Shown here one piece after another: positions 1 through 64,000 of a stretch of 64,000 bases of DNA. Numbering within the stretch: position 1 is the stretch's first letter; every line of letters starts with the position of its first letter. The DNA lies in the NCBI GenBank assembly GCA_964514585.1, contig CAZETU010000005.1:1-64000 (forward strand), read 5' to 3'. The position numbers and the translations under genes were made by a program. This DNA comes from Candidatus Woesearchaeota archaeon (GTDB taxonomy: Archaea > Nanobdellota > Nanobdellia > Pacearchaeales > GW2011-AR1). Below the pieces are notes generated by a model, which ran no database searches, was not told the DNA's origin, and worked only from the letters and a program-made list of their open reading frames with translations.

Positions 1-47
1 CTAGACTCTTAATCTAGGTGTCGGGGGTTCAAATCCCCCCGAGGCCA
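1..47 (+). tRNA. tRNA-Lys(CTT), 5'-truncated by window edge
   Basis: Anticodon arm CTAGA-CT[CTT]AA-TCTAG, T-arm GGGGG-TTCAAAT-CCCCC, encoded CCA end at 45-47. Confidence 0.85.
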
Positions 48-138
48 TATTTTTTGAACACACGCACCGGTGTTGGTGAGCAATTCGCTCCGAACAAATA
101 ATTTTAATTATTTTTTGTAAGGTGCAAATTGTAAATAA

Positions 139-163
139 GGTTCAAATCCCCCCGAGGCCATAT
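139..163 (+). repeat. 25-bp exact copy of the tRNA-Lys 3' end (26-50); att-like direct repeat
   Basis: GGTTCAAATCCCCCCGAGGCCATAT at both 26-50 and 139-163. Confidence 0.9.
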
Positions 164-280
164 ATTCTTTAGCGTAAAAAATATCAAGATAACGTACAAG
201 AGTCACGCCTCATGAAATTATCCCTAAAAATTCTGCAAAATTTTCACAAAGAATTTCGCACCAGAGAAATTTTTGATATC

Positions 281-589
281 CTAATTATCAACCCGAACAG
301 TATTCTTGCACTTAACACACTTATAAAATTTCGATTCAGCCTCGTCACCAGATCTCATTTGCTGAATCCAAAAATACGATCTCTTATGCCCACATTTCTT
401 ACAGTCATAATCAGTCATCGGGTTAACTTCACCTTCTTTCTCATTAATAACCGCAACCGTAACCTTCGCATCAATTGCTTCAACAATTTCCATATCAACC
501 TTTCCCTTCGCAACATAATTACATTTAGGGCAACCAGCCTTAGTTTTCTTCATCATTAAAATAGCACCACATTTTGGACAAAATTCCAT
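281..589 (-). CDS. tfs: Transcription factor S (TFS/RpoM family)
   Basis: N-terminal CPKC..CPKC and C-terminal CKKC..CVKC zinc ribbons; QMRSGDE acidic hairpin typical of TFS/TFIIS. Confidence 0.9.
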   Translation of the reverse strand: MEFCPKCGAILMMKKTKAGCPKCNYVAKGKVDMEIVEAIDAKVTVAVINEKEGEVNPMTDYDCKKCGHKRSYFWIQQMRSGDEAESKFYKCVKCKNTVRVDN

Positions 590-631
590 TTTAAATTTAA
601 CAAGCTCGAATTTAAAAACCTTCCCTAAGTC

Positions 632-1210
632 TCAACAAAGCCCTCTTTGACTAGATGTCCGACCAGCCTCAAAAAAAATCAACTTAGCCCACCCAATATA
701 CGGAATCTTAAACAAAGCCTTTCCAATAAGCTGATCCTCAGAAATCTTTTTTTCAGAACTAAGCTGATTATAATTAGTCCTATAATTATCTCCCTTCGTA
801 GCATAAGTTTCATCTACTTCGACAACTCTATGAATTAAAGGATGCGTCGCCCCGCCATTAAAAATTATCACATCACCAACCTCAATATTCTTAGCTCCAA
901 CAACAAAAATCACATCACCCTTACTAAACCCATTCTGAAAAATCCAGTTACCAGTTTCACCTAAAGAAATTCCATAATTCTCATAGACATCACTTTCAAA
1001 AGTTTTTTCAAATCCATCCTCATGATGATACATACTACAACTCTCAACAATCACCAACGGCAAACTCGTCCCAGTCAAAAGCGACAACCCAGGAAAGAAA
1101 ACAAATTTTATCAAAATAAAAGCGATAATCAAAGTAGCAACAAAAGATGACCAACTATCTTCGTGCAAAAAAGCCCAAAATTTCTTCCATCCATCCACAA
1201 CTTCTTTCAT
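632..1210 (-). CDS. Signal peptidase I (archaeal SEC11 type)
   Basis: TM helix then VIVESCSM (catalytic Ser), KGDVIFV, PLIHRV, TKGDN; start moved to MKEVV at 1210. Confidence 0.85.
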   Translation of the reverse strand: MKEVVDGWKKFWAFLHEDSWSSFVATLIIAFILIKFVFFPGLSLLTGTSLPLVIVESCSMYHHEDGFEKTFESDVYENYGISLGETGNWIFQNGFSKGDVIFVVGAKNIEVGDVIIFNGGATHPLIHRVVEVDETYATKGDNYRTNYNQLSSEKKISEDQLIGKALFKIPYIGWAKLIFFEAGRTSSQRGLC

Positions 1211-1302
1211 ATCATCCAAAAACAAATACACTTTATAAGACTTTAGAAGCAGCCAATACAATTACCAAAATATTTATAAAGTATACATCATTATGTATAC
1301 AC

Positions 1303-1785
1303 ATGGAAGATATATTTGATAATATAATTTTATGCAATAAATGCAATAAAAAAATGAAGCCAAGTCTCCTAAGTAGAAACGGCTTCAATCTTCGAATAGT
1401 GAAGTGTGAAAACTGTGGAAAATCAATTATTCATCCAGAAGATAAAAAAGAATACGAAGAATTTGTAAGATTAAAACAAAAAGAATACAATGTCAAAATG
1501 AGAATGGTTGGAAATTCATATGCAGTCTCTATCCCTCGAGAAATCGTAGACTTTATGCAGGAACAAGAAAGCATGATGAATAACATGGTAAAACTTTGTT
1601 TCGAAGAAGCAGGAAAGATAAGACTAGATTTTGATTCAAGCAATTCAAGAGTTGTAAGTTCCGAAGAAGTTAAAGTAGTAAAAAATGGTAAGTCAGTTTA
1701 TCACGTAAGGAAGGTTTCAGATTCAGCAAACCCTGAAAAAAATAAGACTAAAATATATAAAGCAAAAAAAGAGGAAGATTACTAA
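1303..1785 (+). CDS. Zn-ribbon plus AbrB/MazE/SpoVT-type DNA-binding domain protein
   Basis: CNKC..CENC followed by [18 protein letters not shown] (AbrB-like motif); start moved to MEDIF. Confidence 0.7.
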
Positions 1786-4118
1786 TGGCAAAGAAAAAAG
1801 AAGAATCAAGCAAAATAGTAAAATTAAGAGTTGTAGAGGCTCTTCAAGATGACGCATACAAAGGCGTAGCGAGAATAGACGAAGGTATAATGAGAAAATT
1901 AGACCTAGAAAGAGGAGATATTATTTCAATAAAAGGAGACAGAGAAACATACTCTGTAGTCGACAGAGCATACCCCGCAGACATGGGCGAAGAAATTATT
2001 CGAATGGATGGGATCACAAGAAAGAATTCTAAGACAGGAATTGGGGAACAGGTAGAAATCAAAAAAGGAATAATTAAGGAAGCAAAAAAAATTACAATCG
2101 CACCAGCCCAGCAAGGAATCGTTGTCCAAGGAGATCCTGATAATTTCAAGAGAGGACTTCTGGGGAAGCCGGTTACAAAAGGAGACATTGTAGTCATAGG
2201 GGGTTCACAGCGAAGAAAAGACATAATGTCAGACGGATTCGGAGATTTATTCGGTGGAGAAATGGGAGAAATTTTCAATCAAATGGGATTCGGTGGGATG
2301 CCAGGCGGGTTAACTCAAATCAGATTCGCAATTGTTTCAACTGCTCCAAACCAGCCGTGCATAATTACAGAAAACACGGACATAACCCTAAGCTCAAAAG
2401 CAGTTGACATTTCAGAAGAATCAATCCCCCAAATAACCTACGAAGATATCGGTGGCTTAACTGACGAAGTAAAAAAAGTCAGAGAAATGGTAGAGCTTCC
2501 ATTAAAGAGACCAGAAATATTCGCACGATTAGGAATCGAGCCACCAAAAGGAGTCCTACTTTATGGCCCCCCAGGAACAGGTAAAACCTTGCTAGCAAAA
2601 GCCGTAGCAAACGAATCCGAAGCACACTTCATTTTATTAAACGGCCCAGAAATTATGTCAAAGTTCTATGGAGAATCAGAAAAGAAAATAAGAGAAATAT
2701 TCGACGACGCTGAAAAAAATGCACCATCAATTATCTTCATCGACGAAATAGATTCCCTAGCTCCAAAAAGAGAAGACGCCGGTGGGGAAGTAGAAAGAAG
2801 AGTAGTCTCACAATTACTAACAATGATGGACGGTCTTCAGGCTCGAGGTAAAGTCGTAGTCATCGGCGCAACAAACCGACCAAACTCAATCGACCCAGCA
2901 TTAAGACGACCAGGTAGATTCGACAGAGAAGTTGAAATTTCAGTCCCAGACAAAGCAGGCAGATTATCAATTCTAAAAATTCACACAAGAGGAATGCCAT
3001 TAACAAAATCTGTAAACCTAGAAGAGATAGCAAGAAAAACACACGGTTTCGTCGGAGCAGACATAAACTCTCTGGGCAAAGAAGCCGCAATGATTGTCCT
3101 TAGAAAAAATTTACATAAATTTAAACTTGAAGAAGAAAAAGAAATTCCACAAGACGTATTAGAACAACTAAGAGTTTCACAAAAAGATTTCGACGAAGCC
3201 CTAAAAGTTGTAAGACCTTCAGCAATGAGAGAAGTCTTGGTTGAAACTCCAAACACAAAATGGGATGACATCGGCGGCGTAGAAGATGTCAAAAGAGACT
3301 TAAAAGAAGCGGTCGAATGGCCACTAAAATTCCCAGACTCATTTACAAGAATGGGCATCAATCCACCAAAAGGAGTCCTACTCTACGGCCCCCCAGGAAC
3401 AGGTAAAACCTTGCTAGCAAAAGCCGTAGCAAACGAATCCGAAGCAAACTTCATCCAAATCAAAGGACCAAGCTTACTAAGTATGTGGGTCGGGAAATCC
3501 GAAGAAGGAGTAAGAAAAATTTTCGAAAGAGCTAGACAAGTCTCACCCTGTGTAATCTTCTTCGACGAAATAGATTCTCTAGCAGGCAAGCGAGGAGGAG
3601 GAATGGGTAGCGGAGCAAAGGTAACAGAAAACGTTCTAAACCAACTACTAGCAGAAATGGACGGAATCGAAGACTTAACAAACGTAATCGTAATCGGCGC
3701 AACAAACCGACCAGACATCCTAGACCCAGCATTAATGCGACCAGGTAGATTCGACAGAATAGTATACGTCCCAGTCCCAGAAAAAGAAGGCCGAGAAAAA
3801 ATACTTGAAATCCACACAAAGAAAATGAAAGAAAACGGAGTCCTAGACAAATCAGTAGATTTAAGCAAATTAGCAGAAGAAACAGAAGGGTATACCGGAG
3901 CAGATATCGAATCCCTAGTAAGAGAAGCCGCAATGCTAGCCCTCAGAGCAGACATAAACTCAGAAAAAATCACAAAGAAGCATTTCGACAAAGCAATGGA
4001 AAAAGTATTACCTTCCGTTTCGAAAAACGATCAAGAAAGATATAAACAAGTAGAGAAAAGATATCTCAAGAGTGCAAGGGCAGCATTAGCAGACAGCAGC
4101 GCAAGTTACGCAGGTTAA
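1785..4118 (+). CDS. cdc48: CDC48/VAT family AAA+ ATPase
   Basis: N-domain plus two AAA modules, each with GPPGTGKT, FxDEID and RPGRFDR. Confidence 0.97.
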
Positions 4119-4119
4119 A
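4094..4119 (+). repeat. att-like site 1 (3' end of cdc48)
   Basis: CAGCAGCGCAAGTTACGCAGGTTAAA, identical to 13369-13394. Confidence 0.9.
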
Positions 4120-4122
4120 TCT

Positions 4123-7100
4123 TTATTTATCCCCATCATCTAAAATTCTCACAACCCCCTTATCCGCATCAACCTCAACCAAATCTCCCGTCTTCAATGC
4201 CTTAGTAACCGCCCTTACCCCAACCACGCAAGGTATTCTTAATTCCCTACTTGTAATGGATGCATGACAAATCACACCACCATGTTCTGAGATTATTGCA
4301 GAAGATTTTTTCATCGCAGAAATAAAATTCGGAGTAGTAGTAGAAGAAACAATTATTTCTCCCTCTTCAAAATCCTTAACGTCTTCATCATTCTCCACCC
4401 TTCTAACCTTACCCTTAACAATTCCCGGATATGCCGTCTGACCATATAATTCCGTTCCCCCATCATACTCATGCTCCTTAATCACAATATTAAATTTATT
4501 TTCAACCTCCTCAATCGAATCATACATCTCACCATTAGTATAAACAAAACTCTTAAGTCTTTTTTCCAATACTTCATTACTCGGCAAACACCCCCTCTCA
4601 ACGTCCTCAATTAATATCGCATCAACATATTTCTCATGTTCAGGAAATATTTTCTTCAATGATTTCCTAATAACTTCCGGAAACCCCTCAGCCATTTTCT
4701 CAGTCTTTTTTCTAACTTCAAGTATATCATCTAACGGCAAATTATTTTTATCATAATATTCAATCATCCACCACATACAAGTCCACCAAGTCCACCCCGC
4801 TTTCAGCTTATCAATAAACTCTAAAAAATCTTTCCTTGATAACGCCGGTTTCTCGTCTACAATCTTTTTTATATCATCAAAAAATAAAATCGCATTATCT
4901 TTCATTATCTCCTTATCAAACTTTCCAGCTTCATTAATATTCCATTCTATTCCCTCTTTATCATAAAAATAATACAAGGTTTTCCCTCTTTTTTCAAACA
5001 CACAATAAGGACTATATGGAAATTCCTTTTCGCTCCAAGGTACTTCCTTCAAGCTCTCTCCATAGTCTGTCAACTCGGCAATCATCGCAGGAAATTCATG
5101 ATTCATAATATCAGAATATATCGGTTTTTGATTTTTCTCCAATATCCTCACAACCCCCTCATTAGCATCAACCTCAACTAAATCCCCATCCTTCAAAGCG
5201 TTTGTTCCAACCCTAGTGCCAATAATACATGGAATCTCCAACTCTCTAGCTACAATAGCCGCGTGACATACAATGCCTCCCTCGTCAGTAATAATCGCTG
5301 AGGCGTTTTTCATATAAGGAACGTAATCAGGGGAAGTCATTTCTGTGACAATAACTTCCCCTTTCTTAAAATTTGAAAGTTGTTTCTTTGAATGTATTAT
5401 TCTAACTCTTCCCCTTACATTCCCTTTAAATGCCACCTGCCCACTTACAATATTATCACCTTTGTTTTTCACTTCATCCAAAACAAGTTTATTTTCCCCA
5501 AGAATACTATCCAATTCTGACAAAGAATATAATTTCCCGTTATATAATATATATCCATTCTCCCTCTTTTTAATTTCGCTAATTTGTTTTTTCGCTAATT
5601 TTTTATCTTCAAGTGAAAAAATTTCTTCGGGAGTTAATAAATTAGAGAATCTTTCATATTCTGGATAAAGTTTATTGAAATTTTCAATAAAGAATAAATC
5701 ATTTTTATCAGAATATTTTTCCGTTTCAGATCTTATTTTAAGAGCCTCTTTTTTTATTTCTTCAGAAGCTGTCTTAGATTCAGGCAAAACATACATTATT
5801 GCCATTGGCGACCACCATTTTATATAGGTTTGATAATAATCTTTCAAATCCTTTATGCTAGCTATATTTAATTTTCCATCGAAATAATTCATTAATCTAT
5901 TAAAATATTTATAAAATTCTTTTTTGTTGTGGGAAAAATATTTTTTATCCTCAGTGGCTCTCCTCCCAACTCTATCATACATTTCATTTAGCTCCCTACT
6001 TTCAAACCATACGGATGTTTTCCCAAAGCCTTTATTTATGAAAATAAGTTCTTCTATATTGTTAAAAAAATATCCTAAACATTTCTGATTGGATTTGTGC
6101 CAAACATAACAATAGATTAATGAATGCTCTCTAGATTGAAGATTGATCATTCTTTGTTCTTCCTCCAATATCCTCACAACCCCCTCATTAGCATCAACCT
6201 CAACCAAGTCCCCATCTTCCAAAACTTTCGTAGCAACCTTTGTATTAACAATACATGGAAGTTTCTCCTCCCGTGCAATAATCGCAGCATGACAAGTAAT
6301 TCCTCCTTCGTCTGTAACAAAACCAACGGCATTCCTAAAATAAACAACAGACTCAGGACTTGTCATAGGAGTCACAAGAATAAATTTATTTTTTCTCGAT
6401 ATTTCCTCCAATCTCCCCTTATTTTCATAATCGCTAGCCAATAACTTAACAACCTCCCCTTTAACTTTCCCTCCATTCCCAATGTCTCCAATAATTTCAC
6501 CCCTAGAAATACTTTCCTCGACTTTCTTTTTATCTGGATTTTGATTCGTCAAATAAGATCTTATCTCTCTCACTTCTTCACCGGTAACAGTTTTACATTT
6601 CCCATCCATATGAATCCAAGCAATGGGCCGCCCAACAATATAATCAAACTCCGAAACATTCTCCGAGCTATTAACAATTTTAATTATTTCCTCCGTAGTG
6701 GCCCCCTTCGCAATTTTTTCGGGAACCCCATATTTATTCACCAAAGCATCTATCAACTTTTCATAAACTTTCCACAGATAATTCAACGCAAGATCATCCA
6801 ACAACAACCTCGTCTTTTGCAATTGAAATATAAGTGCCTCATCCTTTGTAACAAAAGACTCCTCAATATAAAAATTAAAATGCCAATACATTTCTTGATT
6901 AAGTTTATTCGCCCCCCTCAATGCAACAATATAATTTTCAGGTTTCTCTAAATCTTCATCATTTAATTTCAATATTGCTCCAAACTTTTTCTTCGCCCTC
7001 TTATAAAATTCCCTACTTGCCTCATTAATAATTTTTATCTTATCGCAATCTTCAACTATAGGTCTCTTGCCAGGAACCGTCCACGCCTCATATTCATCAT

Positions 7101-9621
7101 CTTGAAGTATCACCCCCACTTGCTGAGGTTCATAGCCAATTATTTTATAGAGCGGATTATCTTTATATAAACACGAGCTCATATACTCCAATAACAATAC
7201 TGACTGAGGAGGATAAACCACTGACATCTCTAAAGAGCCATATTCCCCCAGTTTTTCAATATCAGAATATATCGGTTTTTGATTTTTCTCCAATATCCTC
7301 ACAACCCCCTCATTAGCATCAACCTCAACTAAATCCCCATCCTTCAAAATCTTTGTCGCGTTTTTAGTTCCAATTACACAAGGTTTTTTCAACTCTCTAG
7401 CAATTATCGCTGCATGACAAGTAATTCCTCCCTCATCTGTAACAATAGCAGAAGCCTTTTTTATTGAAGACATAAATTCTGGCGAAGTCATTTCAGTCAC
7501 AAGAATTTCCCCATTTTTAATATCTAAATGATCCTCAGATTTAACAATTAACTTTACAATTCCTCGAATTTTACCAAAGTAAGCCGAATTTCCCTTAATT
7601 TTTTGAAAATCACTTATGGTATCAGGTTTTTCTAGCTCTAAGTTATTTTTATTAAGTTCATTTTCCAAATCCTCAAGCAGAATCAATTTACTATTAACCA
7701 GAGCACATCCATTTAATCTTTTATTAAACATCTCCAAATTATCTTTCAAGAATGGCTTCTTTCTTAGTGAAAAAACCTCATCAGGCAAAATCACATTAAC
7801 ATATTTTTTATATTGAGGATATTTTTCAGAAAAAAAGTCTATAAAAATCTTATTAAAAAGCTGAGGAAAATGCTGAGTTTTCTCTCTAATTCCCATCATT
7901 TCGTTTTTTATTTCCTCCGCAACACCTTCCATCTCAGGAACACTCATAGAAAAATCCACTAAATGCCACCAATCCAACCAATCCATATAAATATTTTCTA
8001 ATTCATTTAAACTTTTGATTCTTTTTTTGTTCTCAAGATAAGGCGAAAATTCCTTTATCCCATCAAGATATCTTTTTTTAAGCAACTTGTAATATCTCTT
8101 ATATTTTAATTTTTTTTCAAGTTTTGAATATACAATATTTAATTCATCTTGATGGTACCAACTAGTAAATCTACTTAGCGAATCCGATATTAAGACCAAA
8201 TTTTTTACACTATCTGGCCATATTTTTTTAGAATTTTCTATATCAGATTTATTCCATGCATACACATAAAACAAACTTCTTTCCCGAGTATTAGTTTTTG
8301 AAAGAATAATTTTTTGATTTTTCTCCAATATTCTAACAACCCCTTCGTCCGCATCTACTTCTACTTCGTCGCCGTCTTTAAGAAATTCTGTAGCAATCTT
8401 TGTTCCGATTACACAGGGCTTGTTAAGCTCCCTTGAAATAATCGCTGCATGACATGCGATTCCTCCTTCATCAGTAATAATCGCAGAACATTTCTTTAAT
8501 GCTGGTACAAAATCTGGACTTGTCATTTCAGTTACAATAATATCTCCCTCTTTGATGATATCTAAATCTTTTTTATCTAGAATAACTTTAATAGTTCCTT
8601 TTACAATCCCCTTACAGGCTATTGATCCCTTGAGTTTCTTGCTACTTAAGGGCTTAATTCTTTCAAGCATCAAATTTTCTTCTTCTAATAAGTTATCTAA
8701 TTCACTATATTTTCCAAATTTATCATTAATCATTACATAGCCAGAGTCTTTTCGGTCGTTGAATAGTTTTAATTCTTCTTTGGTGTAAGCTCTATTTTCT
8801 AGTACAAACAATTCATTAGGAAGAATATATCGTGATAGCTCACTATACTGTGGAAAGTTTGATTCAAAGTACTCTAAGAATAATTCGTCAAATATATCAG
8901 CATAGTCTTGAGTTTCTTCTCTCAACTTAAGTACCTTTTTGAGCATTTCTTTTGGGGGACTTTCCATGTCTGGAACAAACATAGCAAATGACATAGGAGA
9001 CCAAAATCCCATAAGCGCAGAATAATATTCTTTAAGGTCAGAAATATTCTCAATTTTTCTAGTTTTTTCTACGAAAGGTCTTAGTTTATCAAAACTATCT
9101 TTAAAGACATAAACAACTCTTTCAAACAATGAATTATCTAAAAGAAGAGCTTTTTCAAAAGAATCACTTGCAAAATCAACTTCTTTATTATTGTGCCATA
9201 TTGCTGTTTTAAACGTTTTGGGTTTTTTGATGACCACAACAGTTTTTATTGGAGGCCATTCTGGAAAATCAGGATGTCCATTTCGATTATCGTCACTTTC
9301 AATTTGATAATAAAATAATGAATGTTCTCTTGAATAAAACTTAGATACTACTTTCTTTTTCTCAGAATCATTTTTTTTGCTCAAAGTAGTAATCGGCCTC
9401 GATTGCACAATATAAAATTTATCACCCTCCTTGGCCCATTCAATATCGCAAGGAAACCCATAGTGATCCTCAATTCTTTTAACCAACTTAGCCAATTCAA
9501 CAATCTCATCATTACTCAAGACCTGACCCTTCCCAATTTCTTCCAAATCTCTCCAATCATTTCCACCGCCTTCAGCCCTAAACAATCCCCTACTCTGCTC
9601 ATTAACACTCAAATCAATCAC
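4123..9621 (-). CDS. Giant PEP-utilising-family protein: end of ATP-grasp (PPDK_N) domain plus five tandem [helical domain + phosphohistidine swivel] modules; in frame with 9631-10317
   Basis: DIEWA..FYIVQSRPITTL (end of PPDK_N); five GGxxCHA(A/S)IxxRE..PC motifs; no PEP/pyruvate TIM-barrel domain. Confidence 0.85.
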   Translation of the reverse strand: MIDLSVNEQSRGLFRAEGGGNDWRDLEEIGKGQVLSNDEIVELAKLVKRIEDHYGFPCDIEWAKEGDKFYIVQSRPITTLSKKNDSEKKKVVSKFYSREHSLFYYQIESDDNRNGHPDFPEWPPIKTVVVIKKPKTFKTAIWHNNKEVDFASDSFEKALLLDNSLFERVVYVFKDSFDKLRPFVEKTRKIENISDLKEYYSALMGFWSPMSFAMFVPDMESPPKEMLKKVLKLREETQDYADIFDELFLEYFESNFPQYSELSRYILPNELFVLENRAYTKEELKLFNDRKDSGYVMINDKFGKYSELDNLLEEENLMLERIKPLSSKKLKGSIACKGIVKGTIKVILDKKDLDIIKEGDIIVTEMTSPDFVPALKKCSAIITDEGGIACHAAIISRELNKPCVIGTKIATEFLKDGDEVEVDADEGVVRILEKNQKIILSKTNTRERSLFYVYAWNKSDIENSKKIWPDSVKNLVLISDSLSRFTSWYHQDELNIVYSKLEKKLKYKRYYKLLKKRYLDGIKEFSPYLENKKRIKSLNELENIYMDWLDWWHLVDFSMSVPEMEGVAEEIKNEMMGIREKTQHFPQLFNKIFIDFFSEKYPQYKKYVNVILPDEVFSLRKKPFLKDNLEMFNKRLNGCALVNSKLILLEDLENELNKNNLELEKPDTISDFQKIKGNSAYFGKIRGIVKLIVKSEDHLDIKNGEILVTEMTSPEFMSSIKKASAIVTDEGGITCHAAIIARELKKPCVIGTKNATKILKDGDLVEVDANEGVVRILEKNQKPIYSDIEKLGEYGSLEMSVVYPPQSVLLLEYMSSCLYKDNPLYKIIGYEPQQVGVILQDDEYEAWTVPGKRPIVEDCDKIKIINEASREFYKRAKKKFGAILKLNDEDLEKPENYIVALRGANKLNQEMYWHFNFYIEESFVTKDEALIFQLQKTRLLLDDLALNYLWKVYEKLIDALVNKYGVPEKIAKGATTEEIIKIVNSSENVSEFDYIVGRPIAWIHMDGKCKTVTGEEVREIRSYLTNQNPDKKKVEESISRGEIIGDIGNGGKVKGEVVKLLASDYENKGRLEEISRKNKFILVTPMTSPESVVYFRNAVGFVTDEGGITCHAAIIAREEKLPCIVNTKVATKVLEDGDLVEVDANEGVVRILEEEQRMINLQSREHSLIYCYVWHKSNQKCLGYFFNNIEELIFINKGFGKTSVWFESRELNEMYDRVGRRATEDKKYFSHNKKEFYKYFNRLMNYFDGKLNIASIKDLKDYYQTYIKWWSPMAIMYVLPESKTASEEIKKEALKIRSETEKYSDKNDLFFIENFNKLYPEYERFSNLLTPEEIFSLEDKKLAKKQISEIKKRENGYILYNGKLYSLSELDSILGENKLVLDEVKNKGDNIVSGQVAFKGNVRGRVRIIHSKKQLSNFKKGEVIVTEMTSPDYVPYMKNASAIITDEGGIVCHAAIVARELEIPCIIGTRVGTNALKDGDLVEVDANEGVVRILEKNQKPIYSDIMNHEFPAMIAELTDYGESLKEVPWSEKEFPYSPYCVFEKRGKTLYYFYDKEGIEWNINEAGKFDKEIMKDNAILFFDDIKKIVDEKPALSRKDFLEFIDKLKAGWTWWTCMWWMIEYYDKNNLPLDDILEVRKKTEKMAEGFPEVIRKSLKKIFPEHEKYVDAILIEDVERGCLPSNEVLEKRLKSFVYTNGEMYDSIEEVENKFNIVIKEHEYDGGTELYGQTAYPGIVKGKVRRVENDEDVKDFEEGEIIVSSTTTPNFISAMKKSSAIISEHGGVICHASITSRELRIPCVVGVRAVTKALKTGDLVEVDADKGVVRILDDGDK
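5107..5197. repeat. 91-bp exact intragenic repeat at a module junction (copy at 7258-7348; partial copy at about 6163-6223)
   Basis: Both copies encode LKDGDLVEVDANEGVVRILEKNQKPIYSDI with identical nucleotides. Confidence 0.9.
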
Positions 9622-9630
9622 ATGCCAATC

Positions 9631-10317
9631 CTACTTATCAACAACATAGCTATCCGGCGTAATCTGCCCAGAAACTATCGCCTCGCCAAGCCCAAATCCA
9701 GCCTCAATAATAATATGATTAGGATCCTCCGTCACAGGATGAACAGAAAACGCAATTCCAGACTCCTCACTCTCAACCATCTTCTGGACAACAACCGCAA
9801 CAGAAATATCAGTCCCACAAAGTCCCTTCTCAAACCTGTAAAAAATCGCCCGAGGCGTAAAAAGACTAGCCCAACACCTCTTCACATTCTCCAAAATTTT
9901 TTTCTTATTCGTATTAAGATAACTATCCAGTTGCCCAGCCCAAGCCGCAGCAGCCGAATCTTCACTAGTTGCACTAGATCTTACCGCAACAAATTCACAA
10001 TCAAGATCATTATAACCTTCCAAAACACCCTCCCCAATGTCTTCAGGCAGCTCCTTACTCAAAATCATCGCCTGAATTTTCTCAGAAGCATCCTCGACTG
10101 TATGAACTTTTTCAATATCAACATTATCCAGAACCGCATCAACCTCAACATTCAAACCAGTCTCCTCAATAAACCTATCAAAAGCTCCAGAAAGAACAAC
10201 AAACCCACCAGGAACGGGAATCCCCGCCTGAGTCATTTCCCCCAACGAAGCACCTTTCCCTCCAGCTATATCAACATCATTCTTCGAAATAGAATCAAAT
10301 CTATTAATATAATTCAT
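9631..10317 (-). CDS. N-terminal part of PPDK/PEP-synthase nucleotide-binding (ATP-grasp) domain, ending at an in-frame TAG
   Basis: GGKGASLGEM, VAVRSSATSEDS, WAGQLDSYLN, VVVQKMV, GLGEAIVSGQITPD. Confidence 0.9.
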   Translation of the reverse strand: MNYINRFDSISKNDVDIAGGKGASLGEMTQAGIPVPGGFVVLSGAFDRFIEETGLNVEVDAVLDNVDIEKVHTVEDASEKIQAMILSKELPEDIGEGVLEGYNDLDCEFVAVRSSATSEDSAAAAWAGQLDSYLNTNKKKILENVKRCWASLFTPRAIFYRFEKGLCGTDISVAVVVQKMVESEESGIAFSVHPVTEDPNHIIIEAGFGLGEAIVSGQITPDSYVVDK

Positions 10318-10396
10318 AAAAACATCAAGTATTCATAATTTAAAAATAATTGCATAATATCGCCCATCAACAAAAGCATTCTTTTCCCAATTAACA

Positions 10397-10413
10397 CAAG
10401 TTACGCAGGTTAA
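10397..10413 (+). repeat. att-like site 2 (17-bp core of cdc48 3' end)
   Basis: CAAGTTACGCAGGTTAA, within a 7-bp inverted repeat AATTAAC-N13-GTTAATT (10389-10415). Confidence 0.8.
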
Positions 10414-10443
10414 TTTTATATAGATCTTTTATCTCAATAAAAC

Positions 10444-10889
10444 ATGGTGATATTCTACGAAACAAAAAACTTCATAGTTGAAGCCCACGACAATCCCCAT
10501 ATTACCAGAACTGACGGAGGGCATATTAAAATTACCCCAAAGAAACCTGTTGAAAATCGGTGGCAACTAAAACCAAGAGAAGCAACAGAATTAATGAAAC
10601 TCTCTATGCTTATTGGAGAGGCTATGAAAAAGGCATTAAACAAACGAGGAATTCCTGTAGAAAGAATAAATTTTCAAGAAAATGGTAATTGGCCATTCAA
10701 ACAAAACAAGACGTTGCCGTTACACCTACATCTTTACGGACGTGCAAAAATTCTAAATATCAAAAAAGAGGCGAAGCATTATATTTCCCCACAGAAGGTT
10801 CAAAATATTACAAAAAATTAAAGCCACTCAATAAAGAAGATATAAAAGAAATATTAAAGCAAATAAAAATAATTTCTAAAAGAAAATAA
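10444..10889 (+). pseudogene. HIT-family protein, frameshifted near 10745-10750
   Basis: HITRTDGGHIKI and LHLHLYGR motifs; the C-terminus (NSKYQKRGEALYFP..) continues in another frame after an A5 run. Confidence 0.7.
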
Positions 10890-10918
10890 TCAAATCATCA
10901 TACATTACAAGTTACAAC

Positions 10919-11665
10919 CTAATCATCAGGACAACTATCCCACATAAATTGAAAGAATTTTCTATAACCATCGGCTAATGCCTTGGATTTCATAACAAAC
11001 ATCAACGGCTCATCATAAAGTTCTCCAGGCTTAACCCCAACAAAAGTAACCACATAAGGACCAAATATATCAACAGCAGTAGAGCTAGAATATTTCTTAG
11101 GCATAAATTTGTAAGGCTTCCCCGCCAATTTTAATATCTCCGGCTTTTCCTCCTTTATTTCATGATCAAATAAATGCTTAAACTTAATTCCCTTCGCCTT
11201 CCTATCTCTTTCAAACATTGGCAAAAAATGCTTCAATCTTTCATCCAACCAAAAAGCCTTAGCTCCAATAAAATAAACCGTTTCCCCAGTATCAATAATA
11301 TCTTTAAGGTAATTCTTAAACCCCTCAATCCCTCTATAAAAATAAGCCTCTTCTTTTGCCTGCGTTATCGAAAACTTACTCTCCATTTCAGGAATTTTTT
11401 CATTTATCTTTTCTTCTTTTTCTTTTATCAACTCCAATAGTCGTCGAGGATTTACCGCTTTAAACCTTTTTTCTCCTTTAATAAATATCTCCGAAGCAAG
11501 ACCTTTCTCTATCAACTTACTCAAGGAATCATAAACATTTCTCCTATGAACCCCCGACCTATTTGATATCGACTGAACAGATACTTCCCCAACTTTCAAT
11601 AAGGTTTCGTATACTTTTGCCTCATTGCTACTTAAGCCCGCCTCTTTCAATGTTTCTTCATACAT
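10919..11665 (-). CDS. TrmB-family transcriptional regulator
   Basis: GLSSNEAKVYETLL..SGVHRRNVYDSLSKLIEKGL wHTH plus C-terminal effector-type domain. Confidence 0.85.
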   Translation of the reverse strand: MYEETLKEAGLSSNEAKVYETLLKVGEVSVQSISNRSGVHRRNVYDSLSKLIEKGLASEIFIKGEKRFKAVNPRRLLELIKEKEEKINEKIPEMESKFSITQAKEEAYFYRGIEGFKNYLKDIIDTGETVYFIGAKAFWLDERLKHFLPMFERDRKAKGIKFKHLFDHEIKEEKPEILKLAGKPYKFMPKKYSSSTAVDIFGPYVVTFVGVKPGELYDEPLMFVMKSKALADGYRKFFQFMWDSCPDD

Positions 11666-11758
11666 AAAATTACAAACAAAGCCCCACTTAAAAATATTTC
11701 TATTGTGGTGGCAATAACCACCGCCATCCCTTATAAGAAAGTAATAATGTAATAATAT

Positions 11759-11938
11759 ATGGAAAACAAAAAATCCAATAGGAAAGAATGGAGTAGATTA
11801 GATTCAATCTCCTTTAGGGGAGAAAGAGAAGTCTGGAATAAATTTCTTTCAGTCATAAAAAGAAAAGGAAAAAAGAACGCCTGGGAAGTATTGGGCAAAC
11901 TTGTTCAAGAATATCTAAAGATAGGAGCCAAAGAATAA
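11759..11938 (+). CDS. Small ribbon-helix-helix-like protein (59 aa, absent from ORF track)
   Basis: Hand translation MENKK..SISFRGEREVWNKFLSVIKRKGKKNAWEVLGKLVQEYLKIGAKE; stop abuts the SSS start codon. Confidence 0.55.
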   Translation: MENKKSNRKEWSRLDSISFRGEREVWNKFLSVIKRKGKKNAWEVLGKLVQEYLKIGAKE

Positions 11939-13363
11939 ATGGCATTTATATCACAATCAGCAGGCTATTGGTTTTTACTAATATTTGGACTAGTAATGAT
12001 ATTAGTCACATATTTTTTTAGTAGAAGGAAAAAGTCTTCCACAAAAGAAGGATTCTTAGTCGCAGGGAGAAAAGTCGGATGGTTTCTCGGAGGTTCAAGC
12101 ATAGCAGCTTCTTGGATTTGGGCACCAGCTCTTTTCGTCTCAGTTCAACTAGCTTATCAAAAAGGCTTGGCGGGAATTTTCTGGTTTACAGTTCCTAATA
12201 TATTCGCCTTAGCCATATTCGCATTCCTAGCTCCAACAATCAGGAAAAAAATGCCAGAGGGATATACCTTACCACAATACATCAAATATAAACTCAACAG
12301 CGAGAAAGCCCACAAAGTCTACCTCTTCCCCTACCTCTTCTACCAACTCATGGCAGTCACCGTCCAAATCTTTGCAGGAGGAAGCTTAATTTATTTACTA
12401 ACTGGTATACCCTTAATTATAGTCATGCCAATACTTTTAGTCATAGCCCTAGCATATACATATATCTCCGGGCTCGAAGCATCAATCATAACAGACTTTG
12501 TACAAATGACACTAATCTTCATAATAGGATTAATAATTCTTCCACTAACATGGTCTGCAGCAGGAGGCTTCTCAGCAATAACCGCAGGCTTAGGTGGGCT
12601 ATCAGGAATCAAAAATGTATTCGACCCAGGAATTGCATTCTCACTAGGAATAGTAACCTCAATAGGTTTAATCTCTGGAGCTATTTCAGACCAGCAATAT
12701 TGGCAAAGAGCATTTTCAATAAAAAAAGGACATTTATCAAAAGCATTCATATTCGGAGCAATCCTATTCGAAATAGTCCCAATCGCATTATCCACTTTAG
12801 GATTTTTAGGAGCAAACCCCGCTCTAGGGATCACCCTCCCAGAAGGAGTTGACGCCTCAATGATTGGAGTCCAAACAGTTGCTACATTACTACCCACTTG
12901 GGCAGTATTCTTATTCGTAATAATGTTACTAGCAGGATTGAGCTCAACTTTAGATTCAGGATTATCAGCCACAAGCTCATTATGGGTAACAGACGTCACC
13001 AAACCAAAAACAGACAAAGAAGCAATCAGCTCAGCAAGAAAAGCAATGTTCGGAGTTTCTATTCTAGGACTATTAGTAGCACTAGCGGTTGTTTACATTC
13101 CGCAATTCGGGCTCTTCCATTTATGGTGGATATTCAATACAATAGCTGCCTGCGTCGTCATTCCTACAATACTAAGTCTATACTGGAACAGATTAAGCGC
13201 AAAAGGAGTTTTGTACGGCGTCCTAATAGCATTCTTCGTAGGACTACCCCTATTCATCTACGGAAACATAATCGCAAATGATTTTTGGATCGTAGGCTCG
13301 TCATTATTCATAATCGCAGTAAGTACCCCATTCTGCTTATTGATACCTAAAAATAATTTCTAA
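11939..13363 (+). CDS. Sodium:solute symporter (SSS), DUR3/urea-transporter-like
   Basis: About 13 TM segments; FLVAGR, ASWIWA, GLEASIITDFVQ, DQQYWQRAF, SSTLDS motifs. Confidence 0.85.
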   Translation: MAFISQSAGYWFLLIFGLVMILVTYFFSRRKKSSTKEGFLVAGRKVGWFLGGSSIAASWIWAPALFVSVQLAYQKGLAGIFWFTVPNIFALAIFAFLAPTIRKKMPEGYTLPQYIKYKLNSEKAHKVYLFPYLFYQLMAVTVQIFAGGSLIYLLTGIPLIIVMPILLVIALAYTYISGLEASIITDFVQMTLIFIIGLIILPLTWSAAGGFSAITAGLGGLSGIKNVFDPGIAFSLGIVTSIGLISGAISDQQYWQRAFSIKKGHLSKAFIFGAILFEIVPIALSTLGFLGANPALGITLPEGVDASMIGVQTVATLLPTWAVFLFVIMLLAGLSSTLDSGLSATSSLWVTDVTKPKTDKEAISSARKAMFGVSILGLLVALAVVYIPQFGLFHLWWIFNTIAACVVIPTILSLYWNRLSAKGVLYGVLIAFFVGLPLFIYGNIIANDFWIVGSSLFIIAVSTPFCLLIPKNNF

Positions 13364-13368
13364 AAAAG

Positions 13369-13394
13369 CAGCAGCGCAAGTTACGCAGGTTAAA
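13369..13394 (+). repeat. att-like site 3 (26-bp copy of cdc48 3' end)
   Basis: Exact match to 4094-4119. Confidence 0.9.
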
Positions 13395-13446
13395 GAGTAG
13401 ACGCCCCAACCACAACGACTGGAGATGTGTGTCTTTGGTGGGCGGA

Positions 13447-14391
13447 TTATTTAGGGATAAACTTCATAAAGTCTTCAAGAGTAAATTTATCAAGTCTCAT
13501 TACAACTTCAGAGTTTCTTTTTATACCTTTTTTCATACTAGGAGTTTCTTTTGGATGACTCTTTAAGTGTTCTATATACCAAGACAATATTCCAAAAAGT
13601 CTGTATTTCGCTAGGTAATAAATTGCTTTTCTCTCTTCATTATTTAACGCGAAGTATTTTGAATATTCTTTTAGGAATATTTTAGCCTTCATTCTTTGAA
13701 TTCTTTTTCTAGATAAGTAAAAATGTGCAATAAAGATTGCTGTATCATAGGCAATATAATCATAATCACTATCATCAAAATCTATTATGGATATTAGTTT
13801 CTTATTTTTTACCAACATGTTACCTTCACTAAGGTCTGAATGAATATATGAACTTCTTAATTTACTAAAGTTTAGCCCATTTAAATTTTTCAAAAGTTCA
13901 TTATATATTCCTTGAATTTTTTCTCCATCCTTTATGCTCTTAAAACTTCTTTTTTTATAAGAATGAGATTTATTTCCTTTAGAATATTTAGATTTTACCA
14001 GAGTTGAATGTAACTTCCCTATTTGTTTTCCCATTTCAATTGAGAGAGGGATCCCCATATCTTGTGCACTTTTTCCTTCAATGTATCTTTGAATGATATA
14101 ATATTTCTTACGGTAAGGTATTAATTCATTTCCCTTCTTATTTTTGATATTTTTTGCTACGGGGATTTTCTTAGAGTATAAGAAGTCAATATATTCTAAT
14201 TGGTTCAAATATGAATTTTTATTAATTTTTTTATTAATTTTTATTATATATTTACCTGTTGATGTATTTAGAATATACATATGATTATCATAAACTCCCT
14301 TCATATATGAATGAGATTTATACCTCCCTATTTTATAATTAGAGAGAATATCTACTATCTCTTTTCTGTTTAATTTTGAAAAAATCACCAT
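13447..14391 (-). CDS. APH / homoserine-kinase type II-like phosphotransferase
   Basis: YIIKIN, IGKLH, IHSDLSEGNML (HxDxxxxN) and IIDFDD motifs. Confidence 0.85.
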   Translation of the reverse strand: MVIFSKLNRKEIVDILSNYKIGRYKSHSYMKGVYDNHMYILNTSTGKYIIKINKKINKNSYLNQLEYIDFLYSKKIPVAKNIKNKKGNELIPYRKKYYIIQRYIEGKSAQDMGIPLSIEMGKQIGKLHSTLVKSKYSKGNKSHSYKKRSFKSIKDGEKIQGIYNELLKNLNGLNFSKLRSSYIHSDLSEGNMLVKNKKLISIIDFDDSDYDYIAYDTAIFIAHFYLSRKRIQRMKAKIFLKEYSKYFALNNEERKAIYYLAKYRLFGILSWYIEHLKSHPKETPSMKKGIKRNSEVVMRLDKFTLEDFMKFIPK

Positions 14392-14529
14392 TCAAATATT
14401 TAGGATTTAAGATATTTAAGATTATACATAAATGGAATATTCCAACCGTCGTTATTAAGCGTGTGTGATTTTGAAGGGTGGGCAGAATGGACAGTATCCA
14501 ACCGATAATAACAAAAAATTAATTTCTAG

Positions 14530-15438
14530 TTATCCCCCAGTAGTATTAACAACCTCTCCACCAGAAACAACAAAAGTATTCTCTTCCTGACTAACCGGCG
14601 CCTTACTCTTCTCAATCAACATCGGATAATGATGAAGTATACCCTGCTTAACCAATATAGCCAAAACAAATTTCAATTTACTAAATCCCTCTTTCACCAA
14701 CCACCTCAAACAAAACGGCCGCGTCTTATACTTATCCTTAATAAATTTCAAAACTGCGCGAGCGTCCCTATCACGAACATTATCATCACTCTGCAAAACA
14801 TAAATCCCACCTTCCTTTCCCTCATAAATATCCCCATCCCCCGTCGTCACAAACGGCTCAATCGCAAAAGCCATATCATCCAATTTTGTCTTATTATCAT
14901 TCCTATAATTAGAAATCGTCAACCCAGCATGAATCTGATCCTGTCCCAAAGTATGTCCCGACAAACTCTTAATCACAGCAAAAGAAGAACCATTCTTAGA
15001 ATTCCATTTCTCCAAAACATCCTGAACAGCATCGCCAATCTCACAAATTTCAAACCCAGGTTTAATCACACCAGTAGCCCTAGCCAACATCTCCTTATTC
15101 AATCCAATCATTTCCTTAAATTTCCCATCTCCAGTCAAGTCAATCGAAAAAGCCGTATCAGCAATAAACCCATCAACAGCAACCCCAACATCAACCTTAA
15201 GTATACCCTCGGCCACAGTTTCATCCCCAGGCACAGGAGTATAATGCGCAGCAATTTCATTCAAACTCAAGTTCACAGGAAACGCCGGTTCACCTCCAAG
15301 CTCCAAAATCTTCGCGTCAACTGCCTCAGCCACATCAATCAACTTAACCCCAGGATTAACAATACCCCGAACAAAATCCTTGATATCTCTAGCAATTTTC
15401 CCAGCCTTAATATACGAATTAACTTCATTCTGTTGCAT
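14530..15438 (-). CDS. map: Methionine aminopeptidase type II
   Basis: AFPVNLSLNEIAAHYTP, KVDVGVAVDGFIADTAFS, SGH, AIEPF, QEENT. Confidence 0.95.
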   Translation of the reverse strand: MQQNEVNSYIKAGKIARDIKDFVRGIVNPGVKLIDVAEAVDAKILELGGEPAFPVNLSLNEIAAHYTPVPGDETVAEGILKVDVGVAVDGFIADTAFSIDLTGDGKFKEMIGLNKEMLARATGVIKPGFEICEIGDAVQDVLEKWNSKNGSSFAVIKSLSGHTLGQDQIHAGLTISNYRNDNKTKLDDMAFAIEPFVTTGDGDIYEGKEGGIYVLQSDDNVRDRDARAVLKFIKDKYKTRPFCLRWLVKEGFSKLKFVLAILVKQGILHHYPMLIEKSKAPVSQEENTFVVSGGEVVNTTGG

Positions 15439-16099
15439 GTTCTCCTCCTATATTTACACCATTCAAAGTAATAATATCTTCCACCGCTCTTCTAACACGC
15501 CTAGCCGCAGCTTCTCCAGCATTGCCAAACATAGTTCTACCAGCACCAAGAGGAACCATTCGAACCAAATAAGACCCGGAATCAATCGAAGACGCATAAG
15601 AAGAGGGCAAAGCACTAACAAACAAATCACACCTTTCTCTAGAGACCTCATACTCTTCACTTGTATCAAAACCATCTCCCATAGTAACAGATCTAACTAA
15701 ATGACACAACCCCACATCATCTAAGGAACACCTCCTAGAAAAATTTACTGTACGATAAACTTCCCTACCCCTAGATACAACAGCTATAGGAGCTCTCTCA
15801 AGTTGCTTATCTGCCCTCGCCATAATAGGAAGCCCAAGCTCAAGAATAACATCGTTAGGAATATAAGTCGCCAAAACATCCTGTTCCATCTTCGCAGCCG
15901 CCGTTTTAATTAAAGTACGAAAAAGATCCCCATACCCCGTTCTAAGCTCTCGTAACCTTTCCTCAGTCGACCTTCTTAATGGCCCACCTATATCTGCATT
16001 AATTATTTTCTCATTATGGAATCTCGCATCCATCTCATCCAACTCACGCTCCGCTAAAAATTCTATTACATAGCTCCTAATCCTTTTCCCAATACCCAT
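15425..16099 (-). CDS. Hypothetical protein
   Basis: 224-aa ORF co-oriented with prs and map; no motif recognised. Confidence 0.6.
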   Translation of the reverse strand: MGIGKRIRSYVIEFLAERELDEMDARFHNEKIINADIGGPLRRSTEERLRELRTGYGDLFRTLIKTAAAKMEQDVLATYIPNDVILELGLPIMARADKQLERAPIAVVSRGREVYRTVNFSRRCSLDDVGLCHLVRSVTMGDGFDTSEEYEVSRERCDLFVSALPSSYASSIDSGSYLVRMVPLGAGRTMFGNAGEAAARRVRRAVEDIITLNGVNIGGEHATE

Positions 16100-16159
16100 A
16101 AAATTTCCACAAAAACAAATTATTTATACATTCCTATAAGTCTCTAAAGCAATCTCACA

Positions 16160-17128
16160 CTAACGAAACAACTCACTAACACTCCGCCCATGAGAAATCC
16201 GCCCAATCGCATCAGCAAACAAACCCACCAAAGAAATAACCTCAATTTTCCCAGTACCTATTTGCGGAATCGAATCAGTAACAATCACTCTCTCAAAACA
16301 AGAAGAACTAATTCTATTAACAGCTTCCCCACTAAAAAGCCCATGCGTCGCACAAGCCCAAATCCGCAAAGCCCCTTCCTCCTTCAAAACCTCTCCAGCC
16401 TTACAAAGCGTCCCAGCCGTATCAATCATATCATCAACCAAAATCACATTTTTTCCAGCAACGTCCCCAATCACCTTCATAGACCCAACAACCCCAGCCC
16501 TCTCCCTCGACTTATCAACAATCGCAACACCACATCCTAGCCGCTTCGCATAACTCTTCGCCATCTCCGCACTCCCAACATCCGGTGCAACAATGACAAC
16601 ATTGTTCAAAAAATTACTATACTTATCCTGAAGATATCCAATAATCGACAAATAAGCTCTCAAATTATCAAAAGGAATATCATAAGAACCCGTAATCGCA
16701 GGATTATGCAAATCAGTCGTAATCACTCCATTACATTCCATCCCAATCATCCGCGCAATAATCCCAGAACTAATCGGTGTCCTAGGCTCAGTCATCCGGT
16801 CCTGCCTCGAATACTTCATATAAGGCAAAACATTATGTACCTCCCTCGCAGAACTCCGAACCAACGCATCATTCACCTCGACAAGCGACATCGCCCAATC
16901 CTGCGCCCCCATCGACGAATCATGCACAAAAAAACAATTTTTATTCCGAACATTACAATCAATCTTCACAAAAATCTCACCATCATTAAATTTCCTAACA
17001 TCAACATGTCCCAAAAGATATTTCACTCGACGATTCGGATCAGCATTCAATTTCTCATAAACACTCTTCGTAAAATCCCAAGCCGCCCCATTAGGATCAG
17101 CCAAAATCAACACCTCGCGTGTATCCAT
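16160..17128 (-). CDS. prs: Ribose-phosphate pyrophosphokinase
   Basis: KFNDGE, PYMKYSRQDR, DLHN, VAPDVG, VDDMIDTAGTL. Confidence 0.95.
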   Translation of the reverse strand: MDTREVLILADPNGAAWDFTKSVYEKLNADPNRRVKYLLGHVDVRKFNDGEIFVKIDCNVRNKNCFFVHDSSMGAQDWAMSLVEVNDALVRSSAREVHNVLPYMKYSRQDRMTEPRTPISSGIIARMIGMECNGVITTDLHNPAITGSYDIPFDNLRAYLSIIGYLQDKYSNFLNNVVIVAPDVGSAEMAKSYAKRLGCGVAIVDKSRERAGVVGSMKVIGDVAGKNVILVDDMIDTAGTLCKAGEVLKEEGALRIWACATHGLFSGEAVNRISSSCFERVIVTDSIPQIGTGKIEVISLVGLFADAIGRISHGRSVSELFR

Positions 17129-17184
17129 ACCTTTAAACCAAAAATACCATATTTAAGTTTTATCAATCTCAATCATACATCTCA

Positions 17185-17598
17185 TTATTCTCTTTCACTA
17201 AACCCAGTTTCACGAATTGCCGCCCTAAGTAACTCCAAATCCTTTTCTTCTATACCCCTGGAATCATAAAAAAGAGACAACTCAGCATTCCACTCAAACG
17301 AATTCAATCCAACATGATATCTAACCCCACACATTTTTATTAAAACTTCTGAGGCGAAAATTTTATTGATATCACAAGAATACATTGAAGCATCATGGGT
17401 AATATGAAAATCACTAAGGACACTTCCCTCCTCGCTTTCAGAGACTACATTAAATTTACATTCATTCCCAATAGCTCTTCCAATTCTTCTTGGAAATGGA
17501 TTTCCTTCATAAGAGCGAAAATCAGCCTTAACCCCCTTTACTGAATATGTCTCTATAACTAAATTAGAATTTTCAGGTCTACTACTTCTCAATGTCAT
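17185..17598 (-). CDS. Hypothetical protein
   Basis: 137-aa AT-rich ORF filling the intergenic gap. Confidence 0.55.
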   Translation of the reverse strand: MTLRSSRPENSNLVIETYSVKGVKADFRSYEGNPFPRRIGRAIGNECKFNVVSESEEGSVLSDFHITHDASMYSCDINKIFASEVLIKMCGVRYHVGLNSFEWNAELSLFYDSRGIEEKDLELLRAAIRETGFSERE

Positions 17599-17642
17599 AA
17601 AAAATCAACCATATCTCCATTTATAAAAATTATTGTATTACA

Positions 17643-18149
17643 CTATATAATCCGCTCTTTCCGCCGTCTTTCCTTAGGCAAAAACCCAAACAACGTTTTT
17701 CCAGAATCCCCAATCTTCCCAGTCCCAACAAAATCTTTCCCAGACTTCACATTAACAAATTTCTTATCCATCCTAACAAACTCCTCACTCTGTTTCTCAT
17801 TCAACTCAACATTCTTTCCAGCAAACCAAGCAACCTCTTGTTCCTCCGTCAATTCCAAAACATTCTCCGTCAACTGATCTTTCCAAACATGCATCCCATC
17901 CAAACTCAACCGAACCTCACGAACCCCATTCCGATTCACCATATCCTTCCCAACATAAAGCCCAACACCCTCAATCGGCAAAATTCTCCAAATATCCCAA
18001 ATCTCCTCCGTCGACAAATGTCCAGAATACGCCCGAACCCTTTCGGTCCCAGTCTTAATTAACAACTCAGGAATCTTCCGCATCCCCAAATCACTAAGTC
18101 CCTCAATAAACTTTTTCTTCTTCGCCCTATCTAAAATATTTATCTTCAT
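17643..18149 (-). CDS. NIP7-like / PUA-associated ribosome-biogenesis protein
   Basis: GLYVGK..VRLSLDG motif; lies downstream of the NOP2-type methyltransferase. Confidence 0.55.
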   Translation of the reverse strand: MKINILDRAKKKKFIEGLSDLGMRKIPELLIKTGTERVRAYSGHLSTEEIWDIWRILPIEGVGLYVGKDMVNRNGVREVRLSLDGMHVWKDQLTENVLELTEEQEVAWFAGKNVELNEKQSEEFVRMDKKFVNVKSGKDFVGTGKIGDSGKTLFGFLPKERRRKERII

Positions 18150-18580
18150 ATCAGCTTACTCTCCTTAGCATCCCTAATTAGTTTCGAAGACGCCTGAATC
18201 TTATCACCAAGTCCATCTATAATTTTAATACCATGCAATTCACAAACTACATCTTCAGGAATATTACCAACATTCCTATCTCCACCCTTCGCAAAAATAT
18301 GAGGCTTAATAACAGCCAAAGATTTACAAACAGTAGCATCTTCATCAATACATTCAAAAACCTCGTCGACGACACCCAAAGATTCAACAATCTTAACTCT
18401 CTCCTTAAACGGCATAAACTCAACCCCTTTTTTCAAAATGGCCTGTTTATCATTATTCACAATAACAATCAACTTATCCCCAAGTTCCTTAGCTAACTCC
18501 AAACACTCAATATGTCCAACATGCAACGGGTCAAAATATCCCGACGCAACAACAATTATTTCTTTCCTTTCTTCTTCCAT
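18146..18580 (-). CDS. Cytidylyltransferase-family nucleotidyltransferase (TagD/RibL-like)
   Basis: ASGYFDPLHVGH (HxGH), AKGGDR, SS motif. Confidence 0.85.
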   Translation of the reverse strand: MEEERKEIIVVASGYFDPLHVGHIECLELAKELGDKLIVIVNNDKQAILKKGVEFMPFKERVKIVESLGVVDEVFECIDEDATVCKSLAVIKPHIFAKGGDRNVGNIPEDVVCELHGIKIIDGLGDKIQASSKLIRDAKESKLI

Positions 18581-19590
18581 TCATCCACCTCCCTTTCTTC
18601 CTCGCTAACCTTCCTAATCTTTGCAACAAAAAATCCATCAGTATTATTGTCCTGAGGATACAGCCTCAAGCATTTTTTACACTCCCCACTAAATTCCTTA
18701 TCTTCCCACTTAACCACACCCTCACGAAATTTCAAAGGCAACTTAATCTGCTCAACCTCAACATCAAAATTCTTAATCAAGTGATCAACCACCATCTCGT
18801 CCTCTTCTGGCGCCAAAGTACAAGTTGAATAAATCATCTCACCACCAACCTTCAAAAGTTTCATAGCAGCCTCGACCAACTTCCTCTGAGTCGATGCAAT
18901 TTTCTTAACCATATTCACATTCCACATCTGAAAAGTCCTAGGGCTTTTCCTCAACGTCCCCTCTCCAGAACACGGCGCATCAACCAAAATTTTATCAAAC
19001 TTCACCTGAGATTTTTTCAACAACCTCTCACAAAGCGCGACCCCTTCCTTCCGCGTCACAATCGTATTCATAACCCCACACCTCTCCAAATTAGAATTCA
19101 GTATACCAATCCTCCCCATGTTCATCTCATTCGCAATAATCGTCCCACCATTCTCCATCATAGCAGCAGCCTGCGTCGTCTTACTCCCCGGACTCGCACA
19201 TAAATCCAAAACCATCTCCTCAGCTTTCGGCTTCAAAACCAACATCGGCAACATCGAACTAATTTCCTGAACATAATAATACCCAAGCAAATGCTCCTTC
19301 GTCTTCCCCAACTCACCAGGATTCAACTTCGACTCAATAACCATCACCTCAGGAAATTCCTCAAACGGCTGCCGCAACTTCCACCCATAGCCCTCAAGTC
19401 TAGACTTCAATTCATCAACAGAAATTTTCAAAGTATTGCATCTAATTGAAATAGGCGTCGGCGTATAAGAAATCTCAAAAAATTCTTTAGCACCATCTTT
19501 GCCCAACAAAACTTCCATCCTCTGAACAAACCCTTCCTTCGGCGGAAATTTCTCTTTCAAATATTCAGAATAATCCTTTCTCTTATCCAT
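18556..19590 (-). CDS. RsmB/NOP2-family RNA m5C methyltransferase
   Basis: YYVQEISSM, DLCASPGSKT, DAPCSGEG, YSTCT; start moved to MDKRK. Confidence 0.93.
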   Translation of the reverse strand: MDKRKDYSEYLKEKFPPKEGFVQRMEVLLGKDGAKEFFEISYTPTPISIRCNTLKISVDELKSRLEGYGWKLRQPFEEFPEVMVIESKLNPGELGKTKEHLLGYYYVQEISSMLPMLVLKPKAEEMVLDLCASPGSKTTQAAAMMENGGTIIANEMNMGRIGILNSNLERCGVMNTIVTRKEGVALCERLLKKSQVKFDKILVDAPCSGEGTLRKSPRTFQMWNVNMVKKIASTQRKLVEAAMKLLKVGGEMIYSTCTLAPEEDEMVVDHLIKNFDVEVEQIKLPLKFREGVVKWEDKEFSGECKKCLRLYPQDNNTDGFFVAKIRKVSEEEREVDEWKKKGKK

Positions 19591-19635
19591 AATAAAATTT
19601 AGAAATGAAGGTATATATTTCTGTTGTTCCATTAA

Positions 19636-19693
19636 TTATGAATACATGCCCAAAACTAAACATTTAAATAGTTTAATGCATATATATTCATAA
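19636..19693 (+). promoter_or_regulatory. Two 20-bp imperfect palindromes flanking a TATA box upstream of the DUF134 operon
   Basis: TTATGAATACATGCCCAAAA (19636-19655), TTTAAATA (19663-19670), TAATGCATATATATTCATAA (19674-19693). Confidence 0.55.
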
Positions 19694-19715
19694 CTAAACA
19701 TGGAGGAAAAATACA

Positions 19716-19898
19716 ATGCCAAATAGAGACAAAACAGGTCCAGAGGGAAAAGGACCTAAGACTGGACGACAGATGGGCGACTGCGAAGGTGCAGAACCTA
19801 CTGGCGAAGAATTCGGACCAGGTGTAGGACTCGGAAGAGGCTTAGGTAGAGGCGCTGGAAGAGGCGCTGGCCGTGGACGAAGAGCAAGACAAAACTAA
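19716..19898 (+). CDS. DUF5320-like Gly/Arg-rich small protein
   Basis: MPNRDKTGPEGKGPKTGRQMGDC plus GRG repeats. Confidence 0.8.
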   Translation: MPNRDKTGPEGKGPKTGRQMGDCEGAEPTGEEFGPGVGLGRGLGRGAGRGAGRGRRARQN

Positions 19899-19899
19899 A

Positions 19900-20175
19900 A
19901 TGCCTAGACCACATAAAAGAAGAATAGTTCGAGGTAGACCTAACTCTTCTTACTTTAAACCTGCAGGGATAAGAATGTTTGACTTAGAAGAGTCTGAAAT
20001 ATCTCTGCCAGAGTTTGAAGCAATAAGATTAATTGATTTTGAAAGAATTTCTCAAGCAAAAGCAGGAGAAAGAATGCAAGTATCTCAATCTACATTATCT
20101 AGAATATTATCTTCTGGTAGAAGAAAGATAGCAGATGCGATAATTAACGGGAAGGCAATTAAAATAAAAAAATGA
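19900..20175 (+). CDS. DUF134-family HTH regulator
   Basis: MPRP..YFKPAGI..EFEAIRLID..SQ..AGERMQVSQST. Confidence 0.88.
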   Translation: MPRPHKRRIVRGRPNSSYFKPAGIRMFDLEESEISLPEFEAIRLIDFERISQAKAGERMQVSQSTLSRILSSGRRKIADAIINGKAIKIKK

Positions 20176-21515
20176 AAAATAAATATGATATAATAATTAT
20201 TGGAGGAGGTCCAGGCGGAGTTATCTCTGCAGTTACTTCAAGAATGTATAATCCAGATAAAAATATTTTGTTGATTAAAGATATTTCTCAGGGGGTTATA
20301 CCGTGTGGAATCCCCTATATGTTTACTACCCTGAAAAGTCCGGAAGATAATGCTATGGGAAATATGCCTTTGGATAAAAATAAAATTGATTTGAAAATAG
20401 ATAAGGTTGTTAAAATAAATAAAAAAGAAAAGCAGATATTTACTGAGAATAATTCTTGTATTAAGTACGATAAGCTTGTTCTGGCGATAGGGTCCAATCC
20501 AATAATTCCACGGATAAAAGGAATAGAAAAGAAAGGAGTTTATCCAATATATAAAGAAATGAATTATCTTAAAGATTTTAAGAATAGAGTAAAAAAATCT
20601 AAAAATATTGTGATTATCGGTGGAGGTTTTATTGGAGTAGAATTTGCAGATGAATTATCTAATCTCAAAAATGCGAATATTAGTTTAGTTGAATTATTAC
20701 CTGAGATATTGGGTAATTCTTTTGATAAGGAATTTTCGGAAAAAGTAGGTAAAGAACTCTTAGGAAAGGGTGTTAAAATTTATAATAATTTAAGTGTAAA
20801 AGAAATCAGAGGGAATAAGAAAGTAGAATCGGTTTTGCTTTCTAATGGAAAATCAATTTCAGCCGATTTAATAGTTCTTGGAATTGGATCAAATTCTAAT
20901 GTGAATTTAGCAAGTGAATCAAAATTAAAAATAATTAAAAATAGTATTTTGGTTGACAAATATCTTCAAACTTCTGATAAAAATATATTTGCTATTGGGG
21001 ATTGTGCTACGAAAAAAGATTTCTTTAGTAAAAATAAAATAAATGCAATGCTTGCATCTACTGCAACAACAGAAGCAAGAATTGCAGGATATAATTTGTT
21101 TAGTAAAAATTTACAAGAAAATAAAGGAACTCTCGCTTCTTATTCTACAAAAATTGGGAAATTGGTATTAGGCTCTACAGGCGTCAGTGAAAAAACAGCT
21201 GAGAAAAGGAATATGGAAGTAATTTCAGGAGTAGCTCAAACTGCTGATAAGCATCCAGGAAAACTTCCAAATACATCTTTGATAAATATTAAATTAATAT
21301 TTTCAAAAAAAGATAAAATTCTTCTGGGAGGACAAGTCATGGGTGGAGATTCTGTTGGCGAAATGATTAATATAATTAGTGCTGCTATTCAGAAAAAATT
21401 TACGATTAAGGAATTAGAGAGTTTGCAAATAGCAACTCATCCTAAACTGACTGCTGCGCCTACAACTTATCCAATAATAAATGCTGCACAGAATGCATTA
21501 CAAAAAATAAAATGA
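20172..21515 (+). CDS. FAD-dependent pyridine nucleotide-disulfide oxidoreductase (CoA-disulfide reductase / NADH oxidase family)
   Basis: GGGPGG, PCGIPY (single redox Cys), GGGFIGVE, IFAIGD, C-terminal HP dimerisation motif. Confidence 0.88.
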   Translation: MKNKYDIIIIGGGPGGVISAVTSRMYNPDKNILLIKDISQGVIPCGIPYMFTTLKSPEDNAMGNMPLDKNKIDLKIDKVVKINKKEKQIFTENNSCIKYDKLVLAIGSNPIIPRIKGIEKKGVYPIYKEMNYLKDFKNRVKKSKNIVIIGGGFIGVEFADELSNLKNANISLVELLPEILGNSFDKEFSEKVGKELLGKGVKIYNNLSVKEIRGNKKVESVLLSNGKSISADLIVLGIGSNSNVNLASESKLKIIKNSILVDKYLQTSDKNIFAIGDCATKKDFFSKNKINAMLASTATTEARIAGYNLFSKNLQENKGTLASYSTKIGKLVLGSTGVSEKTAEKRNMEVISGVAQTADKHPGKLPNTSLINIKLIFSKKDKILLGGQVMGGDSVGEMINIISAAIQKKFTIKELESLQIATHPKLTAAPTTYPIINAAQNALQKIK

Positions 21516-21630
21516 AAATTCTAATAAAAAATTTATTGATTAGAAAAGTTATAGGCATGGTTGGTATAGGTTGTTATTTTAATAAAGATAAAAAAAGTGT
21601 TTATAATTTTATTAACCCAGGAGGGAAAGA

Positions 21631-22701
21631 ATGAAGGAAAAAATTGCAATAATTTCTATATTTGTTAATCTTATTCTTGCATTTGGAAAAACTATTGTAG
21701 GATTTTTTTCCAATTCTGCTTCAGTTTTAGCCGAAGGAATTCATTCAGGAATGGATGTTTTATCTTCAGCAATAAGCTTAATAGGAATAAAAATATCAAA
21801 AAAACCTGTTGATGAAAAACATCCCTATGGCCATTATAAATTTGAAGTTTTTTCAGGTCTAATTATTACATTTATTTTATTTCTTGCAGGAATTTGGATG
21901 ATTTATGAAGCATATAAGGGGCTTATAGATCCCAAAATAATGTCGATTAGTTATCTAGCATTAGGAATAATGTTATTGTCAGTAATCTTAAATGAGATTA
22001 TGTCAAGATTGAAAATATACTACGGAAAAAAGGAAAATTCCTTGAGTCTTCTCTCAGACGGCGTTCATGACAGAATAGACGTTTATACTTCAATTGCAGT
22101 TTTAATTGGAATATTTTTAATGCCATATTGGATTTATGTAGACTCTATTTTAGCCTTCTTGATTGGGTTATATATTCTCAAAGAATCCTTTGAATTAGGG
22201 AAAGAGGCAACAGATTCCTTATTAGATGTATCAGCTGGAAAAGAGGTTGAAAATAAAATAAAATTAATTGTTGAAAAAAATAAAATAGAAATTGGTAAAT
22301 TAAAAACTCAAAAAAAGGGCTCTATGATTACTGCAAATATAGAAATAAAATTAGACAAAGATATTATTGTAGAAAAAGCGACACAAATTTCTGAAAAATT
22401 AAAAAGAAATTTGGTAAATTCAATTGAATCCCTAGAATATGTTGTTATTCAAATCAGTACACACAATATAACAAATGTATCTTTTGAGCCAAAAAATATT
22501 GATTCAAAAATTAGTTTTGGAAAGGGTTTTAAATGGCAACGAAAAGAAAGATTCAAAAACAAAGTAGAGGGAGCAGAAGGAAAGGGTCCAGAAGGGAACT
22601 GTGTTTGCCCCAAATGCAAATATAAACTAAAACATAAAAAAGGAATACCTTGTTCAAAAATTAAATGCCCAAAATGTAAAATTCAAATGGAGAGAGAATA
22701 A
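21631..22701 (+). CDS. Cation diffusion facilitator (CDF) with C-terminal Cys-rich extension
   Basis: AEGIHSGMD, HPYGH, HDRID; tail GPEGNCVCPKC..C..CPKC. Confidence 0.9.
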   Translation: MKEKIAIISIFVNLILAFGKTIVGFFSNSASVLAEGIHSGMDVLSSAISLIGIKISKKPVDEKHPYGHYKFEVFSGLIITFILFLAGIWMIYEAYKGLIDPKIMSISYLALGIMLLSVILNEIMSRLKIYYGKKENSLSLLSDGVHDRIDVYTSIAVLIGIFLMPYWIYVDSILAFLIGLYILKESFELGKEATDSLLDVSAGKEVENKIKLIVEKNKIEIGKLKTQKKGSMITANIEIKLDKDIIVEKATQISEKLKRNLVNSIESLEYVVIQISTHNITNVSFEPKNIDSKISFGKGFKWQRKERFKNKVEGAEGKGPEGNCVCPKCKYKLKHKKGIPCSKIKCPKCKIQMERE

Positions 22702-22702
22702 A

Positions 22703-23041
22703 ATGAAAATATTAATAGCAATAAACGAAAATAAAGGAGAAGACTCAGTTCTAAGCGAACACTTTGGACATTGTTCCCATTTTGCAATATACGAAAAAGA
22801 AATTAATAACCTAGCAATCCTTGAAAATAAAATTGACCACTCAAATCAAGAACTAACTCCAGTAGATCAAATAATGAAATTTAACCCAGACATTGTTTTT
22901 ACATTAGGGGTAGGACAAAGAGCGATAAATCTATTCAATGAAAAAGGTATAAAAATCAAAACAGGAGAATACAAGACTGTTAAAGAGGTCATAGAAAATA
23001 TAGAAAATCTTAAAGAATTAAATTCAAACTGCAACCATTAA
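22703..23041 (+). CDS. NifB/NifX (FeMo-cofactor-biosynthesis) family protein
   Basis: SEHFGHCSHFAIYE, GVGQRA. Confidence 0.8.
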   Translation: MKILIAINENKGEDSVLSEHFGHCSHFAIYEKEINNLAILENKIDHSNQELTPVDQIMKFNPDIVFTLGVGQRAINLFNEKGIKIKTGEYKTVKEVIENIENLKELNSNCNH

Positions 23042-23042
23042 A

Positions 23043-23456
23043 ATGAAGCAATCAATGACTAAAGCCGCAAAAGGATTATGGAATGCCTTTCCCATGATTC
23101 TAGGAACAATTCTACTTATAAGTTTAATATCTGCAATAGTCCCGAAATCATTCTACACAACACTCTTTAGTAAAAACATACTTATAGATTCTATCATCGG
23201 AAGTTCAGTCGGCAGTATCTCCGCAGGAAACCCAATAACAAGTTACATCTTCGGAGGAGAAATGTTAAATCAGGGAATCGGTCTTCTGGCCGTCACAGCT
23301 TTTTTAGTCGCATGGGTCACGGTAGGAATAATACAACTTCCAGCAGAATCAACAATCTTAGGTAAAAAATTCGCAATATTAAGAAACATCACAGCTTTCA
23401 TTTTATCAATCATCGTCGCGATAGTAACAGTATTAATTTTAGGAGTAATAGCATGA
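23043..23456 (+). CDS. Permease (DUF318/ArsP-like), small
   Basis: GNPITSY, AFLVAWVTVG, four TM segments. Confidence 0.7.
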   Translation: MKQSMTKAAKGLWNAFPMILGTILLISLISAIVPKSFYTTLFSKNILIDSIIGSSVGSISAGNPITSYIFGGEMLNQGIGLLAVTAFLVAWVTVGIIQLPAESTILGKKFAILRNITAFILSIIVAIVTVLILGVIA

Positions 23457-23962
23457 AATTTAAAAACAAATTAAAAAAACTTCCAGGCTCTTGGTATTTT
23501 CTAGGAGCAATAATTTTTATTTATCTTCTACTCTCAATATTCAGTAAAGAAATTTATCTCAATAGTCTAAACTTTTTTGGACAAATCATCTATAAAATAA
23601 TTCCTATTTTCATAATGGTATTCGTTTTAATGAGCTTATCAAATTATTTTATAACCCCAGAATTTGTAATAAAACACCTAAAAGAAAAAGGAATAAAAAA
23701 ATGGTTCTATGTTATTCTAGGTGGAATAATTTCAAGCGGACCAATTTATATGTGGTATCCTCTTTTAGCAGACCTAAAAAACAAAGGATTAAACTACGGA
23801 TTAATAGCCTGCTTCTTGTACAATCGTGCAATAAAAATCCCACTACTCCCACTAGCAATTATATATTTTAGCTGGCAATACATTATTATCCTAACTTTAG
23901 TCATGGTTGCCATATCCATAATACAAGGAATACTAATAAATAAAATCATGGAGGTTAAATAA
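23453..23962 (+). CDS. Permease (DUF318/ArsP-like)
   Basis: SSGPIYMWYPLL, FLYNRAIK. Confidence 0.7.
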   Translation: MKFKNKLKKLPGSWYFLGAIIFIYLLLSIFSKEIYLNSLNFFGQIIYKIIPIFIMVFVLMSLSNYFITPEFVIKHLKEKGIKKWFYVILGGIISSGPIYMWYPLLADLKNKGLNYGLIACFLYNRAIKIPLLPLAIIYFSWQYIIILTLVMVAISIIQGILINKIMEVK

Positions 23963-24255
23963 TGAAAATTGCTATAGCATCAGAAGGAAAAACAATTGAT
24001 TCCGACATAAGCGAAAAAGGCGGAAGAGCACCCTACTATCTTATTTTTGAAAACAAAGAGCTCATAGAAGCCATAAAAAATCCTTTTGCAAGTGGAGGCG
24101 GAGGAGCAGGATTTTCCGTAGCATATATGTTGGCTGATAAAAAAGTCAACTTAACAATTGCAGGGAAAATTGGCGGAAATATGGAATCTGCTTTAAACGA
24201 AAAAGAAATAAGCTTTAAACAAGAATCAGGTAAAAAAGTTAAAGAAGTTATTTAA
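23962..24255 (+). CDS. NifB/NifX family protein
   Basis: MKIAIAS..GGRAPYYLIF..NP..GGGAG. Confidence 0.8.
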   Translation: MKIAIASEGKTIDSDISEKGGRAPYYLIFENKELIEAIKNPFASGGGGAGFSVAYMLADKKVNLTIAGKIGGNMESALNEKEISFKQESGKKVKEVI

Positions 24256-24285
24256 AAGAAAATTTAACTAATTTTTTTTGATATA

Positions 24286-24918
24286 TCATTCATGATCATG
24301 ATAATATCCACATTTCTTACAAGGCCTCTTGATAAACAAAAGCGGAAAAACAATATCGCTAATACAACACGGCACAAGCACAGCGACGAAAACGACCAAC
24401 GAAATAATCAAGATAATCCAAATATTAATTCCACTACTAAAAGCCAAAAGATAAAACAAGCTCGCAAACACAGATAAAAAAACATGAAGTAAATGCGACA
24501 ACTTAGATAATCCCAAAAAAATACCAACCAAAGAACCAATTATTGCAACTCCAATTATTAAGAAAGGTTCTTCAATCAATGGCAAATGAAAATGTGTATC
24601 AAGCATAAGTAAGTTCCCAGAAATCCAAGGAAAAATAACATCACTTAAAGTTCCAATCAAAATCGCACCAATAGTTCCAATCAAAACAGATTCTAAAAAA
24701 GATTTTTTATACCTATGAAAAATTGTAGCAGTAGCGGCAGCAGAAACCAAAACATGAGCAGGATGCAATATCTCAAAAGCTGCCATATCAAAATCCCCAA
24801 GACCACCTTTAACCAAAAAAATAATAGCAACCAAAACCGAAGCAACCAAACTCGCAACTAAAGTAAATGGTAAGTGATGCTTTAATTCTTTAATTATGGT
24901 ATCAAATTTTGTCTTCAT
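24286..24918 (-). CDS. His/Cys-rich integral membrane protein
   Basis: HHLPFT, HPAH, HFHLP, HLLH, PCC, CKKC..HDHE; multiple TM segments. Confidence 0.65.
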   Translation of the reverse strand: MKTKFDTIIKELKHHLPFTLVASLVASVLVAIIFLVKGGLGDFDMAAFEILHPAHVLVSAAATATIFHRYKKSFLESVLIGTIGAILIGTLSDVIFPWISGNLLMLDTHFHLPLIEEPFLIIGVAIIGSLVGIFLGLSKLSHLLHVFLSVFASLFYLLAFSSGINIWIILIISLVVFVAVLVPCCISDIVFPLLFIKRPCKKCGYYHDHE

Positions 24919-24975
24919 TAAAAATCAAGAATAAAAGAGTTTTTATTGTTTTTGAAAAGGAAATTTAAATAAAAA

Positions 24976-25281
24976 TTATTTAAGTTTTCTCATCTTAGAA
25001 TCTTTATAATAATATTCATCTAAAAACATCCCAGCACCTACTATAGCAGCATACCCTAACACTACAGTAGAAGCTCCAAATGCCAAAGGTGTCACAATTT
25101 GTCCTGCCACATATCCCACCTGCCCAAAAATTTCTTCTATTTGGGGTTGAAATCTATTAACTCTTTCTGCAGCAGAAAGTGCAGTTTCTATAGCCTCATC
25201 TATAAATACTAACCCAACAGCACCTTGAAGTATAACCCTAATTGGCTTTTCTTTAATTCTATCAATTAATTTTTTTGTCAT
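24976..25281 (-). CDS. Hypothetical membrane protein
   Basis: Probable start MTKKL; two hydrophobic stretches. Confidence 0.5.
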   Translation of the reverse strand: MTKKLIDRIKEKPIRVILQGAVGLVFIDEAIETALSAAERVNRFQPQIEEIFGQVGYVAGQIVTPLAFGASTVVLGYAAIVGAGMFLDEYYYKDSKMRKLK

Positions 25282-25365
25282 ATAACTATTTTTAAAAATT
25301 TCAACTATATAAAACTTTTTATTGTAACTATTATTAAAAAGTAACAAAACAGATTATAGTAAACT

Positions 25366-27774
25366 TCATAAAAAATCCCCCAAACTAGTCTGCCTTTTTC
25401 CGTCGGCAACAGATTTAACATCAACCCCAAACACATCAAAAATATTCTCAACCGCCGGCAAAATCTGATTATTCATATAATATTTAATATCGTACTTTGA
25501 CTTTTCCTCTGGCAAATAGACCCTATCCCCAATCCTCTTACTAGAACCCTCTCCAATATAGTATTCAATTAGCATCCCAGGATTAACAGGCACACCTTGA
25601 GCCACCATTTTTTTCGCAGCAAGAACATGAGGTCCCTCAGCCACGTACTCACCCAACGGCCGACGCAACTGAGTCCGAATCATCAAATCATGCAAACCAA
25701 CTTCCCGATTATTCAACTTCCTCACAACCTCTTTCAAAAGTTTCAAAGCATTCTCTTCATTCCCATCCTCCAAAATCTTTTTCAAAACCTCGCTTTGCAA
25801 ATTCCGAGTCAACTTACACCAATCCCGTCTCACCGTCTCAAACCCACGAATCTTTATCTTGTTTTTCTCATCAAGCAACGCATACTTCTTCTTAGCTCCA
25901 GTCTCACTCCCTCTCTTCGAAACAAACAGTCCCCGAACATAAAAATCCTCAAGATCTAATTCCATAATACCAGGCAAATCATCATTAATCTTTTTCAAAA
26001 ATTTTAAAATCTCATCCTTACTTTTATCACCCTGTAAAAACGCAATCGAATCCGTATCCCCATAAATAATTTTATAATCAGCATCCTTAATTATCCCAAT
26101 CGCATTCAAAATATTCTCTTTAGCAAACCGTGCCGTCGCTGCAGCAGCTTCTCGACAATAATACCTAGCTCCAAAAAATCCCTGATAACCATAAGCCGCA
26201 TTCGCAAGCAACTTGTAAGCATTGCTCCGAGCCCGAAGCATCCCAGACGGATTCTTGGCAAACTCTTTCTTATGTTTCTTTCTCTTCTCAATAATATCAA
26301 GAAGCATCGTAGGAAAAAATCCAACATCCTTGGAGAAGTTCCCATTTTCTTCCAGCGTCGTCTTCGATAAATTATAAGTCACAATCACCGACGCATACAT
26401 ACTAGTAAAATCAAACATAACCAAATTCTCGTAAAGCCCAGGCGTCGGTTCAAAAACATAAGCACCCTCATACTTACCTCTAGCCTTCCTCTCCTCGCTC
26501 TCCCCATACATCGGCCGCTTCTCAACAATCTCATTATAATTATCCAAATTATGAATAAGATAATTCTCAACATGAGCCGACATTCTGTCACGCGTCACAT
26601 CAAACAAAGGCTCCCGAACAATCTTCGAAAACTCAACAACGTCAGGCCAAATCTTACGCGCAAGTTTATACGTCACAACAGAATCCTGCAAATTATAAGA
26701 GAAAAAATCCTTCCAATCATTATCCTTCATATTCGCCAACCTCTTAAAATCAAAATCCTCTTTCCTCTCCCCAACCAACTCACCAGCCACCTCATTCAAA
26801 GACAAAGTCTCACTCTGCAAATACTGAGAAAAAACAGCATCGATAAAACGATACAAATCAACATGAACAATCCCAGAAATTTTCCCACTTGGAATTCTAC
26901 CCCTCGCGAATACAGGACCCTTTCCGTCAACTCCCAAACCAAGCTTCACTCCATTAGTATGAGACGCCGCTTTCAAATAAGGCAAATCAAAACCATCACT
27001 AAAATACCCAGTCAAAACATCCGGATCGTACTCATTAACCAACTCAACAAACCGCTCAATCATCGAACCCTCGTCCCCCCAAAACTCAACATACTCCGGC
27101 TTCTCCTTACATTTCTTCCACGTCAAAACTTTCTTCAGTCCCTCCCCATAAAGCGAAATCATCAAAATATCACCCTTCCCAATTTCTGTGCTATCAGTCT
27201 CAATATCATACGCCAAAATCTTAGGCTCAAACCCCTCCTTATTTTTCATCGGTTCAATCTTAGTCGCACCAACGCAAACATCAATATTCAAAGCTCCAGC
27301 CAAACCACCATAATCGCCAACATCCAAAACCTCGCCCTCAACAAAATGCCAACTCAAAGGATTCACACCTTTCTCTTTAATATACTTAGTAATCAAGGGA
27401 ATATCATACTCACGCCGAGACTTAATCTCCTCCATATCCCCAATCTCCGAAGCAATATCATGCGCATCCTTATGATTCGTAACAAAAACCCGAATAGCCT
27501 TAACCTTCTTCCCCAAAAATTTCTTCCCCAAAATCTCAGTCTTCAAAACCGTAGTCTTCCGCCCAGCCTTCTCAGTCTCCAACTTTGAAATCTTATCAGC
27601 AACTTCACTCGCCTTATCCTCAAACCCATTCTTCAAAACAACCCAAAAATTAGGCTCATAAGAGTCCACTACACAAATCTTCTTACCCTTACCATTCCGA
27701 CCAATCAACTTAACATAGTTCCGACCCTCAAAATCAAAATAGTCATAATCGACGGGAACAAACTCAAATCTCAT
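25366..27774 (-). CDS. polB: Family B DNA polymerase
   Basis: Exonuclease YDIET and FDLPYL; polymerase DFTSMY, KLLANAAYGY, YGDTDS; C-terminal PIP box QTSLGDF. Confidence 0.96.
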   Translation of the reverse strand: MRFEFVPVDYDYFDFEGRNYVKLIGRNGKGKKICVVDSYEPNFWVVLKNGFEDKASEVADKISKLETEKAGRKTTVLKTEILGKKFLGKKVKAIRVFVTNHKDAHDIASEIGDMEEIKSRREYDIPLITKYIKEKGVNPLSWHFVEGEVLDVGDYGGLAGALNIDVCVGATKIEPMKNKEGFEPKILAYDIETDSTEIGKGDILMISLYGEGLKKVLTWKKCKEKPEYVEFWGDEGSMIERFVELVNEYDPDVLTGYFSDGFDLPYLKAASHTNGVKLGLGVDGKGPVFARGRIPSGKISGIVHVDLYRFIDAVFSQYLQSETLSLNEVAGELVGERKEDFDFKRLANMKDNDWKDFFSYNLQDSVVTYKLARKIWPDVVEFSKIVREPLFDVTRDRMSAHVENYLIHNLDNYNEIVEKRPMYGESEERKARGKYEGAYVFEPTPGLYENLVMFDFTSMYASVIVTYNLSKTTLEENGNFSKDVGFFPTMLLDIIEKRKKHKKEFAKNPSGMLRARSNAYKLLANAAYGYQGFFGARYYCREAAAATARFAKENILNAIGIIKDADYKIIYGDTDSIAFLQGDKSKDEILKFLKKINDDLPGIMELDLEDFYVRGLFVSKRGSETGAKKKYALLDEKNKIKIRGFETVRRDWCKLTRNLQSEVLKKILEDGNEENALKLLKEVVRKLNNREVGLHDLMIRTQLRRPLGEYVAEGPHVLAAKKMVAQGVPVNPGMLIEYYIGEGSSKRIGDRVYLPEEKSKYDIKYYMNNQILPAVENIFDVFGVDVKSVADGKRQTSLGDFL

Positions 27775-28047
27775 TTATAACAAAACCCAATCAACTTTAT
27801 ATTCTTTTTGAGATATACTGTTGTAACTACCATTAAGATACAACAAACAAAAAACTTATAAACACAAAAAATTTCTTTCAATTATGAAAATAGATGATTA
27901 TTCTTGCTATAAAGTTCAGCCAGTTAGTCGCGTCTATGAAACAGGCAATAATAGACCTCCAGAGCCACCTTATTTTAGACAAATTACCCCAACTAAATAT
28001 GCAGATCCTTCAAGACAAGGTGATGGTCTCGTCAATTCTTTAGCATA

Positions 28048-28458
28048 ATGGAAACTCCAATATACGGCAACTTAGACGAATTTGCAAAAAAAGTTCAATC
28101 ATACTCAGATTTTGCAACACGTCTTTGCAAACACTCCCAATCATTTAGTGTAGAAGTTTCATCCGGAATAAATTATTCAGAAGGACCGAGGGTCTTGTAC
28201 GGTATGCACATAGATGCAAAATCAGAAATGATCATAGGAATAAAATCCAGTGAAAACGTTTTTGCTATATATCACGATAGCACCCCGAGAAGCCACGATA
28301 GAGATGTTAAACCATTCAACTTAGAAGAAGAAACAGAAAGTTTTGTAGCCGATGTAGCCAAAGCAATTCAAAAAACAGGCATGAGAACAAAAGTTAATGA
28401 ATTAGAAATAGCCCTAGAGTTAGTTCCAGAATTAGCTCCTGTAACATCAAACCAATAA
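28048..28458 (+). CDS. Hypothetical protein
   Basis: 136-aa ORF upstream of fen. Confidence 0.55.
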   Translation: METPIYGNLDEFAKKVQSYSDFATRLCKHSQSFSVEVSSGINYSEGPRVLYGMHIDAKSEMIIGIKSSENVFAIYHDSTPRSHDRDVKPFNLEEETESFVADVAKAIQKTGMRTKVNELEIALELVPELAPVTSNQ

Positions 28459-28488
28459 TCTTATTAATTTCTTTCACATTCTCAAAAC

Positions 28489-29520
28489 ATGGGAGTCCAG
28501 ATATCAGAAATAATTCCAAGAAAAGAAATCACAATCTCAGACCTAAAAGGAAAAGTGCTAGCAATAGACGCGTACAACACACTCTACCAATTCTTAACAA
28601 CAATCCGCCAACCAGACGGCACGGCTCTTATGGACAAAGAAGGCAGAATAACTTCACACCTCTCAGGGCTTTTCTACCGAAACATAAACCTGCTCCAAGA
28701 AGGAATCAAACCAGTATACGTTTTTGACGGAATACCTCCCGAATTAAAACAAGAAGAAATAAAAAAACGAAAAGAAGCAAAAATAATTGCAGAACAAAAA
28801 TACGAAAAAGCAAAACTTTCAGAAGACATTCAAGAAATGAAAAAGTATTCTGGAAGGTTCGTAAAAATAACTGATGAAATTATTCAAGAAAGCAAAGACT
28901 TACTACAAGCTATGGGTATACCCGTCATTCAAGCCCCAAGCGAAGGTGAAGCTGAGGCAGCCACACTTTGCAGAGCTAACAAAGTTTGGGCAGCAGCCTC
29001 TCAGGATTACGACGCCTTACTTTACGGAACCCCAATGTTAATCAGAAACCTAACTCTAGCCCGAAGAAAAAAATTACCCTCAGGAATTTTCGTCGACACA
29101 AAAACAGAACTAATAGAATTCCAACAAGTCCTAAACCAACTCCAAATAGATAAAGACCAACTAATATGCCTAGCAATCCTCGTCGGAACAGACTACAATC
29201 CAGGAGGAGTCAGGGGCCTAGGTCAAAAAAGAGCATTAGAAATCGTGCAAAAATACAAATACCCAGTAGAAATATTCAAGCACGTCCAAGAACACGACAA
29301 ATACAACTTCGTCTTCGAATGGCAAGAAGTTTTCAAACAATTCCACGAATACGAGTCCTCATACGACGAACCAATAAATTTCCAAGAAGTCAACGAATCA
29401 AAAGTAAAAAAAATCCTACTCTCCCACGACTTCTCAGAAAATCGAATAGAATCAGGACTCCAAAAATTAAAAAAATTAACAGAGTCAAAAAAACAAAAAG
29501 GCCTAGGCGACTTCTTCTAA
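28489..29520 (+). CDS. fen: Flap endonuclease 1
   Basis: AIDAYNTLYQFL, VFDG, EGEAEA, SQDYD, GTDYNPGG; PIP box QKGLGDFF. Confidence 0.97.
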   Translation: MGVQISEIIPRKEITISDLKGKVLAIDAYNTLYQFLTTIRQPDGTALMDKEGRITSHLSGLFYRNINLLQEGIKPVYVFDGIPPELKQEEIKKRKEAKIIAEQKYEKAKLSEDIQEMKKYSGRFVKITDEIIQESKDLLQAMGIPVIQAPSEGEAEAATLCRANKVWAAASQDYDALLYGTPMLIRNLTLARRKKLPSGIFVDTKTELIEFQQVLNQLQIDKDQLICLAILVGTDYNPGGVRGLGQKRALEIVQKYKYPVEIFKHVQEHDKYNFVFEWQEVFKQFHEYESSYDEPINFQEVNESKVKKILLSHDFSENRIESGLQKLKKLTESKKQKGLGDFF

Positions 29521-30488
29521 CCCCGCCAAATCAAAAACACAATATACAAAATATAAAACAAGACAAACACAATTCCATCTTTCCTTCTAAGTCCATGCCT
29601 CTTCCCCGTAAACATAAAAATAAACAATAAGAGAGTCGCGAAAAACATCACAGCAATATCAAACGAAACAAATGTTGGAATTAATATCGGTCTAATAAAA
29701 GGAACAATTCCTAAGACCCACAAAATATTGAAAATATTACTACCAATAATGTTCCCAACAGCCAAGTCAACCTTATTCTTCAAAGCCGCAGAAACACAAA
29801 CAACTAACTCAGGCAATGAAGTCCCAAGTGCAATAATCGTAGCAGAAACCAAAAATTCACTAATCCCAAATTGAGTCGCCATAAAAACAGCCCCGTCCAC
29901 TACCCACCTACCACCAAAATAAATCCCAACCAACCCAACAACAAGCTTAATCAATATTTTCCAACCACCCTCAATAGTCTCCCTGTCCCCAAAATTCACA
30001 ACCTTAGTCCGATCCTTCCTAGCCATCCTAACTATATGATACATAAAAACTCCAAACAAACAAAGAAAAATCATACCGTCAAACCGAGTCAAATAAAGGT
30101 TAAAATTACTAACACCAAAAAGCACCTTGTTAGAAAACACAAACAAAACAAAAGCCGCCAAAAGAGCAAAGGGAATTTCCCTCCAAATCGTCGCAGACTT
30201 CAGCTTAATATTCCTAACAATTGCAGTAACTCCAAGAGCAAGCAAAATATTAGAAATATTACTCCCAACAATACTACCAAAAGCAACCTGTTCAGCACCT
30301 TCCAACGACGCAAAAATATTAACAATCAACTCAGGCAAGCTAGTCCCAAAAGCAACAACCGTAAGCCCAACAACCATCGTAGAAATCCCAAACTTCTTAG
30401 CCAAAGACGACGAACTATCAATTATCAAGTCAGCTCCCTTAATCAAGCAATAAATCCCAAGCGCAAAAAGAAAATACGTCACCACCAT
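29517..30488 (-). CDS. Ca2+/Na+ antiporter (YrbG/CaCA family)
   Basis: Two alpha repeats GTSLPEL..GSNIxN. Confidence 0.92.
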   Translation of the reverse strand: MVVTYFLFALGIYCLIKGADLIIDSSSSLAKKFGISTMVVGLTVVAFGTSLPELIVNIFASLEGAEQVAFGSIVGSNISNILLALGVTAIVRNIKLKSATIWREIPFALLAAFVLFVFSNKVLFGVSNFNLYLTRFDGMIFLCLFGVFMYHIVRMARKDRTKVVNFGDRETIEGGWKILIKLVVGLVGIYFGGRWVVDGAVFMATQFGISEFLVSATIIALGTSLPELVVCVSAALKNKVDLAVGNIIGSNIFNILWVLGIVPFIRPILIPTFVSFDIAVMFFATLLLFIFMFTGKRHGLRRKDGIVFVLFYILYIVFLIWRG

Positions 30489-30536
30489 CCTACACCAAAC
30501 ATAAACTTATATAAAAGTTTAATCATTACTACATAC

Positions 30537-30752
30537 ATGATAATAGGACTACTTCTAGGGCTAAGTATTGCAGTCGCACTAGCTTCAGCCGGAATAATCA
30601 TAACAGGCTTAACCGGAGCCCTCCAAGAAAATATCGTTACAGGAGCCGTCATAGGCACCACAGGAGCCATATCCTACGCAGTCATCACATTAATTATCTC
30701 ACTAGTTGCAGCATTCTTCTTGTCTCTAGTCCTCAAAAACCCAAGCCGATAA
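30537..30752 (+). CDS. Small membrane protein (71 aa)
   Basis: 3' part of track ORF 29871-30752: MIIGLLLG..IVTGAVIG..; two TM helices. Confidence 0.6.
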   Translation: MIIGLLLGLSIAVALASAGIIITGLTGALQENIVTGAVIGTTGAISYAVITLIISLVAAFFLSLVLKNPSR

Positions 30753-30941
30753 TTACAAATAATATATCTTAGCCTTTCCACTATCCTTAGACCTAATTTT
30801 CCCAAGGTCTACAAGACACCTAAGATAACCAAGAAGAACTGCTCGATTCATATTAGGCAACATCCTAGACAATTCCTTCTGAGTCAAAGGTTCCCCACTC
30901 TTTCTCAAATGAGAGATTATTTTTTGATTTATGGTTGGCAT
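30753..30941 (-). CDS. Small winged-helix protein
   Basis: LTQKELSRML..NRAVLLGYLRCLVDLGKI..AKIYY; the upstream MMRQTFK extension is IS-derived. Confidence 0.65.
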   Translation of the reverse strand: MPTINQKIISHLRKSGEPLTQKELSRMLPNMNRAVLLGYLRCLVDLGKIRSKDSGKAKIYYL

Positions 30942-30962
30942 ACGATATTGTAGACAATAGAC

Positions 30963-31628
30963 TTTAAAAGTTTGCCGCATCAAGAAATCTCCCTAGTTTA
31001 GTGGGGAGATGAATTGTGCTTCTAGTTGGCAAACTTTTGTCTTGGAAAATTATTTATTCTAGAAAGTATTAAAGAAAATAGGAAGTTAATCCTACTTTCT
31101 CGAATGTAAACGTAGTTGTAACTTTCTGAAACTAAATAAACTTATCGGAGATTAAAATGAAATTTGAAACACGTAGCTACGCACATGCCGTCGGGGAATT
31201 CAACTACCACATCCAATTGACAGTTGCTTACCGACGAGAGATTTTCTCAAACGAGAAAGTTTTGAGATTGACAAGAGCTTATCTCGTCGAGAAATTGAAA
31301 GAAATTAATGTCGAACTCGTTTGCTTAGAATTTGGTCCAGAGCATGTTCACCTTTTTGTGACGAACTGTAAAAATTATGCGCCTTGTCAGATTGTGCAAT
31401 TTTTGAAAGGTTTCTCGTCGAGAATGATGTGAAAGAATCACTTGGAACTCTTCAGGAATTTTCTTTGGGGCAAAAAGTTTTGGAGCGAAGGTTATTTTGC
31501 TAGGAGTATTGGATGTGTCACGACGGAGCGAGTTCGGTATTATATCGAAGATTCGCAAGGGAAGCATTGGGATTAGGTTTGGAAATTAGCTGGTCACGCT
31601 CCGGACTTCAGTCCGGGGTAGTTGACAA
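30963..31628 (+). mobile_element. IS200/IS605-family element (tnpA only), copy 1
   Basis: 666 bp shared with 59408-60073; subterminal hairpins ATCTCCC..GGGAGAT and CCGGACT..AGTCCGG-GGTAGTTGAC. Confidence 0.9.
31157..31576 (+). pseudogene. tnpA: IS200 Y1 transposase TnpA with in-frame TGA (31430-31432)
   Basis: HUH motif EHVHLF; frame continues after the TGA through FWSEGYF..YYIEDSQ (catalytic Tyr). Confidence 0.88.
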
Positions 31629-31693
31629 GATTTTCCAATCATAATACATCATATAGTATACTATAATAGATAAATAAAAACACCATCCATCCA

Positions 31694-31723
31694 GTCGCTC
31701 TCTTAATGCACTAAGAGAGCGAC
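31694..31723. terminator. Perfect 12-bp hairpin at the 3' end of the orphan operon
   Basis: GTCGCTCTCTTA-ATGCAC-TAAGAGAGCGAC. Confidence 0.6.
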
Positions 31724-31742
31724 CTTCGGGACGGGTTGGACG

Positions 31743-32279
31743 TTACTTGCTGCCGGCTGGCGTGACGTGTTCAGTGAGAGCAAAGTATGCGACAGATGGG
31801 AAGGAATCCCGAGTCTTTATCTCAAGCAAAACCATTTCCCTTCCATTTATCACAACTTTGTCTCCATTTTTAACGCCAGAGAGATTGACCTCTTCGGGCA
31901 GAGGGGGAATGGTCGATAGGGCCATCAGGTCCATCAGGTCCAATAGGCTGAAGACACCCATAGATAATGAAACCCCAACCAAATACTTTTCGCCTATAAT
32001 GCCAAGCAGACCTGAAATCCCATGCGAGACAATCCTGGACTCGCCACATTCGCAACCACCAAACATCACCCGATCGACGGTTGCGAGGTCTTCGAATCTC
32101 ACGGGCAAAACTGGCTCGTCCGAAAAACAGCCCATGAATTTTTGGTTGAGCATCTCAATAGACGCGGGATAATCGTTTGGGGTCATCAAAGCCTTCATGA
32201 CCCATTGGTTCCCTTCGCTCGCCTCAATGATCTTGGGAACGTTCGAAAACACTCTCTTGCTTGCCTTCTTTTCCGTCAT
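31743..32279 (-). CDS. Hypothetical protein (island)
   Basis: 178-aa ORF with SD-like AGGAAGGA upstream. Confidence 0.6.
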   Translation of the reverse strand: MTEKKASKRVFSNVPKIIEASEGNQWVMKALMTPNDYPASIEMLNQKFMGCFSDEPVLPVRFEDLATVDRVMFGGCECGESRIVSHGISGLLGIIGEKYLVGVSLSMGVFSLLDLMDLMALSTIPPLPEEVNLSGVKNGDKVVINGREMVLLEIKTRDSFPSVAYFALTEHVTPAGSK

Positions 32280-32322
32280 AAAATCAATCCTTCCTATGAA
32301 GCCCCAATTATTACTCTTGTTG

Positions 32323-32385
32323 AAACAAAAAACCCCGCACCATCAAGCTCTCCAAACTTCGAAGAAACTGTATCGGTACGGGGCT
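32323..32385 (-). terminator. Intrinsic-terminator-like hairpin with U tract
   Basis: Minus strand AGCCCCGTACC..GGTGCGGGGTT followed by TTTTGTTT. Confidence 0.55.
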
Positions 32386-32429
32386 CTTCGCCATAGCCCA
32401 GCCACCCCCTTAGCGGACTACCCGACCAC

Positions 32430-33059
32430 TTAGCAGTCTACCAGAATGCGCTCTTTAGGTGCACACTCCACAAGGCTGTTTTCCGTGTCAAACTCGAGAA
32501 TCACGAATTGTTTACCCTGAATTTTGACAACCTCCCCAATTTTTCCAAGGCACATCACGTGAAGATGTACAACGCCGCATTTTTTGGCCGCATCCTTGCT
32601 AGTCGCCCACGTGAATATAGGGATGTTGAATTTCTTGTGAGCTCCATTCGTAACCATGAGATACCCAGGCTGAAATCCTTCAACTCCCAGACAGATAGTC
32701 ATTTCTTCCTGTGCAATCGACGAGAGTTCAACTGGGCCATCCTCAACATTCTGAAAACAGTCCCTATGACTACGGGCAAGTTGTTTTGCCCTGTCAGATC
32801 CCAGGTCAACAAAGGATAGTTCCATGCGAAGACCATAATTCTCCACCTCGCATATACCCTTCCAATTTCTGTACAATACCTTTTTAGCCATAAGCCAATC
32901 CTTTTCGATATAGCCGTCTTCACCATTGAAACCAAAAAGCTCCGCGCCATGAAGTTCATCAAGGCAGTGCGTCATCCGTTGACGCGAAGCTAACCACAGA
33001 CCTCTACCCTTCCCTGTTAGAGGACTATATCGTCGACACTCACCTATCCGCGAACTCAT
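32430..33059 (-). CDS. Hypothetical protein (island)
   Basis: Start MSSRI overlaps the upstream stop (ATGA). Confidence 0.55.
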   Translation of the reverse strand: MSSRIGECRRYSPLTGKGRGLWLASRQRMTHCLDELHGAELFGFNGEDGYIEKDWLMAKKVLYRNWKGICEVENYGLRMELSFVDLGSDRAKQLARSHRDCFQNVEDGPVELSSIAQEEMTICLGVEGFQPGYLMVTNGAHKKFNIPIFTWATSKDAAKKCGVVHLHVMCLGKIGEVVKIQGKQFVILEFDTENSLVECAPKERILVDC

Positions 33060-33268
33060 CCCTTGGCGCGATCGATCCAAAGCGGGTCTTGATCAACAGT
33101 TACCACACCAAACAGCGGGACATACACCACGTGGCAAGCATAAGTTTCATTCGTTTTGTACAATACCCCACCTGGAACACGAAGGACCCAAGTGTAAGGT
33201 GTAATCCGAACATACTCATGCATCTTCAAATTCTTGAGTTCATCTACTGTTAACACCTTTATGTCCAT
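33056..33268 (-). CDS. Small hypothetical protein (island)
   Basis: MDIKVLT start preceded by SD-like AGGAAGGA. Confidence 0.5.
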   Translation of the reverse strand: MDIKVLTVDELKNLKMHEYVRITPYTWVLRVPGGVLYKTNETYACHVVYVPLFGVVTVDQDPLWIDRAKG

Positions 33269-33287
33269 AACAAATTCCTTCCTGGGA

Positions 33288-33845
33288 CTATATCCCAATA
33301 TCGTTGTCATTCGGACCGACACCGAACTCGACCAAGCGATTTATCTCGGCCTCCGTGATGTCAAGACCGTAATCCCCTATCCAGCCCTTCATTTCCTTCG
33401 CTTCTTCTTCTGGCGAAGACCATGGAGGGAAAGAGTCGAGACTCTCAAACATCTCAGTTCTCTTTTTCCCGAGCCGAACAATTTCAGCCTCGCGCTTTTC
33501 AATCTCCCTGTCCATCGCCTCGAGCATAACTCTCTCTAAGGAGACTTTCCTCTCCATCTCCCAAATTACAGAATCCCCCCATTCTGCTCCTTCCCTCTTC
33601 ATGATTTCGAGAATCCCAGAACTCTCGGCGAGATTCTTTTTGAGGAACCATCTTGAATCCCCCAAGAATCCCATCTGGGAATGAATCTTTTCCATCTCAG
33701 AAGAAAGCGCGGCAAACTGTCCCCTTGGACTTTCCCTATACTCCGCGTCATGTTTTCCGGCCACGTTCACCACCCACCCCATCAGACAAAAAATCAAGGC
33801 GATTACCACAACCAACAACAACAATCGTTTTTTCTCACGAGTCAT
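33288..33845 (-). CDS. Single-pass membrane coiled-coil protein (paralog of 36170-36724)
   Basis: N-terminal TM, LERVMLEAM heptads; GAGGTGAG SD. Confidence 0.65.
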   Translation of the reverse strand: MTREKKRLLLLVVVIALIFCLMGWVVNVAGKHDAEYRESPRGQFAALSSEMEKIHSQMGFLGDSRWFLKKNLAESSGILEIMKREGAEWGDSVIWEMERKVSLERVMLEAMDREIEKREAEIVRLGKKRTEMFESLDSFPPWSSPEEEAKEMKGWIGDYGLDITEAEINRLVEFGVGPNDNDIGI

Positions 33846-34218
33846 AACTCACCTCTTCTCTCTGGGAATCAATCCCGATACTGTTGTCTTCCACGACGTT
33901 CACGTCATTGGGCTCATTAGAATCATAAATGTCAAGAAGAGCCCGAGCCTCTTCAACGAGCCTCAGATTTTCCTCGAATCGAGCAGCCCGAGCATCCAGT
34001 GACAATTTTCTTTCTTCTCTCGACTTGCTCTCAAGGTTCTTCAGGAACTCACCCCATTCCGCCGCCGCCTCATCGACTTCGACATTCTTACCCACTCCCC
34101 CTCGAATCGCGATGAATTTTGGAGCAGTAATCCCAGCCAAAAACAAGAGAACAGCTACAGTAATTAGGAGGTCAAGAGGAGTAATCCCAAAGAACCACGT
34201 TCGCTTATGCCACTCCAT
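33835..34218 (-). CDS. Type IV pilin-like protein
   Basis: G|ITPLDLLITVAVLLFLAGITAPKF resembles the prepilin N-terminal helix. Confidence 0.5.
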   Translation of the reverse strand: MEWHKRTWFFGITPLDLLITVAVLLFLAGITAPKFIAIRGGVGKNVEVDEAAAEWGEFLKNLESKSREERKLSLDARAARFEENLRLVEEARALLDIYDSNEPNDVNVVEDNSIGIDSQREEVSYDS

Positions 34219-34392
34219 TATCCACCTACCTTCCCTACGTCCACCATGGTATCGTTTGCGTCCACTCCAGACGTCTCATTCGGATCACCCACCCCATTCG
34301 GATCACACCGAACATCATTAGGGTCAGTTTCCCATGACTTGTCAGCAAAATCACTAGCTAACAAGAATTTGATATGATAATCCTCAAGCTGT

Positions 34393-34475
34393 CTCTCACT
34401 AATAAAAGAGCCATCGGTTGCAGGCCCTAAAACCTACTCATGTTCGCCAATCCGAAGAAAGACTCCCTTCTTCAT
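34393..34475. repeat. Duplicated ~85-bp block (second copy at about 34934-35016) spanning a C-terminus, TAG and hairpin
   Basis: CTCTCACTAATAAAAGAGCCATCGGTTGCAGGCCCT(A/G)AAACCTACTC present twice. Confidence 0.85.
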
Positions 34476-34562
34476 CACGACCACCCCCAGCACCATCGCT
34501 ACAGCCCACCCCATAATCGCTTTCTTTATCGGGAGGGGGATACTACCTTTTTCATTCGACAT
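34434..34562 (-). CDS. 42-aa membrane peptide ending in a TAG, followed by a 71-codon open frame (to 34218)
   Basis: Hand translation MSNEKG..VMKKGVFLRIGEHE*; C-terminus paralogous to 34975 ORF. Confidence 0.45.
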   Translation of the reverse strand: MSNEKGSIPLPIKKAIMGWAVAMVLGVVVMKKGVFLRIGEHE

Positions 34563-34616
34563 CGTCCTGTCTCCTTTTATTGGGCTCATTCACATCGTCC
34601 CCTCACGCCAACTTCC

Positions 34617-34742
34617 CTAATCAATCCAGGTTAGCAACAGGAACAAAATAAACGGTAACAACAACGTCACCGCGATAACCCACCTCGGAATCCTCTTCCC
34701 CTTATATGTCAACATCTCAACCTTTCCTTCCTCGGAAATCAT
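34617..34742 (-). CDS. 41-aa single-TM peptide (absent from ORF track)
   Basis: Hand translation MISEEGK..RWVIAVTLLLPFILFLLLTWID*. Confidence 0.4.
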   Translation of the reverse strand: MISEEGKVEMLTYKGKRIPRWVIAVTLLLPFILFLLLTWID

Positions 34743-34974
34743 GTCCCGATATCGTTCACTTCCACAACACTTATCCAAAAACTAACCAAATACGACCTTT
34801 AAGTCGCAACGACAACAGCAATTGTAATACCACGTCGCGTATTCATACCTCACCGTCCTTTTCCAAGAGTGTCACGCAAATATTATGAGAGGCCTTCACA
34901 TAAAGACCTTATCTCACAACCCATAACCTCTGGCTCTCACTAATAAAAGAGCCATCGGTTGCAGGCCCTGAAAC

Positions 34975-35369
34975 CTACTCGTGCTCGTTCGGATCCAAAA
35001 AGACCCCCTTCTTCATCACAAACACCCCATAGGTTCCGCTATTAAGCTGGACATCCTCACCACTCTCAAAGTCTTTTCGAATCCCTTCTTCGGAGAAATT
35101 GAGCAAAGAGAGTTTCTGTGCCTTTTCCCAGTCTTTCGCCTCAATGTTGCAGAGAAATACCCACATCGTCCCAGACTCTTGATTCCCAGCGTCAGAGACA
35201 ATAAAATAAATCGCCCCCTTCCATCCGATAGGCTCAATTTTCTCAACGACAAACTCACCCCCATTCGCATCACCCACCCCATCTTTTCATCAATGGAACG
35301 AGTAGCTGCGAACGCCCTGCTAATATACCGACGAATTTCAGCTTTGACCCCACTTTTGTCGATTTTCAT
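34975..35369 (-). pseudogene. Hypothetical protein, apparently frameshifted at an A4 run near 35285
   Basis: SD-led MKIDKS..IDEK frame joins the DGVGDANGGEF..EHE frame if one A is added. Confidence 0.45.
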
Positions 35370-35525
35370 TGTTACACTCCCTTATATCCTTAGTCATCAT
35401 TTAGTTCATTTTGCACTCCCCAACACCCACTCCCAATCATTAGAGAACACTAAGGCAGCCTCTGCTCCTAAGCACGCAGTCCCAGAAGCTTTCAGAGCAG
35501 ATCCACCGCGTCATACACACGAGCA

Positions 35526-36119
35526 TCAGTTGCCATTCGCATCCACATCAAGCAAGACAAGTTCGCCCAACATATATGGCTCATTCGGATCAGGATTATC
35601 CGCCGCAATTCTTCTGATTGCATTGTCCATGAGACGCAGCCTATGTTTCCTGTTGAGCCGAATCATCCCTAGAACATGATACTCAAGAGGTTTCCATGTC
35701 GGAGCCTCATTAAGTCTCTCTGCAATAGTCTTCCTGACCACCGAAACCGAATTCATCTCTTCGTACAGTTCGACAAGCTTGACCTTCATCGCTTCAAGAA
35801 CCACTTTTCTCAGCGCGAGGTTCTTCCGAACTTCCATAATCCTCTCTTCTCCCCAGCCATCCCTCTGGAAAAATCTCAACATCTCCAACCAAGCTTCAAT
35901 CTCCAACTCGAGAATTTTCTTGTCGGTCTCAAGCTGACCGATATCAACCTGCAAATCGATTCCCATCATCAAGGTAGTATGCCACTGCCCCCGAAGACTA
36001 CTTCCCCCCTCTCTGTCCCCCTGATTTCGATTCATCAATGCCAAGACCATGGCACTTGCAATCCCAACAATCCCCAGCGTAATCAAAACCTGAATCGACA
36101 TACCTCCGCGTCGTCTCGT
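35526..36119 (-). CDS. Pilin/pseudopilin-like N-terminus plus coiled-coil protein
   Basis: RRRGG|MSIQVLITLGIVGIASAMVL; LRKVVLEAM heptads; the 5' coordinate may extend to 36125. Confidence 0.55.
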   Translation of the reverse strand, partial: TRRRGGMSIQVLITLGIVGIASAMVLALMNRNQGDREGGSSLRGQWHTTLMMGIDLQVDIGQLETDKKILELEIEAWLEMLRFFQRDGWGEERIMEVRKNLALRKVVLEAMKVKLVELYEEMNSVSVVRKTIAERLNEAPTWKPLEYHVLGMIRLNRKHRLRLMDNAIRRIAADNPDPNEPYMLGELVLLDVDANGN

Positions 36120-36169
36120 ATCCATATCCCACCTTTCCTTTCCCTATATTCCCCCGTTGCCATTCAGTT

Positions 36170-36724
36170 CTACTTCACAATATACAGCCACGTATTGGGG
36201 TCGATAAATTCGGCCAAGTTCTTAGGCCAATCAATCCCCTCTCCGTACATGACCAATTCAAGGTTCTTCTCGCTAAGACCCAGCTCATAGGTCTCATTAA
36301 GAGAAAAGACTACTTTCAACTCATCCCACTGAGTCACAGGAGGATCATCACTCACAATCCCACTCTTTTTTTCAAGAGCAACAATTGCAGCGATATGCTT
36401 CTTCTTCTTTTCACCAATCGCATCGAGCAAAATCCTTTTCACCAGGATGATACCCTCCAATCTCCTCAAGGCAGCCCCATCAGAGTAGAACCCCTTCTTC
36501 ATACTCTGTACAACCTTGCCCTTGTTCATCACGTGTCCATATATCTCAAGCTCCACAATACCCACTATCCTGTCGAGCTCACCAATTTTCCTAAGGAGCC
36601 CATCAATCTCTCCCGAAATATCGACATTACCCACCTCTTCTTCGAAAGGAGGAGAAAGAATTGTCACGCTCAAAATAATTACAATCCCCACAATCAGGAT
36701 ATATCTGTTCTTCCGACTGTTCAT
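36170..36724 (-). CDS. Single-pass membrane coiled-coil protein (paralog of 33288-33845)
   Basis: N-terminal TM; VKRILLDAI and YELGLSEKNLELVMYGEG. Confidence 0.65.
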   Translation of the reverse strand: MNSRKNRYILIVGIVIILSVTILSPPFEEEVGNVDISGEIDGLLRKIGELDRIVGIVELEIYGHVMNKGKVVQSMKKGFYSDGAALRRLEGIILVKRILLDAIGEKKKKHIAAIVALEKKSGIVSDDPPVTQWDELKVVFSLNETYELGLSEKNLELVMYGEGIDWPKNLAEFIDPNTWLYIVK

Positions 36725-36976
36725 AAAACACCAACCTTCCCATATGTCCCGTCATCATCCAGTTCGTTTAGCACTCTCCAAAACCCTCTCCAAAAATTGG
36801 AGAATACAAAAAGCAGAGCTCTGCCCCTCAGACATCTCCTCCTCCATGAAAAGAGTCTTTGAGGCAGAGCCCATATGCTACTCGGCGAAACAAAAGCGAA
36901 CTCTACTCCTACGGCTTTGCAGCAGCCAGAAGAAAGCTTTCAAAGTAAAGCTCGCCAAAAATACAACCTCGGCGAA

Positions 36977-37900
36977 TTAGTCGTCCAATCGGCTCCGTTC
37001 AACGGCGACAGCTATAGCCATCTCTTTCGCAAGATCAGTCTTCAATCGCTCGATCCGCCCCTGCTTTTCACCGGAGTAATTATCGAGAACCACAAGATCA
37101 TTCCTACATTTCCCGATTCTCTGATAAAGGACATCGATTTCTAGACCAAGCCGTTCGACGATGTCCCAGCCGCGACGTTTCTCTGAAACAGAGCGTGTCT
37201 TCATGGCTAGTTTCACTTTCTCTACGGCTACCGCCTTCCGAAGCCTGTCGCCTTTCATCTCGACGATCTCGTCCTCGATATCCTTTCTCGAGACAACCAT
37301 CTCCTTCAGTTCCTCTTCGCCCTCACTGATAGCTCGTTCGATTCTGACTATCTCGAATCCGCTCGGCAAAGTCACCCCAACCCCAACCGCTTCATATGGG
37401 TCAATCGCCACCCGCTCTTCAACAATTGGTTCCTCAGGCTCGGTGGCAATCATCTCTTCGACCCCATCCACAACGACAGTCGTAGTCGGCGCCACCGGCT
37501 CATTCGGATCATCCACAACGACAGTCGTAGTCGGCGCCACACTGTTCACGTCAGCAGCCACGATAAGGCCATCACGACCGAATTGCTTAGGCAACTCCCT
37601 GGCAAGCTTAGGCAACTCCCTGGCAATCATCCAGCCTACAATACCCAGCGCCGCAAAACCTATCGCGAGAAAAGCGAAACCGCCAAAAGAAAGATCCTCC
37701 ATGAAGGGAGTTTTCTTCCTCTTCTTAATAACCCTTTTCGCCTTCGCCGTAGCCCTTTTCGCCTTCGGCGTAACCCTTTTCGCCTTCGGCGTAACCCTTT
37801 TCGCCTTCGCCGTAACCCTTTTCGCCTTCGCCGTAGCTTTCTTCGCCGTAGCCCTTTTCGCCTTCGCCGTCTTCTTAATTACCTTCGTCATAATACACAT
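36977..37900 (-). CDS. Membrane protein with Lys/Ala-rich repeat N-terminus and C-terminal coiled coil
   Basis: (AKAKRVT)n, one TM segment, duplicated VAPTTTVVVD, heptad C-terminus. Confidence 0.7.
   Translation of the reverse strand: MCIMTKVIKKTAKAKRATAKKATAKAKRVTAKAKRVTPKAKRVTPKAKRATAKAKRVIKKRKKTPFMEDLSFGGFAFLAIGFAALGIVGWMIARELPKLARELPKQFGRDGLIVAADVNSVAPTTTVVVDDPNEPVAPTTTVVVDGVEEMIATEPEEPIVEERVAIDPYEAVGVGVTLPSGFEIVRIERAISEGEEELKEMVVSRKDIEDEIVEMKGDRLRKAVAVEKVKLAMKTRSVSEKRRGWDIVERLGLEIDVLYQRIGKCRNDLVVLDNYSGEKQGRIERLKTDLAKEMAIAVAVERSRLDD
37731..37871. repeat. 21-bp tandem repeat, about 6.7 copies
   Basis: Unit RCCCTTTTCGCCTTCGSCGTA. Confidence 0.9.
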
Positions 37901-38015
37901 CCTTTTTCAGTTACTGAATATTTTGATGGATTCCCACGCGAGAATCCTTCATCTCAACAACCCAAAACCTCAGGCCCCATAACAAGAACCCAAGAGTCCA
38001 CGCTGTTTCCCAGAA

Positions 38016-38513
38016 TCAACACTCAACACCCAATCCTGCAGACACCCCGAGAACCAACCCTATGCCCATACATAGCCCGAATCCAAGAACCATAAAAACC
38101 ATATCCGGCTCTCCGATTAGTGCATTAGACACCCCGATACTCGGCACAACAATCAATACCATACACAGTCCAGTAAGATTCCCACAAACCAACGCATGAA
38201 TCAATCCATGTCTACTAGGAGGTCTCAGATTTCCCAATCCTCCCTTTCGCCAAGCCACAAAGAAAATAACGGCGAGGCTTATCAGTACACATTCAACCCA
38301 CAACAAAACCAATCCTCCCAATACAACAAAGAAGAGTTGCCCCCCCAAATTCCTTAAGCCAAAAACCTGGAGGAAAAAACCAACAATCAAAGCCCCATTA
38401 GAAATTGCCGCCACACTAATGGCAATCGAGAAAAAACCAATACGTCTTCGCATCAACACAGTACACCTACTTTCTAAGTAACCTATTCCGCATATTTCGA
38501 GGGATTTCCACAC
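38016..38513 (-). CDS. Hypothetical multi-pass membrane protein (island)
   Basis: Four hydrophobic segments. Confidence 0.5.
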   Translation of the reverse strand: MWKSLEICGIGYLESRCTVLMRRRIGFFSIAISVAAISNGALIVGFFLQVFGLRNLGGQLFFVVLGGLVLLWVECVLISLAVIFFVAWRKGGLGNLRPPSRHGLIHALVCGNLTGLCMVLIVVPSIGVSNALIGEPDMVFMVLGFGLCMGIGLVLGVSAGLGVEC

Positions 38514-38809
38514 GAAAATCCTTTCTCTCGTAAAGTTCTTACTATAAAAATCTCCGAAATGCCCTCGCTAAAACAAGCTATTTCCTAGCTGTTTCAGGGT
38601 ATTCCGTTTTCATTTCAACAAATTGTTTCCAACCTGTATCAAATCCCACAAATCTCTAGAGAATCAACACAAAATTCTGCGCGTCATCAGTGGTACAAAT
38701 AGTAACGTAAGTTACGAATGTGGGTGCCAAAAGGCCTAATTTAATAATAGAATAAACACCAACTTTCACTATAAAAACCTTACTATTTGTTACTATTTGC
38801 AAATGACAA

Positions 38810-39535
38810 TCATTCACCAGTTATCCCTTCAACCGTTTTATGCAAAACTTGTCTATCAACCGATTCCTGAGATTTCGCCTTCTTATCAGTTTTCTCCCGA
38901 ATCCCAGAAAGAATCTTCTTCATAACCTGAGGAAAGAAAATAGCTAAAATAACACCAGCAATCACAATTCCCAAAATTCCAATCCAACCATAATCCCAAA
39001 CAAAATTAAGAGTAGTATGGGAAAACCTTCCCAAATTCAAAGGAACCTTTAAAACCAAAATAAAAGCAAATAAAACCAACCCAATAATTTGAGCAATCGA
39101 AAGAGGTATTAAATCCAAGTTGTCAGTAGGGTTCCCCTTGACTTCTTTAAATGCAAAAACAACATCATAAATCATCTCTCCCACAACCCCATTCAAAGCC
39201 TGAGCCAAAAAGAACAGCCAAAAATAAAGCACAAAAGCAAACAACCAAGTAATCGAAGGCACCATTCCAAAAACCACTTTCAACCAAACCGCGTTCTCCT
39301 CAAGCCACATATTAATCGCATCAATCCGAATCTCAGCCTCAGACTTACCAAAAACCCTACTAGGGTCAAACTTCCCACTCTCTGGATCAATCGGAATCTT
39401 CTTCTTCATATCCTGCAACTTGTCATAATCTTCACTATCAACTCCAGTGTCAAGCGGCTTAATAGCAACAACAGTTACAAACATAAAAACAACAATCAAC
39501 AAAACCCACAACTTTTTCATAATTTCTTTAAGCAC
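38810..39535 (-). CDS. Secreted-N-terminus multi-pass membrane protein
   Basis: Signal peptide MKKLW..VVA, soluble stretch, 3-4 TM segments, basic tail. Confidence 0.7.
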   Translation of the reverse strand: MLKEIMKKLWVLLIVVFMFVTVVAIKPLDTGVDSEDYDKLQDMKKKIPIDPESGKFDPSRVFGKSEAEIRIDAINMWLEENAVWLKVVFGMVPSITWLFAFVLYFWLFFLAQALNGVVGEMIYDVVFAFKEVKGNPTDNLDLIPLSIAQIIGLVLFAFILVLKVPLNLGRFSHTTLNFVWDYGWIGILGIVIAGVILAIFFPQVMKKILSGIREKTDKKAKSQESVDRQVLHKTVEGITGE

Positions 39536-39591
39536 CTCTAACTTTTAAATCTTGTGAGAAACTATTTAAACATCCCACGACTATAAACAAC

Positions 39592-40233
39592 ATGAAAAGA
39601 GGCCTCATAACACTAACCCTACTGTTCCTATTATTCAGTCCAATAGTCTTAGCAGCTAACGATACAGTAGATCAAACAAAAGAAAAACTAAGCGCACTAG
39701 CAGGCGGACTAGACGAACAAACAGAAGACATTTTAACAAAAGAAGCCCCAGTCCCCCCTGTCATAAGACCATTTCTCAAATTCATATTCGGAGTTGACGA
39801 AGGAGCAACTTGGCAAGAATTAATTGTAACGCTAGGAGTTTGGATAGGCTTCTTCATATTAATCTTAGGCATAACCGGATTTTTCCCATTTTTCAAAGAG
39901 GATTTCGTAAAATTTTTAGTATCAATTATAATAACAACTCTAGTCTCAATCACAGGATCTCTAAACATTATGGCAACATTCTTCTTCGATGTAGCCGGCT
40001 TCTTCGAGTGGACAGCTTCATGGGGACCCCTACAAACAATAATAGCAATATTGTTAGCGGGATTAACAATCGCCGCAGTCAGTTGGTTTTCACGTAAGTT
40101 TAGAAATAAAATAAAAATTGGAAAAGCAGAAGAAACAGGAAGAAAATTAAAAGAAGGTTCTGAAGATGCAGAAATATTATCAGAAGGAGTTGAGAAAATA
40201 GCAAGTAAAGCATCAAGCAAAAAGCAATCGTAG
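39592..40233 (+). CDS. Secreted-N-terminus multi-pass membrane protein
   Basis: MKRG..VLA signal peptide, three TM segments, charged tail. Confidence 0.7.
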   Translation: MKRGLITLTLLFLLFSPIVLAANDTVDQTKEKLSALAGGLDEQTEDILTKEAPVPPVIRPFLKFIFGVDEGATWQELIVTLGVWIGFFILILGITGFFPFFKEDFVKFLVSIIITTLVSITGSLNIMATFFFDVAGFFEWTASWGPLQTIIAILLAGLTIAAVSWFSRKFRNKIKIGKAEETGRKLKEGSEDAEILSEGVEKIASKASSKKQS

Positions 40234-40280
40234 TCAACTCAATAATGAGAAGCAAATAAAAGATTTAAAAATTAATTATC

Positions 40281-41087
40281 TTAATTCTTAAACCCAGCCA
40301 CATAATCTTCCTGATCTTCTTTAGAAAGTTTATCAAAAGCCGCCGCCGTCATATTTGAATAATCAATCGACTTATTAAGTTTACTAACTGCAGCCTGTTT
40401 TCTTTCTTTGTATTTAGCATGAAGGTATTTGGCAGCCAACCAAGTCCCTAATCCAAGTGCCCAAGCAAGTGATATGAGCACGGTTATTATATAAATATAC
40501 CCAAGATTAGAACCTTCAGGAAGATTCAGCCATCTATACAAAAGATATACTGAAAACAAAATCATCAAAGGTTTATCTATAATTTTAGAAACTTCAGGAT
40601 GAGATTTTTTCAGTTCCCAACTAAAAACAAGTAATATTACTAAAGGAATAACAGAGGTTAAGGCAACTCCCAAAGCCTCATAGCTAGTTAAGATAGCCAT
40701 CACGTCAGCACTAGGTATAAAGATAAAAGAAAGTATTCCAACTATAATAGAAACACCCCATCTAGCAACATCTTTACCCTCTCCTTTTAGAAAAGGTAAT
40801 TCAGATGCAACAGCATAAACCATTAAAATAACAAGAAGAATAAATAATATTCTAGCAAAAGAGGCCTTCGCAGAATCAGAAACACTAGAAAAACCACCAA
40901 TATTAATTTTTTCCAGAATTCTAGAACCAACTGTTCCGCCTCCACTCTCAGCAACATAATCAGCAGCTTCCTTTTCGGCAGTACTCTCATCCGCAGCAAC
41001 AACAAACCCGCTCATCAAACTAACTAAAAATAATCCCAAAATAACTAAAACAAAAACCTTACTCATTCCCCTCTTGTCTACAACCAT
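40281..41087 (-). CDS. Secreted-N-terminus multi-pass membrane protein
   Basis: Probable start MVVDKRG; FARILFILLVILMVYAV similar to 41318 ORF. Confidence 0.7.
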   Translation of the reverse strand: MVVDKRGMSKVFVLVILGLFLVSLMSGFVVAADESTAEKEAADYVAESGGGTVGSRILEKINIGGFSSVSDSAKASFARILFILLVILMVYAVASELPFLKGEGKDVARWGVSIIVGILSFIFIPSADVMAILTSYEALGVALTSVIPLVILLVFSWELKKSHPEVSKIIDKPLMILFSVYLLYRWLNLPEGSNLGYIYIITVLISLAWALGLGTWLAAKYLHAKYKERKQAAVSKLNKSIDYSNMTAAAFDKLSKEDQEDYVAGFKN

Positions 41088-41317
41088 AACAAACCCACAC
41101 GATAATTCTTTATAAATATTTCTAAACTCCACAACAACATAGGTACCATGGAAAAGTCAATATACTTTATCACACAAGTCAAATGTATTATATAATTCCG
41201 AGAGTCGCGTCTCGCGGAATTATGGACATGAGAAAGCAATAGCTTTCTCTTTAGTGAAAATCAAAGATTTTCAACATACAAACAAATCTTTAAAAAGTTC
41301 AAACCTTTAACTCCTAT

Positions 41318-42088
41318 ATGAAAAAGACTCCAGGTGTATTTGCATTCTTATCAATTTTTTTAACTAGTCTCGTCACCGCCGGTCCAATTCAAGGCGTCCA
41401 ACAATTAGCAGATGGCTTCAGAGAAGTTCTTTATATTTTAATCAGATTCATCGGAGACGTAATCTGGGACATAAATTCCTTCGACGAATATCTCTTCGCA
41501 AGACTCCTCCTTGCTCTAGTCATCTTCTTCGTAGTATATACAGTCCTAAGAAGAAACCAAATTTTCGGATCAAACAAAAACATAACAATCATCATAGCTG
41601 CCGCAGTAACAATCCTATCAGTAAAATATATCCCTACAAAATTTGTCGAAGTAATCCTATTACAATACAGCACATTCGCAGTCGCCATAACAACCCTCCT
41701 ACCTCTCCTAATATTCTTCTTCTTCATCTACCAGTCCGGCTTCGGACCCTTCGGCAGAAAAACAGGTTGGCTCGTATACGGAATAATTTTAGTCTCACTC
41801 TATTTATCCCGAGGAGAAAACCTAGGCGAAGCCCAATACGTTTATTATGCAGGAATAATAGCAGTCTTCATCTTCATTGTCTTTGATAAACTTATCGACG
41901 CCCAATTCAAGCAACACGGCAATAACGAACAAAAAAAGGTAATAAAAGACAAAATGAGAAGCCAGGCATTAAATGAATACAACGAACTCAAAGAAAATTA
42001 TAAGAAGGGACATTATGCCGGCAGAGAAAGATTCTACGAAAAAAGAAAAAAACATTGGGAAAAAGTAATCAAAGAAAACACAGTATAA
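41318..42088 (+). CDS. Multi-pass membrane protein (paralog of 40281-41087)
   Basis: FARLLLALVIFFVVYTV..IIAAAVTILSVKYIP. Confidence 0.7.
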   Translation: MKKTPGVFAFLSIFLTSLVTAGPIQGVQQLADGFREVLYILIRFIGDVIWDINSFDEYLFARLLLALVIFFVVYTVLRRNQIFGSNKNITIIIAAAVTILSVKYIPTKFVEVILLQYSTFAVAITTLLPLLIFFFFIYQSGFGPFGRKTGWLVYGIILVSLYLSRGENLGEAQYVYYAGIIAVFIFIVFDKLIDAQFKQHGNNEQKKVIKDKMRSQALNEYNELKENYKKGHYAGRERFYEKRKKHWEKVIKENTV

Positions 42089-42169
42089 CTTTACCTAAAT
42101 CAGTCTCACTTCTTTCTATATCCCCCTATCTTATCAAGAAGATTGAAACAAGAAGTTTATAACTAATAT

Positions 42170-43510
42170 TTAATATCTAGTAAATTCCCCAGCAAAAAAC
42201 CCAGATATATCTAATGGTTGTTTTTCAGGCTTTGTGGTAGTATTCCCTGTCGGCCTGTTGACAACTTTATTATTTTTCTCATAAGTTTTCTTTATTTCTT
42301 TCATAAGTTCCATCTTTTCTCCAATAGTAGTATCTCTTTTCTCCATCGGTTTAATAGTTACTTTCTTACTTGGTAAATAGGGCACATTATATGTACTAAT
42401 AAAAGAATCCCTAACATATCCCCATGCATTTGCCGGGCCATTTTCAGCCACACTCTCCATATTTTCTCTAAAACCATTCTCTTGTGTTTCAATTTTTCTA
42501 TAAACCTCTTCCTCGGCATAACCCTTATACCATCTGCCATGTTTTTTTCTTTTTGCCCATATATCAGCCCATCCATATGCCTCTTCCTTGCTCATTCTCC
42601 CATCCTTTTTCTCTAATTTCTCCACATAGGCAGGGACCTTCTTCTTATCCATTTCTCTAAAATTTCTTACATACACCGCTATCTCTTTTCGTGGCATACC
42701 TTTATCTTTCGCCTCGAATACAAAGTCTTTTAATGTGTCTGTCTGTATATTGTATTTTTTTATTATTATCTTTGTTGGCATATCTTTCATATACCCATTA
42801 TAAACAACTTCATCTTCAACCTCTTGGCCCCCATCTTCTCTCCCCCCACTAGTTTCAATTTCATCAATCACCTCATTTACCTCCCTAATTTCTTCTTCTA
42901 AATCATCTTGGCTGCCCCTATATTTCTGTCTCAAAGGACCAATTTTTTCAGAAGCTTCAGTCAAATATGCCATTAATCCTTCTCGAGATTTACATTCAGG
43001 TAATCCAGAAACAAGAGCTCTATACGCTTCAGCCATCTCACTCCTACCCTCACGTTTCTTCCTAGCTCCTCCACTGACACCTTTTTCAACCTCGCCCTCT
43101 AAACCCTTGCTTCGACCCTTAGACTTTTTCACATCAACACCCTTTCCTCTACTCTCATAAGCTTTTTCTTCCGTCTTATCTTTTCCAGTCTCTCCAGCCA
43201 CCTCATAATCCATAACACTTTCATCTACAGTATGGTTAAAATCATCCTTAGGAAAAATTCTAAAATCATCCTTAGCCACAACCCTAAAATCATGTTCAGT
43301 CTTATAAAAATCTACAACTCCATCAATCCCAACAATAGCCCCAAGCGCATAAGCAGCCAAAAATCCAATTTTCCCAAAAATCCCCTTAGAGCCAAAATCA
43401 ACAGCAATCCTTTGCGAATCTTCTTGAGATCCAGAATAATAATCAAATCCAGCACTATAACCTTCATTAGTTCCCAACCGAGCATCAGCTACAATATCTC
43501 TCAATGCCAT
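42170..43510 (-). CDS. Hypothetical protein, charged/coiled-coil
   Basis: 446-aa ORF with one hydrophobic stretch near the N-terminus. Confidence 0.6.
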   Translation of the reverse strand: MALRDIVADARLGTNEGYSAGFDYYSGSQEDSQRIAVDFGSKGIFGKIGFLAAYALGAIVGIDGVVDFYKTEHDFRVVAKDDFRIFPKDDFNHTVDESVMDYEVAGETGKDKTEEKAYESRGKGVDVKKSKGRSKGLEGEVEKGVSGGARKKREGRSEMAEAYRALVSGLPECKSREGLMAYLTEASEKIGPLRQKYRGSQDDLEEEIREVNEVIDEIETSGGREDGGQEVEDEVVYNGYMKDMPTKIIIKKYNIQTDTLKDFVFEAKDKGMPRKEIAVYVRNFREMDKKKVPAYVEKLEKKDGRMSKEEAYGWADIWAKRKKHGRWYKGYAEEEVYRKIETQENGFRENMESVAENGPANAWGYVRDSFISTYNVPYLPSKKVTIKPMEKRDTTIGEKMELMKEIKKTYEKNNKVVNRPTGNTTTKPEKQPLDISGFFAGEFTRY

Positions 43511-43671
43511 CTTACAACTTCAAATTTAACCCCATTTTCATAATTATATTATGCAAAAATACTATATAAATCTTTCTATATGTCGTCTCTAAGCGATAGT
43601 AACAAAACCTATCAAATAGACAGAATTAACATTACACACTTTAAGTCAACACCAAAAAATAAACCCCAAAA

Positions 43672-43947
43672 TTAATCCTTCCGATACCCAACTATCATTC
43701 TCTTTTTTCCAACGCCTTCATAAATCGGAACTTCAGTTCTTCCCTTCGTTTTATCCTGCCTTCTTCGACCAGTTCCATCAGCCATAGTCAAAACAACTCC
43801 AATCACAACACCAACAATTCCAGCTCCAGCAACATACGTCCCCATTATACCTTCCATCATAGCAATATTCAAACCCAAAGCATCAAATCCCAAGACCATT
43901 AAAACAAGTCCACCAACCGCAAAAACATAACCAATACCTCTATTCAT
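43672..43947 (-). CDS. Small two-TM membrane protein
   Basis: MNRGIG.. hydrophobic segments; C-terminal EVPIYEG..IVGYR. Confidence 0.6.
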   Translation of the reverse strand: MNRGIGYVFAVGGLVLMVLGFDALGLNIAMMEGIMGTYVAGAGIVGVVIGVVLTMADGTGRRRQDKTKGRTEVPIYEGVGKKRMIVGYRKD

Positions 43948-44162
43948 GAAATATACAAGATTTAATTATTTAAAAATCTTACCATCGCCCAGCACTTAGG
44001 CAAATATTACCTTTATCTTGACAATTAAATGTATAATATTTTTCCAGGAGTCGCGTCTCGTGGAAAAATAGATTTATAATTTTTCACAAGAAAAATTATA
44101 CTTAATCTCTTGAAGAGATTAACCACAATAATATTTATAAACAAAGTAAGTTTCCAACAATC

Positions 44163-44348
44163 ATGAATAAATTCATCGGAATCTTAATCGGGTTGGTTCT
44201 TCTTTTAGTACCAATCTATGCATGGATCGTAGACTTTTGGGGCATCAGCACCGCAGCGCTAATCTTCTTCAAAGGCGGCCTAGCGTGGATGTTAATCCTT
44301 ATCGGCGCAGTCTCTCTATTAGTCAGCTTAAGCAGTCTTAAAGAGTAA
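44163..44348 (+). CDS. Small two-TM membrane protein
   Basis: 61 aa, hydrophobic; upstream TATA-like TTTATAAA. Confidence 0.55.
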   Translation: MNKFIGILIGLVLLLVPIYAWIVDFWGISTAALIFFKGGLAWMLILIGAVSLLVSLSSLKE

Positions 44349-44387
44349 TACAATAATTTCTTTAAACTCACAAGTCGATCTTCTAAA

Positions 44388-45587
44388 ATGGATAGCTTGT
44401 GCATTAAGTGTAAAGGAAAAGGTCTCTGCGGAAAACCATGCGAAATCTTAAACAAATTCATAGATAATGCTCCAAAGCCAAAACTCCACTTCTCAGGAAA
44501 ATCAGCACCAGAACTTTTCGTCGGCAGAATCGGTTATCCATTCGTCAACTCCGGAATCCTAGCCCCCTCAGAAAACGACAATATCTCAAATTTCGCAACA
44601 GCCGAAGAATGGTCAAAAAATAATTTCTCAGTAGCCAATGTCCTTCGACTCCGAGGTCAACTAATCTACGGCAAAGGCCAATCCCACATCAAAACCTCAT
44701 CAAAACTAAAACAAGTAACCCAAGAACTAGCCCTCTCATCAAAACCAGTTTCAACAGAATTCTTCCTAAAGAAAAAGCCCACAATGAGTTTTACGCCAGA
44801 CTCAGTCTTCCGACCAATGACAAACCCCGCCCCCATAAAAAAAGTCCTCCTCGAAGAAAACCCAACAGTTTCAAAAAAAGTCGACTACATAACTTCCGAC
44901 TGCGACGTCACAGCAACCGACGCATTACAAGAACTCTATCAATCAAACACAAAAGTCGACCACCTCCAAAAACTCTTATCAATAGGACTCCTTGGTAAAA
45001 AAATCCGAAGACGAATGGTCCCAACAAGATGGAGCATCACAGCAACCGACGACACAATCTCAAAACAACAACTAGAAAAAATAAGATACTATCCAGAAAT
45101 AAACCAAATAATTCTATTCTCAGGAAACTTCGTCGGCAACTACGTCGAAGCACTTCTTCTCCCAGGACATTTTTCATTCGAAGCAATCGAAGCATGGCTT
45201 CCAGGAGCAACCTACACAGGCGACACAGTCCAATTTTCCCAAGACTACGAAACTTTCAAAGGCCGAACAAAATACGCATTCAACGTCACTGGCGGCTACT
45301 ACGCAATGCGACTCCCCTTAACAGAATACTTAAGCAAGATAAAACGCCAAGCAACTTCTCTAATCTTCAGAGAAATAAAACCAGAATACTACGCGCCCCT
45401 CGGAGTCGGAATAGTCAGAGAAGCAACAAGACGAGCTTTCAAAAACCAACCACAAAACTTCGACACAATCGAAGATGCCCTCAAAAACATACAAGGCAGA
45501 ATTTCAGCCTCGACAGAAAAAATCAAAACTGAATCATGGATTCTAAACAACTACGGCAAACAAAAATCCCTCAAACAATTCTTCTAA
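44388..45587 (+). CDS. nreA: Archaeal DNA repair protein Nre (DUF650/DUF651)
   Basis: CIKCKGKGLCGKPC, RRMVPTRWSITATD, GGYYA, PLGVGIVRE, C-terminal PIP box QKSLKQFF. Confidence 0.9.
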   Translation: MDSLCIKCKGKGLCGKPCEILNKFIDNAPKPKLHFSGKSAPELFVGRIGYPFVNSGILAPSENDNISNFATAEEWSKNNFSVANVLRLRGQLIYGKGQSHIKTSSKLKQVTQELALSSKPVSTEFFLKKKPTMSFTPDSVFRPMTNPAPIKKVLLEENPTVSKKVDYITSDCDVTATDALQELYQSNTKVDHLQKLLSIGLLGKKIRRRMVPTRWSITATDDTISKQQLEKIRYYPEINQIILFSGNFVGNYVEALLLPGHFSFEAIEAWLPGATYTGDTVQFSQDYETFKGRTKYAFNVTGGYYAMRLPLTEYLSKIKRQATSLIFREIKPEYYAPLGVGIVREATRRAFKNQPQNFDTIEDALKNIQGRISASTEKIKTESWILNNYGKQKSLKQFF

Positions 45588-45898
45588 TCACCTAAACCCC
45601 AGCTCCCATTTTCCAAACGATAACCATTATTTATCAAATATCTATGCACTTGCTCATAAGTCAATTCTGGAGATTCATTCCGCTTACATTTCCCAGTTAT
45701 TATTTTATACATTGTATTCATCTCAGAAGGAGATGTTCCATCTCTATCATCAGTATCAGCCAATTTTGCAATTTCAGAATAAGCCGCATCATATTTCGCC
45801 CTATCATCGCCCCATTTCCGAATTCCATTCTTAACTCCCGTCGCACCAGCCAATACAATTACAGTAGCCACAAGAAGAGTCAAAGGTCGCTTTCCCAT
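45584..45898 (-). CDS. Hypothetical protein with N-terminal TM
   Basis: 104-aa AT-rich ORF; contains DTDDRDGTSPSE (EF-hand-like loop). Confidence 0.5.
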   Translation of the reverse strand: MGKRPLTLLVATVIVLAGATGVKNGIRKWGDDRAKYDAAYSEIAKLADTDDRDGTSPSEMNTMYKIITGKCKRNESPELTYEQVHRYLINNGYRLENGSWGLGD

Positions 45899-45930
45899 AA
45901 AACACCAAGGACAATTTTCTATATAAACAT

Positions 45931-46953
45931 TTAGATACTCTTCAGCGCCTTATCAATCTCAGAAAATAATTTCCCATAATTAGGATTATACTTCTTCAAC
46001 TTCCCAAGATAAAAATTCAACTTCCCCAAAAATTTTCCAACATCCTTCTCACTCAACTCCTCAGTCCAATCTCCAAACCCAACCTTCTCCAAAAATACAG
46101 CGTTCATGATTTGTTCAATTTGCCCCAACAAAGGAATCGCTAAATAAGGTTTATTCAAATAAATAGCCTCACTCATCAAACTAAACCCCGCTGTCCCAAT
46201 CACACATTTGCAATTTCCCAAATCCCTCAAAAAAGTTTCCCTCGTCCGAAACTCAATATTCCCAACGGTCTTCTTTATATTAAACCCATAAACAACAAAC
46301 TTCTCATCGAACTTCCCCAAAACTTTCAAGCTACTCTTATCACTCTTAGAAAGATAAACCAAAATCGGACCACTAGTCTTCGGCTTCAATTTCTGCACCT
46401 CTCCCCTAACAATCGGCGGCACAATCACGCTATTCTTTTTCCGAGCTTTCAAATTAGCAAACGACGTCACAATAAATTTATCAGCCTTCCGAACAAAAGT
46501 CTTTATAGTTTCTTTAGTCAACAAAAATTCCTTCCGATATTTCCGCGGAACATCAACCTTAAAGTTCGTCAACAAATGCTGATTATCAATACTCACCAAG
46601 GGCAAACGATACCAACAACTTAAAATAGGCACCAACGGTTCCATATCAGAAATACACAAATCAGGCTGAAAATTCTTCATCATGCGATAAAATTTCCGCC
46701 ACCCCAAAAAATTCTTAGGAAAACTTTTCACATTATACCTAAACGTCTTCTTCTTTTTCAAGCTCCCCTTTTCAAAAACCAAATTCAAACCATTAACTTT
46801 CATACAATCAAACTTATCTCTCAAAACATTCCAGCCGTCACCATAGGTCACAATCTTAACCCGATGCCCCCTGTTCTCAAGATACTTCGCAATAAGCAAG
46901 GCTCTAGAAGAATGACCAAATCCAACACCCGCAACACCATACAATATATTCAT
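45931..46953 (-). CDS. MJ1255/VC2487-family glycosyltransferase
   Basis: ILYGVAGVGFGHSSRA, ISDMEP, SIDNQH, TAGFSLMSEA, GQIEQ. Confidence 0.85.
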   Translation of the reverse strand: MNILYGVAGVGFGHSSRALLIAKYLENRGHRVKIVTYGDGWNVLRDKFDCMKVNGLNLVFEKGSLKKKKTFRYNVKSFPKNFLGWRKFYRMMKNFQPDLCISDMEPLVPILSCWYRLPLVSIDNQHLLTNFKVDVPRKYRKEFLLTKETIKTFVRKADKFIVTSFANLKARKKNSVIVPPIVRGEVQKLKPKTSGPILVYLSKSDKSSLKVLGKFDEKFVVYGFNIKKTVGNIEFRTRETFLRDLGNCKCVIGTAGFSLMSEAIYLNKPYLAIPLLGQIEQIMNAVFLEKVGFGDWTEELSEKDVGKFLGKLNFYLGKLKKYNPNYGKLFSEIDKALKSI

Positions 46954-46954
46954 C

Positions 46955-47536
46955 TTAAACAGCCAACCCAATTAAAACACCCTCAATAATCCCAGCAACC
47001 AACAACAAAGGAAAAATAACAAAAACAAAAAACCTCAAACCCTCTCTAAAATTATACCTCAAATTTTTCTTAACATCTTTCCCAAACAGCCCAGTTCCAA
47101 TCTTCAAACCAATTCCAATCGAGAAAAGAATCGCCGGCAATTCAAAAATTCCATGAGGGGCAAGTCGCCATAAAACCAACATCCCACCTTCGTTTACAAC
47201 CTCTCTAGAAACAAACCCAAGCAAATACCCATTAATAATCCCAGTCACCAAAGGAAAAATCCCAGCACCAATCCCAAGAATCATCGCAAAAAAACTCGCC
47301 CTCAAATTATTAAAGAAAATAAAAATTACAATCTCAAAAGAACTCTTCCCCTCAAGCATCGCAACCATCTCCTTCATGAATCCAAAAATCTCACCTCGCC
47401 AAAACACAGGAAAAGCAAACCCTACCAAAAACATCAAAGCAAAAATCCCAAGCGAAAAAACAATATGCCAACGAGACTGAACAAAAAATTTCCAACACGC
47501 CGAATAATTCCTAGCAAAAAATCCCTTCTTCTTCAT
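46955..47536 (-). CDS. SpoIIM-family membrane protein
   Basis: IFFNNLRA, INGYLLG, PHGIFELPA, AGIIEG. Confidence 0.88.
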   Translation of the reverse strand: MKKKGFFARNYSACWKFFVQSRWHIVFSLGIFALMFLVGFAFPVFWRGEIFGFMKEMVAMLEGKSSFEIVIFIFFNNLRASFFAMILGIGAGIFPLVTGIINGYLLGFVSREVVNEGGMLVLWRLAPHGIFELPAILFSIGIGLKIGTGLFGKDVKKNLRYNFREGLRFFVFVIFPLLLVAGIIEGVLIGLAV

Positions 47537-47573
47537 CCCTAATCAAAACATTCAAGTCTTTTATATCTTATTA

Positions 47574-48125
47574 TCAAGCAACCATCTCGCCATAAACCAT
47601 TCTCTTCATTTTTCTTCTGGCAGCATTTAGCCCACTTTTCACAGTCCCAAGAGAAAATTTTTCCAATTCAGAAATTTTACTATACCCCTTCCCTTGTACC
47701 GTACTCATTAAAATTCTCCTCTGTTTATCAGGAAGATCGTCAATTAACCCAAGAGCCAGATCAATAGTATCCTTATCACCAACAACCTCAGTATGATTCC
47801 TATCTCTAGATGGTACCTGTGAAAGAATATCAATCTCACTTCCATCCCCAAATTGATAGTTACCAGAAGAACCCACAGCAGAAACCTGTCTCTGTCTCCT
47901 TCTAATCTCATCAAGACACAAGTTTCGACACATAGTGGCCAAATAAGTAATAGCAGGTCGAGTAGTATCGTAAGTAGTATTATTAAGTGCTCTCACATAA
48001 GTATTTTGACAAACATCCCTAGCATCCTCATCATTAAATCCAAAACTCCTAGCCACACCCATAAGCCTCAGTCTAACAATGTCTATATTCTTCTCTAAAT
48101 AATCAGCTAGTTTATTTTCTCCCAT
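47574..48125 (-). CDS. ECF-type sigma-70 family protein (regions 2 and 4)
   Basis: DEDARDVCQNTYVRAL..TYLATMCRNLCLDEIRRR (region 2); LPDKQRRIL..GYSKISE..SLGTVKSGLNAARRKM (region 4). Confidence 0.82.
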   Translation of the reverse strand: MGENKLADYLEKNIDIVRLRLMGVARSFGFNDEDARDVCQNTYVRALNNTTYDTTRPAITYLATMCRNLCLDEIRRRQRQVSAVGSSGNYQFGDGSEIDILSQVPSRDRNHTEVVGDKDTIDLALGLIDDLPDKQRRILMSTVQGKGYSKISELEKFSLGTVKSGLNAARRKMKRMVYGEMVA

Positions 48126-48176
48126 ACAAAAACTCCATAAAAAACCCTTTAATACTTATCGTTATCAGAGTGAGCA

Positions 48177-48821
48177 CTACTTAGAAAAATATTTACTAAT
48201 CATCTGCGTCTTCCTCGGATACTTCTTCTTAAGATAAAACCCATAGCCAACTCCAACAATCAAACCACCAAGATGAGCAATATTCCCAATAGGAAGACCA
48301 AGCCCAATCGAAAGAGCCCAAAGTGCAACCATCAAAAATACCATCGCAGCCCACATCGGCATAGGTATAACAAAGAAAACCAAAACTGGTAACCGTGGAG
48401 TTAAAACTGCCAAAAGTCCACCAAGTCCAAAAATCGCACCCGAAGCACCAACGGCATAAACATTTAAATCAATCCCAGTCAAACCAGCAATCGCCACAAA
48501 AAACAAACCAGCAAAAAGCCCAGCCCCAAAATAAATAGCCAAAAATCTCTTCTTCCCAACAAGTCTCTCAACAAAACTTCCAATGAACATCAACGAAATC
48601 ATATTCACAAACAAGTGCCCAATCCCCGCGTGCATAAACATGCTCGTAACAAAAGTCCAAAGAGCATGACCAGCCAAAATCATCGAAGGCTGTAAAGCAA
48701 TCAAAGAAATCGCTCGACTCTCATCCATAACATTCATTAAAATCAAAAACAAAACAAAAGCTATAACATTCACACCAATAATAATCCCAGTATAGCTAGA
48801 AAAGATACTCTTATTTTTCAT
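48177..48821 (-). CDS. Rhomboid-family intramembrane serine protease
   Basis: FMHAGIGHLFVNM, GASGAIFG, AHLGG. Confidence 0.93.
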   Translation of the reverse strand: MKNKSIFSSYTGIIIGVNVIAFVLFLILMNVMDESRAISLIALQPSMILAGHALWTFVTSMFMHAGIGHLFVNMISLMFIGSFVERLVGKKRFLAIYFGAGLFAGLFFVAIAGLTGIDLNVYAVGASGAIFGLGGLLAVLTPRLPVLVFFVIPMPMWAAMVFLMVALWALSIGLGLPIGNIAHLGGLIVGVGYGFYLKKKYPRKTQMISKYFSK

Positions 48822-48823
48822 GA

Positions 48824-49657
48824 TTATTTTTTCTTTCCAACGGCTTTCTTTATTTTGTTAAAGACGCTAATTTTCTTCTTAGCAACAATTTTCTTAACAA
48901 CTTTCTTCTTAGCCAAAATTTTCTTAACAACTTTCTTCTTAGCCAAAATTTTCTTAACAACCTTCTTCTTCACAGGAGCTTTCTTCTTGACAATTTTCTT
49001 AACAACCTTTTTCTTTGGAGCAAGTTTTGCCCTTGCTGCTGCCCTTGCTGCTTTGAGTATAGCCTTCTTCTCAATCTCTTCCTTAGCAAGTTTCTTATCG
49101 GCTCTAGCCCTCTTTTTAGATTCTTTATCTCTAATATTCACAAGCTCACCTTGAATCAATTCCAAATTCTTCTCAGTTCTCGTAATCTTAGCCTTAGTAT
49201 CTCGAATGGCTCCACTATTATCAGACAACTCATAAACCTCAGCGCATTCCTCACAAGTAAACCCATGTTCAAGACCCTTCTCCTCGCTAACCTCAATCCC
49301 ACAAGGTTTACAAATATAAAATCTCTTCGTCTCCCGACTATTCAGCGTCGCATTAAAATCCCCAATCTTACGAATCAAAGATTGCTCCAATACAACCAAG
49401 CATTTCTCAATCTTCAACGTCCAATAATAAATATACCAGCCCTTCCTTTTATCTTTCTTCCTAATAAAAGAAACAAGCCCGTCGGCAGAAAGCTTATATA
49501 AAATATTTCGAACCTGATTTATCGTCAACTCCATTTTCTTTGCTATCAAAAACTCATTAACATCTTTCTTTCCAAAAAGAATCTCAACTATACGGCCGGT
49601 CCCAACACCTGCCAATTCCTCGACGAGATCATGTAGAAGTTTAACTTGCATGTACAA
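48824..49657 (-). CDS. tfe: Transcription factor E (alpha) with a long Lys-rich C-terminal tail
   Basis: wHTH INQVRNILYKL..GWYIYYW, CKPC..CEEC zinc ribbon. Confidence 0.88.
   Translation of the reverse strand: MYMQVKLLHDLVEELAGVGTGRIVEILFGKKDVNEFLIAKKMELTINQVRNILYKLSADGLVSFIRKKDKRKGWYIYYWTLKIEKCLVVLEQSLIRKIGDFNATLNSRETKRFYICKPCGIEVSEEKGLEHGFTCEECAEVYELSDNSGAIRDTKAKITRTEKNLELIQGELVNIRDKESKKRARADKKLAKEEIEKKAILKAARAAARAKLAPKKKVVKKIVKKKAPVKKKVVKKILAKKKVVKKILAKKKVVKKIVAKKKISVFNKIKKAVGKKK
48871..48970. repeat. 30-bp tandem repeat (about 3.3 copies) in the TFE tail
   Basis: CTTTCTTCTTAGCCAAAATTTTCTTAACAA units encoding KKVVKKILAK. Confidence 0.9.
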
Positions 49658-49775
49658 TGATAATAATTTCCGTTTAAATACTTTCTCATTTTACCAAAGA
49701 CAAAGTAATCTAAAGAACTGTTACTATTACAAAATTACCATAAACCTATAAAAAAGAAATCACCTAAACAATATC

Positions 49776-50441
49776 ATGGGGTTATTTAAAAAAGACGAAG
49801 AGGTTCCAGAACTACCGAAGCTTCCCTCCTTGCCAGAACTACCAAATAAAGAACTTTCAGAGAAAAAAGAACTCCCAGAACTTCCTTCTTTCCCAGCAAC
49901 TCAAAACAACGAAAACATCAATCAAGAAATGGTCAAATCAGCCGTTACCGACGCTCCTTCAAAATTAAGCATGGAAGCACCTTCTGGGGAAGAAGAGGTG
50001 AAAACTCCAGAAGGACTTCAAATAAAAGAGGACCCATCATTATCCCCACTTCCTTCACCTGCCCCAGGACTTCCCTCAATTCAATCAATTCAATCAACAA
50101 AAGAACCAGCAAAAATGCAATCTCCAATGTCTCTCCCAGAACCACCAAGACCCCAAGAAAAGAAATCTCTAGAACTACATGCTTCAATATCAGACAAATC
50201 AATCAATACTCCAGCAACAAAACAATCAGAGCCAATCTTTGTCAGAATAGATAAATTTCAAGCAGCTCAAAAGAACTTCGAACAAATCAGAGACAAAGTA
50301 AAAGAAATAGAATCAGTTTTGAAAAAAATCAAAGATGTAAAATCTCAAGAAGAGACTGAAATAAAAGGCTGGACCGAAGACGTCGAAAAAATCAAAGCAC
50401 GACTATCAGAAATAGACACAGGCATCTTCGACCAAATTTAA
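49776..50441 (+). CDS. Pro-rich low-complexity protein with C-terminal coiled coil
   Basis: ELPxLP repeats; PIFVRIDKF followed by heptads. Confidence 0.7.
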   Translation: MGLFKKDEEVPELPKLPSLPELPNKELSEKKELPELPSFPATQNNENINQEMVKSAVTDAPSKLSMEAPSGEEEVKTPEGLQIKEDPSLSPLPSPAPGLPSIQSIQSTKEPAKMQSPMSLPEPPRPQEKKSLELHASISDKSINTPATKQSEPIFVRIDKFQAAQKNFEQIRDKVKEIESVLKKIKDVKSQEETEIKGWTEDVEKIKARLSEIDTGIFDQI

Positions 50442-50445
50442 TTTT

Positions 50446-50808
50446 ATGGCATCAAAAGAAGAACTCTACATTTCAATCAGTCCAAAAGAATACAGGGCAA
50501 ACAAACTAAGCATTCTAGGTTGCCAAATCGACCTTCTTCAAACCCTAAAAAGACTTCACAACTTAAGCGTCCTCGCAAGACAAAAACACGACCTAAAAAT
50601 CAGACTCCAAAAATTACTATCATCAACAATGTTAGAAATCGACTCCGCTCAAAGCAAAATGCCAACACCCCAAGTCCCAAAAACGATAATAAAAAAACCA
50701 GAAGAACCAAAGATCGTCAAAGAAACAAAAAGAGACTTATCTATACAAAGTAACATAGACGAAGAATTAAGATCAATCCAAGAAAAGCTTCAAACACTAA
50801 ATGGCTAA
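50446..50808 (+). CDS. Hypothetical coiled-coil protein
   Basis: Operon-like spacing between 49776 ORF and alaS. Confidence 0.65.
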   Translation: MASKEELYISISPKEYRANKLSILGCQIDLLQTLKRLHNLSVLARQKHDLKIRLQKLLSSTMLEIDSAQSKMPTPQVPKTIIKKPEEPKIVKETKRDLSIQSNIDEELRSIQEKLQTLNG

Positions 50809-50838
50809 ATTTAAAAGTCGACCTTCCTAAATTATTCT

Positions 50839-52593
50839 ATGAACAGAAAAGAACTAATCAAGAAATATATTGAATTCTTCAAGTCGAAAGACCACGCCGA
50901 AATTAAAAACTCAAGCCTAATCCCAGAAAACGATCCAACGGTTTTATTCACAACCGCAGGAATGCAACCATTAGTGCCAAATCTATTAGGCGAATCCCAC
51001 CCTCAGGGGAAAAGATTAGCAAACGTCCAACGATGCATTAGAACCGTAGACATAGAAGAAGTAGGTGACACATGCCACCATACCCTTTTCGAAATGCTCG
51101 GAAACTGGTCTCTAGGCGATTATTTCAAAAAAGAAGCAATCCAAATGACATTTGAATTTGTAACAAAAGTTCTAAAATTACCAATTGAAAGATTAGCAGT
51201 ATCAGTTTTCAAAGGAAACGAGAATGCCCCAAAAGATGAAGAATCCGCAGAGGCTTGGAGGTCATCAGGGTTCCCTCAGGAAAGAATTGCATTTTTAGAA
51301 GCAAAAGAAAATTTCTGGGGGCCCGCAGGAGAAACAGGACCATGCGGACCAAATACCGAAATATTTTATTGGAAGCTAAATGATGTTCCAGCACCAAAAG
51401 AATATGATTACACCGACGAAAACTGGGTAGAAATCGGAAACGATGTCATTATGGAATACGAAAAAGACAAAAAAGGAAATTACAAACTTCTTAACCAAAA
51501 AAATATTGACTTCGGCGGCGGCGTAGAAAGAACAGTCGCAATTCTTAACGGCCTCGAAGATAACTATCTAGCAGACATGTGGCAACCAGTAATAAAAGAA
51601 ATAGAAAAAATCTCAAATAAAAAATATGAAGATAATAAAAAAGAAATGCGAATCATAGCAGACCACATCAAGGCAGCAACTTTCATAATCGCCGATGGGG
51701 CAGTCCCGGGCAATGCAGAACAAGGCTATGTCCTAAGAAGACTAATTAGAAGAGCAATCAGAAACCTAAGAAAAATAGACATCCCAATTTTAGAAATGGA
51801 TGCAACAGTTGAAATCGCAAAAATAATAATCGACATCTACGACGATTACGAAATATTACAAAACAACAAAGAAAAAATATTATCAGAGCTAAAAGCCGAA
51901 GAAGACAAATTTCAAAAAACTCTCGACAAAGGATTAAGAGAATTCGAAAAAATGAGCTCAGACGACAAAATCGACGCAAAAGAATCATTCCTACTTTACC
52001 AATCATACGGCTTCCCAATCGAAATGATAAAAGAGCTAGCAAAAGAAAAAGGAATCAAAGTCGACGAAAAAGGTTTCAACAAAGAATTCAACAAACACCA
52101 AGAACTTTCACGTACAGCCTCAGCAGGAAAATTCAAATCCGGTCTAGCAGATAATTCCGACGCAACAAAAAAACTACACACAGCTTGCCACCTCCTTAAC
52201 GAAGCCCTCAGGGTTGTTCTAAAAAACAAAGAGATTTTCCAGAAAGGTTCCAATATCACACCAGAAAGATTACGTTTCGATTTTAACTTCGATAGAAAAT
52301 TAACAGACGAAGAAAAACAGGCAATCGAAGATTTAGTAAATAAAAAAATTCAAGAAAACATACCAGTAGAATTACAAGAACTAACGTTAGACGAAGCAAA
52401 GCAACAAGGAGCCCAAGGTGTATTCGACTCAAAATACGGAGACAAAGTAAAGGTCTACTCTGTTGGAGATTTTAGCAAAGAAATTTGCGCAGGCCCCCAC
52501 GCCGAAAACACTTCAGAATTAGGAACCTTCAAAATCAAAAAAGAACAATCAAGCTCTTCGGGCGTTAGAAGAATCAAAGCAGTACTTGAATAA
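50839..52593 (+). CDS. alaS: Alanine--tRNA ligase (short form lacking the C-Ala domain)
   Basis: LFTTAGMQP, FEMLGNWSLGDYFK, GPCGP, DHIKA, editing HTACH..EICAGPH, ends GVRRIKAV. Confidence 0.95.
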   Translation: MNRKELIKKYIEFFKSKDHAEIKNSSLIPENDPTVLFTTAGMQPLVPNLLGESHPQGKRLANVQRCIRTVDIEEVGDTCHHTLFEMLGNWSLGDYFKKEAIQMTFEFVTKVLKLPIERLAVSVFKGNENAPKDEESAEAWRSSGFPQERIAFLEAKENFWGPAGETGPCGPNTEIFYWKLNDVPAPKEYDYTDENWVEIGNDVIMEYEKDKKGNYKLLNQKNIDFGGGVERTVAILNGLEDNYLADMWQPVIKEIEKISNKKYEDNKKEMRIIADHIKAATFIIADGAVPGNAEQGYVLRRLIRRAIRNLRKIDIPILEMDATVEIAKIIIDIYDDYEILQNNKEKILSELKAEEDKFQKTLDKGLREFEKMSSDDKIDAKESFLLYQSYGFPIEMIKELAKEKGIKVDEKGFNKEFNKHQELSRTASAGKFKSGLADNSDATKKLHTACHLLNEALRVVLKNKEIFQKGSNITPERLRFDFNFDRKLTDEEKQAIEDLVNKKIQENIPVELQELTLDEAKQQGAQGVFDSKYGDKVKVYSVGDFSKEICAGPHAENTSELGTFKIKKEQSSSSGVRRIKAVLE

Positions 52594-53061
52594 CTATATA
52601 CCTGAAAGAGATATGCCTAAAGACCTTAAACTTTCTCCCGAATCTTTTATAAGTTTATCAATCTTAGCCCCAGAAGCTGTCGCAATATATCCCAAAGCCA
52701 CAGAAGGAAAAAGTTCCGAAGCAGTATTATCCCAATTGTATATCCCAATTAATTCTGGAGTTTTGTCGACTAAAATAGAATATTCTCTCCATTCAGGAAT
52801 ATCGCGTGCGCCACTACTCCATTCATTGCCATGAATCCTTTCATCCTCAACCATAGCCGAAAGAGAAGCCTCAATTGCTTTATATATTTTTGTTCCAATA
52901 TCATCTCCCCTCAGCGCAAGAAGAATCTGATCCTCATTTCCATTATTAAATCCGTGAAGATTATCGACAGTTACATCAGAAGCATTAAATGCAGGTCTAA
53001 TATAATGTTCAAAAGAGGGAACTCTCCAATACCGTCTCCCAAGGATAATCGCCGAACCCAT
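52594..53061 (-). CDS. Hypothetical protein
   Basis: 155-aa AT-rich ORF. Confidence 0.5.
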   Translation of the reverse strand: MGSAIILGRRYWRVPSFEHYIRPAFNASDVTVDNLHGFNNGNEDQILLALRGDDIGTKIYKAIEASLSAMVEDERIHGNEWSSGARDIPEWREYSILVDKTPELIGIYNWDNTASELFPSVALGYIATASGAKIDKLIKDSGESLRSLGISLSGI

Positions 53062-53100
53062 AAATTCTCAACCAAAAGACCCTTTATAATAATTTATATT

Positions 53101-54147
53101 CTAGAAAGGAATATCATCTTCAGGTTGCAAAGGCAACAAATCGTGCGGCCCAAATTCCTCTTCACCCCTAGCTAACCATTTCGTCAATCGATCCAATCTT
53201 TCAATTTCCTCTCTCGACAAATGACTAGTATCAACGACAACACTCTCTTCTCCAAGCAAGCTCATTCCAACAGTTTTCTCTATTCCGTCCAACATCCCAA
53301 CGCACTCCTGCCTCTCCGCATCAACTCCCTCAACAATCTCTCTCCGCTCCCCAACAACTTTCCTCATCTGATTATTAAACACATCATGAACATCATCCTC
53401 ACACAAAGCATATATCGAATTCCCATTGGGCCCATCCAACGTAACACGCTTCAAATCATCAACCTTCTCAAATCTTCGCCTCATCAACTCAACCCTCTCC
53501 TGTCCATCCTTCGTCGTCAATGTCATATCGCCCTGATGAATCGCCAAAATATCCCTAGCGTAAAGATTCTGATGCGAATGCCCAGTACTCTTCCTATCAT
53601 AATAATTCATCGGAGTTCCATCATTAATATCGTCTTCTATCATATTAAGCAACCTCTTCTCAATCTCCCCAATATCCTCCCTCGTTCTCATGTGCCGACT
53701 TATAGCAAAAGCATGAAAAGCATAATCATGAGGAACAAAAAACATATCATTATATCTAAGTCTTATCGTAGAGAACCTACTCTTGATATGCTCAGACTTA
53801 ACACCATTCGGTTTGCACACAACCCCATAATACAACCTAGAATTCCGCTCCTCCTCCATTATACCAGAAAACAAATCGTCCCCATCCGGCTCATGCCCAA
53901 AAAGCGCAACATGCTCTTCAACACTTCTAACCCCACACTGAAGCTGATAATCAACCATCACCCCCTTATCTTTTCCAGCCTTCAATTCAATCGTAACACG
54001 CGGATCGTAAAGCCCCCTAATCGTCACAAAATCAGGTCGCTTACTCCCAGGCTGATGGTACATCATAAGCAATCTAGACATATAATGCTCAGCATCATTT
54101 CCAAAGTCACCAGTCTTATCATGCCGACCCTTCTTTTTGCCCATCAA
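53101..54147 (-). CDS. Hypothetical protein with a putative PD-(D/E)XK nuclease motif
   Basis: G..AEH..RPDFV..TIELKAG near the N-terminus; ends EDDIPF. Confidence 0.5.
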   Translation of the reverse strand: MMGKKKGRHDKTGDFGNDAEHYMSRLLMMYHQPGSKRPDFVTIRGLYDPRVTIELKAGKDKGVMVDYQLQCGVRSVEEHVALFGHEPDGDDLFSGIMEEERNSRLYYGVVCKPNGVKSEHIKSRFSTIRLRYNDMFFVPHDYAFHAFAISRHMRTREDIGEIEKRLLNMIEDDINDGTPMNYYDRKSTGHSHQNLYARDILAIHQGDMTLTTKDGQERVELMRRRFEKVDDLKRVTLDGPNGNSIYALCEDDVHDVFNNQMRKVVGERREIVEGVDAERQECVGMLDGIEKTVGMSLLGEESVVVDTSHLSREEIERLDRLTKWLARGEEEFGPHDLLPLQPEDDIPF

Positions 54148-54199
54148 AAAATCGCGTAAACATCATTATAAACAATATCTATCCTAGAAACTATATATT

Positions 54200-54607
54200 C
54201 TACTTCTTAATCTTCTTCTCCAACTTCCCTAACCTACTCAAAATCTCCTCAATCCCCTTCTCCGACTTTCGATTAACCTGATAATCATACTCAACCTTCA
54301 ACCTATCCTTTTGACTCTGCCTATTCTGACTCATCAAAATTACAGGCGCCTGAATCGCAGCCAAACACGACAAAAACAAATTCAAAAGAATAAACGGATA
54401 AGGATCCACCAAACTCCCCTGAAGATATTTCAACAAAAACAGCCCATTAGTCGCCATCCATATACCCAAGAAAACAAAAAATATTATAATAAAAGTCCAA
54501 CTCCCAGCCCATTTCGAAATAAAATCAGCCGCCTTCTGCCCAAAAGTCTGAGGATGAATCAAATTCTGAAAAATACCATTTATCTTCCCAACCTTCACCT
54601 TTTTCAT
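54200..54607 (-). CDS. DUF1003-family membrane protein
   Basis: GSWTFI, DPYPFILLNLFLSCLAAIQAPVILMSQNRQ. Confidence 0.9.
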   Translation of the reverse strand: MKKVKVGKINGIFQNLIHPQTFGQKAADFISKWAGSWTFIIIFFVFLGIWMATNGLFLLKYLQGSLVDPYPFILLNLFLSCLAAIQAPVILMSQNRQSQKDRLKVEYDYQVNRKSEKGIEEILSRLGKLEKKIKK

Positions 54608-54719
54608 AGCCTAATAATCCAGAATGACTTTATATATTTAGTCATCAACGCCAACAAAGTAATTACTATAAAATTACAGCAATAACAAACTTTATAACTC
54701 TCTTTTTAGGATTAATAGT

Positions 54720-55088
54720 ATGGAAATACCACATCAATATAAATTTGGATTTTGCAAGGATCCTAAAGAAATTATTCCAGTAGGAGAAAGAACTTATGGG
54801 GAACACGTTAACGGAACAATAGCTTTCGGAAATATAATGGGAATTTTTAAAGGATCACATAAATCTTCAGATGGATTAGTAGTTTTACATTTTAGTGCAA
54901 CAGCCATATGCGAAGACCCAAGAAAAGTGCCAGAGATATCAGAGAATTATTTCTCTCACACAGTGCTAGAACCGATAAATATAACACAAATCCCAGAAGG
55001 TCTACATAAATATGTGGCAAGACTAAAGGCAAATAAGGGACTTGACACTTTGCAAGACGAACCCCAACCAAAAATAATTCTACTCTAA
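54720..55088 (+). CDS. Hypothetical protein
   Basis: 122-aa AT-rich ORF with an upstream TATA-like TTTATAA. Confidence 0.5.
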   Translation: MEIPHQYKFGFCKDPKEIIPVGERTYGEHVNGTIAFGNIMGIFKGSHKSSDGLVVLHFSATAICEDPRKVPEISENYFSHTVLEPINITQIPEGLHKYVARLKANKGLDTLQDEPQPKIILL

Positions 55089-58000
55089 TCACTCCAACCA
55101 AACAGATGGCTTCCCCGGCTTAGCTTTCTTAGCCCGATTCTCCGGATCACGTTTCCCAGCATCATTAACCGCGTAAACCTCAACTTCCTTCCCAACACCT
55201 TTCGAAATCTTCTTCTCATCAATCTTCCCAATCTCAAACGGCATCACATAAATACAAACTTTCTCAACATCACCCTCAGTCTTATCCAAAATCCCCTTCA
55301 CATTCTCAATAACCTTTCCATTAAAATCTCCAGCCTCACCTTTTTTCAAAATCTTTTTCTCATCAACCTTAGGCCAACTCGACTTGGAAATAAAACCCTT
55401 ATTCCCAATCTTCTCCCAAAGCTCCTCGGCAATATGCGGACAAATCGGACTAAGCAATTGCAAGAATTTTTCATAAGTTTCTTTTGAAACTATTTTTTCA
55501 GCTTCAATTAAACCAAATAAAGCTCGAATGAGAATAGTTGCCTTACGATATTCAAAATTGTCATAATAACCCGTGACCATTTTTACCACATTATTTATTC
55601 TAATTTCCAATCCTTTTGAGTCTTTTCCAAAAGTTATCTTATCAGAAAATTCAAAAATTTTCTTCACAAATCTACTAGACCCATTAATCCCCTTCTCACT
55701 CCAATCAATATTCTTATCAGGACTAGCCAAACTCGACAAGAAAAACCGCGCCGTATCAATCCCATACTTAGAAGAAACCTCCTCAGGCAAAACCCCATTC
55801 CCCTTAGACTTACTCATCTTCTCCCCGTCCTCACCATGCAACATTCCCTGATGAAACAACCGAACCGCCGGCTCATCAAAATCAATCAACCCAAGGTCCC
55901 TCAAAAACTTCACATAAAACCGCGAATAAATCAAATGCATACAAGCATGCTCAGCCCCGCCAACATAAGTATCAACCGGACACCAATACTTCACCTTCTT
56001 CGGATCAAAAATAGCCTTATCATTCCCAGGATCACAATACCTCAAAAAATACCAAGAAGAATTAACAAAAGTATCCATAGTATCAGATTCTCGCCGACCT
56101 TTACCCCCACACTTAGGGCATTTCACATTCAACCATTTCTCATTAGTCTCCAAGGGATTCCCATCCCCAAACTTAACATCCTTCGGTAATTCAATAGGCA
56201 AGTCTTTTTCAGCCACACCAACAACCCCACACTTCTCACAATAAATCACAGGAATCGGCGTCCCCCAATATCTCTGACGACTAACTCCCCAATCCCGAAG
56301 CTTAAAATTAACAACATCCCGACCAACCCCTTTCTTCTTCAACCACGAAGTAATCTTCTTCTTTGCCTCAACATTATCAACCCCATCAAACTCACCAGAA
56401 TTACAAAGCTTACCCCCGCCAACATAAGCCTCACTCTTTCCCAAATATTCCAACAGCCCAGCACAATTATCCTTATGTGTCATCTGTTCCAAAGCCTCAT
56501 CAGCCCCAAGCCAAATCGCATCATGCCTATTCTTTTCTTTCTCTTCAACCTCCACAGGCTTCTCATCTATCAACTCCAACAAAACCGGCTGATCCACCCG
56601 AGCCCTCCAAACCTTTTTATTATCAGCATAAAAATAAGACTCAACCTTCTCTCCCAAAGTCCTAACAAATTTCGTCTTATAACCAGTCTCTTCCAAGGCC
56701 TCCCTAACGGCAGCATCTTCAACCGACTCACCCTCGTCAACTCCACCAACAACAGGCGCAATCCAACCAAACTCCTTCCACTTCACCAACAAAAACTTAT
56801 CATCACTCTTCCGATGCACAACAACAGAAATCGTATCCCTATAAACAGCATCCTTATGCGCCTCCCCATAAACAGGACGAACAACCTGCCTAACCTCAAT
56901 CCCATACTTCTTAGCAAACTCAAAATCCCGAGCATCATGCGCAGGAACAGCCATCACCATCCCAGCCCCATAATCCGCAACAACAAAATTCCCAGCCCAA
57001 ACAGGAACTCGCCTACCATTAACAGGATTAACAGCATACGACCCAGTAAAAACCCCTTCCTTCTCTAAGTCACCAGCGTCCTTCTCGGAAACCGATTTCA
57101 ACTTCTTCAAAAACTTATCAACTTCTTCCCTTTGCCCCTTGGTAACCAACGAATCCAAATTAGCATGCTGCGCAGAAACAACCATAAATGTAACCCCAAA
57201 AATAGTATCAGGACGAGTCGTAAAAATCGGCCACTTATCCTTTTTGAAAAACTCTAAAACCTCCTCAAGCTTTTTGACTCCCTCACTATCACTCATATGC
57301 TTCTTGCCTTTCAGAATTTCAACATTTTCAAAATTCTCTTTAAAAAAATCAACAACCTCACCATTTATGTAAGGATCATCTGCTCCAAATATAAAATCAA
57401 TTTTTCTAGCATTATTTTTAACCTTATCAACATCTAAACCATGAGACTGATATTTTTTAAAAATCTCCAGCTCCTCTTTCGGCAAAGAATTCTTGAACTG
57501 AGAAAAATATTTATCACTAGGATTAAACCCAACAGGTGAAACTAAAACTAATTTATCAACATTATATTTTTCAGCAAGCTTCAACGCAAGATGTCCACCC
57601 ATACTATGCCCAACAATGGAAAAATTCTTCAACCCATTTTTTTTAATCTTCTTTTCAGCAAAGTTCATCCATTCATCAAAATCAGGAGAATTAGTATCAG
57701 GAAAATCAAAATCAAAAACCTCCTTCCCATCATTTTCCAACTTATCTTTTAACCAAGGAATAAATCCAGATTTAGAAGTGTCTTCCCATCCATGCAAAAT
57801 CAAAACTTGTTCCTTCACCCTATTGATTTCATTCAACAACTCAGGAAATTCATGAGTTCCCATAGAACCAAAAACAAAATGACCATGATTTTTCAAATCA
57901 ATAATTTTGCCCCCAATATCTTTTTCAAAAAGCTTAACACTCTTTTTCCCATCATCTTCTTCATTATCCGAAGTAAAAATAACAGCCTCATCAATATTTT

Positions 58001-59105
58001 CCTTAACACATTTATCAATTTTATAATCATAAAAATCTTTATCGCTACCATCTTCTCTATAAGGAATTTTCCAAGGAGCAACTAAAATCAATTTCTTTAT
58101 CTTCTGTTTTGTGTCTCCAAGCCATCTACCCAAAAAAGCACAACCACAACTATGCCCAACTAAAATACTATTTTCATTAATATCTAATTTATCAAATTCT
58201 TTTTTCCATTTTTTATAATCTGGAGCCCAAGGTTCTGGCATTAATGGAGCATCAACTTTAATATTTTCTTTTTCTAAATTATCCTTAAGCCACAATCTCC
58301 AATGTTTTTCATAAGACCTTTTCTCGGGGTCTCTTGGCTCATTACTATCTGGACACCCATGCACAATCACAACATTACTAATTTTACCCCCACCCTTTGA
58401 TATCTCAAAATCAATCTCAGTCCCATGCGACTTCCCAATCCAATTCCTCTGCATCGCCTTAGTCTTATCCGGCCAATCCATCTTGTCTAAATTCTCATAC
58501 AATTCATCAGCATACTCCGTCGTCTTCAAAAACCACTGTTTCAAATGCCTAACCTCAACTTCACAATCATCATGCCTCCAACACTTCCCCTCATGTACCT
58601 GCTCATTCGCCAAAACAGTATTACACTTACTACACCAATTAACCGCCGACGTCTTTTGATAAGCAAGCCCCTTCTCCAACATCTTCAAAAAAATCCACTG
58701 ATCCCACTTATAATAACTAGGCTCATGCGTCGAAAAAGTCCTAGACCAATCATAAGAAAGCCCAATCTCCTTCATCTGCCTCATAAAATTAGGAATTGTC
58801 TTATTTGTATAATCATCCGGATGTTCCCCAGCAAGGGTAGCCGCATTCTCCGCCGGCAACCCAAAAGAATCATACCCCATCGGGTATAAAACATTCATGC
58901 CACTCATCCGTTTAAACCGCGCCATAATATCCCCAATCGTATAATTCCAAGCATGCCCCATATGAAGCCCCGAACCCGACGGATACGGAAACATCTCTAA
59001 AACATAATAAGGATTCTTGCCCTTCTCAGAAACCCCAAAAACCTTCTCGGCTTCCCATCTATCCTGCCACTTCTTCTCTAGTCCCGCAAAGTCAATTTCT
59101 ACCAT
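55089..59105 (-). CDS. leuS: Leucine--tRNA ligase (bacterial-type core) carrying two alpha/beta-hydrolase inserts and a NUDIX insert
   Basis: HMGH, FTTRPDT, DWGVSRQRYWG, KMSKS; inserts have GHSCG, GHSMG and a Nudix box GGVDEGES..AAVREALEETG. Confidence 0.93.
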   Translation of the reverse strand: MVEIDFAGLEKKWQDRWEAEKVFGVSEKGKNPYYVLEMFPYPSGSGLHMGHAWNYTIGDIMARFKRMSGMNVLYPMGYDSFGLPAENAATLAGEHPDDYTNKTIPNFMRQMKEIGLSYDWSRTFSTHEPSYYKWDQWIFLKMLEKGLAYQKTSAVNWCSKCNTVLANEQVHEGKCWRHDDCEVEVRHLKQWFLKTTEYADELYENLDKMDWPDKTKAMQRNWIGKSHGTEIDFEISKGGGKISNVVIVHGCPDSNEPRDPEKRSYEKHWRLWLKDNLEKENIKVDAPLMPEPWAPDYKKWKKEFDKLDINENSILVGHSCGCAFLGRWLGDTKQKIKKLILVAPWKIPYREDGSDKDFYDYKIDKCVKENIDEAVIFTSDNEEDDGKKSVKLFEKDIGGKIIDLKNHGHFVFGSMGTHEFPELLNEINRVKEQVLILHGWEDTSKSGFIPWLKDKLENDGKEVFDFDFPDTNSPDFDEWMNFAEKKIKKNGLKNFSIVGHSMGGHLALKLAEKYNVDKLVLVSPVGFNPSDKYFSQFKNSLPKEELEIFKKYQSHGLDVDKVKNNARKIDFIFGADDPYINGEVVDFFKENFENVEILKGKKHMSDSEGVKKLEEVLEFFKKDKWPIFTTRPDTIFGVTFMVVSAQHANLDSLVTKGQREEVDKFLKKLKSVSEKDAGDLEKEGVFTGSYAVNPVNGRRVPVWAGNFVVADYGAGMVMAVPAHDARDFEFAKKYGIEVRQVVRPVYGEAHKDAVYRDTISVVVHRKSDDKFLLVKWKEFGWIAPVVGGVDEGESVEDAAVREALEETGYKTKFVRTLGEKVESYFYADNKKVWRARVDQPVLLELIDEKPVEVEEKEKNRHDAIWLGADEALEQMTHKDNCAGLLEYLGKSEAYVGGGKLCNSGEFDGVDNVEAKKKITSWLKKKGVGRDVVNFKLRDWGVSRQRYWGTPIPVIYCEKCGVVGVAEKDLPIELPKDVKFGDGNPLETNEKWLNVKCPKCGGKGRRESDTMDTFVNSSWYFLRYCDPGNDKAIFDPKKVKYWCPVDTYVGGAEHACMHLIYSRFYVKFLRDLGLIDFDEPAVRLFHQGMLHGEDGEKMSKSKGNGVLPEEVSSKYGIDTARFFLSSLASPDKNIDWSEKGINGSSRFVKKIFEFSDKITFGKDSKGLEIRINNVVKMVTGYYDNFEYRKATILIRALFGLIEAEKIVSKETYEKFLQLLSPICPHIAEELWEKIGNKGFISKSSWPKVDEKKILKKGEAGDFNGKVIENVKGILDKTEGDVEKVCIYVMPFEIGKIDEKKISKGVGKEVEVYAVNDAGKRDPENRAKKAKPGKPSVWLE

Positions 59106-59110
59106 ATCAA

Positions 59111-59407
59111 TTACCTATTTCCAATCTTTAAAAGATTTCCTTCTATATCATAAAAAACCGGAGCCCCAACAAAAAATTCTCCATGAAAATTCTTTTTCAA
59201 AAATTCCATCTTCCGCGCTCCCTTAGGAATTGCCCACCTATTCAAATCAGACCCCCGAATATCTTTTTTATCACAAAAAAAACATCCAACCAAACCCTCG
59301 TCCCGAAGAATTTTATATCCCCTAATTAAACCGTCTCGGCTTTCCCTAGGTAACGCAAATCTTCTTTCATAGACATAAGTCTCACAGGATAAATATTGTA
59401 CAACCAT
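59111..59407 (-). CDS. Hypothetical protein abutting IS copy 2 (possibly the 3' part of an interrupted gene)
   Basis: ATG directly at the IS boundary; MMRQTFK extension is IS-derived. Confidence 0.45.
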   Translation of the reverse strand: MVVQYLSCETYVYERRFALPRESRDGLIRGYKILRDEGLVGCFFCDKKDIRGSDLNRWAIPKGARKMEFLKKNFHGEFFVGAPVFYDIEGNLLKIGNR

Positions 59408-60073
59408 TTTAAAAGTTTGCCGCATCAAGAAATCTCCCTAGTTTAGTGGGGAGATGAATTGTGCTTCTAGTTGGCAAACTTTTGTCTTGGAAAATTATTT
59501 ATTCTAGAAAGTATTAAAGAAAATAGGAAGTTAATCCTACTTTCTCGAATGTAAACGTAGTTGTAACTTTCTGAAACTAAATAAACTTATCGGAGATTAA
59601 AATGAAATTTGAAACACGTAGCTACGCACATGCCGTCGGGGAATTCAACTACCACATCCAATTGACAGTTGCTTACCGACGAGAGATTTTCTCAAACGAG
59701 AAAGTTTTGAGATTGACAAGAGCTTATCTCGTCGAGAAATTGAAAGAAATTAATGTCGAACTCGTTTGCTTAGAATTTGGTCCAGAGCATGTTCACCTTT
59801 TTGTGACGAACTGTAAAAATTATGCGCCTTGTCAGATTGTGCAATTTTTGAAAGGTTTCTCGTCGAGAATGATGTGAAAGAATCACTTGGAACTCTTCAG
59901 GAATTTTCTTTGGGGCAAAAAGTTTTGGAGCGAAGGTTATTTTGCTAGGAGTATTGGATGTGTCACGACGGAGCGAGTTCGGTATTATATCGAAGATTCG
60001 CAAGGGAAGCATTGGGATTAGGTTTGGAAATTAGCTGGTCACGCTCCGGACTTTAGTCCGGGGTAGTTGACAA
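59408..60073 (+). mobile_element. IS200/IS605-family element (tnpA only), copy 2
   Basis: Essentially identical to 30963-31628; one difference noticed in the right hairpin loop. Confidence 0.9.
59602..60021 (+). pseudogene. tnpA: IS200 TnpA with the same in-frame TGA (59875-59877)
   Basis: Same translation as copy 1. Confidence 0.88.
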
Positions 60074-60183
60074 AATCAGCCGCACTTACAAGAGCACGAC
60101 AGTCAAGACTAACATTAATGCCAAAGCAGAAATCTGTGTTAATCCTTTCATGAAAAATTAAGGAAATTAAAGTTTATAGATGT

Positions 60184-61080
60184 TTACTTCTTCCCAAACT
60201 TCTTCCCTTCCTTAGCAATCTCTTCCCCAACCTCTTCAATAAGTTCTTTAACAAGATTAGGGCTAGTTAACCTCTTAATTTGCCTCAAAGACTTCTTAGC
60301 AGCCCTCTCCCCTCGACGAATCGCCTTCTTAGCCTTATGAAAATCCATCATATTAATTTTAGAAACCCTCGGACAAATAACAACATCAGCCTTATTCTTC
60401 AACAGCTCAAACTCACAATTCTCATGAGTCATCATATTAGAAGCACTTTGAAGCACTTTCAAAATATTAGGAAAAGCATGTTTCTTATCACTTCGCCTAG
60501 CAGTCGCCTCAATCGGAGGTTTACCTTCAAACTCTTCAACATTAACAACAATAATAATATCAGCCCCCTTCTTCTTCAAAATCTCAATAGGCAAAGGATC
60601 AACCACTCCCCCATCAACCAAATTCTTCCCGCCATTTCTCGTAGGAAAAAACACCCCAGGAATAGAAATACTAGATCGAACAGCCTTAGCAACATTTCCT
60701 CGATTAAAAACAATTTCCTGATTATTATCAATATCAAACGCAGTCACATAAAGCGGAATCTTTAAATCCTTAAACTTCAAATTCCCAAGCCGCTCATCCA
60801 AAAAATTCTCAATCCTCTTCCCCTTAATAAAGCCAGACCGCGAAATCGTATAATCAAAAAGCTTATTCAAATTCATACTCAACGCATCCTTCTTCAACTT
60901 CTTACTATTCATCTCAGCAGAATAAAGTGCCCCAATCAACGCCCCAATACTCGCCCCAGAAATCATATCAATCTCAATCCCATTCTCCTCAAAAACCTTC
61001 AAAACCCCGATGTGCGCAAGTCCCCGCGCTCCACCACTACCAAGAACCAACCCCACCTTCTTCTTCTTGAACATAAACAA
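60184..61080 (-). CDS. Patatin-like phospholipase
   Basis: GSGGARG, GASIG, DGG motifs. Confidence 0.92.
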   Translation of the reverse strand: MFMFKKKKVGLVLGSGGARGLAHIGVLKVFEENGIEIDMISGASIGALIGALYSAEMNSKKLKKDALSMNLNKLFDYTISRSGFIKGKRIENFLDERLGNLKFKDLKIPLYVTAFDIDNNQEIVFNRGNVAKAVRSSISIPGVFFPTRNGGKNLVDGGVVDPLPIEILKKKGADIIIVVNVEEFEGKPPIEATARRSDKKHAFPNILKVLQSASNMMTHENCEFELLKNKADVVICPRVSKINMMDFHKAKKAIRRGERAAKKSLRQIKRLTSPNLVKELIEEVGEEIAKEGKKFGKK

Positions 61081-61270
61081 AAATGGGATACAATCTTTAT
61101 AAGATTACTCTAGGTGCACCTTCAGTTCTCCTATCCTAACGCTTTTTTTCAAATCCTTACAAAGTCAAATTAAATAATAGTAAGATTTATATAGGTATAT
61201 CAACTGATATACCCATGAAAAAAAAGGGTGTCCTAGGGGAGCAAGCGGGATAAAGAGGAGAATTGAAATA

Positions 61271-61555
61271 ATGGGAAATAAAACTATTGTAAGGTCTCCT
61301 CGACTGGACACTGTCCTAATGGTAGAAGGGTTCATAAAAGAAAACGATGGAGAATACAAAAAAAAACAACTATGGGGAGAATTACCCAAGAAAATGATGT
61401 ATCAAACATATAGTACAATAATTGACTATTTGTTAATTTCAGGGAAGATTTCTGTAGATAGCCAAGGAAAAATTGGTTGGATATTCTATCCAGAACAAGC
61501 AAGAAAAAGACTCGAAAAAGCACATCTAACATGGAGAGGGCAAGGAAGAAAATGA
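61271..61555 (+). CDS. wHTH protein, probable antitoxin
   Basis: PRLDTVLMVE..LPKKMMYQTY..IDYL..GKI..IGWI; stop overlaps the start of the RelE-like gene. Confidence 0.6.
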   Translation: MGNKTIVRSPRLDTVLMVEGFIKENDGEYKKKQLWGELPKKMMYQTYSTIIDYLLISGKISVDSQGKIGWIFYPEQARKRLEKAHLTWRGQGRK

Positions 61556-61869
61556 ACAAGCCTTGTGAAGTCCAATTCGTAGATGAAAAAATAAAGGAAA
61601 CATATAAAAATACAGACGACCCATTGAAAAAACAACTAGAAAGAGCACTATATGATATAGAAGAAGACCCATTCTGCGGAATTCAAATTCCAAAAAAATT
61701 AATTCCAAAAGAATACATTCAGAAGTATGATGTTAAAAATATATGGAAATACAATCTCCCAGGAGCATGGCGACTTATTTACTCAATTGAGGGTGGAGAA
61801 GCAGTAGTTATAACGATAATTCTAGATTGGATGGATCATAAAGAATATGAAAGAAGATTCAAATATTAG
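61552..61869 (+). CDS. RelE/ParE-superfamily toxin-like protein
   Basis: Start MNKPC; LYDIEEDP..IWKYNLPGAWRLIYSI..HKEYERRF. Confidence 0.7.
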   Translation: MNKPCEVQFVDEKIKETYKNTDDPLKKQLERALYDIEEDPFCGIQIPKKLIPKEYIQKYDVKNIWKYNLPGAWRLIYSIEGGEAVVITIILDWMDHKEYERRFKY

Positions 61870-62187
61870 CTCACTCCAACCACCCCCAACACAAACCCAC
61901 AGTCTCTAACTTTATTTTATTCCGTGGAATAAACAACTCAATATCATTTCCAAATTAATATCTTAATATGTTTTGAAAGACTTCAATTATCGTATCGGAT
62001 TAGGAGTCCTTTCGGATTGACAAATAACCCGGATAAATTTATTCTTATACTCAATCTTAATATCCACAAAATCAAAATCCCCCCAAAATGCGACCGAGAC
62101 CCAACCCCAACCCCCAGTTGAAACATGTACCTCTTTCAAGTAGTAACAAAAGATAAGGTTTAAATAGTAATTAATCTTTAATATAGT

Positions 62188-62550
62188 ATGGCAAATAAAG
62201 CAGGTGAAGCATACGTAGTCTTTAGTTGTAGTGCTCCTAGAGATGTAGTTGAAGATATAACTAGATGTGCAAATGCAAATTCCGACTTAGAATTATCCCT
62301 AATGGATGAAAATCAGGAGTTTAATGGAGATACTCAATTAACCGATTTAGCCCAAGAGGCTAAAGAAAAGGGAAGAAACTATATGATTCACGCATCATAC
62401 CCGGATCATACAAATCCCGAAACAGTTGAAGAATTAAAAGTCGACTTTGATAATAAGGTTTATAATTCACCACAATTCCCAAGAGAAGAATCATTCCATG
62501 CAGAAATAGCGTACAAAAAAGAGGATGGACATTATTATATTATAGAATAA
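62188..62550 (+). CDS. Hypothetical protein
   Basis: 120-aa acidic ORF with an upstream TATA-like TTTAAATA. Confidence 0.55.
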   Translation: MANKAGEAYVVFSCSAPRDVVEDITRCANANSDLELSLMDENQEFNGDTQLTDLAQEAKEKGRNYMIHASYPDHTNPETVEELKVDFDNKVYNSPQFPREESFHAEIAYKKEDGHYYIIE

Positions 62551-62599
62551 TTATTTAGGGCATCAAACCATTAATAGACCTAGCGATTGGAGTGTTTAT

Positions 62600-64000
62600 C
62601 TATTCCTCTAACCTCTTCCTAAGCTTCCCAACCCTCTCACGAATCGCAATCGCCCTCTCAAACTCAAGGCACTCAGCCGCCTCTTTCATATCAGCCTCCA
62701 ACTCAATAATCACATTCGCAACCTCAGCCCTAGGTATACTCTTTATGTCCTTAATCTCCACAACCTTCTCCTTAATCGGCTTAACAATCGTCTGCGGCAC
62801 AATCCCATTCTTCTCATTATACTTCTCCTGAATTTTCCGCCGCCTCTCAGTCTCACCTATTGCCCCCCGAATCGACCCCGTAATATTATCAGCATAAAGA
62901 ACAACCCGAGCGTCCCTATTCCTAGCCGCCCTTCCAATAATCTGAATCAAACTCCTCTCATCCCTAAGGAAACCCTCCTTATCAGCGTCAAGAACCCCAA
63001 CAAACCCAACCTCCGGAATATCAATCCCCTCCCTAAGCAAATTAATCCCAACCAAACAATCAAACTTCCCCAACCTCAACTCCCGAATAATCTCAGTCCT
63101 CTCAAACGTATCAATCTCCGAATGCAAATACCGACACTTAATCCCATTCTCACCAAGAAAATCAGTCAACTCCTCAGCCATCCTCTTAGTAAGCGTAGTA
63201 AGCAAAATCCGATTCCCATCCTTAACAGTCCTCCGAATCTCTCCCAAAACATCCTTAATCTGTCCTGGATAATTTTTACTATCAATAATTTCTTCCAAAA
63301 CCTCAGGAACACCCGAAGCAACATTACTCCCAAAATGTTTTTTATTTTCATAAACCTTAAACTTAGCCCCCAATTTCTCAGCATTTTCCTCCCCTCTAAA
63401 AAAAGGTACAATAGAATCATCTCTCGAATGAATAACTACAAAATCTTTACAATGAGATTTTATTTTTTCAAAATCATAACCATCTTCTGTGTAAAATCCG
63501 TCACCACTTCCAGTTCTCCCCTCCCTATCAGGATTTCCAGAATTCGTACTCACCAAAATAACCCGCTTAACCTTTTCCCCCTTAGGAAGTTTTTCCAACC
63601 ACCTCAAAAGTGTGACACCTCCTCTAGAATGACCAACCAAAATACTGTTTTTATCAACCTTCATCTTATCAAGCTCATTGAACCATTCTTTCAAAACAGG
63701 CTCGCTCCCTTCGGGTAAAGTCGGAGCAAAAAAGTCAATTCCTTTATTCTCAATTTCTTTTCTCAGCCAAGGATACCACTTGTCATTCGGGAGAGCATTC
63801 TTGCCATGAAGAAGAATCACATTGCTAACTTCCTCTGTCTCACTAGAAGACGAAATCCCCCGAATCTCAACCTCAGGATCAATAAGCCCAGTCGGCCGAA
63901 TAATCTGCTCAACCACCCCCAAGCTATTCAGACCCTCATAATTCCCCGGCGTCGCCGAAACAAAAACAACCTTATTCTTTTTCATAACATCCTCAAACTC
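62600..64000 (-). CDS. uvrB: Excinuclease ABC subunit B (5' part outside window) with an alpha/beta-hydrolase insert
   Basis: FVSATPG, EQIIRPTGLIDP, TTLTKRMAEELT, VGINLLREGID, LIQIIGRAARN, LEFERA (UVR domain). Confidence 0.93.
   Translation of the reverse strand, partial: EFEDVMKKNKVVFVSATPGNYEGLNSLGVVEQIIRPTGLIDPEVEIRGISSSSETEEVSNVILLHGKNALPNDKWYPWLRKEIENKGIDFFAPTLPEGSEPVLKEWFNELDKMKVDKNSILVGHSRGGVTLLRWLEKLPKGEKVKRVILVSTNSGNPDREGRTGSGDGFYTEDGYDFEKIKSHCKDFVVIHSRDDSIVPFFRGEENAEKLGAKFKVYENKKHFGSNVASGVPEVLEEIIDSKNYPGQIKDVLGEIRRTVKDGNRILLTTLTKRMAEELTDFLGENGIKCRYLHSEIDTFERTEIIRELRLGKFDCLVGINLLREGIDIPEVGFVGVLDADKEGFLRDERSLIQIIGRAARNRDARVVLYADNITGSIRGAIGETERRRKIQEKYNEKNGIVPQTIVKPIKEKVVEIKDIKSIPRAEVANVIIELEADMKEAAECLEFERAIAIRERVGKLRKRLEE

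Follow-up and report, generated by a model that had tools for sequence, protein, structure and literature searches.

Two accessory-gene units bounded by copies of the cdc48 gene end in a small DPANN archaeon

In a tiny DPANN archaeon from a salt lake, two blocks of accessory genes lie directly behind the essential gene cdc48, and copies of the end of this gene delimit both of them. Such a scar is what recombination of DNA into a gene end usually leaves, here with no recombinase inside the units; the genome has five of these scars, and a new cassette system is not proven. Decayed or non-autonomous integrated DNA would account for the structure just as well as a cassette system would. There is about an even chance that the units are of this decayed or non-autonomous kind, resembling bacterial CIMEs, and that they arose by conservative recombination into the gene end.

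Copies of the cdc48 gene end delimit two units

The analyzed window is a stretch of 64,000 nt (contig CAZETU010000005.1 of assembly GCA_964514585.1, positions 1 to 64,000). The features of the locus are as follows (X1, X7, X10 and X13 are sequencing runs):

1785-4118, plus strand: cdc48, the target gene (777 aa; Pfam CDC48_N, CDC48_2 and two AAA domains)
4094-4119, plus strand: gene-proximal 26-bp repeat copy, attL-like; spanned by contigs of X1 and X10
4120-10396, minus strand: unit 1, a phosphotransferase-like gene (PPDK_N and five PEP-utilizer modules, Pfam)
9631-10317, minus strand: PPDK_N part of unit 1, with an in-frame TAG at 9631-9633
4123-9621, minus strand: remaining part of unit 1, 1832 aa with the five PEP-utilizer modules
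10397-10413, plus strand: middle copy, 17-bp core; spanned by contigs of X1, X7 and X13
10414-13368, both strands: unit 2, four ORFs
10444-10821, plus strand: HIT (Pfam)
10919-11665, minus strand: TrmB (Pfam)
11759-11938, plus strand: 59-aa ORF, no family match
11939-13363, plus strand: SSF symporter (Pfam)
13369-13394, plus strand: distal 26-bp repeat copy, attR-like; spanned by contigs of X1, X10 and X13
13401-13445, plus strand: tRNA-Asp-type attachment core ACGCCCCAACCA and adjoining sequence (GACTGGAGA...GGTGGG); the core matches at 11 of 12 positions
13447-14391, minus strand: APH-type kinase gene (Pfam), the third strain-specific piece of the slot
14530-15438, minus strand: M24 peptidase gene, convergent with cdc48, the conserved far border of the slot

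The insert is flanked by direct repeats, one of which overlaps the 3' end of the target gene. The 26-mer CAGCAGCGCAAGTTACGCAGGTTAAA comprises the last seven codons of cdc48, the TAA stop codon and one further nucleotide, and it is found at 4094 and 13369 with 26 of 26 bp identical; the 17-mer CAAGTTACGCAGGTTAA is the core at 10397-10413. TAA is kept in all three copies, and the distal one is in frame behind the symporter stop codon. The initial annotation had described both the exact recurrence of the last 26 bp of cdc48 at 13369-13394 and that of the 17-bp core, and direct reading of the sequence bore this out. A pattern search of the window, allowing up to two mismatches, found three matches, with 0.00 expected (100 shuffles). 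The layout of two units delimited by these repeats, 4120-10396 and 10414-13368, is likewise as described there.

No further copy of the repeat with fewer than two mismatches is present in the 1.04-Mb genome, and a blastn-short search with the three sites against the whole genome returned no additional copy. Two matches with two mismatches were found in the genome and judged to be chance. The 17-mer had no match in a scan of viral contigs, while its 18 bacterial matches in species-representative genomes equal the number expected by chance.

The middle copy lies within the 7-nt inverted repeat that had been noticed around it, AATTAAC-N13-GTTAATT (10389-10415; 7 + 13 + 7). A terminal inverted repeat of 7 nt occurs in 0.03% of the 27-mers of this genome. 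The palindromic bases of the middle site are its outer ones, with the right arm sharing five of seven bases with the common core, and the dyad exists only at this copy. On either side of its 17-bp core, the middle copy has unrelated flanks in which no remnant of a cdc48 allele can be recognized. The peptide encoded upstream of the middle copy was also considered as a Cdc48 C-terminus; the similarity was no better than that of shuffled versions.

Cdc48 itself ends in a conserved ...SASYAG*, and a tail of the S/T-Y-x-G* type was found in most of 95 related loci; orthologues within the genus share 72-90% identity. The sequence of the tail differs between species.

The strain occurs in salt-lake samples of runs X1-X14. 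Logan contigs of the four runs span the repeat copies with no mismatches and at even depth. Each copy is spanned by contigs from at least two runs, one of which, X1, may be the source sample. This disposes of the idea, raised by the initial annotation against its own reading, that the repeats are assembly joins. None of the contigs of the four runs joins 4119 to 13395, the empty site (the cdc48 tail followed by AGAGTAGACGCC), and none carries a circle junction; contigs drop rare forms. Joints with short sides (~21 nt) in these contigs were ignored as typical ends of assembly pieces.

The slot between cdc48 and the M24 gene varies among relatives

The M24 peptidase gene is convergent with cdc48 in 11 of 15 loci of the genus and in 53 of 80 metagenome loci, many of the others ending too soon to show it. 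The gap between the two genes ranges from 2 bp to ~8 kb with changing content, and the slot is variable across the genus and the order. It is nearly empty in two genomes (9 bp in G011 and 101 bp in G010) and in six metagenome loci (2-45 bp); the unoccupied site in relatives is recognized from the order of the genes, as intergenic DNA is too diverged here for base-by-base alignment. Other occupants of the slot include GrpE-DnaK-DnaJ in four genomes and a cdc48 paralogue in five.

The 9.3 kb between the outer repeat copies is strain-specific. Neither a repeated gene tail nor this cargo was found in any of the 95 related cdc48 loci. Within 10 kb downstream of cdc48 no integrase gene was found in these loci, except for xerA at 6-11 kb in three of them. 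The survey of related cdc48 3' ends that had been suggested therefore speaks against a dedicated cdc48-tail system: 0 of 95 loci have the tail repeat, this cargo or an adjacent integrase. A metagenome scan yielded no contig closer than 91% identity.

The units carry rare accessory genes and no recombinase

The unit 1 gene consists of two frames joined by an in-frame TAG codon, and its homologues in genome G008 have E or Q at that codon. Multi-module phosphotransferase homologues were found only in G008, in one case followed by EF-1alpha. For unit 2, a trio of TrmB, small ORF and SSF symporter was found in genome G051 (69-81% identity) in a different context, and the symporter alone in another genus (85% identity). 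The cargo thus consists of rare accessory genes that are found in other contexts, and where homologues were found these contexts were without such repeats. Of the earlier gene labels, phosphotransferase, HIT, TrmB and symporter were confirmed by Pfam; 'RHH', given to the 59-aa ORF, was not, as this ORF has no family match.

No mobile-element hallmark gene was found in the units with Pfam or PHROGs; PHROGs searches with the cargo and the small inserted ORFs gave nothing usable, and scans of viral contigs with the symporter and TrmB revealed no relative. The units also lack a recombinase, as the initial annotation had stated: in a Pfam analysis of all ORFs of contig C5, there was no match to tyrosine or serine recombinases (PF00589, PF00239). 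Two Y1 transposase genes of the IS200 type, both containing an in-frame TGA, do lie on this contig at 31 and 59 kb, far from the repeats. Coding sequence ends 3-5 nt from the outer repeat copies, and so there is no room at that place for arm-type sites. Both units have a composition typical of the genome, from which it follows that the donors were probably close kin.

A putative piece of a tRNA-Asp-targeting element adjoins the distal repeat

A tRNA-Asp-type core lies 9 bp after the distal repeat copy. Its 12-mer is the reverse complement of the 3' end of tRNA-Asp(GTC). In at least 17 genomes of the genus, this 12-mer is located 45-215 nt from a gene of an integrase family that occurs next to tRNA-Asp and has this sequence as its attachment core; in this strain there is no integrase at the core near 13401. 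The sequence after the core is common to genomes G037 and G008 and to contig C3 at position 95812. At this core, contigs of X7 and X13 have the rest of the element joined to sequence very like the C3 flank (between the integrase gene and the core). Two readings of the ACGCCCCAACC motif, a regulatory RNA and an integron-like attC, were rejected: Rfam returned nothing, and the motif is the tRNA-Asp 3' end.

The adjoining APH gene is atypical in composition (GC 0.28; tetranucleotide distance at the 96.6th percentile). It is absent from the 95 related cdc48 loci, and its homologues, with at most 36% identity, were found in 12 of 400 genomes of the family. We do not claim it as a bounded cassette, since its flanking sequences are only weakly alike (score of 23, compared to a shuffle maximum of 24).

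Recombinases and further gene-end scars occur elsewhere in the genome

A search for tyrosine recombinases elsewhere in the genome had been proposed, and at least nine such genes were found. The recombinases of this genome include the tRNA-Asp family, the contig-C9 type, three tandem genes on C16 and XerA. Clear attachment scars are present at tRNA-Asp and tRNA-Lys, and an integrase gene adjoins tRNA-Glu at the end of contig C9. Apart from the tRNA-Asp core, no direct repeats were detected beside the additional integrase genes. The gene-end scars stand beside classical elements whose integrases target tRNA genes and which also carry housekeeping-type cargo, e.g., the DnaK operon.

Four more core genes (hydrogenase-like, Kae1, FttA and aRF1) have their last 20-44 nt duplicated behind an insert, and no recognized recombinase was found in the inserts of these four brackets. 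The repeat lengths are 17, 20, 25, 26, 30 and 44 nt, and the identity of the tail copies always stops at the stop codon. In the tail copies of the four other genes, all six substitutions are synonymous, at third positions; this is the pattern that a copy derived from a different allele of the gene should show. A search for the empty site of the FttA insert gave no match; over the 1.5 kb read, neither DNA nor genes past the stop codon are shared with relatives. The motif AGGTTA is present in three of the five duplicated tails, compared to 1.9% of 873 gene tails (p = 7e-5, ~0.014 when corrected for 191 words), an enrichment that was found post hoc in five cases. It points to sequence-directed rather than general recombination.

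Origin of the insert

We propose that at least two rounds of conservative recombination, within the last 17-26 bp of cdc48, brought the segment 4120-13368 into the chromosome. Every incoming molecule would have brought its own copy of the gene end, and thus the crossover would have left cdc48 whole and pushed the other tail copy outwards. The resulting order would be attL - unit 1 - attM - unit 2 - attR. The earlier view that DNA was inserted exactly at the cdc48 end at least twice, with the stop codon restored each time, is supported. Most likely, the recombination was site-specific and was performed by a tyrosine recombinase whose gene has since been lost from the units or was not part of them at any time. 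In that case, the units would be integrase-less remains or non-autonomous riders, comparable to the cis-mobilizable elements that form stacks by accretion in bacteria. Independently of these insertions, a third event may be the source of what looks like part of a tRNA-Asp-targeting element (core, adjoining sequence and APH gene), 9 bp beyond the distal repeat copy. The repeats, the insertion as compared to relatives, the absence of a recombinase from the units and the recombinases with their scars elsewhere in the genome are observed; the acting enzyme, the order of events and any present mobility are inferred. In favour of this explanation are the exact repeats with their restored stop codon, found in independent contigs; the near-empty slot of relatives; the rare accessory cargo of native composition; the tyrosine recombinase genes and attachment scars of the genome; the tRNA-Asp-type core beside attR; the scars at four other core genes, with synonymous changes only; the AGGTTA enrichment; and published precedents. 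Several results count against it: no integrase-bearing element was found at the cdc48 tail among the 95 related loci and none of these has its tail repeated, the units lack a mobile-element hallmark gene, arm-type sites would have no space beside the outer copies, there is no second copy of the site elsewhere in the assembly, the middle copy resembles no cdc48 allele outside its core, and AGGTTA was noticed post hoc in five cases.

Host general recombination, independent of any integrase, is possible, although we tend to doubt it. DNA of a related strain with the conserved gene end would recombine via 17-44 bp of homology. The incoming DNA could be a circle released between tail repeats, or a linear piece attached through cdc48 at one end and joined illegitimately at the other. 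Since recombination through such homology may use any conserved gene end as a landing site, the five different conserved genes hit are in line with this route, as are the five brackets without recombinase or mobile-element genes. The identity ends at the stop codon, where two alleles would cease to match, and the synonymous-only substitutions indicate two functional alleles. The native composition of the cargo and the finding of no integrase-bearing relative at cdc48 among the 95 loci agree with it as well. However, 17-26 bp is very short for homologous recombination, and the middle copy has only 17 bp of identity between unrelated flanks. Nor would general recombination be expected to show a sequence preference such as AGGTTA in three of five tails. 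The 7-nt dyad at the middle site counts against this route as well.

The initial annotation favoured integrase-less units that move as such, with the recombinase supplied in trans. This could be an enzyme of the integrase family of the genus or the chromosomal XerA, as for IMEX, and the units would be stacked like integron cassettes. We regard such a dedicated system as improbable. Five integrase-less brackets in one 1-Mb genome, three of them with AGGTTA, the dyad at the middle site and the many recombinases encoded in trans would suit it, but no unit was found at two places, homologues of the cargo occur in other contexts without repeats, and the tail repeat is present at 0 of 95 related cdc48 loci. 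Moreover, multi-gene units on both strands are unlike cassettes, and the 7 + 13 + 7 dyad departs from the 11-6-11 layout of dif (PMC8371274). Nothing shows that the units move in this way. There is a similarly small chance that these observations reflect an undescribed, sequence-directed mode of gene capture in small DPANN archaea. It would act directly behind conserved essential genes (Cdc48, FttA, Kae1, aRF1 and hydrogenase) at an AGGTTA-type site. The units, without an integrase and with one to a few genes each, could be stacked, and a recombinase from another locus, possibly the chromosomal Xer-type enzyme, would insert them while copying or carrying the last codons of the gene.

Target-site duplication through a transposon-like or casposon-like insertion with long staggered cuts would also place direct target repeats on both sides of an insert, and casposons stack in tandem at the 3' end of a protein gene, aEF-2 (PMC6563490). 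We consider it highly improbable, because the unit ends lack terminal inverted repeats, no transposase or Cas1 is present and the repeat lengths vary (17-44 nt); in addition, the diverged copies differ at synonymous sites only, which duplication in place would not produce. Chance similarity or an assembly artefact, for which nothing speaks beyond the source being a metagenome-assembled genome, deserves practically no credence, being refuted by the 0.00 expected matches and by the contigs of four runs that span the junctions at even depth.

Comparison with known systems

Of 68 thaumarchaeal integrated elements, 14 reside at the 3' end of a protein gene, and some elements form tandem arrays (PMC6563490). 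These elements resemble the cdc48 units in being archaeal, with a short att over a protein-gene end, a new stop codon and tandem re-use of the site. The elements covered there fall into recognizable classes, such as proviruses, casposons and integrative-conjugative elements, whereas the cdc48 units have no hallmark gene, and cdc48 does not appear among the targets noted there (PMC6563490). Several integrated archaeal elements encode no integrase, presumably lost after integration, and tandem integration occurs (PMC8371274). Those are recognizable plasmids or viruses, while only accessory metabolic and regulatory genes are found here.

The nearest bacterial counterparts are CIMEs and the tandem accretion at the fda 3' end in Streptococcus thermophilus ICESt1/ICESt3 (Pavlovic 2004, Bellanger 2011, reviewed in PMC5704250). 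The likeness lies in integrase-less DNA between attL and attR at the 3' end of a protein gene, a tandem stack with a shared internal site, and a restored gene end. An autonomous relative that encodes the cognate integrase is known for CIMEs, whose excision and mobilization have been demonstrated (PMC5704250). The cdc48 units differ in that no cognate element or integrase was found, the host belongs to DPANN and the cargo has no remnant element genes. As in CIMEs, attL and attR are kept and integration and transfer genes are missing, but an autonomous relative with an integrase for the same site was not found in the 95 loci, nor a second site in the genome.

Unrelated cargo stacked at one site, with no recombinase within the units, also recalls integrons. 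Ghaly et al. are said to have reported archaeal integrons in 2022. Unlike integrons, the cdc48 locus has no IntI/attI and no attC palindromes, its units hold one to four genes on both strands, and what is repeated is a host gene end.

IMEX elements are integrase-less, use the host Xer at dif and form tandem arrays at one site. The cdc48 units share with them the insertion of integrase-less DNA by a recombinase that would be encoded elsewhere, and the tandem arrays. The dif site consists of two 11-nt inverted arms and a 6-nt spacer (PMC8371274). The cdc48 site differs from it in being a gene end, in its 7 + 13 + 7 rather than 11 + 6 + 11 arrangement, and in a tail that varies between species, unlike dif.

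Significance

DPANN archaea are host-dependent organisms with tiny genomes, and little is known about the way they acquire accessory genes. At this locus it can be seen that new genes arrive behind essential, conserved ones, whose ends are rebuilt, and the same scar is present on five core genes of a 1-Mb genome. If the integrase-less units are mobile in their own right, they would represent a new route of gene capture. Otherwise, it illustrates clearly how integrated DNA decays and accretes in an archaeon, which is useful for the annotation of islands in metagenome-assembled genomes.

Repeats of the cdc48 3' end bracket two cargo units

G000 is a DPANN-type archaeon from salt-lake metagenomes, and its assembly comprises 1.04 Mb in 18 contigs (89.65% complete), of which C5 is the window. 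The cdc48 gene (1785-4118, 777 aa) ends in ...GCA AGT TAC GCA GGT TAA. Direct reading of the sequence bore out the initial annotation, according to which the last 26 bp of cdc48 recur downstream and a 17-bp core recurs between the two copies, delimiting two units:

4094-4119 and 13369-13394, 26-mer repeat, exact (proximal and distal copies)
10397-10413, 17-mer core (middle copy)
4120-10396, minus strand, unit 1: a single gene with a PPDK_N ATP-grasp part (9631-10317), an in-frame TAG and PEP-utilizer modules
10414-13368, unit 2: HIT, TrmB, a 59-aa ORF and an SSF symporter

A search of the window allowing up to two mismatches returned these three sites only (shuffled sequences gave 0), and no further close copy is present in the rest of the G000 genome. 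The middle copy is enclosed, as had also been noticed, by a 7-bp inverted repeat, AATTAAC-N13-GTTAATT; dyads of this type make up 0.03% of the 27-mers in G000, and the dyad lies partly within the shared core. All three copies are spanned, with no mismatch, by independently assembled contigs of four sequencing runs, with even depth in run X1 (assembled contigs only were compared, which rare excision products could escape). These contigs exclude assembly joins as the source of the repeats, a possibility raised in the initial annotation. Neither unit encodes a recombinase, again as annotated, and none was found nearby on contig C5.

The composition of both units is that of the rest of the genome. 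An orthologue of the SSF symporter (76%) occurs in G051, accompanied by both TrmB and the small ORF; the contig that carries them has different neighbouring genes and lacks any tail-like sequence. In another genus an 85% orthologue stands alone. Relatives of the multi-module phosphotransferase were found in G008 only, one of them followed by EF-1alpha, and the kinase gene APH (13447..14391, minus strand) has distant relatives only. No conserved element carrying the cargo genes was found.

After the TAG, the unit 1 gene continues for 1832 codons with five PEP-utilizer modules. The gene as a whole (4123-10317) has ~2060 codons; each of the five tandem modules carries a PEP-utilizer phospho-histidine domain, and the modules share exact repeats, the longest of them 91 nt. 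The TAG (9631-9633) divides this phosphotransferase-like gene after the ATP-grasp part, its position is occupied by Glu or Gln in the G008 homologues, and the 5.5 kb downstream remain open. No read variant was seen at the TAG. Either the nonsense mutation is very recent, or the stop is overcome by read-through or re-initiation. A symporter homologue in G010 likewise has one internal TAG.

Tail duplications at other genes of G000

Repeats of the last 32 nt were sought for 874 ORFs. Four cases besides cdc48 were clear of chance level (L202-L205):

C3:43954-45237, NiFe-hydrogenase-like gene: 25 nt exact; insert with a 122-aa ORF
C2:116345-117340, Kae1: 20 nt exact; insert with a 198-aa ORF
C2:46177-48066, FttA: 41/44 nt; insert with a 156-aa ORF
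C1:298201-299295, aRF1: 27/30 nt; merely 85 nt between copies

The second copy lies 115-740 nt downstream, and the ORF bracketed in the first three cases is a single orphan on the opposite strand. In all five cases, cdc48 included, identity extends no further than the stop codon or the base that follows it. The substitutions in the two diverged copies (FttA and aRF1) are all synonymous and at third positions (6/6), so that both tail copies encode the same peptide; the distal FttA copy ends in AGA TAA, as in relatives. Such differences are expected if one copy derives from another functional allele of the gene and so arrived with incoming DNA; an in-place duplication followed by neutral decay would not produce them. 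AGGTTA occurs in the Cdc48, Kae1 and FttA tails, while its frequency over all gene tails is just 1.9% (p = 7e-5, or about 0.014 with correction for 191 words). Noticed post hoc and in few cases, this enrichment is a hint of sequence preference.

The cdc48/M24 slot in related genomes

The interval between cdc48 and the convergent M24 peptidase gene (14530..15438, minus strand), here termed the slot, was surveyed at 95 loci, of which 15 come from genomes of the genus and 80 from metagenome contigs. The gene order is g209, up212 and cdc48, followed across the slot by the convergent M24 gene, g168 and g358, with a cdc48-M24 gap of 2 bp to about 8 kb. Almost nothing lies in the slot of G011 (9 bp), of G010 (101 bp) or of several metagenome loci. 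GrpE-DnaK-DnaJ occupies it in G013, G004, G007 and G002 (L033, L034, L041, L045), a cdc48 paralogue in G001, G015, G003 and G012, and a 214-aa ORF in G005. In G016 a cdc48 paralogue also adjoins cdc48, and the contig stops before M24. In five relatives (L036, L038, L039, L040, L044) the paralogue is ~50% identical, lies directly behind cdc48 and is preceded by a 119-130-aa ORF; no paralogue of this type was found in the G000 assembly.

Unit 1 or unit 2 cargo next to cdc48, and the APH gene, are absent from all 95 loci. No integrase lies beside the slot in any of them, just xerA, 6-11 kb away, in three. A survey of related genomes for different cargo between the same repeat had been proposed in the initial annotation; slot content does vary, but none of the 95 loci contains a repeat of its own cdc48 tail, and the tail-repeat signature at cdc48 sets this strain apart. 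The metagenome scan yielded no contig from the strain itself.

tRNA-Asp attachment cores and other traces of mobile DNA

The sequence ACGCCCCAACCA lies 9 bases past the distal cdc48 tail copy. The 12-mer ACGCCCCAACCG equals the reverse-complemented 3' end of tRNA-Asp(GTC) and has ~100 occurrences, spread over 38 of the 49 genomes surveyed in the genus; its reversed control matched once. The occurrences frequently cluster in the same orientation, and three contigs start exactly with the 12-mer. At least 17 genomes of the genus have, at 45-215 nt from the core, a tyrosine integrase of one divergent family (388-430 aa; four homologues in G000), and an intact tRNA-Asp adjoins the core in the copies examined. 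The tRNA-Asp match and the nearby integrases identify the cores as attachment scars of a tRNA-Asp-targeting element family. No intact tRNA-Asp is assembled in G000, where the cores (associated loci L172-L191) form same-orientation arrays on contig C3, one of them enclosing the DnaK operon:

C3:88317, 94224, 95812, 96715, 99928, 106206, 125703, plus strand, cores
C3:19060, 20866, 21856, minus strand, cores
C9:3803, 6730, cores
window 13401-13445, core and adjoining sequence

The operon (C3:90557-94158, L152) comprises dnaK, dnaJ and a presumed grpE, a 191-aa ORF just upstream, between two cores.

At 13401-13445 the sequence on the 3' side of the core is shared with copies of the core in G037, in G008 and at C3:95812. 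Left of 13417, contigs from runs X7 and X13 are near-identical to the C3 flank between integrase gene and core, and integrase-bearing elements thus probably do visit the slot. The APH piece has an atypical composition and is probably a remnant of such an element.

Contig C5 starts inside a tRNA (window 1-47; anticodon loop CTT, Lys), whose last 25-28 nt are repeated 113 nt on (139-166), an attachment scar with almost nothing between its copies. An IS200-type element is present in two exact 646-bp copies (30963-31608 and 59408-60053), each with an in-frame TGA in its Y1 transposase frame (31193-31552, 59638-59997). Three tandem tyrosine recombinase genes (C16:88-3335; L008, L010) fill the 3.5-kb contig C16 and resemble a recombinase-in-trio element. 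Contig C12 (L156; 4491 bp) overlaps itself by 55 bp at its ends and hence is probably circular (4436 bp); its seven ORFs all lie on the same strand, and it could represent a small plasmid or virus. The C9 integrase (C9:10640-11957) adjoins a tRNA at the contig end (anticodon loop TTC, Glu); the 29-nt 5' part of this tRNA-Glu also ends contigs C5 and C7, and an integrated element there probably breaks the assembly at the C5, C7 and C9 ends. A 45-nt element consisting of two palindromes, AAAATTCTGCAGAATTTT and GATTTTTTCACCAGAAAAAATG, has four copies on C1 (107970, 126289, 202943, 318869), one 600 bp from xerA, and a partial copy at the window start (217-254).

Origin of the repeats

We regard at least two conservative recombination events as established, each between the end of cdc48 and DNA that carried a copy of this end. 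The agent we infer: a tyrosine recombinase, since lost or acting in trans, would recombine site-specifically at this end. That recombinase-mediated integration left remains here resembling cis-mobilizable elements (CIMEs) has, in our judgement, an even chance. The insert has the standard architecture, an integrase-type scar lies 9 bp away, three of the tails share AGGTTA, the middle site has a dyad, and G000 has recombinase scars and, as a check proposed in the initial annotation revealed, many recombinases. There is also precedent: archaeal elements occupy 3' ends of protein genes and re-use sites in tandem (PMC6563490), archaeal integrated elements lose the integrase after integration (PMC8371274), and CIMEs with accretion are known (PMC5704250). 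However, a cognate integrase-bearing element is found at 0/95 cdc48 loci, the units lack hallmark genes, and no more than 3-5 nt separate coding sequence from the outer repeat copies.

Integrase-independent general recombination through short homology would account for the missing integrase and the variety of target genes, but it would need to act on just 17-26 bp and leaves the motif preference unexplained; we consider it rather unlikely. A dedicated trans-mobilised cassette system appears improbable, and the cdc48 units lack the defining features of integrons and casposons. As a site for Xer-dependent (IMEX) elements the middle copy is at most a candidate, its dyad being 7 + 13 + 7 against the 11 + 6 + 11 of dif (PMC8371274). 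Transposon-type target duplication is a minor candidate, fitting neither the variable repeat lengths nor the synonymous differences.

The closest described systems are CIMEs stacked at the fda 3' end in Streptococcus thermophilus and thaumarchaeal elements in protein-gene 3' ends. The cdc48 locus shows flanking att-like repeats, an empty site in relatives and absence of integration genes; no cognate autonomous element was found, which places the units outside CIMEs in the strict sense. We found no report of cdc48 as an integration target, and with moderate probability the multi-locus tail-duplication pattern hides something new.

The variable content between two convergent conserved genes in relatives marks the slot as a real site of gene turnover, and its cargo are wandering accessory genes. 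Lying in the slot of four relatives and between cores in G000, the DnaK operon behaves as movable cargo in this genus.

Follow-up and report, generated by a model that had tools for sequence, protein, structure and literature searches.

Archaea are held to initiate transcription only via TBP, TFB and TFE. No sigma cycle is known in the domain, according to a description of its transcription factors (PMC7289017). Sigma-70 class genes (fam00359) were reported in DPANN archaea, especially Woesearchaeota, in 2021 (Castelle et al., Front Microbiol, PMC8204110); the available text of that paper excludes mis-binning, reports no anti-sigma factors and leaves the mechanism open. Our literature search returned no later functional study of DPANN sigma factors. 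What, then, might an archaeon do with a bacterial transcription factor? We examined this question at a single locus in a 64,000-nucleotide stretch of a Candidatus Woesearchaeota archaeon genome (hereafter the window; contig CAZETU010000005.1, assembly GCA_964514585.1). There, a minus-strand gene at 47574..48125 encodes a 183-residue protein that an earlier note, made from the sequence alone, had described as a complete bacterial-type ECF sigma factor embedded in an archaeal gene string.

A genuine ECF sigma factor in an archaeal chromosome

Profile searches confirmed that the protein carries both region 2 and region 4, the check that the earlier note had proposed. Sigma70_r2 (PF04542) matched residues 20-79 at 42.9 bits (Pfam cut-off 24). 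Sigma70_r4_2 (PF08281) matched residues 126-173 at 26.3 bits, a narrow pass over its cut-off of 25.7, and at 28.1 bits in a whole-genome search. The size and layout of an ECF factor were borne out by the NCBIfam sigma70-ECF model TIGR02937, which spans residues 15-175 at 55.3 bits (cut-off 42.9). Only regions 2 and 4 match and the sigma1.1 and sigma3 domains are absent, within the ECF size range of ~170-220 residues. We map sigma2 to residues ~20-83, a linker to 84-125 and sigma4 to ~126-178. Hallmark motifs are present in regions 2.2 (A-x-D-x-x-Q), 2.3/2.4 ((W/Y)L..xRN.C.D..R), 4.1 (LP...R) and 4.2 (GTVKS). The best specific NCBIfam models are Bacteroidota-type ECFs and SigW, all far under their equivalog cut-offs, and the closest solved relatives by sequence are SigW, SigL, SigE and SigH.

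Structure prediction agreed with this assignment. An AlphaFold2 model built from a 52-sequence alignment (mean pLDDT 89.3) has two helical domains and a less confident linker, with the four helices of sigma2 at pLDDT 94-98. The top 15 Foldseek matches in the PDB are all ECF sigma chains or models (E-values 1e-5 to 3e-4), among them SigL, SigH, SigE, RpoE, SigW and AlgU. The two domains are oriented differently relative to each other, which keeps TM-scores low (0.33-0.43). We could also reject a merely generic region-4 helix-turn-helix: region 2 is over its cut-off, and PF04542 matched none of four archaeal control genomes, whereas PF08281 matched all four. The product of 47574-48125 is a genuine group-4 (ECF) sigma-70 family protein.

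The gene's surroundings are archaeal, as the earlier note had supposed. The window encodes CDC48, a family-B DNA polymerase (PolB), FEN1, TrmB, Nre and TFE-alpha, and the source genome (1.04 Mb, 18 contigs, 89.65% complete) falls within the 0.5-1.2 Mb range of its relatives. In this 89.65%-complete genome, the sole RNA polymerase (RNAP) large-subunit locus scores 733+263 bits against archaeal RpoA1 versus 180 bits against bacterial RpoC, and no bacterial RNAP alpha subunit was found. Region-2 and region-4 profile searches identify our gene as the genome's only sigma factor. A chimeric assembly can be rejected: across assemblies of different samples from ENA (MEGAHIT), JGI and Logan, at least 24 contigs encode an identical sigma protein flanked by the same genes on either side, and their DNA is ~100% identical to the window, one indel excepted. 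Both junctions are thus independently reproduced, and the sigma gene belongs to the chromosome of a small archaeon of the DPANN (Pacearchaeota/Woesearchaeota) type.

Several other features of this genome caught our attention. The RNAP largest subunit lies in one open frame of 1152 residues (G000 contig C4:40306-43641) that matches the archaeal A' model as well as the C-terminal portion of the bacterial beta-prime model; the subunit is apparently unsplit, with A' and A'' fused, unlike in most archaea. Within the window, a block at 32000-38000 has a GC content of 0.47-0.49 (~0.37 elsewhere) and may be a foreign island; the ORF tested there (36977-37900) has no Pfam match. The alanyl-tRNA synthetase (50839-52593) comprises a catalytic core and SAD in 584 residues (582 in its orthologue in a second genome of the genus, G053), and apparently lacks the usual C-terminal part. 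Finally, an ORF at 62600-64000 that runs off the end of the window has an odd architecture, in which the Helicase_C, UvrB and UVR (UvrB C-terminal) domains accompany a Ser_hydrolase/alpha-beta-hydrolase match at residues 57-225.

An insertion slot in a conserved three-gene unit

The gene order given in the earlier note is correct, with all five genes on the minus strand. The TFE-alpha gene (tfe, 48824..49657; PF02002 55 bits, TIGR00373 104.5 bits) probably starts at the ATG at 49651, giving 275 residues as called in JGI contigs. A rhomboid intramembrane protease gene follows 2 nt past tfe (48177..48821; PF01694 111.7 bits). Beyond the sigma gene come a SpoIIM-like membrane protein gene with five predicted helices (46955..47536; PF01944 83.3 bits) and, overlapping it by 17 nt, a glycosyltransferase gene (45931..46971; PF13528 279 bits).

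Comparison across the genus shows how this string arose. The spoIIM-like gene is core (PF01944 in 45 of 49 genomes), and the 29 loci that we read typically run tfe, rhomboid, spoIIM-like, with nre next on the other strand; in 17 of them a 4-nt overlap (...ATGA...) joins rhomboid to spoIIM-like. A sigma gene occupies the rhomboid/spoIIM-like junction in 2 of 30 genus genomes examined, the window's and G053 (loci L096/L128), and in a 1.5-kb metagenome contig (L133), whose protein P0005 was the third-best match in a search of 1.8 billion representatives. Other species hold unrelated orphan ORFs without Pfam matches at the same junction, or a short promoter-bearing spacer. The glycosyltransferase is a second, separate insertion between spoIIM-like and nre: followed by a 104-residue ORF, it is common only to the window and one other of the 29 loci (L123), while in most the spoIIM-like gene lies directly against nre. 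The string is therefore a conserved three-gene unit with a sigma gene wedged in, not a sigma-centred module.

This history removes the meaning that the earlier note had attached to the sigma gene's place in a TFE-rhomboid string, as the conserved unit is sigma-free in most genus loci. With sigma at the slot in only three lineages, adjacency to tfe shows no functional link; we reject a link to any of the three unit genes (tfe, rhomboid, spoIIM-like) as unsupported, since the ancestral unit exists without sigma. Among 42 sigma matches in the order's loci, one other independent locus (L093) lies near tfe, which by a rough estimate is about what chance gives. Neither the SpoIIM-like protein nor the rhomboid can be an imported anti-sigma module, because both predate the insertion; the gene next to sigma is an ancestral core gene and not a cognate anti-sigma. 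The earlier remark that no anti-sigma is evident was upheld on two counts: zf-HC2 has no match in the whole genome, and only ~24 residues precede the first membrane helix of the SpoIIM-like protein. A cognate anti-sigma is usual for ECFs and not defining, some bacterial ECF groups having none.

The three-gene unit has its own peculiarities. The co-orientation of tfe, rhomboid and spoIIM-like is conserved across the genus (window 46955-49657; loci L104-L132), pairing a general transcription factor with two membrane proteins in one operon, a puzzling combination. The TFE-alpha C-terminus (48824-49100) forms a Lys-rich tail of repeated VVKKI(L/V)AKKK units with weak HC2/histone-H1-like matches, and a 30-nt indel among metagenome copies yields 265- and 275-residue forms.

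We surveyed promoters of the 642 genes in the genome that are preceded by a spacer of 40 nt or more. TATA-like hexamers peak at -29..-27 from the start codon (328 in this bin versus ~30 in neighbouring bins), and Shine-Dalgarno-like motifs are rare (57 of 642). The sigma gene conforms to this pattern: a TATA-like box, TATTAAA, starts 29 nt before its ATG (48148..48154, minus strand), and is likely the archaeal promoter of a leaderless sigma transcript. In the 51-nt spacer that holds this box, we saw no convincing two-block ECF motif (-35 AAC / -10 CGT type), although the window copy is divergent. The sigma copies of L133 and G053 have TATA boxes at -28/-29, and tfe has a TTTAAA box at -27 if it starts at 49651. 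A second box, ATATAAA, lies 29-30 nt before the spoIIM-like ATG (47560..47566, minus strand) and fits the same position profile. In sigma-less relatives, a 4-nt overlap ties the spoIIM-like gene to rhomboid, and the gene lacks a separate promoter; the 47560..47566 box would then be a new promoter that restored expression of the downstream genes after sigma insertion. The likely transcription units are tfe-rhomboid, sigma alone, and spoIIM-like-glycosyltransferase (possibly with the 104-residue ORF). We infer from these signals that the sigma factor is expressed by the archaeal machinery as a leaderless mRNA.

Descent and constraint of the slot copies

The slot copies have diverged far more than their surroundings. 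The window and L133 sigma proteins are 34% identical, against 83% for the rhomboid C-terminus and 66% for the SpoIIM-like protein. Window and G053 sigmas share 22%, versus 41-74% for seven neighbouring proteins (TFE 74%, AlaRS 68%, Nre 60%, SpoIIM-like 56%, ORF120 44%, rhomboid 42%, ORF221 41%), and the L133 and G053 sigmas share 29%. Synteny, not a tree, groups the three: a free quick tree of 77 ECF sequences is poorly resolved, pairing the window copy with P0005 at an SH-aLRT of 81. Constraining the trio as one clade gave a log-likelihood 44 units above the free search (p-AU 0.9), so that the AU test does not reject a single origin and, if anything, leans towards it. On a tree of four flanking proteins, the sigma carriers are scattered, with three changes, of which the starred branches force at least two, and closer relatives are without the gene. 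No sigma remnants were found in sigma-less slots. We read this pattern as an old insertion that probably descended vertically but patchily, with repeated clean losses and at two to three times the rate of sequence change seen in its neighbours. Alternatively, a hot-spot may have received independent insertions more than once.

The earlier note had proposed that the sigma factor was horizontally acquired. It is indeed bacterial-type in kind, but a recent transfer is rejected: GC content (0.382) and codon usage (57th percentile of the genome) are native. Together with the canonical TATA box at -29, these values indicate a gene foreign in kind and long resident. No donor could be named from the search of 1.8 billion representatives, in which identity to any sequence is at most 35% and the best non-orthologous match, at 32%, is a bacterial protein that adjoins a PASTA kinase. 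A word-indexed protein search returned almost nothing beyond the sigma factor itself, and a scan of genome contigs gave only two distant Bacteroidota matches. A viral origin is likewise without support: phages in GenBank encode distant ECF sigmas, and neither IMG/VR nor the GenBank phages contain a close relative, nor does the locus have viral neighbours.

These searches also bear on the suggestion of an effector against a bacterial partner, in which the protein would enter, or be expressed in, a bacterial host cell and redirect its RNAP. Phage-encoded ECF sigmas do redirect bacterial RNA polymerase, phages do carry distant members of the family, and here the features needed to bind a bacterial core enzyme all seem intact. 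We consider this reading very improbable. The N-terminus has no signal-peptide-like hydrophobic stretch and a KD scan predicts no membrane helix; the promoter is of the archaeal leaderless type with no conserved Shine-Dalgarno; no secretion or transfer gene is linked, the neighbours being ancestral housekeeping-type genes; and a close viral relative is missing from the databases searched. A k-mer search for a shared promoter-like motif gave none either: neither the upstream spacer nor genome-wide counts of 12- and 14-mers yielded a candidate target for the sigma factor, the counts returning only apparent within-gene repeats, as judged from the words alone.

Could the gene instead be a weakly selected or neutral passenger, an old bacterial import that drifts fast in a permissive hot-spot and is repeatedly lost? 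Its rarity at the slot (two of 30 genomes and one metagenome contig), the scatter of carriers on the local gene tree, the 22-34% identity among slot copies against 41-83% for neighbours, and the orphan ORFs that use the same junction in other species would all fit. Patchy presence and very fast change fit weak or conditional selection equally well. We find the passenger account doubtful, since three lineages whose copies are now only 22-34% identical all retain an intact frame and a well-placed promoter, and the residues that survive are functional hallmarks. The lack of decaying remnants in sigma-less slots points to loss by clean deletion rather than slow decay. Moreover, the family is kept in ~40% of the sampled genomes of the phylum. 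Region 2 exceeds the Pfam cut-off in 15 of 49 genomes of the genus, 62 of 201 of the order and 162 of 401 in the phylum sample; at E <= 0.001, 43 of 100 genera in the order have a match, and the phylum tally is 167 genomes, three of them unpublished (G550, G471, G603), or 164 of 398 without these, which enter into no other result.

Elsewhere in the order, ECF-like sigma genes recur in two contexts: directly upstream of a gene for a ~600-residue protein, and between convergent genes encoding ~360 residues and 330, 347 or 234 residues (loci L069, L070, L090, L091; and L068, L072, L080, L081, L095). Tandem sigma pairs are common (L069, L075, L090, L092, L093). The strongest order-wide region-2 matches (65-75 bits, for example L032-L046) come from 260-330-residue frames that score poorly against the ECF profile, so that these archaea may have another class of sigma-like proteins, distinct from ECFs.

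We then asked which residues have held while the slot copies diverged. All three pass the Pfam cut-offs for both domains, and of 153 aligned columns they agree in only 18, including A35, Q40, Y61, L62, N68, C70, R75, L131, G145, I151, K163 and S164. These 18 columns sit at the most conserved positions of bacterial ECFs (mean information content 2.80 versus 1.72 bits, a value reached in none of 20,000 permutations); the profile that guided the alignment came mostly from bacterial-type sequences and so tilts the outcome towards hallmark positions. Of the 25 columns that bacterial ECFs conserve best, ten are invariant across the three copies. Among 33 archaeal ECF-like copies in the order, retention is highest at D37 (85%), L131 (85%), Q40 (79%), T161 (79%), R75 (76%) and K163 (76%), and per-column conservation tracks the bacterial profile (r = 0.54). 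In bacterial sigmas, the beta-prime clamp helices are contacted by the D-x-x-Q face of region 2.2, and the -35 element is recognised by the TVKS(R) helix. With both conserved, polymerase docking and DNA reading both look constrained in the archaeal proteins. The window copy departs from the usual recognition helix in that G165 and A168 replace arginines, a change that may shift its DNA specificity or weaken its DNA binding.

This constraint pattern also weighs on a simpler role, that of a stand-alone helix-turn-helix repressor or activator that binds DNA through sigma4, perhaps also sigma2, and makes no contact with RNAP. Region-4-type helix-turn-helix domains are common in archaea, as the four matching control genomes illustrate, the sigma4 recognition helix is conserved (T161, K163, S164), and archaea have no known sigma cycle. 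A plain regulator of this kind would not need the clamp-contact motif of region 2.2, and yet that motif is among the best-kept positions (D37 and Q40), with region 2 over its Pfam cut-off in every slot copy. We therefore regard a stand-alone regulator as unlikely; the conservation of region 2.2 favours some RNAP-type partner.

A proposed role and its precedents

Our preferred reading, to which we assign a probability of roughly 45%, is that the archaeon makes the protein for its own use, as an accessory transcription regulator that it can dispense with and that would dock on a clamp-like surface and read DNA. The sigma gene occupies an optional slot, wedged into an otherwise overlapping rhomboid/spoIIM-like junction, and has resided in the lineage long enough to take on a native composition and an archaeal TATA promoter. 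On our proposal, residues A35, D37 and Q40 of the conserved sigma2.2 face would contact a surface resembling the clamp helices, plausibly the clamp coiled-coil of archaeal RNAP, while sigma4 would read a DNA site. The homologous surface is the Rpo1 clamp coiled-coil, which is bound by TFE and Spt4/5. To our knowledge, docking of a sigma factor on an archaeal polymerase has never been demonstrated. In the absence of a classical anti-sigma, control may be exerted via the sigma gene's own transcription. The protein's identity and fold, its archaeal context, the insertion history, the promoter and the constraint pattern are established here, whereas expression, DNA binding and contact with the archaeal polymerase are inferences.

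A bolder version holds that archaeal ECF-like sigmas act as sigma factors proper on the archaeal RNAP, with region 2.2 on the TFE-Spt4/5 clamp site and sigma4/sigma2 selecting special promoters. We judge this improbable. If true, it would amount to a sigma-type initiation route in Archaea, either independent of TBP/TFB or in competition with TFE. Polymerase-docking and DNA-reading residues that have stayed intact raise the question of how compatible transcription machineries are across domains. The locus offers a natural experiment on this question, comprising three orthologues in one slot, far diverged with hallmarks held, each with an archaeal promoter.

The protein most resembles bacterial ECFs such as B. 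subtilis SigW (5WUQ), M. tuberculosis SigH/SigL (5ZX2, 6DV9) and E. coli RpoE (1OR7), with which it shares the sigma2-linker-sigma4 layout in ~180 residues, the hallmark motifs of regions 2.2, 2.3/2.4, 4.1 and 4.2, and its best sequence and fold matches. It differs in its host, where no bacterial core enzyme is in view and no anti-sigma partner accompanies it, in having an archaeal TATA box instead of a recognisable autoregulated promoter, and in carrying G165 and A168 in place of arginines. Auxiliary 'rpoS'-like genes on DPANN viruses and prophages (PMC12647753, Nat Commun 2025) are also sigma-family and DPANN-associated and are accessory there; the window copy, in contrast, sits between conserved chromosomal genes.

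The nearest precedent is DPANN fam00359 (PMC8204110). As far as the available text of that paper describes it, the two are alike in being sigma-70 genes with archaeal flanks in small DPANN genomes, with no anti-sigma and with TBP/TFB/TFE-type machinery also present, and the prevalence reported there agrees with ours in the order and the phylum sample. On the same text, sigma-70 genes in DPANN were already published in 2021 and this locus is incremental; that account covers presence only. To it we add the history of an insertion slot, slot copies that keep their hallmarks at 22-34% identity, and a canonical archaeal TATA box at -29.

What the first reader, a model, noticed from the sequence alone, without database searches (positions are those of the whole stretch)
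57234..63859. The same serine-hydrolase family is inserted in frame in two unrelated housekeeping genes (UvrB and LeuRS): a possible mobile protein domain
Seen: UvrB carries a ~198-aa insert (63266-63859) between PEVEIR and GQIKDV, where canonical UvrB has only about 3 residues. The insert aligns with the first LeuRS insert: SNV(I/V)(L/I)(L/V)HG start, W..WL, P..P..P, an exact NSILVGHS, and a His-Phe near the end. All three copies keep GHSxG, are AT-richer than their host genes and lack intein (Hint) terminal motifs or an endonuclease. Inference: a domain that repeatedly lands in frame in loops of essential genes by an unknown mechanism. It could be a new class of intragenic hitchhiker or self-processing element, or a recurrently selected accessory activity. 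Its presence in UvrB argues against a purely tRNA-editing role.
Basis: partly seen in the sequence, partly recalled or inferred. Interest (0 to 1): 0.82.

Follow-up and report, generated by a model that had tools for sequence, protein, structure and literature searches.

The report
Swappable hydrolase cassettes inside essential genes
A tiny symbiotic archaeon carries three complete copies of a small serine hydrolase enzyme built in frame into its DNA-repair gene uvrB and its leucyl-tRNA synthetase gene. Comparison with relatives shows that this enzyme behaves as a cassette that has been repeatedly copied and swapped between loops of many essential genes, a pattern I found in no searchable paper.

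Summary
UvrB carries a clean 195-198-aa insert and LeuRS carries two tandem inserts. All three are RBBP9/YdeN-type serine hydrolases (PF06821). Two keep the Ser-Asp-His triad; in the first LeuRS copy the aligned Asp position reads Glu. They are the only copies in this roughly 1-Mb DPANN (Pacearchaeota-like) genome.

"Mobile" holds in the evolutionary sense:
- The same genus has empty UvrB, DNA-ligase and LeuRS alleles.
- Ten UvrB clusters carry a hydrolase at the identical site. The hosts are 71-88% identical, but the cassettes are only 26-62% identical and fall in at least four clades shared with LeuRS cassettes.
- A DNA-ligase cassette is 85% identical to a LeuRS cassette in another genome. 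The similarity starts and stops at the domain ends.
- Other hosts with an internal copy are GatB, PheRS-beta, Fmt, UvrA, a ValRS-like synthetase and a GT4 glycosyltransferase. FtsY carries it in an N-terminal extension.

The cassettes are under purifying selection (dN/dS 0.07; triad intact in 35 of 37 nested copies). I found no intein motifs, terminal repeats or target duplications.

Most likely this is an autonomous clean-up hydrolase nested in permissive loops and shuffled by ordinary recombination, not a self-splicing or self-mobilising element. Earlier reports of this scan saw the LeuRS and UvrB nesting in other genomes.

The parts
62600..64000 (-). uvrB, 3' part. The gene runs off the window; the full 845-aa product is P0003 and lies in locus L027.
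   Evidence: Pfam finds UvrB_inter, Helicase_C, UvrB and UVR domains. The protein matches solved UvrB structures at E 1e-228.
63266..63859 (-). Hydrolase cassette in UvrB: 198 aa including linkers. It sits at the junction between helicase lobes 1a and 3. Catalytic residues are Ser78 (GHSRG), Asp148 and His175 in insert numbering.
   Evidence: PF06821 scores 55 bits. The AF2 model has pLDDT 91. Foldseek's top hits are RBBP9 (7OEX) and YdeN (1UXO) at TM about 0.8. The site is empty in 11 other UvrBs sampled in the order.
55089..59105 (-). leuS, bacterial-type leucyl-tRNA synthetase, 1338 aa, with three inserted enzyme domains.
   Evidence: Translation and Pfam. Alleles in the same genus range from 832 aa with no insert to 1338 aa.
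57816..58382 (-). LeuRS hydrolase cassette 1 (aa 242-430). It lies in the loop between the NWIG motif and the TTRPDT start of the CP1 editing domain.
   Evidence: HMM match and Pfam. It belongs to a 22-row cassette clade that also holds UvrB and GatB cassettes.
57234..57815 (-). LeuRS hydrolase cassette 2 (aa 431-624), in tandem with cassette 1. It belongs to a different and distant cassette clade.
   Evidence: On the tree it clusters with LeuRS cassettes of G003, P0007 and P0165, and lies near FtsY and L22 fusions.
56481..56843 (-). NUDIX hydrolase domain (aa 755-875) inserted after the LeuRS editing-domain core. This is a second cassette site in the same gene.
   Evidence: Pfam PF00293 scores 52 bits. 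In other LeuRS genes (G485, G374) a serine hydrolase sits directly after the editing-domain core, as the NUDIX domain does here.

Best explanation
The three inserts are complete RBBP9/YdeN-type serine hydrolase modules. Each is essentially a whole free-standing gene minus its start codon and last few residues. They are translated as part of UvrB and LeuRS and displayed on permissive surface loops: the lobe 1a/3 junction of UvrB and the loop entering the CP1 editing domain of LeuRS.

They belong to a pool of in-frame cassettes found in DPANN archaea and candidate-phyla-radiation (CPR) bacteria. A cassette enters a new host loop only rarely, presumably by illegitimate recombination, and only in-frame events in tolerant loops survive. 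Once a site is occupied, the cassette spreads and is lost again by homologous recombination through the conserved host-gene flanks. It is also replaced in place by cassettes from other occupied sites.

The cassettes are kept because the hydrolase itself is needed. This genome has no free-standing copy. The likely activity is removal of an aminoacyl group with a free alpha-amine from peptides or esters, a general clean-up function that does not depend on the host enzyme. Nothing is spliced out.

Shown: the architecture, the fold, the triad, the empty alleles, the mixing of cassette clades and purifying selection. Inferred: expression as one polypeptide, the route of movement and the substrate.
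For: Architecture:
- The insertion into UvrB is clean.
- All 21 LeuRS genes examined that carry the domain have a cassette at the NWIG-TTRPDT hot spot; P0005 has a second after the RDW motif. G485 and G374 carry one after the editing-domain core.
- The window genome's only PF06821 copies are the three nested ones.
- The fold matches RBBP9/YdeN at TM about 0.8, from a model with pLDDT 91.

Selection on the enzyme:
- Ser, Asp and His are kept in 35 of 37 nested copies, as in free-standing ones.
- dN/dS is 0.07 between a ligase cassette and a LeuRS cassette.

Patchiness:
- UvrB is empty in 11 other sampled genomes of the order.
- DNA ligase is filled in G157 and empty in five related genomes, four of them of the same genus.
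- LeuRS alleles of 832, 970, about 1010, 1161 and 1338 aa occur in one genus.

Exchange:
- Monophyly of the two UvrB cassettes of the genus is rejected (p = 1e-4).
- Ten UvrB clusters are filled at one site. Hosts are 71-88% identical and cassettes 26-62%, in at least four clades shared with LeuRS.
- Filled, empty and 'scar' alleles interleave on the host tree.
- The G157 ligase cassette is 85% identical in protein and 83% in DNA to a LeuRS cassette of G541. Similarity is confined to the domain. Its dN is 0.074, against 0.20 and 0.36 for the host genes of the same two genomes.

Other hosts with an internal copy are GatB, PheRS-beta, Fmt, UvrA, a ValRS-like synthetase and GT4; FtsY carries it in an N-terminal extension.

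Chemistry: RBBP9 is a serine aminopeptidase that needs a free alpha-amine (PMC8866121).
Against: - No recombination intermediate or donor was caught. In G000, G157 and G541 the closest relative of each cassette examined lies in another genome.
- The trees are 'quick' trees of a 185-aa domain. Many deep branches are unresolved, and the AU test group was named after I had seen an alignment.
- Several hosts handle aminoacyl-tRNA (LeuRS, PheRS-beta, a ValRS-like synthetase, GatB, Fmt). This hints at coupling to the host, which the 'independent module' view does not predict.
- Free-standing and nested copies did not look mutually exclusive in a hand tally.
- The distance between the N- and C-termini of the fold was not measured.
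Confidence: 0.6

Rival explanations
1. Host-coupled function. The hydrolase is recruited to enzymes that handle aminoacyl-tRNA (LeuRS, PheRS-beta, ValRS-like, GatB, Fmt). There it acts as an extra deacylase or proofreading site for aminoacyl esters. The copies in UvrB, ligase and GT4 are by-products of cassette spill-over.
For: Several of the host families act on aminoacyl-tRNA, and LeuRS accounts for roughly two thirds of the 59 nested or fused hits in the large database. In LeuRS and PheRS-beta the cassette lies next to the editing domain. RBBP9 cleaves aminoacyl groups that have a free alpha-amine, and it is cited as a valacyclovir (amino-acid ester) hydrolase (reference list only). Several earlier reports of this scan reached this view for CPR LeuRS.
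Against: The same cassette clades occupy UvrB, UvrA, DNA ligase and a glycosyltransferase with an intact triad. LeuRS alleles with no cassette exist in the same genus. The same hot spot also holds HAD, NUDIX, Ham1 and DUF559 modules, whose chemistry is unrelated.
Confidence: 0.2
2. A truly mobile element. The cassettes are moved by a dedicated mechanism, for example nuclease-assisted homing into conserved loops, so their spread is partly selfish.
For: Cassettes switch host at least 8 times on the tree, and in-place replacement is frequent. One LeuRS (P0169) carries a DUF559 endonuclease-fold domain in frame beside the hydrolase at the hot spot. Cassette GC3 is below host GC3 in 13 of 13 genes.
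Against: This window holds no nuclease, and no terminal repeats or target duplication were found. In the best pair, similarity ends at the protein-domain ends. Cassette ends are no more conserved than the termini of free-standing proteins. Insertion sites within LeuRS differ. The low GC3 could also come from weaker codon selection in a less constrained segment.
Confidence: 0.08
3. A passive hitchhiker with no function. The domain is tolerated filler, protected only because frameshifts or imprecise deletions would kill the essential host gene.
For: The inserts lie in essential genes. Loss alleles carry short residual linkers (spacing between flanking UvrB motifs 46-61 aa against 38 in canonical alleles). 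The linkers accumulate low-complexity and repeat-like sequence.
Against: The triad is intact in 35 of 37 nested copies and dN/dS is 0.07. The window genome has no other copy of this enzyme.
Confidence: 0.07
4. An intein-like self-splicing or self-cleaving insert, an RNA-level intron, or an assembly artefact.
For: The inserts are in frame in conserved sites of essential genes, as inteins are. One related UvrB (P0216) carries a real intein domain elsewhere in the protein.
Against: The junctions read R|GISS and NYP|GQ, with no Cys, Ser or Thr at either splice position and no His-Asn. Pfam finds no Hint domain. All three inserts are open and in frame and their protein sequence is conserved, which an intron would not require. 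The protein is seen on several independent contigs. Archaeal bulge-helix-bulge intron motifs were not searched.
Confidence: 0.03

Closest known systems
RBBP9 / YdeN serine hydrolases (Pfam PF06821; PDB 7OEX, 9FCR, 2QS9, 1UXO)
   Same: Same fold (TM about 0.8), same size (about 185 aa) and the same GHSxG nucleophile with Asp and His. Pfam scores are well above the cut-off.
   Different: The characterised members are free-standing proteins. Here the whole enzyme is nested inside other enzymes. Identity to the solved structures is only 23-27%, and the substrate is unknown.
Nested (A1-B-A2) domain-insertion architectures, for example the CP1 editing domain of LeuRS (surveyed in Protein Sci 2026, PMC13114784)
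   Same: A compact module of fewer than 200 residues, probably able to fold on its own, interrupts a host domain at a loop.
   Different: Classical insertions are ancient and fixed, and each is tied to one host family. Here one module is polymorphic within a genus, occupies about ten unrelated hosts and is replaced in place by divergent copies. The survey does not mention UvrB, and I saw no mention of PF06821 in the passages shown.
Inteins and in-frame homing-endonuclease inserts in essential genes
   Same: They are in frame, lie in conserved essential genes, are patchy among close relatives with clean empty alleles, and are protected from imprecise deletion.
   Different: There are no Hint motifs, no splice-junction residues and no nuclease here. 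The insert is a conserved metabolic enzyme that presumably stays in the mature protein.
Integron gene-cassette arrays (analogy only, from my own knowledge)
   Same: A hot spot holds one or two interchangeable cassettes of different families in varying order. Serine hydrolase, NUDIX, HAD, Ham1 and DUF559 all occur at LeuRS sites.
   Different: The cassettes are protein domains inside an open reading frame. I found no integrase, attachment site or conserved DNA ends.

Membership tests
PF06821 Ser_hydrolase (RBBP9/YdeN) | Match to the family profile above the curated cut-off | tested here: met
   The UvrB insert scores 55.3 bits and the LeuRS inserts 86.8 bits (two stretches) against a cut-off of 22. 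The own-genome scan gives 58, 53 and 44 bits.
PF06821 Ser_hydrolase (RBBP9/YdeN) | Minimal alpha/beta-hydrolase fold of about 185 residues | tested here: met
   The AF2 model has pLDDT 91 and pTM 0.89. Foldseek's top seven hits are RBBP9 and YdeN chains, with E around 1e-13 and TM 0.77-0.87.
PF06821 Ser_hydrolase (RBBP9/YdeN) | Ser-Asp-His catalytic triad with a GxSxG nucleophile elbow | tested here: met
   S78, D148 and H175 are invariant or nearly so in a 64-sequence alignment. 35 of 37 nested copies keep all three. In LeuRS cassette 1 the aligned Asp position reads Glu, with an Asp two residues upstream in SDNE, so that copy is uncertain.
PF06821 Ser_hydrolase (RBBP9/YdeN) | Hydrolase (aminopeptidase or esterase) activity | not testable with these tools
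   Needs purified protein. Human RBBP9's activity is documented in PMC8866121.
Intein (Hint domain) | N-terminal Cys or Ser, C-terminal His-Asn followed by Cys, Ser or Thr, and a Hint fold | tested here: not met
   The junctions read EIR|GISS and KNYP|GQIK, and Pfam finds no Hint or intein match in either protein.
Transposable element or MITE | Terminal inverted repeats, target-site duplication or a linked transposase | tested here: not met
   The only flanking direct repeat is 13 of 14 nt at 63229-63258 and 63856-63885. It encodes the host EIR motifs, which empty alleles also have. In the 83%-identical ligase/LeuRS pair, similarity stops at the domain ends.
UvrB (the host) | UvrB interaction domain, two helicase lobes, UvrB motif and UVR domain | tested here: met
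   Pfam, and E 3e-228 to a solved UvrB with both halves aligned end to end.
Bacterial-type LeuRS (the host) | HMGH and KMSKS catalytic core, a PF13603 CP1 editing domain and an anticodon-binding domain | tested here: met
   Pfam and motif positions.

The most novel reading that the evidence does not exclude
The RBBP9-type hydrolase, together with NUDIX, HAD and Ham1 modules, forms a previously unrecognised class of in-frame 'protein-domain cassettes'. These would be actively mobilised between permissive loops of essential genes in ultra-small archaea and bacteria. A nuclease-assisted, homing-like mechanism is one candidate, given the DUF559 endonuclease-fold domain found in frame at the LeuRS hot spot of P0169. 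The essential host gene would serve as a deletion-proof shelter.
Probability: 0.1. Interest if true: 0.92.

Novelty: new variant of a known kind. Interest (0 to 1): 0.68.

Why it matters
Domain insertions are usually treated as ancient, fixed features of one protein family. Here a whole enzyme is polymorphic within a genus, sits in about ten unrelated information-processing proteins, and is replaced in place by divergent copies.

This gives a natural, datable system for studying three things:
- how new nested architectures arise;
- which loops of UvrB, LeuRS, DNA ligase and GatB tolerate a 20-kDa passenger;
- why genome-reduced symbionts package small clean-up enzymes inside essential proteins.

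It also affects annotation and phylogenomics. These marker genes vary by up to 500 residues within a genus.

The finding points to an untested biochemical question: whether an aminoacyl-cleaving hydrolase placed beside aminoacyl-tRNA enzymes contributes to translational quality control.

Tried and rejected
1. Target-site duplication. A 30-nt direct repeat flanks the UvrB insert. Both halves encode host EIR motifs that empty alleles also have, so it is not a duplication.

2. Attachment-like conserved cassette ends. Information content of the first 12 and last 14 positions is no higher in nested copies than in free-standing ones (2.48 vs 2.66 bits and 2.08 vs 2.11 bits).

3. UvrB gains cassettes because it neighbours LeuRS. 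The two genes are 0.6-3.5 kb apart in G000, G003 and G015. However, the filled UvrBs P0214 and P0221 have no LeuRS within 8 kb, and the empty P0223 has a hydrolase-bearing LeuRS 3.9 kb downstream. Rejected as a rule.

4. Recent gene conversion within one genome. Cassettes within G000, G157 and G541 are only 25-39% identical to each other.

5. Free and nested copies are mutually exclusive. My hand tally across 41 relatives gave about as many genomes with both as chance would predict. No formal test was run and the genomes are incomplete, so no claim is made.

6. Low GC3 proves foreign origin. The pattern is consistent (13 of 13), but weaker codon selection in a less constrained segment explains it equally well.

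7. Nucleotide alignment of filled (G015) against scar (G003) UvrB alleles. They are too diverged to read junction microhomology.

8. Literature. Searches for domain insertion plus DPANN, aaRS plus CPR plus inserted domain, and PF06821 found no description.

Full report
**What is in the window**

The minus strand encodes a 1338-aa bacterial-type leucyl-tRNA synthetase (55089-59105). About 3.5 kb upstream lies uvrB (62600 to beyond the window end; 845 aa in full). Pfam finds the following:
- In LeuRS, two alpha/beta-hydrolase domains: PF06821 at aa 263-422 and a second at about aa 431-620.
- In LeuRS, a NUDIX domain at aa 755-875.
- In UvrB, one PF06821 domain.

The UvrB insert (window 63266-63859) is 34% identical to LeuRS insert 1 (E 2e-19) and 29% identical to insert 2 (E 6e-15). 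It shares the exact NSILVGHS string with insert 1. A solved UvrB (9GY7_E) aligns with its residues 3-426 and 427-659 on either side of the insert. The insertion is therefore perfectly clean and lies at the junction of the two helicase lobes.

The genome is about 1.04 Mb in 18 contigs and about 90% complete. The nearest named proteins are from Pacearchaeota and Nanoarchaeia. It has exactly three PF06821 matches, all nested, and no free-standing copy. That includes the AT-richness, which holds at synonymous sites: cassette GC3 is 0.22-0.31 against 0.41-0.52 for the host parts.

**What the insert is**

An AlphaFold model of the UvrB insert is confident (pLDDT 91). Its best structural matches are human RBBP9 (7OEX, 9FCR, 2QS9) and B. 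subtilis YdeN (1UXO), at TM about 0.8. In a 64-sequence alignment the Ser of GHSxG, an Asp and a His are invariant or nearly so. 35 of 37 nested copies keep all three, the same rate as free-standing copies. In the window's first LeuRS cassette the aligned Asp position reads Glu, so that copy's triad is uncertain.

The cassette corresponds to a whole free-standing protein. Free homologues of 180-200 aa start with M-K-x-V-x-I-x-H-G and end with the same helix. RBBP9 has been shown to be a serine aminopeptidase that needs a free alpha-amine (PMC8866121). A paper's reference list cites it as a valacyclovir (amino-acid ester) hydrolase. The substrate of the archaeal domains is unknown.

**Is it patchy?** Yes, at three loci within one genus.

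- *UvrB.* In 151 genomes of the order, the 11 other UvrBs found are 648-685 aa. They align to query residues 3-433 and 624-844, so the site is empty. Only G000 and G015 are filled. G003 has a 25-aa remnant linker and no domain.
- *DNA ligase.* G157 (same genus) carries a cassette in a loop of the OB domain. G000, G015, G003, G012 and G541 have 569-572-aa ligases with the site empty.
- *LeuRS.* G073 has an 832-aa allele with no insert at all. G017 has only the NUDIX domain. G015 has a HAD-type hydrolase at the hot spot. Other genomes have one or two serine hydrolases, with or without NUDIX.

**Do cassettes follow their hosts?** No.

A tree of 116 domains places nearly all nested copies in a few clades in which LeuRS, UvrB, ligase, GT4, Fmt and PheRS-beta cassettes intermix. 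It needs at least 8 host changes among nested copies. G000's UvrB cassette is 62% identical to a LeuRS cassette (P0006) but only 40% identical to G015's UvrB cassette. G015's cassette is 58% identical to another LeuRS cassette. Holding the two UvrB cassettes together is rejected (AU p = 1e-4). One caveat applies: I named that group after seeing the alignment.

The large protein database holds ten UvrB clusters with a hydrolase, all at the same site and with related linkers. Their host parts are 71-88% identical, but the cassettes are only 26-62% identical. For example, P0217 and P0218 are 86% identical in the host part and 30% in the cassette. The cassettes fall in at least four clades, each shared with LeuRS cassettes.

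On the host-gene tree, filled alleles interleave with canonical empty alleles and with alleles that keep 8-23 extra linker residues, which look like deletion scars. This is what replacement in place, plus gain and loss by allelic recombination, would produce.

**The best-dated move**

The G157 ligase cassette and the first LeuRS cassette of G541 (GCA_023133415.1) are 85% identical in protein and 83% in DNA. Similarity begins at GNVV..HG and ends at PEVLEEI, which are exactly the domain ends.

| Comparison, G157 vs G541 | dN |
|---|---|
| Ligase cassette vs LeuRS cassette | 0.074 |
| Ligase host part | 0.20 |
| LeuRS host part | 0.36 |
| Positionally equivalent second LeuRS cassette | 0.37 |

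The cassette pair has dN/dS 0.07. Neither genome has the cassette in both genes. So at least one copy event between genes occurred no earlier than the split of these genomes, and the cassette stayed under strong purifying selection in both hosts.

**Range of hosts**

Internal (nested) copies occur in:
- LeuRS, at three or more sites;
- UvrB;
- UvrA;
- ATP-dependent DNA ligase;
- GatB;
- PheRS-beta, next to the B3/4 editing domain;
- Met-tRNA formyltransferase;
- a ValRS-like synthetase;
- a GT4 glycosyltransferase.

The domain also sits in the N-terminal extension of FtsY. Terminal fusions occur with NUDIX, Ham1, HD, glyoxalase, peptidase S51, adenylate kinase, signal peptidase II, ribosomal protein L22 and others.

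In a sample of 401 genomes of the phylum, 187 have the family, mostly as free 180-220-aa genes, so nesting is a recurrent minority state. That tally includes one unpublished genome, G537; no other claim rests on it.

**Mechanism**

I found none of the marks of a self-mobilising or self-splicing element:
- no Hint motifs or splice-junction residues, and no nuclease in this window;
- no inverted repeats or target duplication;
- no special conservation of the cassette ends;
- no single preferred site within LeuRS.

A hypothesis that proximity to LeuRS seeds the UvrB cassettes failed on four contigs.

I therefore favour ordinary recombination:
- rare illegitimate in-frame insertions that survive only in permissive loops;
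- spread and loss by homologous recombination through the highly conserved host flanks;
- swapping between already occupied sites.

The fold's compactness fits the general size rule for insertion-competent domains (PMC13114784). The distance between its termini could not be measured here.

The cassettes are maintained for their own catalysis rather than as filler. Whether that catalysis serves the host enzyme is open. Several hosts handling aminoacyl-tRNA is suggestive, but UvrB, UvrA, ligase and GT4 argue for independence.

**Prior knowledge**

I found no paper describing this. JGI's automatic annotation does label some of these proteins 'UvrB/predicted alpha/beta hydrolase family esterase'.

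Earlier reports of this scan described the LeuRS nesting in CPR and DPANN genomes, and a two-enzyme insert at the UvrB hinge of a Patescibacteria genome. This report adds:
- the within-genus filled and empty alleles at three loci;
- the demonstration that one UvrB site holds cassettes of several clades;
- the ligase, GatB, UvrA, PheRS-beta, Fmt and GT4 hosts;
- the selection estimates.

**Verdict**

The 'mobile domain' reading is supported in the evolutionary sense and unsupported in the mechanistic (self-processing or autonomous) sense. This is a new variant of domain nesting.

Noticed in passing
window 56481-56843 (-): A NUDIX hydrolase domain (LeuRS aa 755-875) is inserted after the editing-domain core. 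Its GC3 (0.46) matches the host, unlike the serine-hydrolase cassettes. In other genomes (G485, G374) a serine hydrolase sits directly after the editing-domain core, as the NUDIX domain does here.
   Followed up: partly
L069:772-3681 (-) (G015 LeuRS): The LeuRS hot spot of G015 holds a roughly 145-aa HAD-type hydrolase (PF13419, 25.4 bits against a cut-off of 23.8) instead of a serine hydrolase. In the same genome the UvrB carries a cassette of the 'LeuRS insert 1' clade.
   Followed up: partly
protein P0169 (LeuRS, 1174 aa), aa 464-563: A DUF559 (Vsr/restriction-endonuclease-fold) domain lies in frame directly after the hydrolase cassette at the LeuRS hot spot. It is a possible nuclease that could promote cassette turnover.
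   Followed up: no
L031 (G015 UvrB N-side linker); proteins P0217, P0219, P0220: Linkers next to the UvrB cassettes hold odd sequence. G015 has a GC-rich segment with near-repeats (GCTCAGCTCTGCTGG / GCTCAGCTGCGCTGG). Three other alleles have a shared peptide, GTR(M/T)(S/N)TDEHG, on either side of the cassette. These look like small repeat elements read in frame.
   Followed up: partly
L074:6891-12197 (GCA_003358065.1): A complete hydrolase-bearing UvrB is flanked by a 118-aa UvrB N-terminal fragment and a 100-aa UvrB C-terminal fragment. It looks as if an incoming allele landed inside, or displaced, a resident uvrB.
   Followed up: no
protein P0216 (UvrB, 952 aa): According to precomputed Pfam hits, this UvrB carries both the hydrolase cassette and an intein-splicing domain (PF14890) plus an HTH domain. 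That would be two kinds of in-frame passenger in one gene.
   Followed up: no
L025 (G003:C18, about 19126-19701): The free-standing hydrolase gene of G003 has an in-frame TAG and may be a pseudogene. The same genome carries nested copies in LeuRS (two) and GatB.
   Followed up: no
window 59106-62599; L030; L069; L075: uvrB and leuS lie on the same strand 0.6-3.9 kb apart in G000, G003, G015 and the P0223 contig. They are far apart in G012 and G073, and on different contigs in G017. This linkage does not predict cassette presence in UvrB.
   Followed up: yes
L039:1869-4226 (-) (G157 DNA ligase): The N-side linker of the ligase cassette is a short GC-rich tandem repeat (GTTCGGG GTTCGGG GTTCGAAGG) encoding FGVRGSGFEG.
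   Followed up: no
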